DNA from: Carcharhinus longimanus
Lineage: Eukaryota
Assembly: GCA_030264375.1 (NCBI GenBank)
Contig: JASCQW010000027.1
Location: 90,485,161 to 90,549,160 of the forward strand
Length of the DNA stretch: 64,000 nt
Direction: 5' to 3'
The notes under the pieces are model-generated. The model made no database searches, was not told the origin of the DNA, and saw nothing but the letters and a program-made list of their open reading frames with translations. This document shows, one piece after another, positions 1 through 64,000 of this stretch (within the stretch, counting starts at the first letter, position 1; every line of letters begins with the position of its first letter). A program made the translations under genes and the position numbers.

Positions 1-194
1 CTTCGGAGGAGGTCGGTGTGGTGTATAAATTGAGTTTGTGTCTTTATATGTCCTGTTTGTGAACAGAACTCCCACTCACCTGATGAAGGGTCAGCACTTT
101 GAAAGCTAGTGGCTTGTGCTACCAAACTTTAACCTGATGTTGTGAGATACCTTAGTGTGTTTACCCCAGTCCCATGCCAGCATCTCCACATCAT
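1..194 (+). mobile_element. Penelope-like element 3' terminal repeat (family A), running off the window edge
   Basis: CACCTGATGAAGG..GAAAGCTAGTG..ACCAAA..CTTTAACCTGATGTTGTGAGA..ACCCCAGTCC..GCATCTCCACATCAT; same tail recurs at 8030-8118, 41060-41122 and 56918-57003. Confidence 0.7.
76..112 (+). ncRNA. Minimal type I hammerhead ribozyme motif
   Basis: Stem I CAC(77-79)/GTG(109-111); core CTGATGA(80-86); stem II AGGGT/ACTTT (87-91/96-100, two G-U pairs); GAAA(101-104); short palindromic stem III AGCT; CUA cleavage triplet (106-108). Confidence 0.65.
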
Positions 195-202
195 TTCTTC
201 CA

Positions 203-340
203 ACAGTCCAAAGATGTTTAATTTATGTGGATTAACAATGGTAAATGCACAGGATTTTGGGATAGGACAAAGGGGAGGGCAATGCAGACTCAATGGGCTG
301 AATGGCCTCTTCCTGCACTGTAGGGATTCTATAGTTCTAT
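203..340 (+). mobile_element. HE1-type SINE, 3' part
   Basis: ACAGTCCAAAGATG..GCAGACTCAATGGGCTGAATGGCCTC..CTGCACTGTAGGGATTCTAT tail shared with other SINE copies. Confidence 0.8.
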
Positions 341-997
341 GGACACTGCAGATGGTGGAGTGTATCATCAGCCCTAGAAATAACATTTTGATGTGAGTTA
401 ATTTTCCTTTAAAGCTTATCTTCTTTGTTATGGTGCCCCTTTAAGGGGCTGTTACTTCAATTAGGTTATCTTTTGTTTGACTGGTTTTTCAAAAAGAGCA
501 TAATGTAAGTTGTTATTATACTTATTAACAACATCACATCACAATTTCCTATTAATGTTCTATTTACTGCCTGTAACTCATTCCTTTAATACTTTGTCCC
601 TTCCTATTTATATCATGCTTGTCCATAACGTTTTTCTGTTATGTTTAAGCTTGCTGTTAGTAATCCTATCTCTTGCATCTTTTTGGCCATTCTTCTTGCA
701 TGACTTACTCCACCTGTGCACCTCTAGGCTGTTGATTTATGTCTTTGAACGCCAGGTCTCACACCTGACACAATCTGCTGCTGCCTTTCTTTGCTACTGA
801 GCTGGTCTCCTGTCACATCCAGCTCCGTCAGTTAATTAAAACACGACCTGAGAATCATTGTTCTCCACCACTGCTCAGTCCCGAGTACCTAGTGTCACCA
901 AGATCCCAACCACCTCATGTCTCTATCCCTTTTGGGCATTTTCCTCAATCTCAACCACTCTTTCTCATTGTGTCAATGGTCAGTGTCCTTTCATGTA

Positions 998-1544
998 TAT
1001 AGAAATATGAAATATAGGAGTAGGAGGCTCCTTTGAGCCTGCTCTGCCATTCATTATGATCATGGCTGATTATCCAACTTAATAGCCTGAATTTGTCTTC
1101 CCCCCTATATTCTTTGATGTTCTTTGCCCCATAAACTATATCAAACAATGTTTTGGCCTTTACTTCTCTCTGTGATAGCGAATTCAACAGACTCACCACT
1201 TTCTGGGTGAAGAAAATTCTCCCCATCTCAGTCCAAAAAAGTTTAGCCCGTATCCTTAGATTATGATCTATTGTTCTGGACTCCTCCACCTTTGGAAATA
1301 TTCATTCTGCATCTACCCTGTCTAGTCCTATTAGAATTTTATAGATTACTATGAGATTCCCCCCCGCTCATTCTTCTCAACTCCAGAGAATACAATCCTA
1401 ACCAATTCAATCTCTCCTTATACATCTGTCCCACCATTCCTGGAATCAGCCTGGTAAACCTTTGCTGCATTCCTTCTAGAACAAGAACATCCTTCCTTAG
1501 ACAAAGAGACTAAAACTGCACGCAATATTCCAGGTGTGGTCTTA
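998..1544 (-). mobile_element. CR1 LINE 3' fragment
   Basis: Reverse strand ends in CR1 3'UTR and TTTCTATAT repeats; decayed ORF2 end (ORF 951..1289 HNLRIRAK..RIFFTQKVV). Confidence 0.85.
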
Positions 1545-1987
1545 CGTGAATATCGTATGATTGCTTTCTGCCTGACCTTCGCACTTTGAAGCTATTTTGC
1601 AAGACTAAGAAAGGGCAGATCAGTGACATTCAGCCTGGGAAAATGGTACAAGTGCAAGTCAGAAGCAAACCCACAAAAAAGGAAGTGTAGATAAGGCTCA
1701 CAAAAAGTAAATCTTATCTGGGCAAGTCTTTCCAGTAATGCTGACATTTTCTTTAAAAAAGAGGAAAGATTATTTCTGAATTACAGAAAAGAACTCTAAT
1801 CCCTACTGAGATATGAGTTTAGAAATGCACATCGATAGTTTCTATTTAGAAAGAAAAGCAGAACATTCAGCATGTTCAAGGCTAAAAAGTGACAAGGATG
1901 AAGGAAGTGCCACTTTGCAACTTGGATACTCCCTGAAACGATTCCGGCTATAAATACAGATTGCTATGAACTGCAAACGGATTTAAG

Positions 1988-2440
1988 AATATAGAAACAT
2001 AAGAAATAGGAGCTGGATTAGGCCATTTGGTCCATCAAGACTCCTGCCTTAAGATCATGGCTGATCTTCTAACTTCACTCTACCTTCCTGCACTATCCTC
2101 ACAAGGAGGAGATAGACTTCTCGGCTCTAAAGGCGTCATGGATATGGATAGGGTGAGGTATTGAGATAGAGAGGATCAGCCATGATCATATTGAGTGGCA
2201 CAGCAAGTCTGAAGGGCCAAATGACCTACTCCTGTTCCTATTTTTTATGTTTCTATGTTTCCCTTAAATTCCTTTGTACCTAAAATTCTATCAACCTCTC
2301 TTTCGAACATACTTAGTGACATTGCATCCACAACTTCCTGGGATAGAGAACTTCAATGCTTTACAATCCTCTGGATAAAGAAATTTCTCCTACATGGGTC
2401 ATATTGGGTCAATCCCTCTTCCTGAGATCCTGACCCATTC
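1988..2440. mobile_element. Nested CR1 3' ends: minus-strand copy (1988-2100, 2261-2440) interrupted by a plus-strand copy (2105-2260)
   Basis: ATAGAAACATAAGAAATAGGAGC on one side, CCTACTCCTGTTCCTATTTTTTATGTTTCTATG on the other; minus copy resumes after 2260. Confidence 0.75.
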
Positions 2441-2470
2441 CATTCTGGCATCACTTGGATTTATGACCAT

Positions 2471-2613
2471 GGGCAGGATTTTTACAGCCTTGCTCATCCT
2501 GAAATCCCGTCCATGATTACAAATTCAAGTAAAATCCAAGGTTAACCAACCTTTCCATGTCAGCTCCTCACCCTCACTGATTCCCATGGCAGGCACAGCA
2601 GTAAAATTCAGGT
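2471..2613. mobile_element. MITE (Harbinger-like)
   Basis: GGGCAGGATTTTTAC...GTAAAATTCAGGT imperfect terminal inverted repeats; body similar to 23562-23687. Confidence 0.55.
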
Positions 2614-2669
2614 GCATATTTCACACAAGGATAACAAAAGTCCCTTAAAGTCGAATATTATTTGTTGAT

Positions 2670-2957
2670 TAATTTATTATTGCCACAAGTAGGCTTACAT
2701 TAACACTGCAATAAAGTTACTGTGAAAATCCCCTAGTCGCCACGCTCGAGGCGCCTGTTTGGGTACACTGAGGGAGAATTTATCATGGCCGATGCACCTA
2801 ACCAGCACGTCTTTTGGTCTGTGGGAGGAAACCGGAGCACCCAGAGGAAACCCATGCAGACATGGGGTGAACGTGCAGACTCTGCACAGACAGTGACCCA
2901 AGCTGGGAATCAAACCATGGTCCCTGGCACTATGAGGCAGCAGTGCTAACCACTGTC
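2670..2957 (-). mobile_element. tRNA/V-domain SINE with alternative 3' tail
   Basis: Same head and body as HE1 copies but ends GTGGCGACTAGGGGATTTTCACAGTAACTT..GTAAGCCTACTTGTG..AATAAT. Confidence 0.85.
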
Positions 2958-3140
2958 CATTAAAGTTAGGTTCGCTTTCAATTTAGCAACACTATTGGGT
3001 AACAGGGCAACTAGAAAACAAAAATGCTTTCTCTGCCACGTTTTGGGGGTAAGTTCATCATGTGTCACATAGTAGTTTATAACTGGAAGATAGAGCAAAG
3101 ATGAGTTAATTTAGGAAAAAACAAGAATGAAGAAAATACG

Positions 3141-3745
3141 CAGAAAGTTCTGGAATCAATCAGTCAGGCATTATCAGCAGAGAAAAGAATAGAAGTAACA
3201 TTTCAAGTTGATGGCCATTTATCAGAACTGGAAGACATTAGAAATTAATGGCTGGAATTCCCCAGTCTTGCATGTCCCATTACTGCTGTCAGCGAGAACT
3301 GAGAATTCGGCACTCCGCCAAACTTCCATTCATTGCACTGGGATTGGAGAATTCCAGCCGCGAGTGAGCTCGGAGAATTCCCGCCAACGACTTTTTGAGC
3401 AAGAATAGAACCGGGAAAAGTGGGCAGACAGACAGTGAAAGATCTAAAGGGAGAGGATCTATGAGAGGAATGGTTAAAAGATAAGACAAATACGTGGAAA
3501 AAAGACTTGATTGTAAGGAAGACAATCGTCCTCTGTCGTAACCTGTAGCAGTAACAATCAGGAGAGTTTTGTTTTGAAGATACCCTATCATGTCAAACCC
3601 TGGAATGAGGACATCAGGGAATGGAGATCAGATGAAATAAACCAAAGTTCTGAGTTATAAAACTCAGGGGGAAACCAAAGAGGTGCTTCAAATTAGATTT
3701 TCATGGAAGGATGTGCTAGGCAAATGTGAGAACTGTTTCTGAGAA
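3141..3745 (-). mobile_element. Penelope-like element 3' fragment (family B), decayed
   Basis: Reverse strand CAGTTCTGATAAATGGCCATCAACTTGAAATGTTACTTCT (decayed hammerhead) followed by the family B tail. Confidence 0.55.
3250..3385. mobile_element. MITE (Harbinger-like)
   Basis: GGCTGGAATTC...GAATTCCCGCC TIRs; flanks AAT/AAC. Confidence 0.7.
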
Positions 3746-4574
3746 CATCTTTTTAATAATGTCCTTTGATTGACATGTCACGGTGAGCTCCAACACGATG
3801 GATACAGTAGACTGCTTATTTCAAGAGTTTTCAACTTAGGTCAGACGAATAAAGAAATAGCCTGTGATTTACGTAAGATATAACAAAGGCCAGCTTTTAT
3901 ATTTATAAAGCAGTTCTTTTCTATTTGAAATGAAACAAATGTGTTTTATATCTAGCTGTCATTAATATGCTCAGATCTGCTCGTACTGATGTTTACATGC
4001 CTATACCAGATACTGTTATGATTAAGGCTGATGATGAACAATCTGGATCCACTGGAGATTGTTTTGCACATGGCTCTATATTAAAGTCCTGCCAGAATAT
4101 GACATTGTACAGAGGTTTAAAACTACTTTCCTTTTGTCACAGCATTGTGTTAGTTTAATTGTGTTACAGTTTCTCATCCCGGAGTTGGCACGTGTAGCAT
4201 TTCTTGAACACTATAGGTGGTTTTCGAGGTGCACACCTCTGGAGAGAGTCATGCGGGCACCATATCTCTGGTGGCTTTGATGAGTTGGCAGTGAGTGTTC
4301 ACCAGAAGAATGGCAGGTCAATCAGTTCATTTGACATCAGCACTGCCATTTTGGACCTCAATATTCCAGCTATTGCTTTCTTTTAATCGTGCACAGCTGG
4401 ACATGCATTCAAATAAAGGAAGGACCTCCCAGCATTACTTAAACGGACTATCAACTCCTTGTAAGTTAGGGCAGATTGATTTCCATTGACTCTCACTATG
4501 ATTGCTTTGAACCTTCCAGAGTTCTTCAAAGTTGCTAAAATCTACAAGGCGCTGCGTGGCAAATGCTGGAGGGT

Positions 4575-5520
4575 TTTAATTCATTCCTGGGATGTGAGCA
4601 AGGCTAGCATTTGTTGCAATTGCTAATTGCCCTTGACAGTGTGGTGGTAGGCCTATTTCTTGAGCTGCTGTAGTCCACAGTGCTATTATGAAGGGTATTT
4701 TAGGTTTTCATCCAGTGATGGTGAAGGAACGTCAATATAGTTCCAAGTCAGGATGATGTGTGTTTTGGAGGGGAATCTGCCGGTGATGGTGTCCTTGTCC
4801 TTCTGGGTGAGTGAGCTCATGGGTTTGAAAGATGCAGTTGAGAAAGTTTTGGCTGCGGTGCATCTTCTGGATGGTACACACTGATATCAAAGTATGTTGG
4901 TGATGGATGGAGTTAAGTTCAAGGTGCTGGATGGGGGACCAGTAAAGTGGGTTGCTTTGTTCTGGATGATCTTGAGTTTCTTCAGTGTTGTTAAAGCTGC
5001 ACTCTCCCAGGCAAGTGGGGGTATTCCATCACCCTCTTGACATGTGCCATGTAAATGGCGGACAGGCATGGTGGAGTCAGGAGGTGAGTTCCACTCTGCA
5101 GAATTCCCAGCCTTTTACCTGCTCCTGAAGCCACAGTATTTATATGGCTGGTCTAGTTTAGCTTCCCATCAGTGATCACTCCAGGATATTGTTCACAGGA
5201 GAACTCAGTGGTGATAATATCATTGAATTCCAAGGGGAGATGATTAGATTTTTTGGGAATGAGCATTGCCTATTATTTGTGTGGCCTGAATATTACTTGC
5301 TCCATGTCAGCCCAATCCTGAATGTTGTTCAGGCCTTACTGCATGTCAGCATGAACTGCTTCCGTATCTGAGTACTGACAAATGATGCTGAACATTGTGC
5401 AATCATCATGGGTTTCCCCAGGAAAGTCATTGATGAAGCAACTGAAGGTGATTGTGCTCACAACACAATTCTGAGGAGCTCCTGCAGTGATGCCCTTGGG
5501 CCGAGAACACTGACCCAACA
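4575..5520 (-). mobile_element. CR1/L2-group LINE ORF2 and 3' end, decayed
   Basis: RT motifs in minus-strand ORFs: GAPQNCVVSTITFSCFINDFP..DDCTMF and PLAWESAALTTLKKLKIIQNKA. Confidence 0.85.
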
Positions 5521-5720
5521 TCTTCTGCTGAAATCATTTGTGTTGTCAGTATGGACGCTCCTGTTGGAATACAATGTGACAAGGAGAAAGGCCTCTTCAC
5601 TGCCCAAAGAAGGAGAAGGAGGAGAGGGAAAAAACTACCAGCAGGAGACCATGTCTGCCCAGAGTGTTCATTGAACAATTGCCCAACATGGACCTTAGTG
5701 AGGAACATTGCTGCACTTCA

Positions 5721-6014
5721 GGGCAGCACAGTGGTTAGCAATGCTGCCTCACAGCACCTGAGACCTGGGTTCAATTCCTGGTTTTGGTTACTGTCTATGT
5801 GGAGTTTGCACATTTTTCCTGTCTGCACGAGTTTCCTCCAGGTGCTCTGGTTTCCTCCCACAATCTGAAAGACATGCTGGTTAAGTCATGCTAAATTCTT
5901 CCTCAGTGTATCTAAACAGTCACCTGGGTGTGGCGACTAGAGGATTTTCATAGCAACTTCATTGCAGTGTGAATGTAAGCCTACTTCTGACACTAATAAA
6001 TAAACTTTAAACTT
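5721..6014 (+). mobile_element. tRNA/V-domain SINE with alternative 3' tail
   Basis: Box A GTGGTTAGCA, box B GGTTCAATTCC, V-domain, tail as at 2670-2957, ending AATAAATAAACTTTAAACTTT. Confidence 0.9.
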
Positions 6015-6171
6015 TAAGGACATCCTCAGTGAAATATGACAACTGCTTCAGATAAAACCACAATCTCAGAGCAGAGTAATGCCTGCATTGCCAGTGAAAG
6101 TGGCCATGGTTATGAACCTTTATGTTCCGTGCTCCTCCAGGCTGAAGCTGGAGGTATTGGCAATATCTCAC

Positions 6172-6300
6172 AGTTTGCCATTCAATGTCGTGTGAGAGAT
6201 TCATGAGACTTTCCATTCGGAGAGCTGCAGTCAAATCCTCATGAGTCAAAGTCGGATGACACAAAATTCCATTCATGTCAAAGTTATCAATCATTCTCAC
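6172..6300 (-). CDS. Candidate internal coding exon, product unidentified
   Basis: Acceptor TTTTTGTTATTCTGCAG, donor ACT|GTGAGA, 129 bp phase 0-0, open frame VRMIDNFDMNGILCHPTLTHEDLTAALRMESLMNLSHDIEWQT; non-repeat sequence. Confidence 0.35.
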
Positions 6301-7028
6301 CTGCAGAATAACAAAAACTATTGAACATTGCCCGTAATTAACTGAAATTCTGCAGTGGCCAATCTGGGTTAGCTAAACTTCTGCTTGATGCTGGCAAGGA
6401 AAATGTTGCCAAAAATCCCTCGTAAAACAGGTGCTTCCCCAGCACAAGCAAGCTGTGGCCATGTTGTGACCATGTGACCATGTTGGCCAATCAGAGCAGA
6501 ACGGTTAGACATAAGTTTTCTCAAATTTCTCTGTGAAGTAATACGCAAAGCGTGCAAACACGACGGAACCCACGATAAAGTGTTGTGGATCAGAGTGAAG
6601 GTGAAGTTGATAGTGCAAGTGGAAAACTGTGACACGAAGCAGAAAGCAGGCATCTGGAAAGAGCGAGATATTCAGCCATTAGTTTGTCTACCATTTTGAA
6701 AGCTAAGGAAAACGTCAGTTTGACAAATAGTCTTTCTCTCCAACAAGGAAGAGATGAGAATGGCTACTTATCCCAAAGTTAGAGAAGATTTGTTCAAGTG
6801 GTCCAAGGAAGCTTAAGCAGTGAATGTGCCCATCTCCAGCCCATTCTGCACCATGGTGAAGAAGCTAGGACTGTTCACCAGCAACAGATGGCTGGACCAA
6901 TTCAAGACAAGGTACAGCATCATCTTCTTCACAGTAAGCAACCGCAATGACAGATATTGTCTTCAAAATGGTTTCATTCACATCTTGAATGAGTATGCGT
7001 GAAGATACATTTTTAATGTCTCTGGTGG

Positions 7029-7908
7029 GTGGCATAGTGGCACAGTGGTTAGCACTGCGGCCTCACAGCGCCAGGGACCCAGGGCAGCACAAGGGCAAAG
7101 TGGTTAGCACTGCTGCCTCACAGCACCAGGGACCTGGGCCAGCACGAGGGCACAGTGGTTAGCACTGCTGCCTCACAGCACCAGGGACCCAGGGCAGCAC
7201 GAGGGCACAGTGGTTAGCACTGCTGCCTCACAGCGCCAGGGACCCAGGGCAGCACGAGAGCACAGTGGTTAGCACTGCTGCCTCACAGCGCCAGGGACCT
7301 GGGACAGCACGGGGGCACAGTGGTTAGCACTGCTGCCTCACAGTAACAGGGACCTGGGACAGCACGGGGGCACAGTGGTTAGCACTGCTGTCTCACAGCG
7401 CCAGGGACCCAGGGCAGCACGGGGGCACAGTGGTTAGCACTGCTGCCTCACAGCGCCAGGGACCCAGGNNNNNNNNNNNNNNNNNNNNNNNNNNNNNNNN
7501 NNNNNNNNNNNNNNNNNNNNNNNNNNNNNNNNNNNNNNNNNNNNNNNNNNNNNNNNNNNNNNNNNNNNGGGACCCAGGGCAGCACGGGGGCTCAGTGGTT
7601 AGCACTGCTGCCTCACAGCGCCAGGGACCTGGGACAGCACGAGAGCACAGTGGTTAGCACTGCTGCCTCACAGTAACAGGGACCCGGGCTTGATCACCGG
7701 CCCCGGATCATTGTCTGTGTAGAGCTTGCACATTCTCCCATTTCTGTGTGGGTTTCCTCTAGGTGTTCCGGTTTCCCCCACAGTCCAAAGATGTGCAGGT
7801 TAGGTACGTTAGCCATGGGAAATGTGGTGAAGGAGTTATGGGGATAGGGTGGACAGGCAAGCATTGGTGGGTCAGTGGGCCTCCTTCTACACCTTAGAGA
7901 TTCTATGG
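7029..7908 (+). mobile_element. HE1-type SINE with tandemly amplified 55-bp tRNA-derived head
   Basis: Unit GGCAGCACGAGGGCACAGTGGTTAGCACTGCTGCCTCACAGCGCCAGGGACCCAG, 8 copies before and 2 after a 100-N gap, then a normal SINE body and tail. Confidence 0.9.
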
Positions 7909-7948
7909 TTCTTAACATGGATAAAACCAAACTGTTTGATTGCCTTTT

Positions 7949-8118
7949 AGTAAAAAGTCTGACAACACCAGGTTTAAATCCAACCGATTTATTTGATAGT
8001 AAACTCAAATATACTACCAAACTCAAATTTACTATCAAATAAATCGGTTGGATTTAAACCTGGTGTTGTCAGACTTTTTACTGTGTTTACCCCATCCAAC
8101 GCCAGCATGTCCACATCA
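7949..8118 (+). mobile_element. Short Penelope-like insertion (family A) with 5' inverted duplication
   Basis: Perfect 55-bp inverted repeat 7949-8003/8028-8082; flanked by TGATTGCCTTTT (7937-7948) and TGACTGCCTTTT (8119-8130). Confidence 0.8.
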
Positions 8119-9457
8119 TGACTGCCTTTTGCCAGACTCCTCCTGCTGTTTAATGGCTTAATGATGAAAAGCGGAGCAAGGAATGTTGTCATTGCTATGG
8201 TCTCCACCCACATGGAAGGTGCTGAGAAGCTGCCATTTCTCCTGAAAGGGAAGTCCAATATGCCACAATGCTTCACAACAATCAAGACACTACCCGCTCA
8301 GCACAGGGCAAACTAAAATGCGTGGCTGACCTCTAGCATTTTTGAGACATGGATCAGGAAAATGGACAAAACTAAGCAACAAAAGAAAAGGAACATTTCC
8401 ATCACACACTGCCCCTCATACCCCAACATCGCTGGCCTGAAAAGCACCAAACAGATGCTCTTGCCTCCCAAAACCACAGCAAGCACCAATCAGTAAATCA
8501 GGAGTAATTAGGAGTTTGAAAACTCACTACCAATGGCAACTGATGTCTTCACTTATTAAGGCTATCAAAAAGAAGCAGGACAATAATCCCACTGTGTAGG
8601 AGGCCACGCTGGTGTTTGAAAATGAGCAGGAGATAGTGAAGAAAGCCACAATTATAAACTGCTTCTACACCACTGCATTCAAGCAGGTTACAGTACCAAC
8701 CCACCTGATGACGAGATGCTTTTCCTCAGCTGTGGATGGTGGTATGGAGATTCTGACAGAGGCAGCCATGGAAATTGAGGCGGAGGTGGATGATGCCGCA
8801 AGATGGAACTGACAGATGATGTCACTGTAGATGCGGAGTGTTGTTCAGCCAAGAGCCCAATGACCCTGAAGATCCCAGTGCCTACCTGCCCCCGGCCCAC
8901 CTGTTTACCTTGCCGTTGCTGTGAAAGTTGTTGAGATGCTCTGGGATTTTGCACTGCAGCAAACAAACAACATTTACTGCACTGGTGACATGGCAGACTG
9001 TTTCACACACATTCCAAAACAGCACGCTAAACAGAAGATTACAGAGCTTTTCTGGTGCTAAATTCTGGCCTTTTTCAAGACCAACTGTGAACAAATGGAA
9101 TAAAGATATTTTTACTCTTTTACTGTGTTTTTCATTCAGCGTTTGAATCTGAAATGCAAAACCAGTAAGTGTTGACTGGCACAATATGTAACAATTTAAA
9201 TACAGTACAGTAATGTGTGGGCCATGTTTGCAGGCATATTGGGTTATATAAAGAAGCAATCGTGTGGCAAATTGGGCCTCCCTGGTTATCACAAAACTCT
9301 GCTTAACTGGAATCTAAGTCCAGCTCCCCAGGGATTTGGTTCATCGAGAGTTTACTAACTACTTTTCATTGTCTCTTGTCAAGAGACCAGCAGGCACAGT
9401 TAGCACATGAGCATTACAAGTATTCCAAGCTTCCCCATGATATAAGAGGTCACTGAT

Positions 9458-9460
<3 letters not shown>

Positions 9461-9495
<35 letters not shown>
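9461..9495. repeat. (AC)n microsatellite
   Basis: About 17 perfect AC units. Confidence 0.98.
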
Positions 9496-9496
<1 letters not shown>

Positions 9497-9576
9497 TGCT
9501 TCGCAGGCATTGTATGTTATCTCTGAGAGGTAATTAAGAGGGATTCCACTGCCTGGTGTGTTATCATAAGCAGCAA

Positions 9577-9880
9577 ATTATTCAGCTCAGTGCCCATGAT
9601 GCCTTAATGGGCAGCAGTGCGCCATTCCAGCTGCACTTGAGCCAACATGGCCATATAAATGTTGGCTGCTGGGCCACCAGGGTTGACGACTGTCGACATG
9701 GCTGATGGCTCCAGTGTGCAACCCACACGTGAGCAGCATGCATGCATTGAAAGCCATGCTGCCACACAGAATGTGATTGAGCAGATCGTTGGAGTACAGA
9801 AACTTGCATAGGTCACTCTAGAGGAGCTCTGCAGTCCTGTGCAGAGTGGGTTTCAAGTTTCATGCTGGCCTGTTGCATGA
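9577..9880 (+). pseudogene. PIF/Harbinger (HARBI1-like) transposase fragment
   Basis: Decayed translation SAHDA..WLLGHQG*RLSTWLMAPVCNP..ESHAATQNVIEQIVGVQK..HSRGALQSCAEWVSSFMLACCM matches the Harbinger DDE C-terminal motifs. Confidence 0.85.
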
Positions 9881-10634
9881 GGGCCAGTCTTTGCCACCAG
9901 CAATATAGTGAGCAACCGAAGGGAGAGACAAGTGGAAAGCAGGAGACAAACTAGATAGTTCATTTCTGTTCAGACTGTCGATGACCAACACATCCATATA
10001 CAATGTCAGTAAACAACCCAATTCACCATTCGCCAATAGATCCACACCTAATCTTCCCTCTGTCACTGATCATCAGTGTTCGCTTGTTGCAATGCAAGTA
10101 TAAAAGCCACCACAAAAAACTATTTCAAACAACATTTATAAATTCGATCATTCCAAATTGTATACAGGTGTAAACTGATCACCCTTGGGCATTCCTTAGT
10201 GCCTGTATTGGCTTTGCCTTTGCTTATCGCAGTGCTGTTGTACAGACGGGCTGATGGAAGGCTCATGTCCAGTGCTTCTGGTCAAGGCGACCAACATACA
10301 GCCGAATATGTTCTATTGAAATGAAGTCAGCAAGTTGGGACTGACTTCCCAACATATGCTGTTAGGTTTGGTGATCTTAAATCCCTCTCCAACTCATACT
10401 CACTCCTGGCAATTGAAATTCAGCCTTGGCCTCAGTAAATGTTCTAATAACCATCTAGTTTGCTGCTGAATTTGAACTCTTTGAATTAACAAGTCATCAC
10501 AGCATACAAGACTAGGTCACGTAGCTACCCACATCTTGCCAATCCAAAAACATACACCGATTCACCTTTATTTCTCAATTTATTGACCTGCATTTCCTCT
10601 AATAGCACATGCATTAATTTTCATGACAAAACTG

Positions 10635-10935
10635 AACATCCTTTTGGATGAATCAGTAAGCCATGTCCCTGGCTGCCTGTTCCAGGAAATGTAAAAATCC
10701 ATTGGCATTTTTGAAGGAACAGCAGAAAGTATTCCCCAGTGTCCTGGCCAACATTCTTCATTTGACCTGCCAAAAGCAATTAACTGATCATTAGTCTAAT
10801 TCTGTTGATTTGTGGGACAATGTTTTTTTTTGTGGTTTGGACGTTGTATTTATCTGCGTAACAACAGCAACTGCTCTTTGAAAGTAGACCTTTGGGATGC
10901 CCTAAGAGCAATAAAGTGTGAGTTAAACGCAAATG
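10635..10935 (+). mobile_element. DeuSINE-like (SacSINE1/AmnSINE-type) relic
   Basis: TTTTGGATGA..ATGTAAAAATCCATTGGCATTTTTGAAGGAACAGCAG..GTGTCCTGGCCAACATT..TTTGTGGGA Deu-domain-like motifs with L2-like tail. Confidence 0.6.
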
Positions 10936-11946
10936 ACATTGTTTTAAAAAAAATCACCCAAGAATAATCCAGATAAACCATTTCCTTTTCTTATAATAAA
11001 CTCAGCAGTAGACTAAACACAGGAAAGTTACAGGAATTCCAGTGCTTTGGCTATTGGATATTGAAGATTTTCCATCATTGTGTCTTATGTCTACTGTTCC
11101 TCAGTTCCCCCCCACACCACCCCCCGCCTCCCTCCCCACCCACCCAAGCCACCATCAGCTTAAGTGGTGGTGTGCACTATTTCCCAAATTATCAGGAAAA
11201 TGCAGAAACCTCCAATAAAATTCATTTTGCCTGGAGGGAATGGCACTTACAGATTAAATATTCCAGACCTGATTCCAGACCTGATTTCAGACCTGTATGA
11301 GCTTCAGACTGGTATGCAAATGCACAAAGGTGCCACAAGTTTACTTAGCCTCCAGCCTTCTCTGCTTTCATGGGAAATCTCATTTGTCAACATCGTGGTG
11401 AGTTAGAAACTTATCACATGAGAACACCCTCATTTTTCTAGAATTCTACAAGGCAAAGTTTGTTCTTTTGGTTTTAACTGGCAGCGTAGGGGGTTGAGTC
11501 ATTAACACTTACCGTTACATTAAGAAGGGAAGTTATTGAGCAAGGTAATGCCATAAGCTGCTAATATCCTTTATTGCATGTAACTATTGTGGATATTTGC
11601 TGTGGGATCAATATTGTTGATAAATGCAAATACAGTAAATGTCAAAGGCTGAAAATTGCAGGCTTATAAGTACTGACAACAGTGCTGGCATAGTAAATAC
11701 TGACACTGAGATCAATACTGCTAATTAATACTGCTAATTAATACTGCTAATTAGAATCACAAAGCTGAAGTGTTTTCATTAGTGAAGAAAAGGGGAAACA
11801 TGACTACTCCTGAAAATGCTGAGAGGTATACGGAAAACAGGTGGGAGCAGGTTATTTAATTTTGATTACATTCTGATAACCAGAAAATACAAGTTCAAAA
11901 TCAACGTGCCTCAGTAGGAGTTAAACAGTCAAGAAATGCTAAGTGC

Positions 11947-12077
11947 AGGTGGAATTTTACTGGCACATCAGCCCAAGGTTCATTCAAACCCTCCCCCCCA
12001 AGGACAATAAAGAAGGTCGTTACCTGAGCCTCGCCTGCCCCCGAAATCGGGTCGGGTGTACCGGTAAAATTCCAGCC
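11947..12077. mobile_element. MITE (Harbinger-like)
   Basis: AGGTGGAATTTTACTGG...CCGGTAAAATTCCAGCC TIRs. Confidence 0.7.
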
Positions 12078-12081
12078 TCTT

Positions 12082-12176
12082 GGGTTCTCTTTCCACAGAT
12101 GTTGCCAGAACTGCAGTTTTTCTGGCATTTTCTGTTTTTCTCTCAGATTTCCAGCTTCTGCAGTATTTTACTTTTT
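12082..12176 (+). mobile_element. Penelope-like family B tail
   Basis: TCCACAGATGTTGCCAGAACTGC..GCATTTTCTGTTTT..CAGATTTCCAGC..CTGCAGTATTTT. Confidence 0.7.
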
Positions 12177-12702
12177 CTCAAGATGTTTTTGCTTGGCTTT
12201 AGGTGTCCTTGGCTTATTCCCCTGCGGTGTGTCCTTGGCTTAATTTCCTTGCTGTGCTGCTAGACTTTCTCTTTCTAGTGGGTCATTTGGATCGCATCAT
12301 CTTGGGTGAGTTGGTAGCAATCTCTTGATACTGTGTCGGAACATAGTGGCAGAGGAATTGGGCTGCATACGCACTGGTGATTTGGCCATTGCAATTTTAG
12401 TATCAGAATGATGTCCATGCTGCTTTGTTTGTTGCTGGAGTGACCCGTGCCGAACAACATGGTGAAGATATTGGTGCAGCATGCACTAGAAAATGGGAAG
12501 TAGGCAGATTGTGGCTTTCAACAGTGATTTGATGCCAGACATGCCTTTTTGGATTTTGTTAGTCTAGTTAACACTCTGTCATAAGCACAGCTGCTACATT
12601 CAACAAATGACTTCCCATCACCAATGCTGGTTAAAAGATTCCTCAACCACATGTGGACTAATTGCTGGATCATTTCTACTGGCTGGATTTGTTGATTTAG
12701 TT

Positions 12703-12959
12703 TAAAGTTTAACTTATTAGTGTCACAAGTAGGCTCGATTCCCAGCTTGGTTCACTGTGTGGAGTCTGCATTGTGTCTAAAAGAAAAGAAGTTACTGTGG
12801 AAATCCCCTTAATCGCCACACTCAGGCACCTATTCAGGTACACTAAGGGAGAATTTAACGTGGTCTATGCACTGAACCAGCACGTCTTTCAGACTATGGG
12901 AGGAAACTGGAGCACCCAGAAGAAACCCAGGCAGACACAATGCAGACTCCACACAGTGA
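12703..12959 (-). mobile_element. tRNA/V-domain SINE (alternative tail) with internal inverted duplication; runs into gap
   Basis: Tail and V-domain on reverse strand; 12752-12778 is the exact reverse complement of 12933-12959. Confidence 0.85.
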
Positions 12960-13439
12960 NNNNNNNNNNNNNNNNNNNNNNNNNNNNNNNNNNNNNNNNN
13001 NNNNNNNNNNNNNNNNNNNNNNNNNNNNNNNNNNNNNNNNNNNNNNNNNNNNNNNNNNNNNNNNNNNNNNNNNNNNNNNNNNNNNNNNNNNNNNNNNNNN
13101 NNNNNNNNNNNNNNNNNNNNNNNNNNNNNNNNNNNNNNNNNNNNNNNNNNNNNNNNNNNNNNNNNNNNNNNNNNNNNNNNNNNNNNNNNNNNNNNNNNNN
13201 NNNNNNNNNNNNNNNNNNNNNNNNNNNNNNNNNNNNNNNNNNNNNNNNNNNNNNNNNNNNNNNNNNNNNNNNNNNNNNNNNNNNNNNNNNNNNNNNNNNN
13301 NNNNNNNNNNNNNNNNNNNNNNNNNNNNNNNNNNNNNNNNNNNNNNNTTATACATCATGATTCCCAAGCCTGATTTGGGTGGCTATTCAATTATGCCCCC
13401 AGTGAGTATATGCTGTCATCCAGGAATTGTGAAGATAGC

Positions 13440-13852
13440 CTTGGCACTTTCCTTCAGTACCAAGGGACACTTTTGGGAACTTCTGACTTTTGGATGAGAA
13501 CTTAAATTAAATTTCCATTTGCTTGCTCAGTCGCTCATAGAAGATTCTATTGAGAAACAGCAGGGAATTCTCACAGCATCCTTGCCAGAATTCCTCCCTC
13601 AATAAACACTACAAAAACAATTGGTTAAACCTTCACTTCATTTGCTGATAGTGGCTTCTTACTGTTTGCAGATTAGATTTTCCTATTTCACTACACAAAA
13701 GAAAGAATTTGCCTTTATATAGGACCTTACACAACCTCTGGATGTTCTAAAGTACTTCACAGCCAATGAAGTACAAATACTGCTTCAATGTAGGAAATAC
13801 AACAGCCAATTTCTACTCAACAAAATCCCACAAACAGCAGAGATGTTAATGA
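13440..13852. mobile_element. Two DeuSINE-like relics tail to tail (13440-13697 +, 13700-13852 -)
   Basis: TTTTGGATGAGA..CAGCAGGGAATTCTC..CCCTCAATAAACAC on plus; AAGTACTTCACAGCCAATGAAGTAC..ATCCCACAAACAGCA on minus. Confidence 0.6.
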
Positions 13853-14233
13853 CTGGCGGAACAGGAAGTAGTTTGTTGGATGTAACATTTTGGATAACTT
13901 TAGTNNNNNNNNNNNNNNNNNNNNNNNNAATGCGAGTTTGTTCTTTCTCTTAAAAGGGAGGGGATCATGTACATTGAGCATTCAGGAACTGATTTGAAAC
14001 ATCAGAATCCAGTTCCCCTAGAAACAAACCATCACTGGCATTATTTGGGATCTACCCCACAGAATATTTAACCACGTGTTTTGCTGTGAGGTGGGTCAGC
14101 CTTAAACCATTCTCACTCTTGGATCAGTACTTCCCAAGATATGCTGTTGTGAATGTGCCATCCACATTTATGACCCCAGCCTTGAAGTTGCCTCACTCAT
14201 TGCCATCTCAGTTGTGCCGCTACATCAAGCTTG

Positions 14234-14822
14234 GGTCGGATTTTTCAGCGGACGTCGGTTCCCCTGAAGTCGCCTCATATTGTGGTCTACACCCCAACCG
14301 TACTGTCACGCTCCTTCTGGGAGGTTTGCCCCCTAATTGGCCACTTCTACCTTCCATTCCATTGAGGACAAGGAGCTAGTTCCTGAGGCTGGAGGTCCAA
14401 TCAAAGATCCTGTAGTGATGCCAGGCTGGCAGCTCCACTGGGAGAGGTAGGCACTGCTGAGGCAGGCAGCAGTCCTCCATGTGGAGGCATCCCTGCAGAG
14501 AAGTCAATAAATAGAGACCTGAAGCTGGGATGGCTATGGAGAAGGAGAGAAAACCTCTGCATGGGAGTCATGATAGGTTCAGTTGTGATCTTTGATACTT
14601 AGGCCCCCGGCAGGGGGAAATAGAGCCTCTGAAATCACAGATTGGTTCCTAATCAGGGCTTTAATTACGCTAATCATCTCCCAATCTCTGTTGCTAGCCC
14701 ATACCTGGGAAATTCTCCCAGAGGCAAGAATGCATCGGAGAGCCATCCCAATAGTGCTCCTCCCTATTTTGTTGCCTACCTCACCTCCAGCCTAGCTCCA
14801 TAGAGTTGGTGGAATTCATCCC
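14234..14822. mobile_element. Non-autonomous DNA transposon (Harbinger-like)
   Basis: GGTCGGATTTT...GGAATTCATCCC ends, possible TTG/TTG TSD, GC-rich interior. Confidence 0.45.
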
Positions 14823-15182
14823 TTGATTTCACATCATTGCTCCAAAGCATGCATGGTCATGCAGCATAGTGCTTAATCAACCCATCCTCCTTGCTCTTAA
14901 TCCAGCACTCTTGCACACTATATTATCAATAACGTTCTTTGTTGCATTCAGGCCAGCATGGCAGAGTCGTCCTATTTTGAGCTTCCTATGTCTACTACTA
15001 TTTAGTCAACTGACTGTAGCATCCAAGTATTTCATAGTACCGGCGAACCCAATCTTCAAATAGTGATGGTCAGAGTTGAAGTTCTGCTTCAGAATTTGTG
15101 TATAAATATCTAGGCTAATGCTCCAGTTCAATACTGAGAAAATGCTGTTTTGTGGAGATACCATTCTTCAGATGGAATAGTG

Positions 15183-15740
15183 ATCTGGAATTAAAAAACA
15201 GTAAATGATGGGAGTACTCAGCAAATCAACCAGCATCTCCAGAGAGAGAAAAAAAGATTAGTATTTCAGATTGGTGACCTTTCATCAAAACTGGAAAAAG
15301 TTACAAGTGTGCAGAAAGTGGGACTGGAGGAAAGATCAAAAGGAGCAATCTGTGATAGGGTAGAATGCAGAGAGATTAAATGATTAAAAAAAGTAAAAGT
15401 GAAGTTTATATATTAGTCACAAGTAGATTCATATGATCGTTCATACTGTAATGAATTTACTGTGAAAATCTAGGATGATGGTATGAGGTAATAGGGGATG
15501 GTAATGGGACAAATAAAGAAGCAAAAATGAGTCTAGAGGATCTGTGAATGGCAATAACAGAACCATTATCAACAGCTGCTGTCTGGTTTTGATGTAGAGT
15601 CTGGAGGGCTGTAAAGTGCCAAGTTGAAAGATGAGGTGCTATTACTCAAGCTTACTCTGAGCTTCACGAGAACAGCGTAGAACACCAGGGACAAAGAATT
15701 CAGACTGGGAGGACTGGGGGAATTAAAATGGCAGGTCAAC
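15183..15740 (-). mobile_element. Penelope-like family B 3' fragment with nested SINE tail (15395-15471)
   Basis: Reverse strand: end of endonuclease ORF (HLIFQLGTLQPSRL), then TTGATGAAAGGTCACCAATCTGAAA decayed hammerhead and tail. Confidence 0.7.
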
Positions 15741-16561
15741 AGAAATGTGGACCCAAATTTTCATGTAGATGGAAATCTGAGCCAAAATGGCACCTGACCC
15801 CCAAATCTACCCCAGCCCCCGATCTGGCACCAACCATTTTTGCCGGGAGTGAGGAAGAGGGTGGGGAAGGACAGGGACCGGATGTAGTTTGCACATCAAC
15901 AGTTCATGGAGATAGTGGTACATTTAAAAGTGCAGCTGCCTTCAATCAGAAGCAATTTTCATCATCCAGGTTTCTAAATACTTGTGGGCTTTACAAATCT
16001 GAGGAAAAAGACTTAATCTGTCAAAGGTTTTTGGCGGGGTCACTTACCCTTTTGGGAGAAGTTGTGTATCCCTATGGAATTGTTAGAAGTAGACATGAAT
16101 GTGTGTAAAAAGTGGATAAAAGCTGTGGAACTATCAAGCTGTCAGGTTATTTAAATCCCCTACTGTTTAAATTTCAGGGAAGAAACAGTTTGCAGTTGTA
16201 AAAAAATGGTGCTTACAATTTCAATAGAGGTTTGTTGACATAAGCCTGAGGATTATCATTATAGGATTAAGCTGTTCAACTGTTTCCGCAACCTGTCTTT
16301 ATCAGAATGTTGGGGTGGGGGTGGGGGAGTGGTGGGGAGAGTTGTAAGCACACAGTCAGTTTTATGGTAGCTCCAAATGGTTATTAAAGGATTATATGTC
16401 TTTGGTGTGGGTTTATGAACAGAAGTATTTGTTTTGATAAAGGATTAAGTACTTGAAAGGATTTAAATATATTGCAAGGACATTCATGGATGTGTTTTTT
16501 TAATAAAGTCTAGATTATTATTCATCAGGAAATTGTACTGAGGAAATTGCTCAGATTAAAA

Positions 16562-16947
16562 TCCAATAACTCTGACGTCTGCATCCCAAAGTATTGAAGG
16601 AAATGGCTCTAAAAATAATGGATGCACTGATGATTATTTTCCAGCATTCTACGTTGTGGAAGAGTTTCAGTGGAGTGGGTGTAGCTAATGTAACCCCATT
16701 GTTGTAAAAAGGATGGAGAGAGAAAACCAGGAATTGTAGACCAGTTAGCCTAGTGGGGAAATTACTGGCGTCAATTTTTAAGGATGCAATGTCTGAGCAT
16801 TTGGAAAGCAGTGACAGGATCAGTCCAAGTTAGCATGGATTCACTCAAAGGGAACTCATGCTAGACAAATCTTCTGGAATCTTTTGGGGATCTGACCAGT
16901 AGACTGCACAAGGGTGGACCGGTGGATGTTGCATATCTGGACTTTCA
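16562..16947 (+). mobile_element. CR1 LINE RT fragment
   Basis: Decayed LHPKVLKE..ANVTPL..NCRPVSL..QHGF..NLLESF..VDVAYLDF motifs. Confidence 0.85.
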
Positions 16948-17749
16948 ATTTCTTTCAGATCATTCAGATTGGTGCATGTGCAAAGGCCTGCTCAACTTGC
17001 TGATTTCAGCCTCTTCACCAGGAATAGACCCTGCCCCCTAGCTTTTAATGGTATTTATGCTGGTGGCTCTGCAGTGGACAAAGTATGGGAGATTCTTCTC
17101 TGAATTCCCACCGAAAATACCAACACAAATTATTCCAGTTTTCATGCAAATTCAACACTTAGAATATTTTTGGGAGAATTCTGACCAAAGCCTGTCATTA
17201 ACCAAGACAACCAGTTTGAACATTTTTAAATTTGCAGTAAAAATTACCCCTTGAAATATTTAAGAGTGATAATTAGGTGTAGTTTGATTAATACAGATAA
17301 AAATGAACTGTCACAAAAAAATCTTTTTTTTAAATTAGTGTCGATCCACCACCTATGAGAAACCCTATTTTAAATGACTGATAACTTTAAAAAAATATGG
17401 GGGACCATTTCTAGCTTAAAATGAAGCGGAGTAGTCAGTTCCTTTATAAATTGAAAAGATTACAACCAAAGATTTTTTAAACATTCCTATTAGAATCCTT
17501 GCAGTCAAACTTAAGAACTCAATTTTTCCAGCCATGTCAAAGATCTGCCAGCTAACGCAACTAGTGGAACTTCCCAATGGTGATTAATTCAGTCTGGTGG
17601 TCGGCAGGCAAAAGATCATATTGAGTAATTCTGATGAACATAACTTGACCTTAAAATGTTGTAATCTTTTGTGTCGGTCACGCCAATATGAAGTGAATTA
17701 ATCGAAAGGTAACAGTAATTGCTGAGTGCAAGTTACAGGCTGATAACTA

Positions 17750-18260
17750 CTTGTCATGTTTAAAAAGAACTCTCCTCATGTCACCTCTTTTGCTGATGAT
17801 TAAAATCTGTTTTCCAGTGACTGATACTTCAGCCTTTGAAAACTATTGCTCCTAATGAACTTTATTTAAACCATTCATAATTTGGAACAACTCTACATAT
17901 TTCCTCTTCACCTTCCATGTGCAGGACAATTCACTCCATGTAACTGAATTCCCTCATCCATGGTCCTATTCTAGTGAGTCTGTGCACTCTCTAAAGTGTA
18001 TTGCATAGAATTAGACATGATGCTTTGGTTGGGACATCACCAATAATTCTCAAGAGTTCCTCAACTTTGCAGCTAGCAAACTCCCGATTTTAACTCTCTG
18101 CAAGTGGATGGGTTTTGAGTGAATTATGATCTTGCCCCGTGCCTCTGCTTATAAAGCCACGAATCCCTTTTATTTGTTTTTTGACAACCTCCTCATCTTG
18201 TCCTGCCTTTTACACACACCTGAGGTCTCTGTTCCCGCACCTCATTTAAAATTGTACCAG
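17750..18260 (-). mobile_element. Highly decayed CR1 3' fragment
   Basis: Weak similarity to the CR1 at 43050-44110 (AATTCCCTCATCCATGG..ATTCTAGTGAGTC; TATAAAGCCACGAATCCC). Confidence 0.45.
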
Positions 18261-18795
18261 GTTTATAAAGATTGGCATTTTGTAGCCAACAGCAGCTGTT
18301 GGTTTCTAGCTTCTGATACTTCAGCCTTTGATCCTGGTTCATCATGCAGCATGAGCTGGGAGTGCCACTAAAATATTTATATGAGTTGACCTTGCATAAT
18401 GGATCCTGTAGAATGATGGCTCCTCACCCTCTTGGGAGGAATTAGAACCTTTAAACAGATTTGACACTTACTGCTCTGCATAAACTTTATGCCCAATGAT
18501 TTATTTGCTTTGCATTTATTTTTGCACAGGATTTCCACACTTGTATCAATATATATAGCGCCTCAATTGTTTCATTCTATTGACGTGCCAACAGCGGCAT
18601 AACGATGATTACTTATTTGATTGTGACTTGTAATTGTCCATCTTATCCCACTGACCCACTCCCCCACTGTAGGTTCCCAGTGGCCTGGCTTGGAAATCCC
18701 ATTGACAGCGGCAAGGCCTAGCTGCATCCTGTTACCAGAAACATACCGTGGGAGGCCATTCTTGAATTTCCAGTGACCAAATTAAAGGAATTATG

Positions 18796-18956
18796 CAAAA
18801 GCAAATTATTGCGGATGCTGGAATCTGAAACCAAAAGAGAAAATGCTGGAAAATCTCAGCAGGTCTGGCAGCAACTGTAAGGATAGAAAAGAGCTGATGT
18901 TTCGAGTCCAGGTGATTGAGACTTTGTCTTTGACAAAGGGTCACCTAAACTCGAAA
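18796..18956 (-). mobile_element. Penelope-like family B terminal repeat with short 5' inversion
   Basis: GCGGATGCTGGAATCTGAAACC..AATGCTGGAAAATCTCAGCAGGTCTGGCAGCA; arms 18900-18915 and 18941-18956 are 14/16 complementary. Confidence 0.75.
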
Positions 18957-20376
18957 GGACTTGTACGTCAAGATTTCAAGTGCTAATACTTTTACTGTAG
19001 TAGACTAACTAAAAGCAATAACGACTAAACAATACCCAGTTTGCAACTAATACTGTAAACTCGAGAAACAATAACGCTCTACCATGACCGATAACTCCTT
19101 GCTGCATGCATATAAATGATAATATTTCTCCAGATTTACAGTCTTTAAAGGAAACAGTCTGCAGACACTCCCAGCTTCTAACAGATTGCTTCTTCCCACT
19201 TTGCTGAGCGATCATCAAAAAGCATTTCTCTCAGTTTTCAGAGAATTTCAAAATTGATGAGCAGGACTAAGTTTTAATCTGGCAATTTGTCCTCCAGCTT
19301 TGCCAAGGTAAATCTTCCAGAGTCTTCATATTCCATACATCTCTTCGACCATCCTCATGTTCACATTCTGTTTGGTAGCTCACGGTGAATCTGCAGTTTC
19401 CTCCGCTCTGCTCTGCTAACCCACACCAGCTCCAGCCTTTTGCCTCCCTAATCGACTTCTCTCTCCTGTCCGGAGGTCTGTCCACAGTTAGCTCAACTGT
19501 GCCTGCCTTCATTTCCAGGTGTGAACATTTTGCATTTTGCTCCCAGTTTGGGCTCCTCCCATTCTCGAGGTAACCAGCCAACCCAGGCTTGTGGTTGGGC
19601 AGAATTCAAAGTAGATCACATGACCCACTTTATTTTAATCATCAATTTATAAAACTTTGCATTCATAACAATTGCATTAAATGCTAATCTTGAATTACCT
19701 ACATTTGGCACCACTTGTAACCTTTGACAGAAAATACAAAGTTGTGCATATTGGACATCCATTTTCTGCAGAGCAATAATTAGTGTAAAACATTGTGTTC
19801 TGGATTTTAACTGAGGAAGCAGAATTCAGGAGGCAGGTTCATTTCCACCTTGCCGCCAAGAAGCGGATGAAATTTCTGATTTTAGTGGAGATGAGGTATT
19901 TACTGGAGATGGGTCAGGAATGGCAACTAATGAATGGTGGCAGGGCAGGAACTGAGGCTAGGGAAGCGAGCTATTGCTGTGACTAGCATCAGAGCGTAGT
20001 TTGAATAAATTTAAGCATCAAATTGACCAGAGCAGATAGGGAGCTGGAACCCAGGATAGAGTAGGGAAATGTTTATTTTACCAAAAAATTCATTGTTATG
20101 GAATAGATTTTCTTCAAGAATTCCAGTCTTTTCAATCCAGTAGAACTTGCTCCATTCTGTCGACCATGTTCTTGACAGTACAAAGAAACTGCATCCAATG
20201 TTGCCCATGCAAATCACATTCATAAGTAGGGACACATCTGCAATGGAATGTGAGAGAAGAGCTGCCAAAACAAACTTCCTTTCACTATGGTTGATTGCCC
20301 AGATTTAGTAATCTCCTTGAATCTTATTTCCAACCAAGTTCCACCACGGGGACAAATCTTCCAAGTTCACCACATG

Positions 20377-21164
20377 NNNNNNNNNNNNNNNNNNNNNNNN
20401 NNNNNNNNNNNNNNNNNNNNNNNNNNNNNNNNNNNNNNNNNNNNNNNNNNNNNNNNNNNNNNNNNNNNNNNNNNNNNNNNNNNNNNNNNNNNNNNNNNNN
20501 NNNNNNNNNNNNNNNNNNNNNNNNNNNNNNNNNNNNNNNNNNNNNNNNNNNNNNNNNNNNNNNNNNNNNNNNNNNNNNNNNNNNNNNNNNNNNNNNNNNN
20601 NNNNNNNNNNNNNNNNNNNNNNNNNNNNNNNNNNNNNNNNNNNNNNNNNNNNNNNNNNNNNNNNNNNNNNNNNNNNNNNNNNNNNNNNNNNNNNNNNNNN
20701 NNNNNNNNNNNNNNNNNNNNNNNNNNNNNNNNNNNNNNNNNNNNNNNNNNNNNCCAGGGGGGGTCTGATCTGGGGGGGCCTGCCTCCCAGGGGGGTCTGA
20801 TCCGGGGGAGGGCTGTGCGCCCGGGGGGGCCTGTCTCCTGGGGGGTCCGATTCGGGGGAGGATATCTGCCGGGGGGGGGGGCCTGCCTCCCAGGGTGGTC
20901 TGATCACAGCTCATCCTCCCCGCCATCCTCTCCTGCTCTCTCTGCTGTTTTTCTCTTTCACGCCTGGGCGCACTATTTCAGATTTTTTTTGAACTGCGCA
21001 TGCGCAGTTCAGAGCTCTGATCATTCCAGCAACGCTAAGCCCCACCCACAGCATGAATTGGACCGGACTAAAAGCATATGGGCATGCTGGAATGAGGATT
21101 CCGGGCTCGGATCCATATTACACCCGGATCCGGCCCTTAGGCTCCGATTGGTAAAAGTGGGCCC
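20377..21164. mobile_element. GC-rich non-autonomous DNA transposon, left half in gap
   Basis: Ends GGTAAAAGTGGGCCC; ATG immediately before the gap and immediately after the end (3-bp TSD). Confidence 0.6.
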
Positions 21165-22592
21165 ATGTATTTACTTTTTTTAAGAGGTCTTACAATGGAG
21201 GAATTTACACTGAAATGTCTGCCAGAGTGTTCTGCCATCTTTCTGATCTCAATAACAAAATGAATTAGGGTCAACCTGTGTAAGTCCGAGAACCAGTTTT
21301 TCCACTGCTTTCTTTCTCCATCTTTTTGTGATGAAGGCCCATTATTTCATATCATCCTTCCTTATAACTGTGCTTTGTTTTAATTCTCTTCTCATTACTC
21401 TTCCCATTTCAGCATTTGTGGAAACAGGGAGGGGATGATCACTGTCTTTTGATGTTGTGATGTTGTTTTTCCTTTTGGGATGGCCTTCAGTCAGACAATG
21501 CACGCACCAGCATTCCCCCTCTTGTGCCCAAGCCTGGCCCATTTCTGTTTTGTAAATTGACTTTGGAAAGTTCACATTTTTTGAAAATGGAAATAGTGTA
21601 ACATCTGTTCCAAAATTATTTACTGAACACATTGGCCTAGAAATTACATTGCATTGTGCCCATTCCTCAGGTGCTGTGTGGACAGCTAAGAATATAAAAT
21701 GGCGGCTAGCCAGTGCATGTGCACATCCAGCTAGTAGTGCACTGTCTATCATATTGTGTAAGCAGAAACCAGGCGCCCACAACCTATGATGACACAATTG
21801 CTCAAAGCGAAAATTATTGCCTAAGTTTCTTTTGAAGATCAATCAATCCAGAAATAGTGTATTGCCAAAGAGGTAATTTACCAATCTCTCGGTCAACAAC
21901 AATAATCAAACATTTGTTCCATCCTTGCCCCATTTTGCATAGATAATGAACAATCTACATTGTCATAGGCTGTAGTCTATCAAAATTCTAAGCAAATACT
22001 CCCCAACAGCCAGAGGTAATCAACTGAAACACCAGAATTCCCACATCTCTAGCTATCAACTGCTGGCTGACTGCCCACTGCACCTGCATCATTGCTCTGG
22101 CATGCCATGTACACAACTGAAAGTCCGACAAACTAAAAAAAAAATTCTGGAGGGTGAAGTTTGCAGTTCAGGAGGGAAAGAAAATGAGTCCATTGTAAAA
22201 CAGGCTGACAATTTGCAATGGGTTTCACTAATGCTGTTGTCAAAGTCCAATTTCACCTCTTATCTTTCAGCTTTAGGTGATATCAGTTAGAGCTCCCTTC
22301 TTCAAAAGACGTGTTCAGAAAAGGTCCACAATTTTGCCAAACAGCCTACTTTACCGAGGTGTGCAGGGAGCAGGGCAGGGATGGGAGCAGACAGCAATGA
22401 CTAACACATTGAACAATGGTGAGATATCCTCGGACTGCACACTGACCACTCCCTTTCTCCTCAACTAATTGAAGGAAGCTTCCATGCAAATGGACACAGA
22501 GATCCATCCAAACATTTTAAAAACATATATTGGTTATCATTCTGCTGGGACTCTTTTTCTTCAATAGGTTTCACAAGTTTGTTTTGTTTTAG

Positions 22593-22769
22593 CAAAAGTC
22601 ACATGGTGAATATGAATTCCCAGGAAAATCACATAGTAATATTGAGGACACCACAGGAGGGCGACATGTGGCGGAACTGATGCAAAAGCATGAGAGACTC
22701 AGGCTAAAAAGTGAGGAGGTTAAACTGGCACTGAGGAAGTTAAGTGAATTTGAAGTGCTGTCAACAAAA
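22593..22769 (+). CDS. Candidate internal coding exon, coiled-coil-like protein
   Basis: Acceptor GTTTGTTTTGTTTTAG, donor AAA|GTAAGA, 177 bp phase 0-0, open frame QKSHGEYEFPGKSHSNIEDTTGGRHVAELMQKHERLRLKSEEVKLALRKLSEFEVLSTK. Confidence 0.55.
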
Positions 22770-23561
22770 GTAAGAAGTTGTCTGTAGATGATAAAGAAAC
22801 TTTTCAAATGATATTTCAGATACACCACATATTGTTGGAAAATAATGGGTGGAAAAGATCACATAGGCTCAATTACAATGCAATATACTGTGAGTTTTGT
22901 GAGTATTTTACTTTATGCAACATTCACAGATTTCTAGGGGGCAATTTTACCTAACTGACCCATTGGGAGCTGAGGGGATTGGGCACAATGCCGATTTTAC
23001 AATGGCTCGACTTTGCATTCCATTCAAGTCTCCTGATTCCCATTTGTAACTGGGGACGTGAAAGCAGCCCAGTAGAATGCCTTCAGCGACTCTTTCATCC
23101 CCCATCCCCACAGCTGAGACTGGAGTGTATTTATTTCTCAACAATTAAATTACCATGAGTTGATGCTGCAACAAGTGGCGCTGTCTTCATCGATGGTTCA
23201 TGTGTGATGTTCAACAAAACAAAATCATGAAAAGGTTTGGCAGTGTTCAACGTAAATCTCCTAGGGTGCCAGCGATGACTAATTCTGATAATCAGATGCT
23301 CTTTGCAAGCGCAGATTACATAGAATTACATTGAGTATTGTTATGACCAAGTGAGAAGAGCTGAGCTGGATCCCACTATTTGATCTCCTCGGCTGGTTGC
23401 AACAAAAGTTTAAGGTTCTTTTTCATGAGGATTTGTCCAAATATATATAATTATTTAAGCTGTGGGCAATAAGGAGCTAATCAAATAATGTTTTCTTGCA
23501 TCAAAGGAAGAGCAAATTTATTGACCACGAAACCTGCAGGATAACATAATTAAAACACAGC

Positions 23562-23687
23562 GGGTGGGATTTTCAGGCCTTGCTTAGCCCAAGGCCAGAA
23601 ATTCCCACCTGCGGTCAACAGACCTTTGCACGATCCACCCCTGCCCACTACGATTCCCGTGGTGGATGGGACAGGAGAATTCTGCCC
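23562..23687. mobile_element. MITE (Harbinger-like)
   Basis: GGGTGGGATTTTC...GAGAATTCTGCCC TIRs, exact AGC/AGC TSD. Confidence 0.8.
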
Positions 23688-23693
23688 AGCGTC

Positions 23694-23771
23694 TCACACA
23701 CACATACACATACACCTACACCACATGTGCGCGCACACACATATATGCACACATACACACACACACACACA
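23694..23771. repeat. Imperfect (CA)n microsatellite
   Basis: CACACACATACACA.. run. Confidence 0.9.
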
Positions 23772-24269
23772 AACGTATCAGAAATAAGAATATACAGTTT
23801 AGAATCTATTGATTGTTCTTGAGGCTTGCTTTCTTAAACGTGGCTGATTTGGATTAGCTGGTTTCGTGGTGTGGTCAGATGTAGCAGATAATCCAATTTT
23901 TACAAGATCTGAGATTGCTGGTAGACCTCTAGAAAAATTAACTTCTAAACGAGCTAATACACTTGTACCAAAGGAAAGAGAGGGAGAGAGAGCACAGCTT
24001 TCAGCCTGTTTCCTTTGCTGAGCGCTTTCTTTCACTCTCTGTGCAGCCATGGCTGCAGTCTGGCCTGTTATACTTCAGCCATTGCATATTTTCTCAGTGT
24101 TTTGGGTGTATTGGTCCGTGGCAGCCATTGTTTCACTATCTAGCACTTTGTATTTTACTGTCTTTTTCTGAGACAGCGATGAGTTTCTGTGGGTTTCTGA
24201 TATCTCGCTCTTCGCATCGTTTATTTTTTACCTTCACCTTGGGAAGGTGGCCTTGCGTTTTAAGAAGTT

Positions 24270-24652
24270 TCATAGAAACGTAGAAACCCTACAGTACAGA
24301 AAGAGGCCATTCGGCCCATCGGGTCTGCACCGACCACAATCCCACCCAGGCCCGACCCGCCTATCTCTACATATTTTACCCACTAATCCCTCTAACCTAC
24401 GCATCTAAGGGTCAATTCTAGTATGGCCAATCGACCTAACCTGCACATCTTTGGACTGTGGGAGGAAACTGGAGCACCCGGAGAAAACCCACACAGACAC
24501 AAAGAGAATGTACAAACTCCACACAGACAGTGACCCAAGCCGGGAATCGAACCCAGATCCCTGGACCTGTGAAGCAGCAGTGTTAACCACTGTGTTACCG
24601 TGCCGCCCACCACTGTGCTAGCGTGCTGCCCCCACTGTGCTACCGTGCTGCC
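24270..24652 (-). mobile_element. HE1-type SINE with triplicated 5' ~22 bp
   Basis: Full head, V-domain and CR1-like tail; CCACTGTGCTACCGTGCTGCC-like unit x3 at 24588-24652. Confidence 0.9.
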
Positions 24653-24754
24653 AAGTTTATTCTGTCTCATTTCGAATTGCCAAATTTCCAGTCATTTGAA
24701 AGCTTGAAGTTATATTTTCAAAAATAAAGGGACACAGCCTTTTTTATTCAATAT

Positions 24755-25180
24755 CCAGAAAGGGACTATTTGGTCCAAATAACCTACGCTGGCAATTATG
24801 TTCTACTTTGGCTTCATCCCATCCTTCCTCACTTTACTCTTTCATTTACTTCACTTTCAAATGCACATTGAGCCTTACTTTAGATGTACTAATATCATTA
24901 CCCTCAACTATTCCCTGTGGTAGCAAGTTCCACATTCTTAGCACCCTGAAGACATATCTACTAAAATCTTGGTGGCTACCTAGTAGTGTTGGACTTAGGC
25001 TTGATCTTCCTGACAAGCAAAATATTTCTCTCTGCACTTACTCCACTAAAGTCTTTCATAATTTTAAAAGACCTTGATTCTGTCACCCCCTTGGCCTCTT
25101 TTAAGAAAAAAAAGACTAAATCTATTGATCTTCTCTTGATAGGTACAACCTCATGTTTTTAATACCTTCCTTTTGCACAA
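24755..25180 (-). mobile_element. Decayed CR1 3' fragment
   Basis: Minus ORF 24846..25037 RVLRMWNLLPQGIVEGNDISTSKVRL is a typical CR1 ORF2 C-terminus. Confidence 0.75.
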
Positions 25181-26325
25181 TCTGTTATGTGTTGGCCAGC
25201 TATTGGCTGGCGGGGGGTGGGTTGGTGAGTGGTTGGGGGGGGTGGGGGGAGGTGTGCGTGGGGTTCGACATCAGTAGGACCACAAGATCCCACCGATGGG
25301 CACGGCTGGAAAATCCCATCCATTATTTAAGATAAAATAGTAACTGATATTAGATAATAAAGGGACGGGGTGCGTTTCGAACCAATCTGTAACCCTTAGC
25401 AACAATCCTGCTGTATACCAAACAATTGTAAGCAAAGCACAGGTGCCCAAGTATAATAGGGGCTATTTAGGTTTTTGCCTTAGTGTATTGCATGGATTTA
25501 CAGAACAGCTGACTGCATAAATGCCGCAGTTGCACAGAGTTGGCAGAGTGAGGTGTCCAATAGAACGTAAACACAATCAGATGGTTTTCCCCTTTTCCGC
25601 AGGCTGCTGGCATTTCGATCTGAACTCACTGTGTACTTCCTCTGTGTGCTTGTCACAGCGAGTGAGCACTCGCGAGGTGTCAAGAGAGGGAACAAGCTCA
25701 TTTGTGCAACAGTGGAGGGTCTTTTATTCCCAGTGCTCAGAAGCTGGAAGTGAAAGCGCAGCTTTAAAAAGGGACTTTTGTGCTGTCTCAACAGCGACAG
25801 CTCTCAGCGTAATGTGGCCACAAAGACAGAGAAGTGGGAGCAGTAAATATTTAACAGCAACAGGCCTTTTTTTAAAAAATTCTTTTATACTGCATTGTGT
25901 CCAGTACATTCATTGAAAAACTGTATAAAACGTCCATCATTTCACCACGGAGGGAGCGTGAGAAGGGGCCCGATTCCACCCTGACAATTCGAGACTGTGG
26001 AAAAGAAATCCAGCCAGCCCTTCTCAGAAGCAGCTAGGGTTCCTGACAGAAACATTTTCCAGAAGTGAATGAAGTATTGCAGGTGCAAATCTTGCACTTT
26101 TCAAGTTTACTTCAGCCCGAACCTGAATTGAAATGAAATGTATTTGCATGGTGTGTCTTTACAAATGCTATTGATCTCTATTCTACTCTGCTAGCTCTGC
26201 AATCTGTGACTGGCAGGTAATGGCAAGCCAGGGCGTAGGTCAGAAGCATCTCAATTAAACACGCGACTGAGGATATCTATTCCTGCTACCAAAAGCAACC
26301 TGAAGGTGACGGGAAAAAGACGCAG

Positions 26326-27035
26326 ATCGGATTTCAATTGGAATGTTTGGTGTATGCCATTGACTTAAAGATAAATGCACACCTAATCCTCGTGGAATTC
26401 CAATGTACTTAACCACTTCCTGTCAGCCTCAGACCATATCAAATTCCTGAGGTGTGCAAAACCATTTTGAAAGGGCTGGTCCCTCAATTTGGAAAGCCTT
26501 TCGTCATTTTGTTACAAACACACAACACAATAAGGCACCATGTGGAATCGTGTGAAAAATGTATCATCATATTATTGGCAGACTAAGATGTCCAATGTGG
26601 GCAGCACGGTGGCACAGTGGTTAGCACTGGTGCCTCACAGAGCCAGGGACCCGGGTTCAATTCCCGCCTCACGTCACTGCCTATGTGGGGTTTGCACGTT
26701 CTCCCCATGTCTGCGTGGGTTTCTTCCAGGTGCTCCAGTCTCCTTGCATAGTCCAAAGATGTGTGGGTTAGGTTGATTGGCCATGCTTAATTGCCCCTTA
26801 GTATCAGGGGGATTCACAGGGTAAATACGTGGGGTTACGGGAATCGGATTTCAATTGGAATGTTTGGTGTATGCCATTGACTTAAAGATAAATGCACACC
26901 TAATCCTAGTGGAATTCCAATGTGCTTAACCACTTCCTGTCAGCCTCAGACCATATCAAATTCCCGAGGTGTGCAAAACCATTTTGAAAGGGCTGGTCCC
27001 TCAATTTGGAAAGCCTTTCGTCATTTTGTTACAAA
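26326..27035 (+). repeat. 193-bp direct duplication (26326-26518 and 26843-27035)
   Basis: Copies differ at 3 positions on manual comparison; second copy lies inside a SINE. Confidence 0.95.
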
Positions 27036-27106
27036 ATGGGTGGGATTCTGGTCAGTGCAGACTCGATGGGCTGAATGGCCTCCTGTACTGTAGGGATTCT
27101 ACGATC
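26598..27106 (+). mobile_element. HE1-type SINE interrupted by the 193-bp copy
   Basis: Head and V-domain 26598-26842; tail resumes TGGGTGGGATT..GCAGACTCGATGGG at 27037. Confidence 0.9.
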
Positions 27107-27980
27107 ATGGTGACATGGATTTTCCTGCGGGTTTCTGAACCTGGTTGTCAGGTAAATAGGTGGGACGGATTCTCAGAGTCTGTGGGAAACGGTCACTCAA
27201 TCAGGATGGCCAACTAATGAGCAGAGAGCAGGCTCACTGTACACTTGAGGTTGGCGGACGGGATGTCAAAGCTGGAGTTCCAATTAGAGGTCTTCCAGTT
27301 TGAAAGGAGCAGCAGGCCTCAGTGAAGTAAGTGAGAGGCTGCTTTAAAATGGTGGCGCCTGATCTCCGACACTTTAAAATTTAAATTAGAGCCTCTCTAC
27401 AGACTGTTACAGCAATCAGATGGGCTTTAGGGGGCTGGGAGTGGTGGGGGAGAGAGGGGGCGGTGGGTGGATTTCCTAGAGTGCTGGCCCCTGATCTACT
27501 GCTGGGAGGCCACTTGCAGGTGGTTCAGCTGCTCCATGAACCTGTAGGGATCAGATGCTGAGTGGGAAATCCCAAATAACCTCCTTTAATTGACCCCATG
27601 ATCAGTAAGCTTGTCTTGCCCCTCCATTCCGCCTCAGTGAAATGGTCCAGGTGTGATGGAGCCAGGGGAACAGCACACGGGCTGGCAATGCTATTTTTAC
27701 CTCTCACCCAGCTCCATTCTTAGGCCCAGCATGGAATAAACATCAAACTCATTGGCCTGTAATTTCCTGGATCCCCAATGTCGGATTTGGAGGGTAGTCC
27801 AAAAATGCACCGGGGAATCCCTTTTGGAAGCTCTCAGTTATGAATGTGCATCGCAGTTGTCCAGAGGTGCAAATATCGCTTGGGAACCATCTGACAAAGT
27901 GATTTAAATCGTTAACTTGGTACGCTTCTGCCAGTGTTATGCTAACAGTCACTCTGAAAGTGTGCGTTCATAGCATTTGC

Positions 27981-28320
27981 AGGAAGGCAATGACCTAGTG
28001 GTATTATCACTAGATTATTAATCGAGAACCTCAGCTAATGTTCTGGGGACCTGGGTTCGAATCCCACCATGGCAGATGGTGGAAATTGAATTCGGTACAA
28101 AATATCTGGAATTAAGAATCTACCGATGACCATGAAACCATTGTCGGAAAAAACCATCTGACTGTTAGGGAAGGAAATCTGCCGTCCTTACCTGGTCTGG
28201 CCTACATGTGACTCCAGAGCAACAGCAATGTTGACTCTCATCTGGTCTCCAAGGGCAACTAGGGATGGGCAATAAATGCTGACCAGCCAGTGATGCCCAA
28301 ATCCAATCAGGAGAAATAAA
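27981..28320 (+). mobile_element. Second tRNA-derived SINE family
   Basis: Box A TGACCTAGTGG, box B GGTTCGAATCC, tail GGGCAACTAGGGATGGGCAATAAATGCTG shared with LINE at 4575. Confidence 0.85.
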
Positions 28321-29328
28321 AGCACTTCTAACTTCAGTGTAATTATTTTAAACACCCNNNNNNNNNNNNNNNNNNNNNNNNNNNNNNNNNNNNNNNNNNN
28401 NNNNNNNNNNNNNNNNNNNNNNNNNNNNNNNNNNNNNNNNNNNNNNNNNNNNNNNNNNNNNNNNNNNNNNNNNNNNNNNNNNNNNNNNNNNNNNNNNNNN
28501 NNNNNNNNNNNNNNNNNNNNNNNNNNNNNNNNNNNNNNNNNNNNNNNNNNNNNNNNNNNNNNNNNNNNNNNNNNNNNNNNNNNNNNNNNNNNNNNNNNNN
28601 NCACCCCTTGTGTTCTTCCACCCACCCTCCCCTGTCCACTTACCTTCTCACCGATCTGTTATTTTCAATGGGGCATTTAAACTTACCTACTTTACAGCAG
28701 CTAAACAGGGGCACGTCCTCCTTCACTGATTCTTTTAGACTCTGACACTGGGACCCAGGGAGCTGCTGTGCTGCCTGGCTCTCACCTGTCCTGAGTCAGG
28801 AAGGTTGGGCAAGTCAGGCAGCGCCAACATTTGGCTCAGAGACGTGGGTGCAGAGTGGCAATCCGACACAACGTGACAATAAAAGGGCTGGTTTCCCCAT
28901 CTCTTCCCTGTTTGACCAAAGAAAAGATTTACTCCACCTCTTTAAAATGCTGAGCAAAGCATATATAATTATTTGGACTTGAATACTCAGTGGCACTAAA
29001 TCTCATTAATCCATTGTCAAATGCACTTAAAGACAGCAGGGCACTTTGGAAAGCTAAGTGTAAAATATCCATTCTGCTGAAATGTTTCTCTGGCTTGAAT
29101 TGCAGGCGGAAGGTTGGAGATTTACAAATGAAATCTTTCTGCCCCTAGTTTATATATCACGAGATCTAATCATAACAGTGTTTGCTGATCAGGACTCGGT
29201 CCTGATACATTTGAGTGTTAAAGCTGTGGCCAATCTCATACAGCTGGTTTCTACTTCTCCACTGCTACCAGTCACAATGAAAGGTGGTTTCAATACGACA
29301 GCCTTCGAAATGGACTTGTTTTTCAATG

Positions 29329-29652
29329 AGGACAGCATGGTGGCACGGTGGTTAGCAATGCTGTCTCAGGGCCAGGGACCCAGGTTCAATACCAGCCTTG
29401 GGTGGAGTTTACATACTGTCCCTGTGTCTGCGTGGGTTTCCTCTGGGTACCCTGTCACCTAAAAGAACCGCCCCCCTCCCCGCCCCCGGGTACCCTGTTT
29501 CCTCCCACAGTCCGAAGATGTGCAGGTTAGATGGTTTAGTAGAGTAAATATGTGGGGTTATGGGGATAAGGTGGGATGCCCTGTTGGAGAGTCAGTGCTG
29601 GCTCGATGGGCCAAATGGCCTCCTTCTGCACTGTAGGGACTCTATGATTCTA
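29329..29652 (+). mobile_element. HE1-type SINE
   Basis: Head, V-domain and tail; small insert flanked by GGGTACCCTGT repeats. Confidence 0.85.
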
Positions 29653-30212
29653 GAAACAGTGAAATCTGGGACAATAACTGTGATGAATCATTTAAATAAA
29701 GCTATAAGAAAACATGAAATTAATTTAAAGGAGGGGCCACATTAGAAAGCGGTAAAAGTGGAATTGCAAAGCATTTGTTTTGAGGGCAAAAAAAAAAGGT
29801 GATGAAGGTTTCAATATGGTATGCAGCATGTGAGCATTTGTTCCGCGCTGGGAGAGCATCGCATGCCAAATTGATTAGGGCATTCTTCAGTCCTTAAGAG
29901 CATGGAAGTAAAATTAGCATTAAACCCATTTCCTATCTAAATTCAGACCATAACCCAGCTGTGAAGAATCTAGATTTAGGTGAGCTTGACCTCACTGGAA
30001 CATAGCAGGGAATATCCACAGTAAATTGGACAAATCAGTCAATGGGTAAAATGACAGTCAGTGGGAGTTTTTAATGTGATAGCGAACCAGCTTATAACAT
30101 AAGAAGCGAAAAGCTCGACTTGTAATAGAACACAGCCCTGTAGTAAAGAGATAAGGGACAAAGAAAAACCAAAAGACAAAGCATCCAAGGATGCATAAAA
30201 TGGCATAGATCC

Positions 30213-30833
30213 GGGGCCTAAATTTCCATCCGTCGGGCACGTGCACTTGGCAGGCCTTGATGAGGGCGCAAAACAGACTTCCGAGTGTGGTCGGCCCCTA
30301 GAGATGCCAATTAACAGGCAGCCAGTTGTGAAACATGTGCTGGCAAATGCTCAGCCACTACTGGGGAAGCTGAGAAGAGGACAGGTGCCAAGAAAATGGC
30401 GTGTGTGTGTGGACTGGCACTTCTAACGCGCCGCGGAGCTGTCTCGGGGAGCTGCAGACCTGCAACAAACTAAATTGGAAAGAATATCGAGTCAGCAAAT
30501 TCAAACACACACACGCCACAGTCCCCAGACACCTTTTACATTTTATTTCAGTCTTGACGTTTCATCCTGTCCATGACCGAGGCTGCAGCTGAAACATAAA
30601 GACCACCATTCTGGCCAAACAGCCCACGTGGCAACTGTAAAAGCAGATGGGCCATGTAAAATTGTGTGCAACTGGACCTTTAATGGACTAAATTGCCTGC
30701 TTGTTTGTCGGCAGGCACATTTCCGACTCTTGCCTGTTGACCAAAATATTGTGCGAGTGAATGATGAGGCTGGGATGCCCAACCTCCTCTCATATCAGTT
30801 TCAGACACCTTTCTGTGTAACGAGTTCTGGCCC
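30213..30833. mobile_element. Non-autonomous DNA transposon (Harbinger-like)
   Basis: GGGCCTAAATTT...GAGTTCTGGCCC imperfect TIRs, GC-rich interior. Confidence 0.45.
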
Positions 30834-30899
30834 AAGTGAATGGGAAAGCTATGAAAACAGAAAGACAGACTAAAGGGATAGTGAGAACTGCAAAATGAA

Positions 30900-32790
30900 A
30901 CACGAGAAAAACGTTCCATGTATATCAAAATCAACGTAAGTTTTTAGCAAATGTATTTGGACAAATAATTGAGGAATGAGAACCCTTTAAAATCCAATAA
31001 TGGTGATATTGTCAGTGAGAGCAAGGAAATAGTTAACTGTTACTTTGCAACAGTATTTGCAGTTAGATAAAGACAAAAGCATGCTGAAGACTCCAAGGAA
31101 ACTGATATTGAAACAGGGACGAAGAATCACGAAAATTAACTTAAGCAAATGAAGAAGAAAATAATGGCGTTAAGGAGTGCTAGATCCCAAGAACCAGATG
31201 GTTTTCATTGCAAGATTTTAAAGGAATTAAGTGAGAGTGTTGCAGATGCCATAAAAACGATCTCCTAAAGCTCTCTTGATTCAAAAACCACTCCTGTGGA
31301 TTAGGAAATTATATGTGTCATTCCACTATTTAGTAAGGGCAAAAGAGGGAAACAAGGACATGCTAGCTTAATATCTATTGTTCAGAAATTGCTAGAGACC
31401 ATAGGATTATAATCAAAGATACAGTGACTGTAATTGAAACTTTTGAACTCATCAGGAAGAGAAAGAGAGACAGTATGAGTTTGTAAAAGGTACATCATTT
31501 TGTGTGCGTGGAAATGCTTTTTTTGAAAAGGTTGCAGAAGTAGCAAACAGAGGAATGTGTGTGGATGTTTATATAGGGACTTCCGGGATGTCCTCAAAAG
31601 ACACAGTTAGCTAAAGTTGAAGGTCGTGAAATTAAGGGCAAATTATTGTCCTAATTAGGAAACTGGCTGAGCTTTGGAGACGGATTGTAGGGATAATAAG
31701 CAGAGGGTATGAATGGCATCGCTCAAAGATCTATATTGTGGCCTCAAACGTTCACTTTATTTATTAATGAATTGGACGATAGGATAAAATGCTGTACATC
31801 CAGACAAGATAAAGACAGGTGATATTTGTAAGCTATTTGTAGGTGGAAAGATCCAATTATAAAAAAAACTAATAGGTTGTAAACAGGCAAGACTGGCAAA
31901 TGGATTTCAGCACAGTATAAGTGTGAGCTTATCCATCTTGGACATAAAAAACATAGAACAGTGGAAATGGTAAAACCTAGAAGAAATAAAGATCCAAAGA
32001 AACTTAGAGGTCCATATAGATTAATTGACATTGTGTCATGGACAGGTACTAAAAATAATCAGAAAGATTAATTGAATTGACTAGGATGGCACAGTGCACA
32101 GTGCTGCCTCACTACTCTGGGAATCGGGGTTCAATTCCTGGATTGGGTCACTGTATGTGTGGAATTTGAACATCCTCGCCGTTTCTGCATAGGTTTGCTT
32201 TGGTTTCCTCCCACTATCCAAAGATGTGCGGGTTAGATGGATTGGCCATGCTAAATTGCCCCTTAGTGTCAGGAAGATTAACTAGGGTAAATGCAGAGGG
32301 TTAAGGGGATAGGGCCTCGGTGAGATTGTGGTCGGTACAGACGCGATGGGCAAACGGTCTCCTTCTGCACTGTCGAGTTCTAAGAATCTAGGATTGATTC
32401 TATGAATACTGGCCTTTACATTTAGTTGACTAGGCTACAAGTGTGTAGAAGTCATACTGTGCTATGCAAACTTTTGGCTAGACCATACCTGGAATAATGT
32501 GTTGAATTCTGGGCACCACACCCTTGGAAGGGAATATTGGTCTTAGAGGGAGTGCAGCATAGATTTAAAGGGATGATATCTGGACTCCCCAAGGATTAGA
32601 TTACAAAGGGATTACACAAATGAGAGTAGTATTCCCTGGAATTAAAAGATTATAGTCTGATCAAAGTTTTCAAGATATTAAAGGGAACTAATAGGATAGA
32701 TAGAGAGAAACCATTTCCACTGGTTGGGATGAGGGGATATAATCTAAAAGTTAGAAAGCATTTCTGCATGCAAAAGATGGCTGAATGGCA
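30900..32790 (+). mobile_element. Long decayed CR1 ORF2 fragment
   Basis: Remnants LNCYFATVF, PDGFHCKILKE, VDVYIG(F), KCELIHLG, RPYLE*CVEFWAPH; interrupted by SINE. Confidence 0.8.
32083..32405 (+). mobile_element. HE1-type SINE nested in CR1
   Basis: GGGTTCAATTCC box B, V-domain, tail. Confidence 0.85.
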
Positions 32791-32859
32791 TTATTGCTAG
32801 ACTATTGATCCAAAAACTAGAGTCACCACATACTCCTCTAAACACCAAAAGGGTACAAG

Positions 32860-33427
32860 CCTAACGTTGCCAACCTTTTCTTTTAAGGCAACCCCCCATT
32901 CCAGATATGGGTCAAATAAACCTTCTCTGAACTACCTCCAACACATTTACATCCTTTCTTAAATAAAGTGACCAATACTGTACGCAATACTTTGATGTGG
33001 TCTCACCAACATCCAGTATAATTGAAGCATAACATCCTTCCTTTTGTATCCAATTTTCCTTGCAATAAATGATAACATTCTATTAGCTTTCCTAATTACT
33101 TGTTGTGAGTACATACTAAATTTCTGTGATTCATGCACTAGGACACCCAGATCCCTCTGCAATCTCTCACCATTTAGATACTATGCTCCTTTTTCATTCT
33201 TCCTTCCAAAATGGACAATTTCACATTTTCCTACATTGTATGCCATTTGCCAAATCTTTGCCCACTCACCACATCCTTTGTAGCCCCTTATGTTTTCTTC
33301 AGAACATATTTTCTTACCTATCTTTGTTCCATCAGAAAATTTAGCAACCATCACCTTCGGTCCCTTCATCCAAATCATTTACGTGAACTGTAAAAAGCTG
33401 AAGCTCCAACACTGATCCCTGTGGCAT
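32860..33427 (-). mobile_element. CR1 RT fragment
   Basis: Minus ORFs VAKFSDGTKIG..WQMAYNVGKCEIVHFGRKN and QRDLGVLVHES..VMLQLYWMLVRPH. Confidence 0.9.
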
Positions 33428-33428
33428 A

Positions 33429-33625
33429 TGGGGAGGTGATGGCCTAGTGGTATTATCATTAGACTATTATGCTAGAGACTCCGCTAATGTTCTGGGAAGC
33501 AGGGTTCAAATCCCGCTACGGCAGATGGTGGAATTTGAATTCAATAAAAAGTATCAGGAATTAAGAATCTACTGATCACCATGAAACTATTGCCAATTGT
33601 TGGAAAAACCTATCTGGTTCACTAA
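33429..33625 (+). mobile_element. Second tRNA SINE family, 5' half
   Basis: GGGGAGGTGATGGCCTAGTGGTATTATC..GGTTCAAATCCC..GCAGATGGTGGAATTTGAATTC. Confidence 0.85.
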
Positions 33626-33629
33626 TTTA

Positions 33630-34320
33630 TTCTGCATGAATCGCAGAAATTTAGTATGCAGGTAGAACAAGTAATTGGGAAAGCTAATAGAATGTATTGC
33701 AATTTATTGTAAGGAAATTTGAATACAAAAGTAGGGATCTTATGCTTCAATTTTAAGGGATGTTGGTGAGATCACATCTAAAGTATAGTGTACAGTATTG
33801 GTCACCTTGTTTAAGGGACAACATTAATGTGTTAGAAGTAGTTCAGAGAAGTTTTATTAGGCCAATATCTGGAATGGGTGAGCTGTTTTATGAGGAAAGG
33901 TTGGAGAGGTTAAGCTTGTATCCTTTGGTGTTTAGAAGAGACGGAGGTGATTTGATTGAAACACATACGATCCTGAATTGTCTGGACAGAGTGTATGCAG
34001 AAAGGATGTTTCCTCTTTAGAGAGAGGCTAGTTAAATATATAGAGATTGCTATTTAAGACAGAGGTGAGAAGAAGTTTTTTCTCTCAGAGGATCATGAGA
34101 CTTTGGAAATTTCTTCCTCAAAAGATGGGGAAAGCAGAGTCTTTGAATACTTTTAGGGCAAAAGTGGATAGATTTTTGATAAGTAAGGGGATGAAAGGTT
34201 ATTAGGGATAGATGGGAATGTGAAGTGATGTTACAATGAGATCAGCCATGATCATATTGAAAGGCAGAGCAGACTTGAAGAGTCCAAATGGCCTACTCCT
34301 GCTCTCAGTCTATATACTTG
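33630..34320 (+). mobile_element. CR1 3' fragment
   Basis: ORF 33760..34020 LVRSHLKYSVQYWSP..YEERLERLSLY..GDLIET plus CR1 3'UTR. Confidence 0.9.
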
Positions 34321-35769
34321 TAACAACATTCTGACAAAGAGCTTATAAGAGATGTACAGACAGTAATTAGAAAGTACTGTGATTTTTAAAAATGTTAAAT
34401 CTTGAAGAACAAACCAGTTCAGAGAATTAGCACCTTATCTCCCTTTCTTATCTGTACCTTGGGTAGTTTCATCATGTAATAACAATCTTCAGGCTGGAAT
34501 TGGACTCTGTTATTGAATCAGTACCAGGTTGGAAATTGGAATGACGCTAACCTCAATCCCCCACCTCCACCATGCCCCATGCCCCAGCAACATCCCGCAT
34601 CCAGCCCCAGCCCCCACCCTGCCATCACCCCACGACCCTGAAATGCAGACCAGATTTTGGTTCCTTGTCTCTTCCAATCTTATAACCCAAGATTGACATT
34701 TCAACCTACATCCCTCTCGCACCATTCGTACTGGGAAATTCAAAGCACGCTGAGACTCAGCAACATGTATATCCCCTCCTTAAATTGGTACCAGATTGCA
34801 GTTCCAACCTTCAACGGAATCCTTTTGTCTTTCGACCTTCAAGTTGAAAATGGGTTTCCCAGTGGGGTTGAAATTCTCTCAGTGTGCCGAACTCTGTTGT
34901 AAACAATGAAAAACAATCAGATTCATAATGAGGACAGACCAGTAACAATACTGGAAAATCATTTCCAAATGTAGGAAGAATCAAACAGGACTTTGTCGGG
35001 GGAATGAAATGAAATGAGATTCTGGGGACGTTATAACACCACACAAGGGCTCACTATTTTGTGTTGAGACTTCGCTTGTTTTGGTTAGTTACCAACACGC
35101 TCCTCCCACGAAAAGGAAAATGAATTCTAGAACAATCCATTTTGGTAAATATATGACAAAGGGGCAGCTGCGCAGGCCAGCTTTTTAAATGTCTAAATCA
35201 TCGCACATTTATGAAGTTAAAAAGAAATTGCTGCAAACATTTGGACAGATGTCAAAACAAATAAACCTCTGTTAAGCATATAGACGAGAATGCTTCATGA
35301 GTGGAAGCTTTAGAGGAAAATCAAAGAGAAAGTGTGGAAGTGATTAGGAAAGTACATACAGTAGAAAGAATGTGATGCCAAGAGGGAATTAAGCCACACA
35401 AATGTTGCTGCGTAAATGAACGATGAGGCTTTTTTTAGCCAGAGAATCATAGATATTTGTTGCGGTACTGAAAAAAAATTACATCTTAAAGTGTACATAC
35501 ACAGTAGCAAACTCAATAAGGATTTACAAGCTAGCCTGACTTTGATTGATTCACATTTATTCAACAGTATCATTAATTTATTCCAGTTTTGACAGTCATG
35601 ATTTACATGCGATTGCTTTAAAAATAAAGTCACATTGTGTGTGCAAAGGGGCCTCTTGCTCCATGTGTTTGTTGGTGCTTTGTTATCATTATTTTGTTTT
35701 TGAAAATTCTGCCGGGGGTCTTTATTCCCATCTAACGCAAGCCTACTTTCACAGGTCAATAAACTCATT

Positions 35770-36860
35770 GGGATTAATACAGTTTCTTGCGCCATAAGTT
35801 TGGCCTTATCGGCAACCTCATAAATAGGGCCTGAGACATTTGCTCACCGTGAAAGCTTGATGCTGAAATACATCCTTCAAGATTATGGCTACCCTGATCA
35901 GATCATTGCTCGCTGTATATCACGCAAACTTATCAGTGGGCCAAAGGCAGTCACTTTCAGCTCTGTAAAGCGCCCCGTCTACCTCCGATTTCCCTGGAAA
36001 GGCTTGGTATCTAAAAGACTTGAGCAACTGGTGAGTCTAGTCATCCCACGCTGCTGCTATGCAGTAGCAACATGAGTGGCGTTCACCACTAATAGGATGC
36101 TGCTGTCCAGCCAAATGGATGTTCTGTCTAGCACACAAATGAGGAATGTGGTGTATGAATTTCAGTGCCAGCGTGATGCTAGGCTTTACATCTCGAAGAC
36201 TGGTGGATCAGATCAAACAGCATGTTCCTTGGACTATTTGTAACAGGCAAGGTACACAACATACCCAACCAGCTCATGTCTGCAAAACTCAAAACATTGG
36301 CTAGGATATTATGGTCCCACCAGGCAGGCCATTTAAATTGCCATTTACATCAGTGGGAACATAATCAGAGGGGACAGAGAATCCTGGCCGTTGTATCCAG
36401 TATTCGATTTGACTCTGCGAATAGGCAACAGTTGCTAAATAATCTGAATGTGTGCTAAGAATTGTGCTGACAACCAATTTAAGATTATCAGTCAGGCTTG
36501 CAGTTTGGGCACTTGCGTGCGCCACCAGCTACATATATTGGTGTGTGAGGCCTTGTCTTTTGCACTCAGAAATAATATGTAAATGCATTACATCTTTTTC
36601 CACTAAACAAATTAGGTGACAGCCTTCCTCTGGTTCATTCCCCAATCAGAATCACCCTGCCTGATTTGAATTTAAGCAAAGCTTGGCAGTTATCAGTCCT
36701 CAGTGAACTGCTGCATTCTCTGTGACAATGCCTCTACTCGAGTCCACTTGCTAACCAATCAAAGCTTTCTTCTCACACAGTATGAATTGTTGTTCGATAT
36801 TCCTGCAAATTGTCCAGATGGGTGCGAGATGAAAACCTTTGACAACCTGTATTTTTCCAC
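35770..36860 (+). mobile_element. Penelope-like element (RT thumb, GIY-YIG, 3' repeat), decayed
   Basis: HKFGLIGNLINRA*DICSP..ILQDYGYPDQII..PVYLRFPWKG..NVVYEFQCQRDAR; ends CCAGATGGGTGCGAGATGAAAACC (hammerhead remnant). Confidence 0.8.
36299..36389. mobile_element. MITE nested in Penelope-like element
   Basis: GGCTAGGATATT...AGAATCCTGGCC TIRs; flanks ATT/GTT. Confidence 0.65.
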
Positions 36861-36869
36861 CAAATTTCA

Positions 36870-37462
36870 TATCATAGAATCCAATAGTGCGGAATGTGGC
36901 CATTCGGCCCATTGAGTCTGCATTGACCACAATCTCACCCAGGCCCTATTCCCATAATCCCATGCATTTATCCTAATTAGTCTCCCTGGCTAAGGGGCAA
37001 TGTAGCATGGCCAATCAATGTAACCCACACATCTTTGGAGTGGACTGAAATCCTGGGCCAGATGGAGCAGACTGAAGTCCTGGGCAGGACAGAGTGGACC
37101 AAAGTCCCAGGCTGGATGGAGCGGACCAAACTCCCAGGCTGGATGGAGCGGACCAAAGTCCCGGGCTGGTTGCAGCTGACCAAAGTCCCACGCCAATCGG
37201 AGCGGACCAAAGTCCCACGCCAATCGGAGCGGACCAAAGTCCCACGCCAATCGGAGCGGATCAAAGTCCCAGGCCAGATGGAGTGACCAAAGTCCCGGAC
37301 CAGATGGAGCAGACCAAAGTCCTGGGAGGAAACCGGAGCACCCAGAGGAAATGCATGCAGACATGAGGAGAATGTGCAAACTGCACATAGACAGTGACCT
37401 AAACCGGGAATTGAATCCAGATCCCTGGAACTGTGAGGCAACAGTTCTAACCACTGTGCTGT
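36870..37462 (-). mobile_element. HE1-type SINE with internal minisatellite
   Basis: Tail 36870-37040, head and V-domain 37323-37462. Confidence 0.9.
37042..37325. repeat. 27-bp minisatellite, ~10 units
   Basis: Unit GGAGCGGACCAAAGTCCCACGCCAATC and variants; 9-aa periodicity in the ORF track. Confidence 0.95.
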
Positions 37463-39794
37463 GTTTTTTCAATAAATTTCATCTAAATATTTTAAATGCC
37501 GAGTTCAGATTTGAGTAAAGAGAACTTGAATTTGGTATCTTTGAACTGAAAGTCTTAACCAATCTCATGGCTTTCAAAGAAAGTAAACAGAAAAAATAAC
37601 TTTTTAATCAAAGTAGATCACAGGCATAAATATAGCTTACTACCACCAATCCTAATCAGTGTCAGAACCCAACAAGAAATGATGGCATGAGCCAGAAACT
37701 GCCTTTAAACTCGTGTTTTGATTGGCTTTGATCTTCCCTTGTCTTTATTTAAAAAAAACTGGTCTAGGAAGAAATGTACAAAAATAAACAAAATTATACC
37801 ATTATTCATTAATTACTGACAAACAAGCTGGAGTACATGTTACGAGAAAAAAGTATCTAATTAGCTTCGTCATCTCTTTGGGATGGAAGAGCGCTATGAC
37901 AGTTATTGAAATAGAATTATAATGGAAAAGGGAACATGACAAGCTAAGAATAATGTTTCAAAGAATGGCAGAAATAATCCTTCAATAAGCTGGGAACTGG
38001 AAAAGTACAGCAGTTAATGCAAACAAGATGGAGTGAATTAGACATATTTTGGCCTTTTGTGCCTGGGACACATGACCTAAAAGCAGACAAAGTGATTTTG
38101 GCTCATTCTCTGTCTTCCCACACTGATATTCTGGCTAAACATTCCATCTCTGTACACTACAACCATGTTAGGACCTGTAAACTTTTTGCTTTTCTATGCA
38201 GTTTACCATTTCTTTGCTTTAAACCACTCAGTTCAAAAAAGATTCAACTTGGGAATTTGCTCCTAACCTTGATTCATTTTCTCCTGAAGATCTCTGATCT
38301 TTTCTTCAGTGAATAAAAGGTAACTGCATAATCCAAAATGGCTGCCTTGAGTGCTATCATAGCCAGGTATCTTGTTGACTGCTATATTAGAAGAGTACAA
38401 TATAGGGGGAAAAGAATGCATTGTGTGGGGGTGAAAAAGCCTCTTTTCTCTCAGTTAGCTTTATGCCTTTATGCTCTTGGCATGCCTCCCAACTATAACC
38501 ACCTTGGCTCCTCTGTTAAAGCCAATTATAGAATCACTACAGTGCAGAAGGAAGCCATTCGGTCCATCAGGCTGCACTGACAACAATCCCACCCAGGCTG
38601 TAGTTCTACTAGAGTTAGAAAGGTCTGTTTGGCCTCTTTAAACTAACTGCCAGCATGTTGTGAGGGCAATAAATATTATTTTGTTTTCCCCTCCTCTCCA
38701 CTTTGAGAAACTGAATGTTGCTGTTCAGCACCCATGGGGAACTCAGCACCTTGTGGCGATCGCATAAGCCTAAATTGTGACTCAATCAGTTACTGCTGCA
38801 ACACAAGATGCCATCACACCGTTTTTAAATATAATTTTCATTTGCACAAGTTTGCAATATGCATTGCCATGCACACGATAAAGTGAATGTAAACATTAGC
38901 CAGCAGAGCCTCAGCCACATCAGGATTAAGATTAAACTTGCGTGAATAAGTATTAAATCGGGTGACAAGCCTTAACGTAAATTGTTATGATTTAGCAGAA
39001 AATGTCCGACAAGGTCTTGTGCTTTGCTGGAACAAAAAAAAAGCTATGTAATGGCCTTTCCACTTTACTGCTTACTGTTACACACATACCAATGACAGAG
39101 CTGTCAACACAGAGGGAAGTCTTGGAGCACCATCAAAAGACTGGTTACATCCCTATTCAAAATGGAGCTGAATTTATTCTTTTAACACTGATAATAGGTT
39201 ACATTGTTCAAACCAAAATGCCTGAGCGTCACTCCTAATGAATGAGGCTTAGCCATCTTAATCGGCTTTTCCTCTGCATCCTCTCAGCCAACAGAGGGCC
39301 TCTTGTGACTTTTATTCATTGTTGTATTTTAAGAAAGACCATTACTCTCTCTCTCTCTCTCCTCAATGTGTTTGCTGCAAATGTTGCAATCATAAGTAAT
39401 TTATGTTCTGCCTGATCCCATAGAAACAGACAAACAGATGGTCGTCCAACACATTGCTTTACTTTTGAGAGTCTTTGTAGTCTATCTGCTCAGATGCTTT
39501 CTTCACAGTCCAATAATTCTGATCTCTAGTTCCCACTAGCTGAGTTCCCTTTGTGCCATCAGGCACTTTGCACTGAGTTTCAACACTTCTTGGTCAAGGC
39601 TTTCTTTTTCACGTCGGTTTGTAGAAGAATGAAATAGATTGAACAAGGAAACCACATAGAACAGAGGGACAACAGGCAAAAATAAGAACTAAATCAACCA
39701 GGCATATGTTTGCAATGATCTCAGGGATTGAATAACATTTGGTGTGGTCAAGTACGTACTATGGGGAATATTTAATATTCCCACCTTTAAGTCT

Positions 39795-40140
39795 CTTTTT
39801 TTAATTCATTTGTGGGACATGAGCATTGCTGGCTGGTCAGCATTTATTGCCATCCCTAGTTGCTCGAGGGCAGCTGAGAGACAACCACATTGCTGTGGCT
39901 CTGGAGTCACGTGTAGGCCAGGCCAAGTAAGGATGGCAGATTTCCTTCCCTAAAGGACATTTTCCTGACGATTGACTATGATTTCATGATCATCAGTAGA
40001 TTCTTAATTCCAGATATTTTTTGTTGAATTCAAATTCCGCCATCTGCTATGGTGGGATTCAAACGCGGCTCCCCAGAACATTAGCTGAGTTTCTGGATTA
40101 ATAGACTAGCGATAATACCACTAGGTCAACGCCTCCCCCA
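39795..40140 (-). mobile_element. Second tRNA SINE family, near full length
   Basis: Reverse complement of the 27981-28320 family. Confidence 0.9.
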
Positions 40141-41059
40141 TGCATCGTTCCCCATCCAACAGGATAGAATGGATCTGGCTTCTAAAATCCATGAATGAAA
40201 AGCAAAAAAAAACAAAATACCCATGATCGAAAGACAAAGGTTGGTTACCCAATCCATTTCTTACAAAGATCATGGTGGTGAAATTGGTGTACACTGGCAG
40301 CACAAAACAACAACCAATTTTTTTCTGCATCATTGACTTGTAAAATATTGCCAAGATTTTTAATTTAAAGCTAGGCAGAAGTGACAAAATGGCTCCAAGA
40401 AGAATTTAAAATATTGTTGTGCGAGCTTCAGTGAAAAGAGGATTGGGCACAATGATTCACTACACGCCCACTGAATGCTGCAAGTATGGACTGATTTCAC
40501 CTTCCATGCACTGAATTGAATCCAAGTAACAGGGGTCTTATCTGTTAGTTGGAGAGCCAATGAGACTCCCATGTTGTCTCCGCCATATTCAGTGTTCATC
40601 AGCTGGTCAGTAGTGGGCCTTCTCTGGAAATCTGGACCTTGACAGTTGCCAGGCGCTGCATTCATTGTCAGCACTACAGGAAGTGGTGACACCTGCTGAC
40701 AACGCACCCAACGGAGTCTTAGGATTGCCAAGGGACATACGTCACAAGTGCATGAGGGTGGGATAGGGTCGGAGAGAGTAGCGTTGGTGGCTGAGGAGTG
40801 GGTTGGTGGCTCTCAGTGAACTCCAACCTCTCAATGCCTTGATCAGTTGTTGAGGGCCTTTGAAGAAGGGGTCTCCAGACCCACAAGCAAAGCTCATAGG
40901 TTTTGCTTTTCAGAACTCCTGCATGATGAGATCCCGCCAACTGCTTGTTGAATTCCAACAGCAGCAGAATAGGCCCTTAAATGACCTTTATTGCTCGCTA
41001 AAGGCCCTCATGTGTCCAACCATACCTGCACACCTCTTCCTTAAATAATCCATTATCAT

Positions 41060-41122
41060 AACATGGTGTTGTGTGACCTCTCGCCTTATCCACCCCAGTC
41101 CAACACCAGCATCTCCACATTA
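41060..41122 (+). mobile_element. Penelope-like family A tail fragment
   Basis: TGGTGTTGTGTGA..ACCCCAGTCCAACACCAGCATCTCCACAT. Confidence 0.65.
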
Positions 41123-41855
41123 TAAATAATCCATAGACATCAAAGGTAATTAAATATTCATCCACCCAACAGCTCCACTGTTTGACATGAGCTTGCTTAT
41201 CACTATGGACAACATTCTCTCCCTTCAGCTAAACCAGCATGTTCCACAGAATATTTTAACTATCACACTCTTAAACGGATAATTTTCCCTGGAGCTACTG
41301 AAATGGCCAAGATGGGATCTTAACTTAAAACAGCAGTTTAGTCATCATTTTGTGAAATGTACTATTTAACTAAAGGAGTTGAAGATCATGCCACCTGATA
41401 ATAGTTAAGGGACTGATTTCCAATTAAGTTGCCAGTTAGCACTTATTAAGGAGTCTGTTTGGCATTTTGGTGGATAGTGTTTCTCCAGACCCCCTCTTCT
41501 AACAGTAATCCTCGCTGTTTGGGAGTGAACAGGTTGCTGCTGAAGATTTTGAGTACTACTTGCAGGTCTTTCACATTTCCCTGTTTGCAGCTGGAAGTTT
41601 GAAGAGATCTTTTGAAAAATATCAGCAGACTGCCTGAGACACTTTGTCAATACTCTATCAACATTCAACCAACATTGATTCTGGAGACTATGAAGATTCA
41701 CCTGCTTTGCTAGGAGTCACTAGGAGAACAGGAGGGCTTGGTCACTGACCCTCTGGAACAAGAATGGGAGAAGGACATGAAGCCAACCAGAGTGACAGCA
41801 GATAGTAAAGGAGAGAGGGAGAGGAAGGCAAGGTGGATCCCTTTCCTCCCTTCAA

Positions 41856-41908
<53 letters not shown>

Positions 41909-42411
41909 NNNNNNNNNNNNNNNNNNNNNNNNNNNNNNNNNNNNNNNNNNNNNNNNNNNNNTTTAATCCCTTCAACGCCCCCCCCCCACCCCACAACCAT
42001 TACCCCCCGCCCCCCACTTCCCTACAGATACAGGATAACCTTCCACTTTCTCATGGGCTCCTCCACCAGTGTTCATCCAAGAACATATGGACCCTCTCAG
42101 ATGCTTTTGACTCATTTTAGAATGGCTGCTGTGTGCCAGCCCCAATCACTCCACACCTTCAGTGGAAATGGGTGAGTGGAGGCCACAAAATTGTGTCTAA
42201 TCTGCACTTGAGTGCTAAAACCTGCAGGTGACTGATTTTAAAACCTTCAGGCAAATCTAATCAGCAACAGGATCAAAATGATGAGCTAAATCTAGACTTT
42301 CAAACCTGTTTACCCCAGCATCCGCAACATTTATTTCATCAAAATAACTCCCTACAACTTTGCTTATAACCTGCAGTTTTCCTCACAAACAGATCCGACT
42401 CCCTTTCTGAG

Positions 42412-42756
42412 TCATAGAAATCATAGAAACCCACAGTGCAGAAGGAGGCCATTGGGCCCATCGAGTCTGCACTGACCACAATCCCACCAGGCCTTCCCCC
42501 ATATCCCTACACATTTACCCACTAATCTCTCTAATCTCTGCATTTCAGGACACTAAAGGGCAACTTTAGCAGAGCCAATCAACCTAACCCGCACATCTTT
42601 GGACTGTGGAAGGAAACTGGAGCACCTGGAAGAAACCCACACAGACACAAGGAGAATGTGCAAACTCCACACAAACAGTGACCCAAGCTGGGAATTGAAC
42701 CCAGGTCCCTGGAGCTGTGAAGCAGCAGTGCTAACCACTGTACTACCATGCCGCCC
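42412..42756 (-). mobile_element. HE1-type SINE
   Basis: Full head, V-domain, tail ending in TTTCTATGA repeats. Confidence 0.92.
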
Positions 42757-42771
42757 AGTCATCGGGATCTT

Positions 42772-42885
42772 GGGTCATCTGGACTCGAAACATCTCCTTA
42801 CAAATGCTGCCTGGCCTGCTGAGATTTTCAAGCATTTTCTCTTTCGGTTTCAGATTTCAGCATCCACAGCAATTTGCTTTTATAC
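42772..42885 (+). mobile_element. Penelope-like family B tail
   Basis: GGGTCATCTGGACTCGAAAC..ATGCTGCCTGGCCTGCTGAGATTTTC. Confidence 0.75.
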
Positions 42886-43049
42886 TTTCTGAAACAGTAA
42901 ACTGATGTTGAGTTAACTGCTATTGCCTATTCACTATTTTGGGGGTAAAAATATTTTCTCAGCGTCTTGGGTCCCCCGGGATTAATAAACTTTGCGTCCA
43001 GGAGTTTCACGTTCATGTTCTAATTCAAACAGCCTGCTTATATCTACAA

Positions 43050-44110
43050 CATAGAACAGCATAGAAGGAGGCAATTCAGCAAACCATCCTTGTGTCGACT
43101 CTTTGCAAGAGCTATCTAATTAGTCCCAATACAGTGCTCTTTTCCCCATAGTCCTGCAAGATTTTTTTCCCAATAAGTATTTATCCAATTCCCATTCGTG
43201 AGTTATTATTGAGTCTGCTCCAACAATCTTTCAGGCAGTACATTTTGGATCATAACATCTTAGTGTGTAATTCTTTTTTACTTACATTGCCTCTGGTTCT
43301 TTTGCCAATTACTTTAAATCTGTGTGGATTTTTTTTCTACCAGTGGAAACACTTTCTCCTTATTCACTGCACCAAAGCCCTTCATCATTTTGAATATTGC
43401 TATCAAATTGCTCCTTAACCTTCTCTGCTCCAACAAAAACAACTTGTGTTTCTCTATCCTCTCATCTGTCATTCCTTGCACCATTCTAGTGATTCTCCTC
43501 TACAGCCTCTATAAGCCCTTGACCTATTCTTCCTAAAGTGTGGTGCCTACTATTGGACACAAACTCCAGCTGGAGCCTAACCAGTGTTTTGTCAAGATTT
43601 AGTATCACTTCTTGCTTTTGTACTCTGTGTCTTCACTTCCTGGCCTTTTGGCTAAGATCAAGTATATTTTGTTGATCCTACACTTGATAGAAGTCAATGA
43701 GGTTACACTCAGGTTTCATTTGAAGCAATTTTTTAAAACCTTTTGGCTAAGATGGAGCTCAGATCAAGCACTGAAGGGGTTTCAATACTTGTTCCTATCA
43801 GCTCGGATCTTGTTGATTGAGCCTAAGAGAGGAAATGGGCAGCCTGTCTTGTCAGCTTGGATCTGTAACGTCTCTCTTGTAGGGACTTTAATTGGATTTT
43901 GATTGGATATAACTGAAAAAACTCTCTGCCTTTGTTGATAACTATCAGGGATACAGCATGCCTTTTTAACGACCTTCTCAACTCATGCCATCACTCTTAA
44001 TGGCTTGTTTGCATATATCCCCAGTCTCTCCGTTCTTCTCAACTCCTTTGGGTGCCCTCGAGGTCTCCTACAAAACAGGTTCAGTTCTGTGTGTTTTTTC
44101 CTCACAATTT
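43050..44110 (-). mobile_element. CR1 3' fragment interrupted by U2-derived element
   Basis: CR1 3'UTR and ORF2 end on reverse strand; continues across 43634-43920. Confidence 0.75.
43634..43920 (+). mobile_element. U2 snRNA-derived retroposon (candidate SINEU-like element or rearranged pseudogene)
   Basis: GGCCTTTTGGCTAAGATCAAGT (43642-43663) equals U2 nt 11-32; further U2-like blocks at 43739-43810 and 43844-43900; A-tail; flanks ACTCTGTGTCTT/ACTCTCTGCCTT. Confidence 0.75.
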
Positions 44111-44486
44111 AAAATCATAACTCTTGCCCAGATTTGTATGAAGTTATATAGACCACGAAGGTACTAATCTGAATTGCTACTCTGTGCTTAGCTAGGTGAT
44201 CTCAACCTGACAAGTGATAGTAAAGCCACGTCTGTATATCTGGATAAAGAGATAACCAGAGTTTTAGATCTATTTTCTATCTCGTGACCCTTGTGGGAAA
44301 GTGCACATGTACGAATATCGGATGAAAATCAGATCAGGCTCACTGTGATGCTCTCCACAGTTGAATAGCCTATTTTTATGCTAGCTTTCACATGAAGAAT
44401 ATACAGTTAGCCTAGTAACAACAGGGCTAGCACCATCCATAGAACCCTTACACAATTCAGCACAGGGGGAAAAATGTGGAAGAAAA

Positions 44487-44800
44487 TCATAGAATCATAC
44501 AGTGCAGAAGGAGGCTATTCAGCTCATCGAGTTTATACCGACAACAATCCCCGCCCAGGCCCTATCCCCGTAACCCCATGCATTTACTCTAGTGAATCCC
44601 CCTGATACTAAGGGGCAATTTAGCATAGCTAATCCACCTGATCTGCACATCTTTGGACTGTGGGAGGAAACCGGAGTAGCCAGAGGGGACCTATGCAGAC
44701 ATGGGGAGAACATGTAAACTCCACACAGACAGTGACCCATTCGGGAACCAAACCCAAGTCCCTGGGTGAGGCAGCAGTGCTAACCAGTGTGTCAGAGTGC
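44487..44800 (-). mobile_element. HE1-type SINE
   Basis: Head, V-domain and tail on reverse strand. Confidence 0.9.
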
Positions 44801-45896
44801 CACTCTTTAATATTTTTCTCTTACTTCTACAGAAGTCACCATTTTGAGTTTTATAATAGGTTAAAGGGACATTATGTTCATGACAATTTGCTTCACAAGG
44901 ATTTTGTCAATCAAGAAGGGAGAAAATAATAAAATGCCCCATGTTTTAATGTGTTACACAACGGCAATACATTTTGATACGGTTTATTTCAAGACTGAAT
45001 TCATAAAAGAACGAAAAATGTTGATGAAATATTCTCTTTCTGAAAACCTTTTTAACCATCGAGGCAAACTGTACAGAATTTAATTGAAGTTTTGACTTAA
45101 ATGTAAGCCAAACTGTGTAGAACAAAAAAAAAGGGGAATTGTACAGCTTTGACTTGCAAAAAAAAAGTTTTAAAAAAAATATCTTTGTGTGCCGCAAATG
45201 CATAAATGCGCAGAAGCTTATTTTCAGCTTTTCCTTAAATGACTACAGATTATTTTCTTCTCATATCTGAACAAACAGACTGCTGGCAGAATCAGCCTTT
45301 AAATGGAGGTTGTCATGGAGTCTCTCACAGCCCCAATCATTCTGGACATTCGCATCACTGGTGAGAAATTAGGTTGATATCAGGCTCTTCCCAGGTGGCT
45401 GGAGGGTCCGGCTGCATGAAATGTGATAGGTTTAATCCCATTTACACTAATTGCAGCTGGGGAGAATGAGGCCCGAATTTCATCAGAAGCTTCACAAACA
45501 TGAAATTGGGAGAATATTGCCTGGCTGCTGTCTTTGTTCAGTGACAATTACAACAGTATAATTTAACCAGGCTACCTAGCTGTGGGTATACAAGGTATGA
45601 AGAAAATTACCATTTCCTGTCAAAAATCTCAAACAAGAAAATTATATTTTTTTTAAGTGTAAGAAATCAAGATAGCTGGCGGCAGAAATTTCGGTATTAT
45701 ATTTCGCTATAAAATTCCATAACGCAATACTTGACATGTTTCTGGTCACTTTTTGATGGAGAATATCTTAATTCTTAAGCCTTGTTTATATTATAATTCT
45801 CTTAAAATAGTGGTACATTTTAACTGATGTTGCTGGTAATAATGGCCTGCAAGGTGGGTTGGAGGTATGCCTGCCAACTCCATGTGGGACAGTAAA

Positions 45897-46145
45897 GATC
45901 ATAGAATCCCTACAGTGCAGAAGGAGGCCATTTGGCCCATTGAGTCTGCAGCAACCACAATCCCAGCCAGGCCCTACTCCCTTAATCCCATGTATTTACC
46001 CTATTAGCCGCCCTGACACTCAGGGTCAATTTAGCATGGCCAGTCAACCTAACCCGCACACCTTTGGACCCACACAGACAGTGACCCGCGATCAGAATTG
46101 AATCCAGGTCCCTGGCGCTGTGCTAACCACTGTGCCACCGTGCCA
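45897..46145 (-). mobile_element. HE1-type SINE with internal deletion
   Basis: Tail and head present, most of V-domain missing. Confidence 0.85.
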
Positions 46146-47145
46146 TATTGGGTCCTGACTTTCATCACAGAGGTTGAAACAGGAGCCAGATTTCCCTGCG
46201 GGTCTTAAAACTGTTTCCACATTTTCATATCTGTTTCCTGACTTTCGGAAAGAGAGCCCACGTCTGAACTCACATTGCAACGTAGTTTCATCTCTCTGAG
46301 GTAGGCTGTGGTAGGTTTGGGTTTTGTGAACCATCATGCAATGTGGGACAAGTGCGGGTGCTACGGCAGCTGTAAAGCTTGCCTAGGTTCTTGGGTACAG
46401 CAGCCCAGCTCCCTACATCTGTCTTTATGCCCCTAAACATTACCCCTCATTCCACCCATCTGTATGTACCTTTCAGGCAGGCTAATATCCGTTATAGTCC
46501 CTCCATATCCCTCATATCTTCATGCCCCTCCATTCTCCTCATACTCTCAATGCTGCGCGTCTCCCACCATATCCCCATGCCTCCTCAATTTACCTCATAT
46601 CTCCATACCCTTCCATGCTCCTCGTACTCGCAATTCTCTCTATGCCCTCTCATGTCCCCATCTTCCCTCTCCATTCCCCTCATCTTTTCATTGCCCCTCC
46701 ATGCATCCTCATTTCTGCATGTTCCCTCCATGCCTCCTTATTTCTGCATGTTCCCTCCAAGACCCTCATGTATCTGCCACAGTCATTCATCCAATACTCA
46801 CTACGGGCATACCTCAGGAGCCATGTCTTTAAAATAGTTATTAAAGAACTTCAATGAAAAGCTTTAATAGAGCTGTCATTCAAACACAATTCACACTGAA
46901 AGAAAAAGCATGAAAAATCAAAAAGCCATTCATCAAAATTTAAATCCCCTCAAATGGTCTATCTGTTGGGAACACAACACAACACTTACACACACTACAT
47001 CAAAGACAGAGTTTTCACCATGGAAATGGAAAGCTTAAGTTGGGGAATTTCCCAACTCAGCAGGCCCGTCTCTAATAAAAGTGCCAAACTAACCATTGTT
47101 TCATTCTGGGGAGGCAGGGTGGGATGGACTCAGGCCCAATGCCCC

Positions 47146-47348
47146 CGGAGGCAGGTCAGAGGTAGCCACGGAGGCAGGTCAGAGGCAGCCACGGAGGCAG
47201 GTCAGAGGCAGCCACGGAGGCAGGTCAGAGGAAGCCACGGAGGCAGGTCAGAGACAGCCACGGAGGCAGGTCAGAGGCAGCCACGGAGGCAGGTCAGAGG
47301 CAGCCACGGAGGCAGGTCAGAGGTAGCCATGGAGGCAGGTCAGAGACA
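47146..47348. repeat. 23-bp minisatellite, >=9 units, runs into gap
   Basis: Unit CGGAGGCAGGTCAGAGGCAGCCA. Confidence 0.95.
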
Positions 47349-48204
47349 NNNNNNNNNNNNNNNNNNNNNNNNNNNNNNNNNNNNNNNNNNNNNNNNNNNN
47401 NNNNNNNNNNNNNNNNNNNNNNNNNNNNNNNNNNNNNNNNNNNNNNNNCACCACATGTGCTACCCTCCAGTCTTCTGGGACCTCACCTGTGTCCATTGAA
47501 GAGACAAAGTCTATTGAAATTGCAGTATCAAGTGGCTACATTTGTTTTGCTAAGCTGTCAATCAATGTACTCCAGTGGCAGGTGTCTCTTCTCTTAACTC
47601 TAAATGAAAGCTGCAGTCTGTTTTGGTTTTACATTTTTAAAGTGCTGGATGTTTAAATTGCTTCAGATTATGACACTTAAACAGATCTAAACTATCATTC
47701 ACAAGCATCAATGCCTCCTTCATAAAATTGTGGTCCCACATTGTGAGTTAAGGAGCTTGGAACAGCAGAAATGGGGCCAGCACTAATTGCAAATGGCCTT
47801 GCTGATTCTGGATTTCCCACCTGTGCAATTCATACCCCATCACTCCCACTTGCTCTGTCAGCAAAAATGGGGATCTGTCAAAAATGGGGACGGGGCCTCC
47901 ACTTTTTTAAAGGTCTCCCTAATCATCATAAATGTGTGGAATTCTGAGAAAAGTAATCCTTTAACACTTTTAAAAACTGTCAATCAAACTATCTACGCAG
48001 CTCCCTGACAAAATAAGTGGTTCTGAGCCTTTTGAAACTCAGTCAAGCATTCATATCACCCACAATTATCAAAACAAACCTTTGCGACTCCAGACAATGA
48101 AACTGAAAGCCATATTGTGTTTTATTTCCGTTTCAAGCAGACTGCCTGTCAAATAATGAAATTGAGCTGGTGATTAGATTTTCAACTTTCACCAGCAGGG
48201 CATT

Positions 48205-48820
48205 ATTGGAGACAGCACAACAAACTTTCACTAAATTGGTCCATCTGATTAGGAGGCTTGTTCTATGATGAGAGGTTGAGTAAATTGGACTTACATTCTT
48301 CAGAGTTGAGAACAAAGATAGGTGATCTCATTTATGCCTAGAGAATTGAAAGGGGCTTGATAGGGCAGACACCGAGAGATTGGGTGAGATGTTCCGGCCG
48401 CACTGGGCCCAATGCCAGAAAATCCCGCCTGCTGTCAATGAACCTTTGCATGGTTCATGTCCCACCTGCTACGATTCCCGTGATGGGTGGAACAGGGTAT
48501 TCCCTCCATGTATCTGACGATTGGGGAATCTAAAACCCGGGGACATGGTCTCAGGATTAGGAAATTTCAGACTGAGATGAGGAGAAATTATTACTTCATT
48601 CAAAGGGTTGAGAACTTTTGGAATTGTCTGCCCCAGAGGGTTGTGGATGCTCTACTGTTGAATATTTAAGGCTGGCAGTTGATCTCAAGGAGTTAAGGGA
48701 GATGGGAAATGGGCGGAAAAACAGTTGCGAAGCCCAAGACCTGTTCAGATTGTATTGAATGGCAAAGCAGGCTTGATGGGCCATATGGTCTATTCATGCT
48801 CCTATTTCCTGTGTTCTTGG
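48205..48820 (+). mobile_element. CR1 3' fragment with nested MITE (~48382-48508)
   Basis: ORF 48487..48669 GESKTRGHGLRIR..FIQRVENFWNCLPQRVVDA; CR1 3'UTR. Confidence 0.85.
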
Positions 48821-49454
48821 AATTACATTATTGGAAGATGCTGGATGATTTCAGCCAGTCCAACTGACAACTTTTCCATGAATACAGGGATCAAACCAAC
48901 AATAGATTAATATGAAAAGAAAATGCTGGAAATACTCAGCAGGTCAGGCAGCANNNNNNNNNNNNNNNNNNNNNNNNNNNNNNNNNNNNNNNNNNNNNNN
49001 NNNNNNNNNNNNNNNNNNNNNNNNNNNNNNNNNNNNNNNNNNNNNNNNNNNNNNNNNNNNNNNNNNNNNNNNNNNNNNNNNNNNNNNNNNNNNNNNNNNN
49101 NNNNNNNNNNNNNNNNNNNNNNNNNNNNNNNNNNNNNNNNNNNNNNNNNNNNNNNNNNNNNNNNNNNNNNNNNNNNNNNNNNNNNNNNNNNNNNNNNNNN
49201 NNNNNNNNNNNNNNNNNNNNNNNNNNNNNNNNNNNNNNNNNNNNNNNNNNNNNNNNNNNNNNNNNNNNNNNNNNNNNNNNNNNNNNNNNNNNNNNNNNNN
49301 NNNNNNNNNNNNNNNNNNNNNNNNNNNNNNNNNNNNNNNNNNNNNNNNNNNNNNNNNNNNNNNNNNNNNNNNNNNNNNNNNNNNNNNNNNNNNNNNNNNN
49401 NNNNNNNNNNNNNNNNNNNNNNNNNNNNNNNNNNNNNNNNNNNNNNNNNNNNNN

Positions 49455-49530
49455 AATCCAGGCAACATCCTTGTAAATCTCCTCTGCACCCTTTCAATAG
49501 CTTCTACGTCCTTCCTATAGTGAGGCGACC
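49455..49530 (-). mobile_element. CR1 fragment at gap edge
   Basis: WSPHYRKDVEAIERVQRRFTRMLPG. Confidence 0.85.
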
Positions 49531-49689
49531 ACTTCCGCAACTCTGGCGAGTAGCAAAATCAAAACAGGTCAGCTGTCCAGCAGACCAACTTTATTAAAAA
49601 CAACATTCTTAAAATTGTTCAGTTTATGGTGTCATCCCATTTATTTAATACCTAACCACTGTCGCCCTTATCCATGCCTGTCTTATATT

Positions 49690-50240
49690 CTGACTTACAT
49701 ATTCCAGCTGGCTCCCTGGTGAGTCCCTCATTCACCCTCTGTAAACTTGAGCTCATCCAGAATCTGCTGCCCATGTTCTTACTCAGGCCAAGTGCCATTC
49801 ATCCCATTCCCCTGTGTTCACAGACCCAGCTCCTGATCAAGCAATGCTTTGATTTGGAAAATTCTCATCTTTACTTCCATGTCCCTGAATGGCCTCGTTC
49901 CTCCCTACCTTTGTAATCTCCTCCTGCCCTAGAATCCTCCGGGATATTCGTGTTCATCTATTCCGGTCTCCTGAGCACCCGCAATTTTAATTGCTCCGCC
50001 ATTGGTGATTGCGCCTTCTGGGCTCTAAGCAATAGAATTCCCTCTCTAAGCTTCTCTTTCCTTCCTTAAAACCTACCTATTGTGACCAAGCTTTGGCCAC
50101 CTGCCCTAATAGCACCTCATGGGGCTTGCTGTCAAAAATTAGCTTTATAACACTCCTTTGAAGCATCCTGGGGCACTTTATTCTGTTGTAAGTGTGAATA
50201 CAAGTTGTACGTATACAAGTTTTATGTATAGCTAATAAAT
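49690..50240 (+). mobile_element. L2 LINE 3' fragment
   Basis: KLELIQN(S)AA..KILIFTSMSLNGLVPPYL L2 ORF2 C-terminal motifs and ACAAGTTGT-like tail repeats. Confidence 0.75.
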
Positions 50241-50387
50241 ACAAGTTATTGTTCTTGTATGTAAATCCTAAAGCCACTTTGATAAGCATGGGAACATAAC
50301 TGCTCAATTCTATACTTCAGGCAGGTGAAGGGAAGGGAGCAAAATACTCTGTCTCTCTTCCTGTCATCAGTGAACAAAATCATATTT

Positions 50388-50709
50388 GGGTGGCACAGTG
50401 GTTAGCACTGCTGCCTCACAGCACCCAGGGACCTGAGTTCAATTCCCAGCTTGAGTCACTGTCTGTGTGGAGTTTGCACGTTTTCCCTGTGTCTGTGTGG
50501 GTTTCCTTCGGGTTTCCTCCCATAGTCCAAAGATGTGTGGGTTAGTGGATTGGTCATGCTAAATTGCCCTTTAGTGTCAGGGGGACTGGCTAGGGTAAAT
50601 GCATGGAGTTATGGGGATAGGACCTGGGTGGGATTGTGGTCATTGCAGACTTGATGGGCTAAATGGCCTCCTTCTGCATTGTAGAATTCTATGACTCCAT
50701 GATTCTATG
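50388..50709 (+). mobile_element. HE1-type SINE
   Basis: Full head, V-domain and tail. Confidence 0.92.
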
Positions 50710-51927
50710 AGTAGAGGAGATACACAAACCCATTCTTAGGCTGCAACCTACAAATATGATACCAGAAGACTTTTTTCTACATACACATGAACAGGTAGCT
50801 CTCAGAGTGTTGTCCTGATGAATAACAGCATTGACTCTCAGTGTAGCTAGACAACGTGAAGGGGATTTAAAACCCACAAACAGATCCATTATTCCATTTA
50901 TCAGTTTCATGTTTCAGATCATAAATACAACATTGGTACAAACAGGATTGGCTTTGCTATGTTTGTGGAGTATTGATTGGATGAAGCCCAAAGTCTCACT
51001 AAAGTGGAGTGAAATTTCACTCTCTGAAGAGTGATGCTTAACTTTGTTTTAATGTCAAGCCAAGACAGAACTACAGATTAAGGTTGAAGTTGCACAATTT
51101 CTGATATAACAGTTGGAGTCTAAAGGTACACGCAAATATATTTTTTCATTCATTCATGGCACATGAGCATTGCTGGCTGGCCAGCATTGATTGCCCATCC
51201 CTCTCCAATCACTTTGCATCTTGCAATAATTTCAATTTTGCATTAAATCAATTGCATTTTTAAAAATTCAACCAATATTTTGAACAAAAGCACATAAGCA
51301 TTCAGAGTAAAGGGTCTCCAGGATTCATCCAAAAGACATCATCCATTAAAGGAATGAGCTGGCAACATAAACTTCTAGCCTGAATTGGCAACACAGCCTG
51401 TATATCTATATTAAATTGTATTATTAATAAGAAAGCATAAGGTTATTTGGTTCATCAGGTCAATTTATACAATGCATTCTATCTGCTATAATTGATTTTA
51501 TTCTGGGTTTAATTGTCCAAGAGAAAACTCTGCAAAACTTCTCCATGTGTCCAAAGGCAGTCAAGCAAAATTCAACAGGATCTTTCCTCGCTTCAGGTTA
51601 CAGTGTTGAAAATTCTCAGCCAGGAGCACATCCTGACATATATGCAAGGGTGCTTTCCTCCCCCTTTCATCTCTTCCCCAACCCATCCATCCCATTCCCA
51701 CTATTATTTTGCTATGTTATTATGATAGATGCAATGTCTATTTCCATCTCTCCTCCATTATCAATCTACGGCTTACTAATTCAATTGTCCAAGTTAGACA
51801 TTATTATAACAAAGCCAACAAACAAACTTTCAATGCACCTATACCAAATTTCTCTGTCTGCTGTTAGAATGAAAGTGCTTTTCTATATTTTAGGCTTGTA
51901 TGTTTGTACGTGTATTCCTTAGAGCTC

Positions 51928-52204
51928 TGTAATGTCATAAGCACCTGGTATTGAGCTTTTAAGGGGTGGGGGTGGGGAATCCTGAGGTTCATGTGATTAG
52001 GTCAGAATCAATGGAGTGGCAGCACAGGAAGTTCCAGGATATGTGTTCAGGATCAGGGAGCATCCTCATTTGGAGTCAGGGAGGAGAGGAGAATTGTCGC
52101 ACATTTAGTTCTGTCAGACCCTTGTTTGTATATATCTATTTTATCATTGGTAATAAACCATTTTATAACTTCAAGCCACATTAAGTCGTCTTCAAGTTAT
52201 TACA
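51928..52204 (+). mobile_element. Possible solo LTR
   Basis: TGTAAT...ATTACA inverted termini with AATAAA near the 3' end; no clear TSD. Confidence 0.35.
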
Positions 52205-52389
52205 GACACTGATTCTCTTCCTCCAATTCAACATTGTGAGTGTTCAGGGGCACAGCAAAGAAATTTCAGTTTGCTTGAAACATACATGAACTGCACGAGA
52301 GCCAAAGATTTAAACACAATATCCCGAGAGTGGAGTTCTCTGAGTCTCAGTGAGGAGAACTGGGACTTAACAGGTTTGAAGACATTTGT

Positions 52390-52505
52390 ATCTCATCCAA
52401 AGCAAAGCACTGCTAACAATGCAGCTTTCCACTATTCCTGCACTGAAATGTCTGGCTAGATTATGTACTTGAATGCAAAGCCTTCCAACTCAGAGATAAG
52501 AGTGA
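52390..52505 (-). mobile_element. DeuSINE-like 5' relic
   Basis: TCTCATCCAAAG..AATGCAGC..CTGCACTGAAATGTC..CTAGATTATGT. Confidence 0.5.
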
Positions 52506-52699
52506 CTTCATGAAAACTGTCTTACATACAAAAATGTCTTTGTATGCCTTGCATACTTCCTGCAAATGCCACACTTACTTCCTGTCACAAATTGCTGATA
52601 TCATCCCATTGTTATAAAATAGAGTACCCTCTAACACACCGTGAGCAGTGCTGCCATAATGTGATAACCACAAAAAACTCAAGAGCACTTTGGGTACAT

Positions 52700-53525
52700 T
52701 TTTGGAACACCTTTGCACAGCCCACAAGCATGACTCTGACCGTCTTGTGGCCCACCATTGCAATTCACTGGAATATTCTCATGCTCACATTTCTGTCTAC
52801 AGCTGGTGCAATGTTACAGTGAAGCCCAATGCAAACTGGAAGAATAAGGCATTTTAGAACCTTCTGGGCTTAACATTGAGCACAATGCTTCCAACCACAA
52901 ACCCTGTTCTCCATTTTGATTTTCTTCCATATCCCTACCACCAACCATCCCTGCCGAAATGCCAGTCTGTATCTTTTTCTCATGTCTTGCTTTTAAAAAG
53001 TGCTGACCTTTGGTCTGCTATTAACACGTTCTACAATCTTGCTTTCAGGCAGGACTGCCCTGTCCAAAGATGTCCGGGTTTGGTGGATCGGCCATGCTAA
53101 ATTGCCCTTAGTGTCAAGGGGACTTGCAGGGTAGCTAAGATTGTGGTCAGTACAGACTTGATGGGCTAAGTGGCCTCTTTCTGCACTATAGATTTCTATG
53201 ATTCTATGACCTTTATGCCACTATTAACACCTGTTTTAGTCTTTAATACTATCATTAGCATTCTCTTTGCCTTGAGTCCATGACATCTTTGTCATTAAAC
53301 CACTCCTGACCTCCGACCTATCCCTGAAATTCTAATTTGCTCCACCCCCTTTCCAACAATATAGAACCCATCACATCTCTATCTCTCATCAGCTCTGACA
53401 AACACTCACACAGACTTGAAAAATTAACTCTGTTTCTCTTTCCATTGAGGCTGCCAGACATGCTGACTTTTTCCAGCCGTTTCTATTGCTGTTTCAGATT
53501 CGCAGCATCTGCATTTCTTTGCTTT
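52700..53525 (+). mobile_element. Penelope-like family B 3' fragment with nested SINE half (53061-53209)
   Basis: Endonuclease C-terminal remnants VAHHCNSLEYSH..EAQCKLEE..PSGLNIE; decayed hammerhead at ~53390-53430 and family B tail. Confidence 0.75.
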
Positions 53526-55030
53526 AATTATTTGAGAATACTAGTGTTGGATATGGAAGAGAAGAAAGAAAAATCAAATCCTGTATAATAGCGCAGATGA
53601 AAATTGCATCACATTGTTGAAAATAATGAAATAAACTTCAAGTTCAGGTTGAGGACCATTAGATTACCCAAGGATATTGACGATGATCTTTTTTTTCTAT
53701 CTACAAAATCCAGCCATCTGCTTCAGAGGATGTTGTATTGTAATTCCTGTGGGGTCTGATACTCCAGTGCACTTTTCTCGAGCTTATCAGTGAATTTCCA
53801 CTATTTATCAAGGACACACACTCTCAAGAGGAGTCTAAAGTATCTTCAGGTATAAAAACATAGCTACTCTGCAAATGTTGCTTTCAGATTGTTTTCAATG
53901 CCGGGGTAGCTAATAGCTGCTTAATGATTTTAACGTGGAACATACAGCCCGGCTAGATTCTATTAGTTAATGAATAATGGGGTGTTAAACTGACTCATTT
54001 AGATAAACAATTAGAGGATTAGCATTTGCAAAGGTGAGAATGGGAATTATTAATCTCCCACTGAAGTGTACACTATGTGTACAGGCTGTAAAACTAGACA
54101 GCTCTGAGTGGAAAGGATTGTTTCATGCTAACTTTCGTACCAATAAATGGGGGCGAGTGGGAGGATATTTTACGCTACAGCACTAAATGTTGACAACTAA
54201 ACATAGTAAAATGGGAATCTACTTCAACTGACATTTGGAAAATAAGCTGAACCTTACAAGTAAAGGCATTCCTCATATTTTGCTGTTAGTTTTTGGTCTC
54301 ATTGGTCTTTGATGGAATAAATATGTGCAGACTGCTGCTCTAAATAGAACTAAAATCTACACTTAGAGCAAATGTTTTCTCACATTTGCTAATGTCTCAG
54401 CTCTTGATAAATATACTGTGGTGATGTAGGCCAGATGTGTTCCCTGACTGCACCACAAATCATACTGATTGTCAATTACCATTCATTGTGCGATTACAGC
54501 AACAAGACATGATGGCAAAAGTGACGTCCACTGCCGAGTCAGAGGTAGTGACTGCTAAGCAAGAGAGATGGAAAATTACCTATTTAAAAGAAACTGATTT
54601 CACAAAATGTGAAATGCAAGTCAGGTTGCCAACCGTCCAAGATTGCCCTGGATTCTCTTGGAATTAAAGATTAATCTCCCAGGACACTGGGAGCAAATGT
54701 CTTGGGTGGGGGTGGGGGGAAGGAAAAATCATTGAAGTTTTAAAAATGGTGCTTTTCTTGGGGTTTTTTCAGCTGAGTGGTTTAGAAAGTATTGGAGGCA
54801 GGTGAGAAAAATAGAGGGTGATTCTCTTAGTGATTCTCCCAGGGCGATTCTAGAGCAGTGCAGCAGGCCAGGAGACATCAGCGGAGGCCGTTTATTGAGT
54901 TCCCGCTGGGTGTCACAGTGTCTGCATATCTCCAGGGCCAGGATTTGTGGTGTCGTCAGCTCTACACCAGAAATCGGCACGGAGCTGATTTCAATATTTA
55001 TATTGTTATTTTAATATCAATAACGCGACT

Positions 55031-55853
55031 GGGGCTGATGTTTCCAGGCCCGCTAGCCTCTCCCCATCCCTGCCCAGAGTGGCCTACTCCTACACGATTT
55101 ACAACAGCTCGCCACTAACGGGGAGCTGGCAGCCCGACTCGCTAGAGTGAAGGGGGGCCATTGAGGTCCTCCTCCAGGAAGTCGGGCGTATGGGAGAGGG
55201 ATGCCCCTTGTGCATTGCCAGCCTGGCTATGCCAACCTGATCCCCAGCACTGCCCAAGAAGCAAAGTGGCAATGCCCAAGGGGCACCTTGCCACTTGACA
55301 TTGGGCTGTGCTAAGGGGGCAGGGCCAGAGAGGGTGAGGCCTAAGGGAGGGGAATCAGTGGGGGTTCCTGCTGCCCCTCTGCTGTCGGGAGGACGGGCAG
55401 AGGGAGGGAATGGGCTGATCGGGGCCTGCCAGTGGAGCGGGGGTCAGGGCTGTCAGGGCAGGGGTGGGATCAGGGCTGACATGGTTGGGGGGTTCAGGGC
55501 TGGTGGGAATTGGGACTGGCCTGGGGCACATGGCAGGCCAACGATCTTGGGGTAGGTGGATCAGAAGGCCAGCGATGGAGGGCTGCGGGGCTGGCCTGTG
55601 ATCGGGATGCTGTCAGTGCGGGGCCACTGCACATGTGCCGACCTCAGCGCTGACACATCAGCACGATCGCAGTAGCCCACTCAGCGCTATGTTGCCCTTC
55701 TCTCGGGTGGGAATAAGCTCCGCCCTTGCATTTTTAGTGTGAATCTCACTAGGGCATTCTGTGATGCACAGAATATGGGAAATTCATTTTGAAAATCCCG
55801 CTTAAAAAAAAGAACCAGTGGGAATTACTCCATGCAAATTTGGCACTTTGAGT
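55031..55853. mobile_element. GC-rich non-autonomous DNA transposon (Harbinger-like)
   Basis: GGGCTGATGTTTCC...GAGAATACCGGCC ends; G-rich interior like 20754-21164. Confidence 0.5.
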
Positions 55854-56169
55854 TTTTTGAGAGAATACCGGCCATGGTGTTTGAAGGGGCTGGGTGATTA
55901 CAGGCTGGAGGTGGGGGTGATGAAATCTCTCGGAATATGCCCAGATAAATTTAGCAACCCCCAATGCAAGTGTTGCAGTTGTTGCATCTTCATGAGGTTC
56001 ACAATACATCAGAATTATGGACGTGCTTCAGCCAGTAATCTGCAAAGACAAGTTGTTGTATTCGAATGCAGTTGTGTTTCATTAAGCACACATTAGCAAT
56101 GGTTTACATCCAGTGGACCAGGAAATTACAGCCTGAGGGTCTCATGTGAGTGGTAGGGAAATTATTGGA

Positions 56170-57575
56170 GAAAATTCTGAAGGAGAGAATTATGGGTTAA
56201 TTAGGTTTGGGTTAATTAGGTTTGGGTTAATTTGGGATGGGTTAATTAGGGATAGTCAGCATCACTTTGTCAGAGGGAGGTCATGCCTCAACAATTTGTT
56301 CAAATTTTTCAAAAATGTGACTAAATGTGTGGATGAGGGCAGTGCAGTTGATGTAGTTTATATGGATCTTGGCAAAGCCTTGGACAAGGTCCCACATGGG
56401 AGACTGATTGAGAAAGTTAAAGCATACAGAATTTGGGGAAACTTGCTGAGATGGATCAGAAACTGGCTTAGTAAGAGGGCACAAAGGGTAATGGTAGAAG
56501 GCTGTTCCAGCGACTGGATGCTGGTGTCCAGCAGTGTACCATGAGGTTCAGGACTTGGACATTTATTGTTTGCTATATACATAAATGATACAAGTGAAAA
56601 TGTGGGGGGGAATGATAAGCAAATTTGCAGACCACACCAAGATTGATAGAATGATTAATAGTGGAGAAGACAATTGTAGGTTACAGGAAGATATAGTTTG
56701 GTTAGATGGGCAGAGCCATGGCAAATATATAACCCTGCTAAGTGTGAGGTGATGCACTTTGGAAGAAGAAACAAGACAAGGGACACTCAGAAGCTTAAAG
56801 GGATCTTGGGGTAATTATTCACAGATCCCTGAAGTCGGCAGAGCACGTGAATAGAATAGTTATGAAGGCACATGGGACACACACTTGTTTTTATCAGTCA
56901 TGGTGTAGAATAGAATAGAGAAGGGGCAGCGCTCCGAAAGCTAGTGGTTTGTGCTACCAAATAAACCTGTTGGACTTTAACCTGGAGTTGTGAGACTTCT
57001 TACATAGAATATAAGAGCAAGGAGGTAATGTTGGAGCTGTACAGAAGGTGGTTAGACCACAACTGGGGTTCCGGTCATCTCACCACAGGAAAGATATGAT
57101 TGCACTAGAGGGTAGAGAGGAGGTTCACCAGGATGTTGCTTGGGATGGAGCATTTGTGCTATGAAGAGTGACTAGATAGGTTTGGATTGTTTTCTTCTGA
57201 TCAGAGAAGGCTAAGGGGGGATATGACTGAGGTGTATAAGCTATGTGGGGTATGGACAGGATGAGTAGGGAACAGCTGTTCCCCTTAATTTAGGGATCAA
57301 TCACAAGGGGGAAAAGTTTTAAGGTAAGGGGCAGGAGATTCGGAGGGGATTTAAGGAAAAACCTTATCGCTCAGAGAGTATTAAGAATCTGGAATGGACT
57401 GCCTGGGAAGGTAATTGAGGCCGGTAATCTTTCAAACTTTAAAATTATTTGGATGAGTCATAATAGTCAAGGAAATGGGATAAGTGCAGAAAAATGGGAT
57501 TAGCTTGCCTTTAATGGTAGACATTGTCGTGTAGACTCGATGGGCTGAAGAGCCTTTTGTGCGCTGTATGAATCT
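56170..57575 (+). mobile_element. CR1 ORF2 (RT to 3' end), decayed
   Basis: ORF 56146..56544 SQHHFVRGRSCLNNL..VDVVYMDLGKALDKVPHGRL..WIRNWLSKRAQRV; continues to 3'UTR. Confidence 0.92.
56918..57003 (+). mobile_element. 86-bp Penelope-like family A insertion in CR1
   Basis: GAAGGGGCAGCGCTCCGAAAGCTAGTG..AATAAACCTGTTGGACTTTAACCTGG; ATAGAATA on both sides (56910-56917, 57004-57011). Confidence 0.85.
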
Positions 57576-57578
57576 ATG

Positions 57579-57742
57579 GGGAGAATTTTCCCATCCCGCC
57601 CAGCACGGGAATTGTAGCAGGTGGGGGGGGAGGGAGGGAGGGAGGGAGGGAGGGAGGGAGGGGAGGGCAGACCATGCAAAAGTCAGTTGACCTTGGGTGG
57701 GATTTTCCAGATTTGGGTCAAGTGCGCCTGGAAAACCCCACC
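57579..57742. mobile_element. MITE containing (GGGA)n
   Basis: GGGAGAATTTTCC...GGAAAACCCCACC ends; body matches the 23562-23687 family in reverse. Confidence 0.65.
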
Positions 57743-58248
57743 TTATAACTCTATGACCCTATGACCAGCAGGTAATTTCAGGCTCCAATTGACACTCGAT
57801 TTCTTTCACCATGAGTTCAATGAAATGGAACTAGATGAGGTGGGGGTCAACATAGTTTAGTTCTAAAACATAATTTCCTTATGCATTCCTCTACAAATGG
57901 GAAATAAATGATCCCACATTGCTGCTATCATTTGTTTTTGTCACATGAAATACAAAACCTTTCTCGTGCACAGGAAATATTCTAAATCTTTGGTTTTGAC
58001 TTTCGTGATTTTGATTTTTTGCACACCTTTTTTTGTAACAGTCACACTATGTACAAAAGCCTGTTTCTCAGGTCATTATATCGGCTAAAACTTTTCTAAA
58101 TATGGCCGAGTAATGCAAATACTGTCATTTCATTTTTAGGACCATGATAATTTACGTCTGGTGTTTTCAGCATAATATTATTTAGGATGCAATGTATTAA
58201 TATGCCCAGGTAAGTTAAATGACTTCCTGCAGCAAAGCATCAACTTAC

Positions 58249-58329
58249 TTTCCTCTTCAGTCCTCTGCTTGAAGACAGCTCCGACCCACATTGCCACGGG
58301 AAGTGAAAGAGGTCAGGTTCCAAATCCAT
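58249..58329 (-). CDS. Candidate first coding segment (exon 58249-58436), product unidentified
   Basis: Acceptor TTTACTGCATCTGCAG, Kozak GCCAGGATGG, frame MDLEPDLFHFPWQCGSELSSSRGLKRK, consensus donor AAA|GTAAGT (phase 0). Confidence 0.5.
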
Positions 58330-58500
58330 CCTGGCCAGAACAGGGTACAGGTATTACTAAACCCCATGTTGTTGGCCCCAATCTGATCCACGACAGCCGT
58401 CCTGCCGACTGAGCAAACCTCAGAATTAGTTGCAGGCTGCAGATGCAGTAAATTATTCTTGTATTCTGGGAATTGGTTCAATCTATTGTTGAATTTCAGG

Positions 58501-58611
58501 GGACCAGATTCTCTGATCTCACCCGCAGCTGGGATTTTCCTGTCCCGCTGCAGTAAAGGGAGATTTGGCCGAGCGTGGTGGTGGGCCGTGAATGGCCGGA
58601 GAATTCTGGCC
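58501..58611. mobile_element. MITE (Harbinger-like)
   Basis: GGACCAGATTCTC...GAGAATTCTGGCC TIRs, exact AGG/AGG TSD. Confidence 0.75.
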
Positions 58612-59119
58612 AGGATTCTTTCTGGAGTTCTGACTTTGAAAGTGATGGCGTGGTGGAGGGCAAAGACAGGTTGCTGACCTGGAGTCCAAATTTCTCTTCT
58701 GAGGTTAAACCACAACTGAAGACAGAGTTCAAAAGCTGCGTAATGAAGGCAATTCAAACAGCTCTGGTCTTGGTCATGTGACAATGTGCTTTCAGGTTGA
58801 TCCATTCAGCTAACAATGTACTTTTGTGATGCCCATTAAAACCTGCTGAGCAGATAACTGGAACCAGTAACACAACATTGGAGATGAGGAGTCACAAATC
58901 TCTGCCTTTGTCCAGTGCTGGCTGGTGCAGATATCTGTTTGTGTTGGCTTAGCTGGAATGTCCATATAAGGAAAAAGGGGGTGTTGCATTTTGGGAGGAT
59001 GATGAGTTAGCCACTGTCCATTGGAATGGCTTAGAATCTTCCAGAACTATCAGAATGTGACCAGGCGCAGCCATTTTATCAGCCCAACAATTGTCCATTT
59101 AAAACAGAATTTCTACATG

Positions 59120-59420
59120 AGAATATGCGAGGTGATGCATTTTGGAAGGAATAATGTAGAGAGAAGCTATGTGATTAAAGGTAGACAAATTAGGAGTATA
59201 GAAACACAGAGGGACCTGGGAGTGCGGGTTCACAAATCCATNNNNNNNNNNNNNNNNNNNNNNNNNNNNNNNNNNNNNNNNNNNNNNNNNNNNNNNNNNN
59301 NNNNNNNNNNNNNNNNNNNNNNNNNNNNNNNNNNNNNNNNNCGCAGGGTAGAATAGGTGTAGGGTGATGCGGCGGCGCGGGCTTGTTGGGCCGAAGGGCC
59401 TGTTTCCCGTGCTGGGTTCT
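59120..59420 (+). mobile_element. CR1 fragment spanning gap
   Basis: CEVMHFGRNN..ETQRDLGVRVHKS; tail TTGGGCCGAAGGGCCTGTT. Confidence 0.85.
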
Positions 59421-60119
59421 TCTTTGTTCTTTGTTCTTTGTAATATGGAGGAGAAACAAATTGTTTTTAGATTTTTTGTTTCTTCATGCCTTCTCGGCAT
59501 GACAATGGCTGACCAGGAATCTCTCCCACTCTTACCACCTGCCATTAGAATATGTTGAAAGCATTTACAGGCTGATACACAACTATATAATAAATGCATT
59601 TTCTTTGGTCATTAGGTCCTGGAGTGGGAGTTGAACCTGTAACTTCTAGTTCAGAGGTAATGACACGACCCACTTTGCCACCAGATCTCAGAAATCAACT
59701 AACAAAATAAATGTAATTTGTACTTTTAATTTGATCTGGCCTGTGATGTTTTGTAATGGGTTTCTACAAATTTAGAACCAACTAACATTTATTATCTGTT
59801 TCCTGTATTAGAAACTTTTCAAGGGGACTTGACTGTACATCTAGACCATGCTGAGGCTCTGTTTGAAATACTGTGAGCTTACCTTCAAGAGGATGGTGAT
59901 ACATTGGAGAGAATATGGAATGGTCAGGGTGGTCTGAGGATCGGAAATATAAGCCTTGGGCAGGATCCAATTTGAATTTCAGGAATAACAGATCACAATT
60001 TTTAAAATGCAAGTTAATGAATAATGTAACTACAAAAACATGATTTAGCTTCTGTATTGAACACAGAACACTGGAGGGTTAGGATTTCGGGATTAGAATG
60101 TTTCTCCCAAGCCTTGAGA

Positions 60120-60480
60120 TTAGAGTCATAGAGGTTTACAGCATTGAAACAAGCCCTTTGACCCAACTTGTCTATGCTGCCCTATTTTTTAACCACTAAG
60201 CTAATCCCAATTGCCCACATTTGGCCTACATCCCTCTATACCCATCTTACCCACGTAACTATCGAAATGCTTTTTAAAAGACAACATTGTACCCGCCTCT
60301 CCTACTACCTCTGGCAGCTTGTTCCAGATACTCACCATCCTGTGTGAAAAACTGCCCCTCTGGACCCTTTTGTATCTCTCCCCCTCACCTTAAACCTATA
60401 CCCTCTAGTTTTAGACTTTCCTGCCTTTGGGAAAAGATGTTGATTATCTAGCTGATCTATGCCCCTCATTATTTTATAGA
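60120..60480 (-). mobile_element. CR1 3' end
   Basis: AGAGTCATAGAGGTTTACAGCATTGAAACAAGCCC..CTCACCTTAAACCTATACCCTCTAGTTTTAGAC. Confidence 0.85.
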
Positions 60481-60544
60481 TTGAGAAATATTTTTGAGAA
60501 TATGTGGAATAAATTCCAGCAAATTAGTTGATCCATGGTTCGTC

Positions 60545-60805
60545 AACATCCTTCTACCAACTTAAGATGATGGACATACAGCAAATCTGTTGAGGATTCA
60601 GTAGCTTTATATGATGCACTTTTGCTGAAGAGACCAATTTGCGGGGCGCAGGGTCTGCCACACATGTTGCATGTGAAATTGTTATTAGATGTCATTGTGT
60701 TGCTGTTTTTGGTGATGGTGTCTGTTGCCAAGCCATTGTATGCTCTAATCATGATGATGATGCACCCCAGTCCACAGGTGATGGCACCATTTCCTTCTGT
60801 CCTTG
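60545..60805 (-). mobile_element. RTE-clade LINE 3' end
   Basis: DRRKWCHHLWTGV and FTCNMCGRPCAPQIGLFS resemble the RTE C-terminal zinc-finger motif. Confidence 0.7.
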
Positions 60806-61327
60806 AGATGAGGTTGAGGTATTGGAGGAATAAGTAGTGTTACAAAGGTTTTCTTTTCTGAATTCAAAACATAATCTAATACAATGTTAAACAATGAAGA
60901 ACGCAATAGCTTCTGAGTAGCATGGAATATAGAGATGCCATCCAACAGAATGTCATTGGTGTCAGTGTATAATATTGGATGCTTGGCTAGATAGCTATTT
61001 GGAATTTTATTTGACAATCCTTTAGATTCTCCCTCAGGGCATTAAATAATTTGGTTGAAATTCATGATAGAGTAGATTGCAAAGAATCAGTGAAAATGGA
61101 CTGAGGGGTCGAACACTATTTCTTGTTTTTTGTTTCCACGTTTAAATGCTAACAACTTTACATGTTACCACAAGCTACTGGTACTGTGTTACATTTTAAA
61201 ATAAACGTCAAAGCCTCATTTAAAATATAGCTGTTACAGGCTGCAGTTAAACTGATCATGTGTCATTCCCTGTCTTTCAATTTGTGCAATGCTTCCATCG
61301 TTGAGATCTTGAGGTTCAGCACTCAGA

Positions 61328-61614
61328 ACTCATAGAATCTCTACAGTACAGAAGGAGACCTTTCGGCCCATTGAGTCTATATTGATCACAATCCCATCCA
61401 GGCCCTATCTCCGTAACTCTCATTTATTCTGCTAATCCCCCTGACACTAGGGTCAATTTAGCACGGCCAATCAACCTAACCCATACATCTTTAGACTGTG
61501 GGAGGAAACCGGAGAAAGTACAAACACTGCACAGACAATGATCCAAGGCTGGATTTGAACCTGGGCCCCTGGCTCTGTGAGGCAGCAGCGCTAACTACAG
61601 CACCACCGTGCTGC
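61328..61614 (-). mobile_element. HE1-type SINE
   Basis: Tail, partial V-domain and head on reverse strand. Confidence 0.88.
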
Positions 61615-63589
61615 ACTAATAATTATCGCGCAATTGCTGGTTGTATTAAAATTGGCACCAAAATCTATAGGAAAATGGCATACATGGAAATGCAAAAATA
61701 ATAACATAGGGATAGCTGAATTCTAAAAAGTACACTAATTAAATTTGCTGAATAGACTTTTGCAGTTACCTGTAATTACACATTGACATGACTTATTAAC
61801 AACTGGTAACTGAGTGGCCAGTACTTTTTGTATGGAGAGTCCCCAGGAAGATGTCCATAGAGGTCACCATTGGGCATCACTTGGAGAAATTGGTATCATA
61901 AGCTCATCAAGGTGAGTCAAGTCTAATTTCTGCCTCGAATGACTAAATTTCCCTATGGGGTGTCATGATAATATAGGAAGGCATTAAAAAAAAAGTCGAT
62001 GTCCTGGTTTATTCATATGCTCAATGAATAAGGAGGATGTTATTTGTGCTGCACTCTAAAGGCAAACTACTGCAGCTTCCATTTCTAGCAGCAGATGTAC
62101 ATTCTCCCACTTCACCAGCAGAGACATACGTATCCATTCAGGCACAATGTGCTCTGAGTAGCATGAAGTCATGTATAGGTTTGAATGGCACCCAAATGAC
62201 ATCAAAATGCAAACGACTGTCCATAAAAATGACATAACATTAATAGACCACTGGAAAAAAAATACATTACAGGAACATTTTGCAAGCAGCAACGACTAAA
62301 CCCCACACTCAGTGTTAGAATAAGAAAGATTGCTCTTAAATTAATGCCTATTCCAAGTACGACATGGGTTTGTGTTTATGCCATTTCAGGAGTTGCATAT
62401 GAGGTATTTTAGTCTGTTTTAATTGCAAGCTGTTGGTTTTCATCCTGAGATGAAGGTGCAGCCACAACAACAATTTTGACAATAAAAGGCAGCCTCTAAC
62501 AGAGCTAGGGCTGCTCGCTCCTGGGAATTGAATGGCTGCTTGTTATTAATGTGTCCTCCACTCACCTGCTGCATCCAAATCAAAACACTTGGAGCTGAGT
62601 TTACACTCAAAGTAGCGCAATGTTTGCATTAGGCAGCCAAATTCCTTGGAGAGCTCCCTTACTCGTCAAAAGTGAATCAATCATCCACAAGGATGTCAGC
62701 ATCTGCCTGAGCAATTTTATTTGGAAGAAAGGGCAGATGGTAGCGTTTTTTTCTGTTTAATCAGTTCCACCAAATGTGGACAAAGCACTCGCAGAAAAAC
62801 CCAATGATCTGAAATATGCCATTGTTCCAGTGTGGCAAGAGAGCCTTAGGATCGTGGGGAAGGATAAAATTGTCGACATAAAAACACAGGATTACGCAAA
62901 TCGGAAATAAAACAGAGCACATCAGGAATTCACAGCAAGTTCCACAGCATCTCAATAGAAAAAAATAGCTTTTGATATTTTGGATGAAAGCTTCCACCTA
63001 AAACGTAAACTTTTCCCTTTCAGTTTTATACATTTCCGACTGCTTTCAATGTTGCCTCAAAAATGTCACTGAGTATAAGTTCTTCACAAGGAATATCATG
63101 GTTCCTAATACTAATGATAATCATGTTTTGACTGTCGGTGGCCACCCAGTTTTAATCAAAAGAAGATTTCTATCAGTTAAATCAAGATAAATTTGCAAGC
63201 AGCCCTTTCCACATTAGCATCCATTATAGAAACTGACAAGTTGAAAGTCCCCCCCTCTGAATTTTGGGGTAGGAATTCCTCTGGTCACTTTATGAACAGA
63301 TAGATTTTCTCTGTTTGGTGTTTCTTGCAAGACTGCAAATTCTATTTTTTTTTTCAGAATATGGCTTAGAAATTGGGGTATGTGAATTTTATCCTTTGGG
63401 TAAAAAATTGGGTGCCAGATGATCCCATCTGGTAAACAGATGCCAGCAGAGCAGCAGGTGCAAATTGGTTAGAGAACCCTAATTATCCGTCTGAAACTGG
63501 TTTGGAAACATTACAAATGGAGGGCCCAAAGTCCCATCCAGACCTTTGGGGACAACACTACACTGTAGTCAGTTTTCTAAGGCCTAAAT

Positions 63590-63850
63590 AAGAACATAAG
63601 AAATAGGAGCAGGAGTAGGCCATCGAGCCCTTCAAGCCTGCCCCGCCATTCAATAAGATCATGGNNNNNNNNNNNNNNNNNNNNNNNNNNNNNNNNNNNN
63701 NNNNNNNNNNNNNNNNNNNNNNNNNNNNNNNNNNNNNNNNNNNNNNNNNNNNNNNNNNNNNNNNATGGTAAATAGCTGAGGCCCCAGCACCGATCCCTGC
63801 GGCACTCCACTAGTCACCAACCGCCAACCAGAATAGCACCCGTTGATACC
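63590..63850 (-). mobile_element. CR1 fragment spanning gap
   Basis: ATAAGAACATAAGAAATAGGAGCAGGAGTAGGCC tail; VTSGVPQGSVLGPQLFT on reverse strand. Confidence 0.88.
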
Positions 63851-63869
63851 TAAAGCAGCCCTTAAAGGA

Positions 63870-63947
63870 AGGATGAGACGTCTCGACCCAAAACGTTAAC
63901 TCTTTGAGTCTCCATAGATGCTGTCAGACCTGATGAGTATTTCTATT
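63870..63947 (+). mobile_element. Penelope-like family B tail
   Basis: GATGAGACGTCTCGACCCAAAACGTTAACTCT..CCATAGATGCTGTCAGACCTGATGAGTATTTC. Confidence 0.65.
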
Positions 63948-64000
63948 TCTTCTCCAGCTCACGCCCCATCCCAGTCTCCTCTGCTTTGCTGCACTTATCA

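Follow-up and report, generated by a model that had tools for sequence, protein, structure and literature searches.

Short retroposons headed by small nuclear RNA sequence (SINEU) were defined by Kojima in 2015 and, in the portion of that work considered here, are described from crocodilians only, linked to Tx1-Mar near Keno, with their transcription left open (PMC4494074). The snRNA heads of crocodilian SINEU were there proposed to arise by template switching to free snRNA. As far as that text describes them, SINEU-1, -2 and -3 have U1 or U2 heads, repeated 5′ snRNA additions, partial duplications, a poly-A tail, target-site duplications (TSDs) of ~10 bp, tandem insertions around a TSD, oligo-T runs, thousands of copies and a Tx1 partner clustering with Keno (PMC4494074), all of which recur in the shark family reported below, and SINEU-3 resembles the monomer of that family in being a modified U2. 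The two differ in the target held in common with Tx1, which is a U2 site in the shark family and Mariner-N4 in crocodilian SINEU, and in the body, which is largely diverged U2 in the shark whereas the 3′ half of SINEU-1 has no known origin (PMC4494074, in the sections covered). An inverted arm and short tags beginning at U2 nt 39 (U2 39+ tags) belong to the shark family only, as neither appears in the crocodilian SINEU text covered (PMC4494074). Compared by description only, the shark family would have arisen independently of crocodilian SINEU. It is also like snRNA retropseudogenes and snRNA-LINE chimeras, in which 3′-truncated U2 is joined to retroposed RNA and flanked by TSDs (PMC4494074, same sections), and unlike them in that one mosaic has been fixed and amplified through successive subfamilies.

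The literature searched, including the accessible portions of PMC5381603, PMC4758252, PMC7245038 and PMC5786205, contained no shark SINEU (Repbase and Dfam lay outside that search and may hold it), and the main text of PMC13343379, as far as it was covered, makes no mention of snRNA, SINEU, Tx1 or Keno. The element described here lies at 43632-43921 of a window of 64,000 nucleotides (the whole stretch of DNA analysed) from Carcharhinus longimanus. It is, almost beyond doubt, one decayed member of a dispersed family of U2-derived short retroposons, here called U2-SINE, and so adds a second vertebrate lineage for snRNA-headed SINEs.

Anatomy of the copy at 43632-43921

The element and its flanks are made up as follows.

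43380-43633, minus strand: CR1-like LINE fragment, downstream part of the ORF2 C-terminus, read from translation and broken by stops and frameshifts
43622-43633, plus strand: left TSD, last bases overlapping the element start, 10/12 against the right copy, score 7
43632-43668, plus strand: new U2 head, U2 nt ~1-37, with an exact core at 43642-43663 (U2 11-32)
43674-43697, plus strand: inverted arm, complement of U2 17-40, exact at 43678-43688, with a predicted pairing to the head that is partly decayed here
43698-43738, plus strand: linker, also in the U1-headed sister form, with an 11-base deletion relative to the family
43739-43810, plus strand: 5′ part of the old U2-monomer body (U2 13-27, a repeat of 20-31, a short insert, ~31-57)
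43811-43846, plus strand: second copy of the monomer's insert segment, an internal tandem duplication recognised by eye against monomer loci
43847-43898, plus strand: block derived from U2 44-97, with stem IIb arms at 43870-43875 and 43881-43886 and a relic Sm-like stretch
43899-43921, plus strand: family 3′ end with a six-A tail (43916-43921)
43921-43932, plus strand: right TSD, 10/12 against the left copy
43921-44070, minus strand: CR1-like fragment, upstream part of the same ORF2 stretch, read from translation

The reference for all alignments was the host's own U2 gene (locus L031), taken from an Rfam search of the genome in which it scored 188 bits. The head matches U2 2-35 at 30 of 34 positions (43633-43666), and its 22-nt core is identical to the host gene, in agreement with the first-pass annotation, which had read this block as the U2 5′ end. 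That annotation had also pointed to an inverted piece of U2 26-36; the reverse complement is exact and extends to U2 17-40 (19/24). The U2 pieces said to be repeated in a second block were recovered at 15/15 (U2 13-27), 11/12 (20-31) and 11/12 (41-52), and a third block, likened to U2 40-104, aligns with U2 44-97 at 37/54, while the family consensus matches U2 40-110 better than 300/300 shuffles. Alignment to the host gene confirmed that the U2 3′ half is absent. The earlier description of a multimeric, rearranged U2 is best replaced by an old, diverged U2-monomer body with an internal duplication of the insert, in which the core motif is present twice, 54 bases apart, joined to a newer U2 head. 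The proposed Sm-like stretch is present, with only four T's, and lies in a repeat that varies between subfamilies; it is an unconserved relic.

The Rfam U2 model, suggested as a check, matched 43632-43813 at 35 bits (E 8.8e-05), below its gathering score of 46, and with this sub-cut-off score and no 3′ half the copy does not qualify as a functional full-length U2 (nt 1-191, Sm site, 3′ stems). The copy folds no better than shuffles (z -0.29); its predicted minimum-energy fold contains the pairable stem IIb that had been noticed in the sequence and no head-masking hairpin. It carries neither a U2 39+ tag nor an AATAAA and is likely inert, without function. Matches to tRNA, 5S or 7SL were not found within it, and internal runs of T4-T6 are present. 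The linker matches that of a U1-headed locus (L187) better than 300/300 shuffles; a U1 origin of the linker itself is unsupported, 56 and 49 of 300 shuffles being as good.

The 12-bp duplication with two mismatches reported earlier was recovered and is weak on its own, as its score was reached by 109 of 870 mismatched flank pairs. It is backed by the CR1-like ORF2 frame on the minus strand, which continues across the insertion in a LINE that we take to be a CR1 by its motifs. A blast search for collinear CR1 flanks at the insertion gave no match. Elsewhere in the window, pieces of a tRNA-type SINE, presumably of the common, HE1-like shark type, occur at 44480-44800 and 42680-42750, with a weak minus-strand tRNA match at 42687-42746.

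A dispersed family in three structural forms

An exact 17-base core was matched 3,092 times genome-wide (control, 0) and was found in 21 of 63 SINE copies sampled by other means, from which a family of roughly 9,000 units is extrapolated. A search of the genome with a 306-bp query gave 1,513 first-look candidates, of which the best 40, those scored, are 78-84% identical to the copy at 43632-43921 over most of the query. Thirty aligned loci (mean identity to their own majority sequence 86%) have a common mosaic that begins at U2 +1 or close to it and closes with a common motif and an A run, and full-length copies start at U2 +1 with no common upstream extension. TSDs are enriched: 11 of 30 copies reach a score of at least 8, compared with 41 of 870 mismatched flank pairs, and many of the TSDs lack an A-rich start. 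Flanks at separate loci have only common repeats in common, and among ~45 flank pairs no single host repeat had a fixed insertion point (the Mariner-N4_AMi sequence itself lay outside the comparison). The composite retroposon family proposed in the first-pass annotation, in preference to a processed pseudogene, is thus upheld on copy number, common mosaic and ends, and distinct flanks, and the locus is neither single-copy nor the flank of a LINE. A 25-mer characteristic of the group that contains the copy has 18 genome matches and occurs in 3 of 30 loci, so this group numbers a few hundred.

The U2-SINE is ~300 bp long, non-coding, A-tailed and multi-copy. In structure and in the type of its partner it matches the SINEU class, with a U1 or U2 head, a length below 500 bp, TSDs at unrelated loci, recurrent 5′ additions of U1 or U2 and a target common with a Tx1 LINE, and is set apart by lineage, target and anatomy.

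Three structural forms were distinguished: a diverged U2 monomer, a U1-headed form, and a form with a second, newer U2 head and an inverted arm. Script-based flagging of thirty position-ordered core matches (two of which are the same copy) gave 11 U2-headed long copies, 4 U1-headed copies, 9 monomers and 6 that were unflagged, gapped or truncated. The monomer is an A-tailed, diverged U2 that reaches ~nt 170 and carries an insert behind nt 31; the U2 matches to three monomers were each better than 300/300 shuffles. The same held for the U1 matches to five sister heads, in which Rfam called no U1; loci of the U1-headed form include L167, L168, L187, L191 and L020. The long form, to which the copy at 43632-43921 belongs, combines a near-perfect U2 head, the inverted arm and the linker with a duplicated, monomer-derived body that lacks the U2 3′ half. 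Individual loci can be more elaborate: L191 carries some five tandem repeats of a U1-derived segment, the head of L020 is built as U2-U1-U2, and L057 consists of two copies of different subfamilies placed head to head.

A tree of 82 copies takes the shape of a ladder of subfamilies with a well-supported younger clade (bootstrap not fully settled), in which end branches are mostly 0.03-0.07, compared with 0.074 for the copy at 43632-43921 and a median of 0.095. Contigs from four public runs of four organisms were compared with the 3′ part of the copy and its flank, orthology thus resting on the 3′ junction. Contigs of two organisms bridge this junction with at least 31 letters on each side (16 differences in 456 bases and 13 in 439), and those of the two others extend only ~30 and 20 letters into the element (32 differences in 408 bases and 7 in 282), which places the insertion before the divergence of at least three related organisms. 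Each run yielded 28 to 303 aligned contigs, most of them on the element, which shows the family to be abundant in all four. SINE copies are potential presence/absence markers for shark phylogeny.

Probable partner LINE and the junction at U2 nt 38/39

The partner of the U2-SINE is very probably a Tx1-type, Keno-like LINE. A search of the genome for zf-RVT returned 592 candidates, among which no intact LINE was recovered; apparent open frames of 900-2,500 aa proved to be assembly gaps. The LINE encodes RVT_1, zf-RVT and a piece of an APE-type endonuclease (Pfam E 5e-4, below cut-off), with degenerate CCHC knuckles upstream, and the closest solved structure to its reverse transcriptase (RT) is L1 ORF2p. 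It classes as an APE-type non-LTR element of L1/Tx1 type, and we presume it to be Tx1 from two traits of that group, a knuckle ORF1 and zf-RVT. Its closest named proteins come from sharks and rays (best identity 85%), in keeping with the shark lineage suggested earlier for the family. No named Keno protein was among the homologues returned, and no longer homologue was found for the ORF2 piece, which is weak evidence.

A 20-mer from the LINE 3′ end has 718 exact genome matches, and a U2 head follows within 10-40 bases of 20 of these. Twelve of the 20 loci could be parsed (8 were left unparsed); in 5 of them the flanks that follow the two A runs agree at 6/8 or better, a level reached by 8 of 132 mismatched pairs. 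In 30 position-ordered LINE 3′ ends, 2 are followed by a SINE and none by U2 39+. No general TCT target motif could be made out in 30 LINE ends, and no common 3′ tail of SINE and LINE was seen by eye. The two form tandem trains, in which many insertions begin in an A run, and both are overwhelmingly inserted outside U2. One such train (L055/L123, G000 C81) strings together a Tx1 3′ end and five or more SINE units in head-to-tail order.

Exact junctions of A5 with U2 39-52 occur nine times genome-wide (control, 0). The sequence upstream is a LINE 3′ end in four (L125, L128, L130 and L132), a SINE 3′ end in four (L126, L129, L131 and, as a short remnant, L127) and a bare A run inside U2 in the ninth (L124). 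A precise U2 junction is thus common to the SINE family and the Tx1-type LINE. The 3′ target quoted for Keno, a U2-specific LINE of the Tx1 clade, is this same U2 39-52 sequence (PMC6136364, in the passage available), and Keno and Utopia use one common U2 site (PMC4640811, likewise in part). The partner LINE is like Keno, as far as the Keno sources were covered, in having APE, RT and zf-RVT and in that some of its copies end exactly before U2 nt 39; it differs from Keno in that its specificity is strongly relaxed and by no means strict, with 4 exact junctions against 718 ends. Utopia has the same target base, and the specificity of crocodilian Utopia is also weakened, with the difference that its endonuclease is of the RLE type, against the APE type of the partner LINE (PMC4640811, same portion). 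The shark genome offers a view of a U2-targeting LINE with relaxed specificity beside thousands of non-autonomous copies.

A SINE end with an A run and U2 39-46 was found eight times (control, 0; ~0.2 expected by chance); four of these run into a long U2 remainder, three into a second A run after 9-11 bases and one into another copy. In five dispersed copies (L011, L129, L223, L224 and L226) a short U2 39+ tag is enclosed by an A run on either side. Two of these, L223 and L226, also show TSD-like repeats beyond the tag, and L224 is wholly devoid of the U2 5′ part. AATAAA precedes the second A run by 15-25 bases in four of the five, a spacing judged against the usual cleavage distance; it was counted in 5 of 17 young copies, a figure that is unreliable, as copies are cut at the alignment end. 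Tags are rare, with ~ten found in a family of thousands, chiefly in its young subfamily, and L011 is the only tagged copy from the group of the copy at 43632-43921. The U2 match of the family heads ends at nt 37 in 14 of 42 and at nt 40 in 7 of 42.

Transcription of the family and competing explanations

We consider it reasonably probable that the copy at 43632-43921 is an old copy of an abundant shark U2-SINE that was pasted by a Keno-like Tx1 LINE and transcribed from source copies at nt 38/39 in U2 genes. The LINE endonuclease would mostly cut loosely and sometimes at the U2 site, and a SINE landing at U2 nt 38/39 would be read from the upstream Pol II promoter of the U2 gene. Its transcript would start at U2 +1, gain a fresh U2 head of nt 1-37/40 and be polyadenylated just past the SINE's own A run. 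Source copies of this kind would account for the stacking of heads and for the short U2 39+ tags that dispersed copies carry. That U2-gene source copies supply the transcripts, at least for the younger subfamilies, seems somewhat likely on sequence grounds, and it offers a directly testable answer to the question of SINEU transcription, predicted by the Keno-site junctions and the tags. No internal promoter is evident in the U2-SINE. No intact U2 gene that combined a promoter, a SINE inside it and a complete 3′ part was found; L126 has 5S-like sequence upstream, L131 has a truncated U2 with a gap upstream, and L228 ends in an A run. No clear promoter motif was seen by eye in the regions upstream of U2 and U1 genes. 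At L126 (G000 C32), a full 5S rRNA-like sequence (1969-2087, minus strand; 86 bits) is fused directly before the SINE copy, which is interrupted after its head by a second repeat and followed by U2 39-191.

In source RNAs, the inverted arm is predicted to fold over the bases of the head that pair with the branch point. The first 70 bases of a young copy form a long hairpin with a predicted energy of -33.0 kcal/mol (-15.7 for U2 1-70), which covers U2 26-40, a region that we take to include the branch-point-pairing sequence. The arm was recognised in 80 of 82 copies; 122 changes in it preserve pairing (wobble included) and 47 disrupt it. Of the 53 copies parsed for stem IIb (29 were unparsed), 19 have T-A and 24 have A-T at pair 6. 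These counts are of copies, not of independent events, with few events behind them, and they suggest, without proving, selection on the source RNAs. It is a tentative proposal that the SINE parasitises U2 genes outright, with the LINE homing to nt 38/39, a borrowed promoter, a renewed head and a fold-back arm that would spare splicing; if true, this would answer how promoter-less SINEU elements are transcribed.

The same family and Tx1 partner could instead have been served by unrelated flanking Pol II promoters, with heads acquired by template switching and tags from U2 pseudogene fragments, an account we regard as unlikely though of some weight. It accommodates the varied ends of the 5′ U2 extensions (L171, 1-50; L170, 1-52; L231, 1-56), which fit template switching to free U2 RNA equally well. 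U1 heads and the 5S-like head of L126 are left unexplained by insertion at the U2 site and require template switching in any case; U2 pseudogenes are common (48 Rfam matches), and snRNA additions are documented (PMC4494074, in the portion covered). However, L223 and L224, which lack most or all of the U2 5′ part, are hard to derive from a pre-existing fragment, and the repeats outside the tag in L223 and L226, the ending of fixed heads at the Keno site and the start of full-length copies at U2 +1 also argue against this account and for source copies in U2 genes.

Mobilisation by L1 or another poly-A-recognising LINE, with U2-site junctions and neighbouring Tx1 copies that reflect a preference for A tails or homology between head and target, would suit the many tandem insertions that begin in an A run and the observation that no 3′ tail common with Tx1 was seen, but homology of the head cannot set where the 3′ junction falls at nt 38/39, Tx1 uses the same base with no known U2 head here, and many TSDs are not A-rich at their start, which leaves it very improbable. 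Hardly more credit is due to the idea that the copies arose as retropseudogenes from a handful of host genes for variant snRNA, a structured, U2-like non-coding RNA, with upstream promoters of their own, and are not self-propagating SINEs. The monomer does span U2 1 to ~170, stems are kept between subfamilies and an internal promoter is not evident; against this, the subfamily ladder, stacked heads, A tails and tandem trains with the LINE are retroposon behaviour, the U2 3′ half and a stable Sm site have been lost, and no conserved single source locus was seen. Finally, the sub-threshold Rfam score and the weak TSD would suit a one-off chimeric U2 pseudogene or a chance match, a notion refuted for practical purposes by thousands of core copies, dozens of them with the full mosaic.

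Two tandem U2 units are present at L124/L080 (G000 C32): the first is preceded by a Tx1 3′ end at nt 39, and the second shows a bare A run at nt 37/39 and passes into a 5′-truncated Tx1 after nt 58. Ten dispersed full-length U2 sequences (L035-L039, L041-L044 and L049) have a ~35-base 3′ trailer as in the host gene L031 and unrelated flanks, and are retrocopies of a 3′-extended U2 precursor. Three small contigs (L046-L048), probably an array of degenerate genes, contain a U2 variant that bears an internal 3′ deletion and lies between common flanks.
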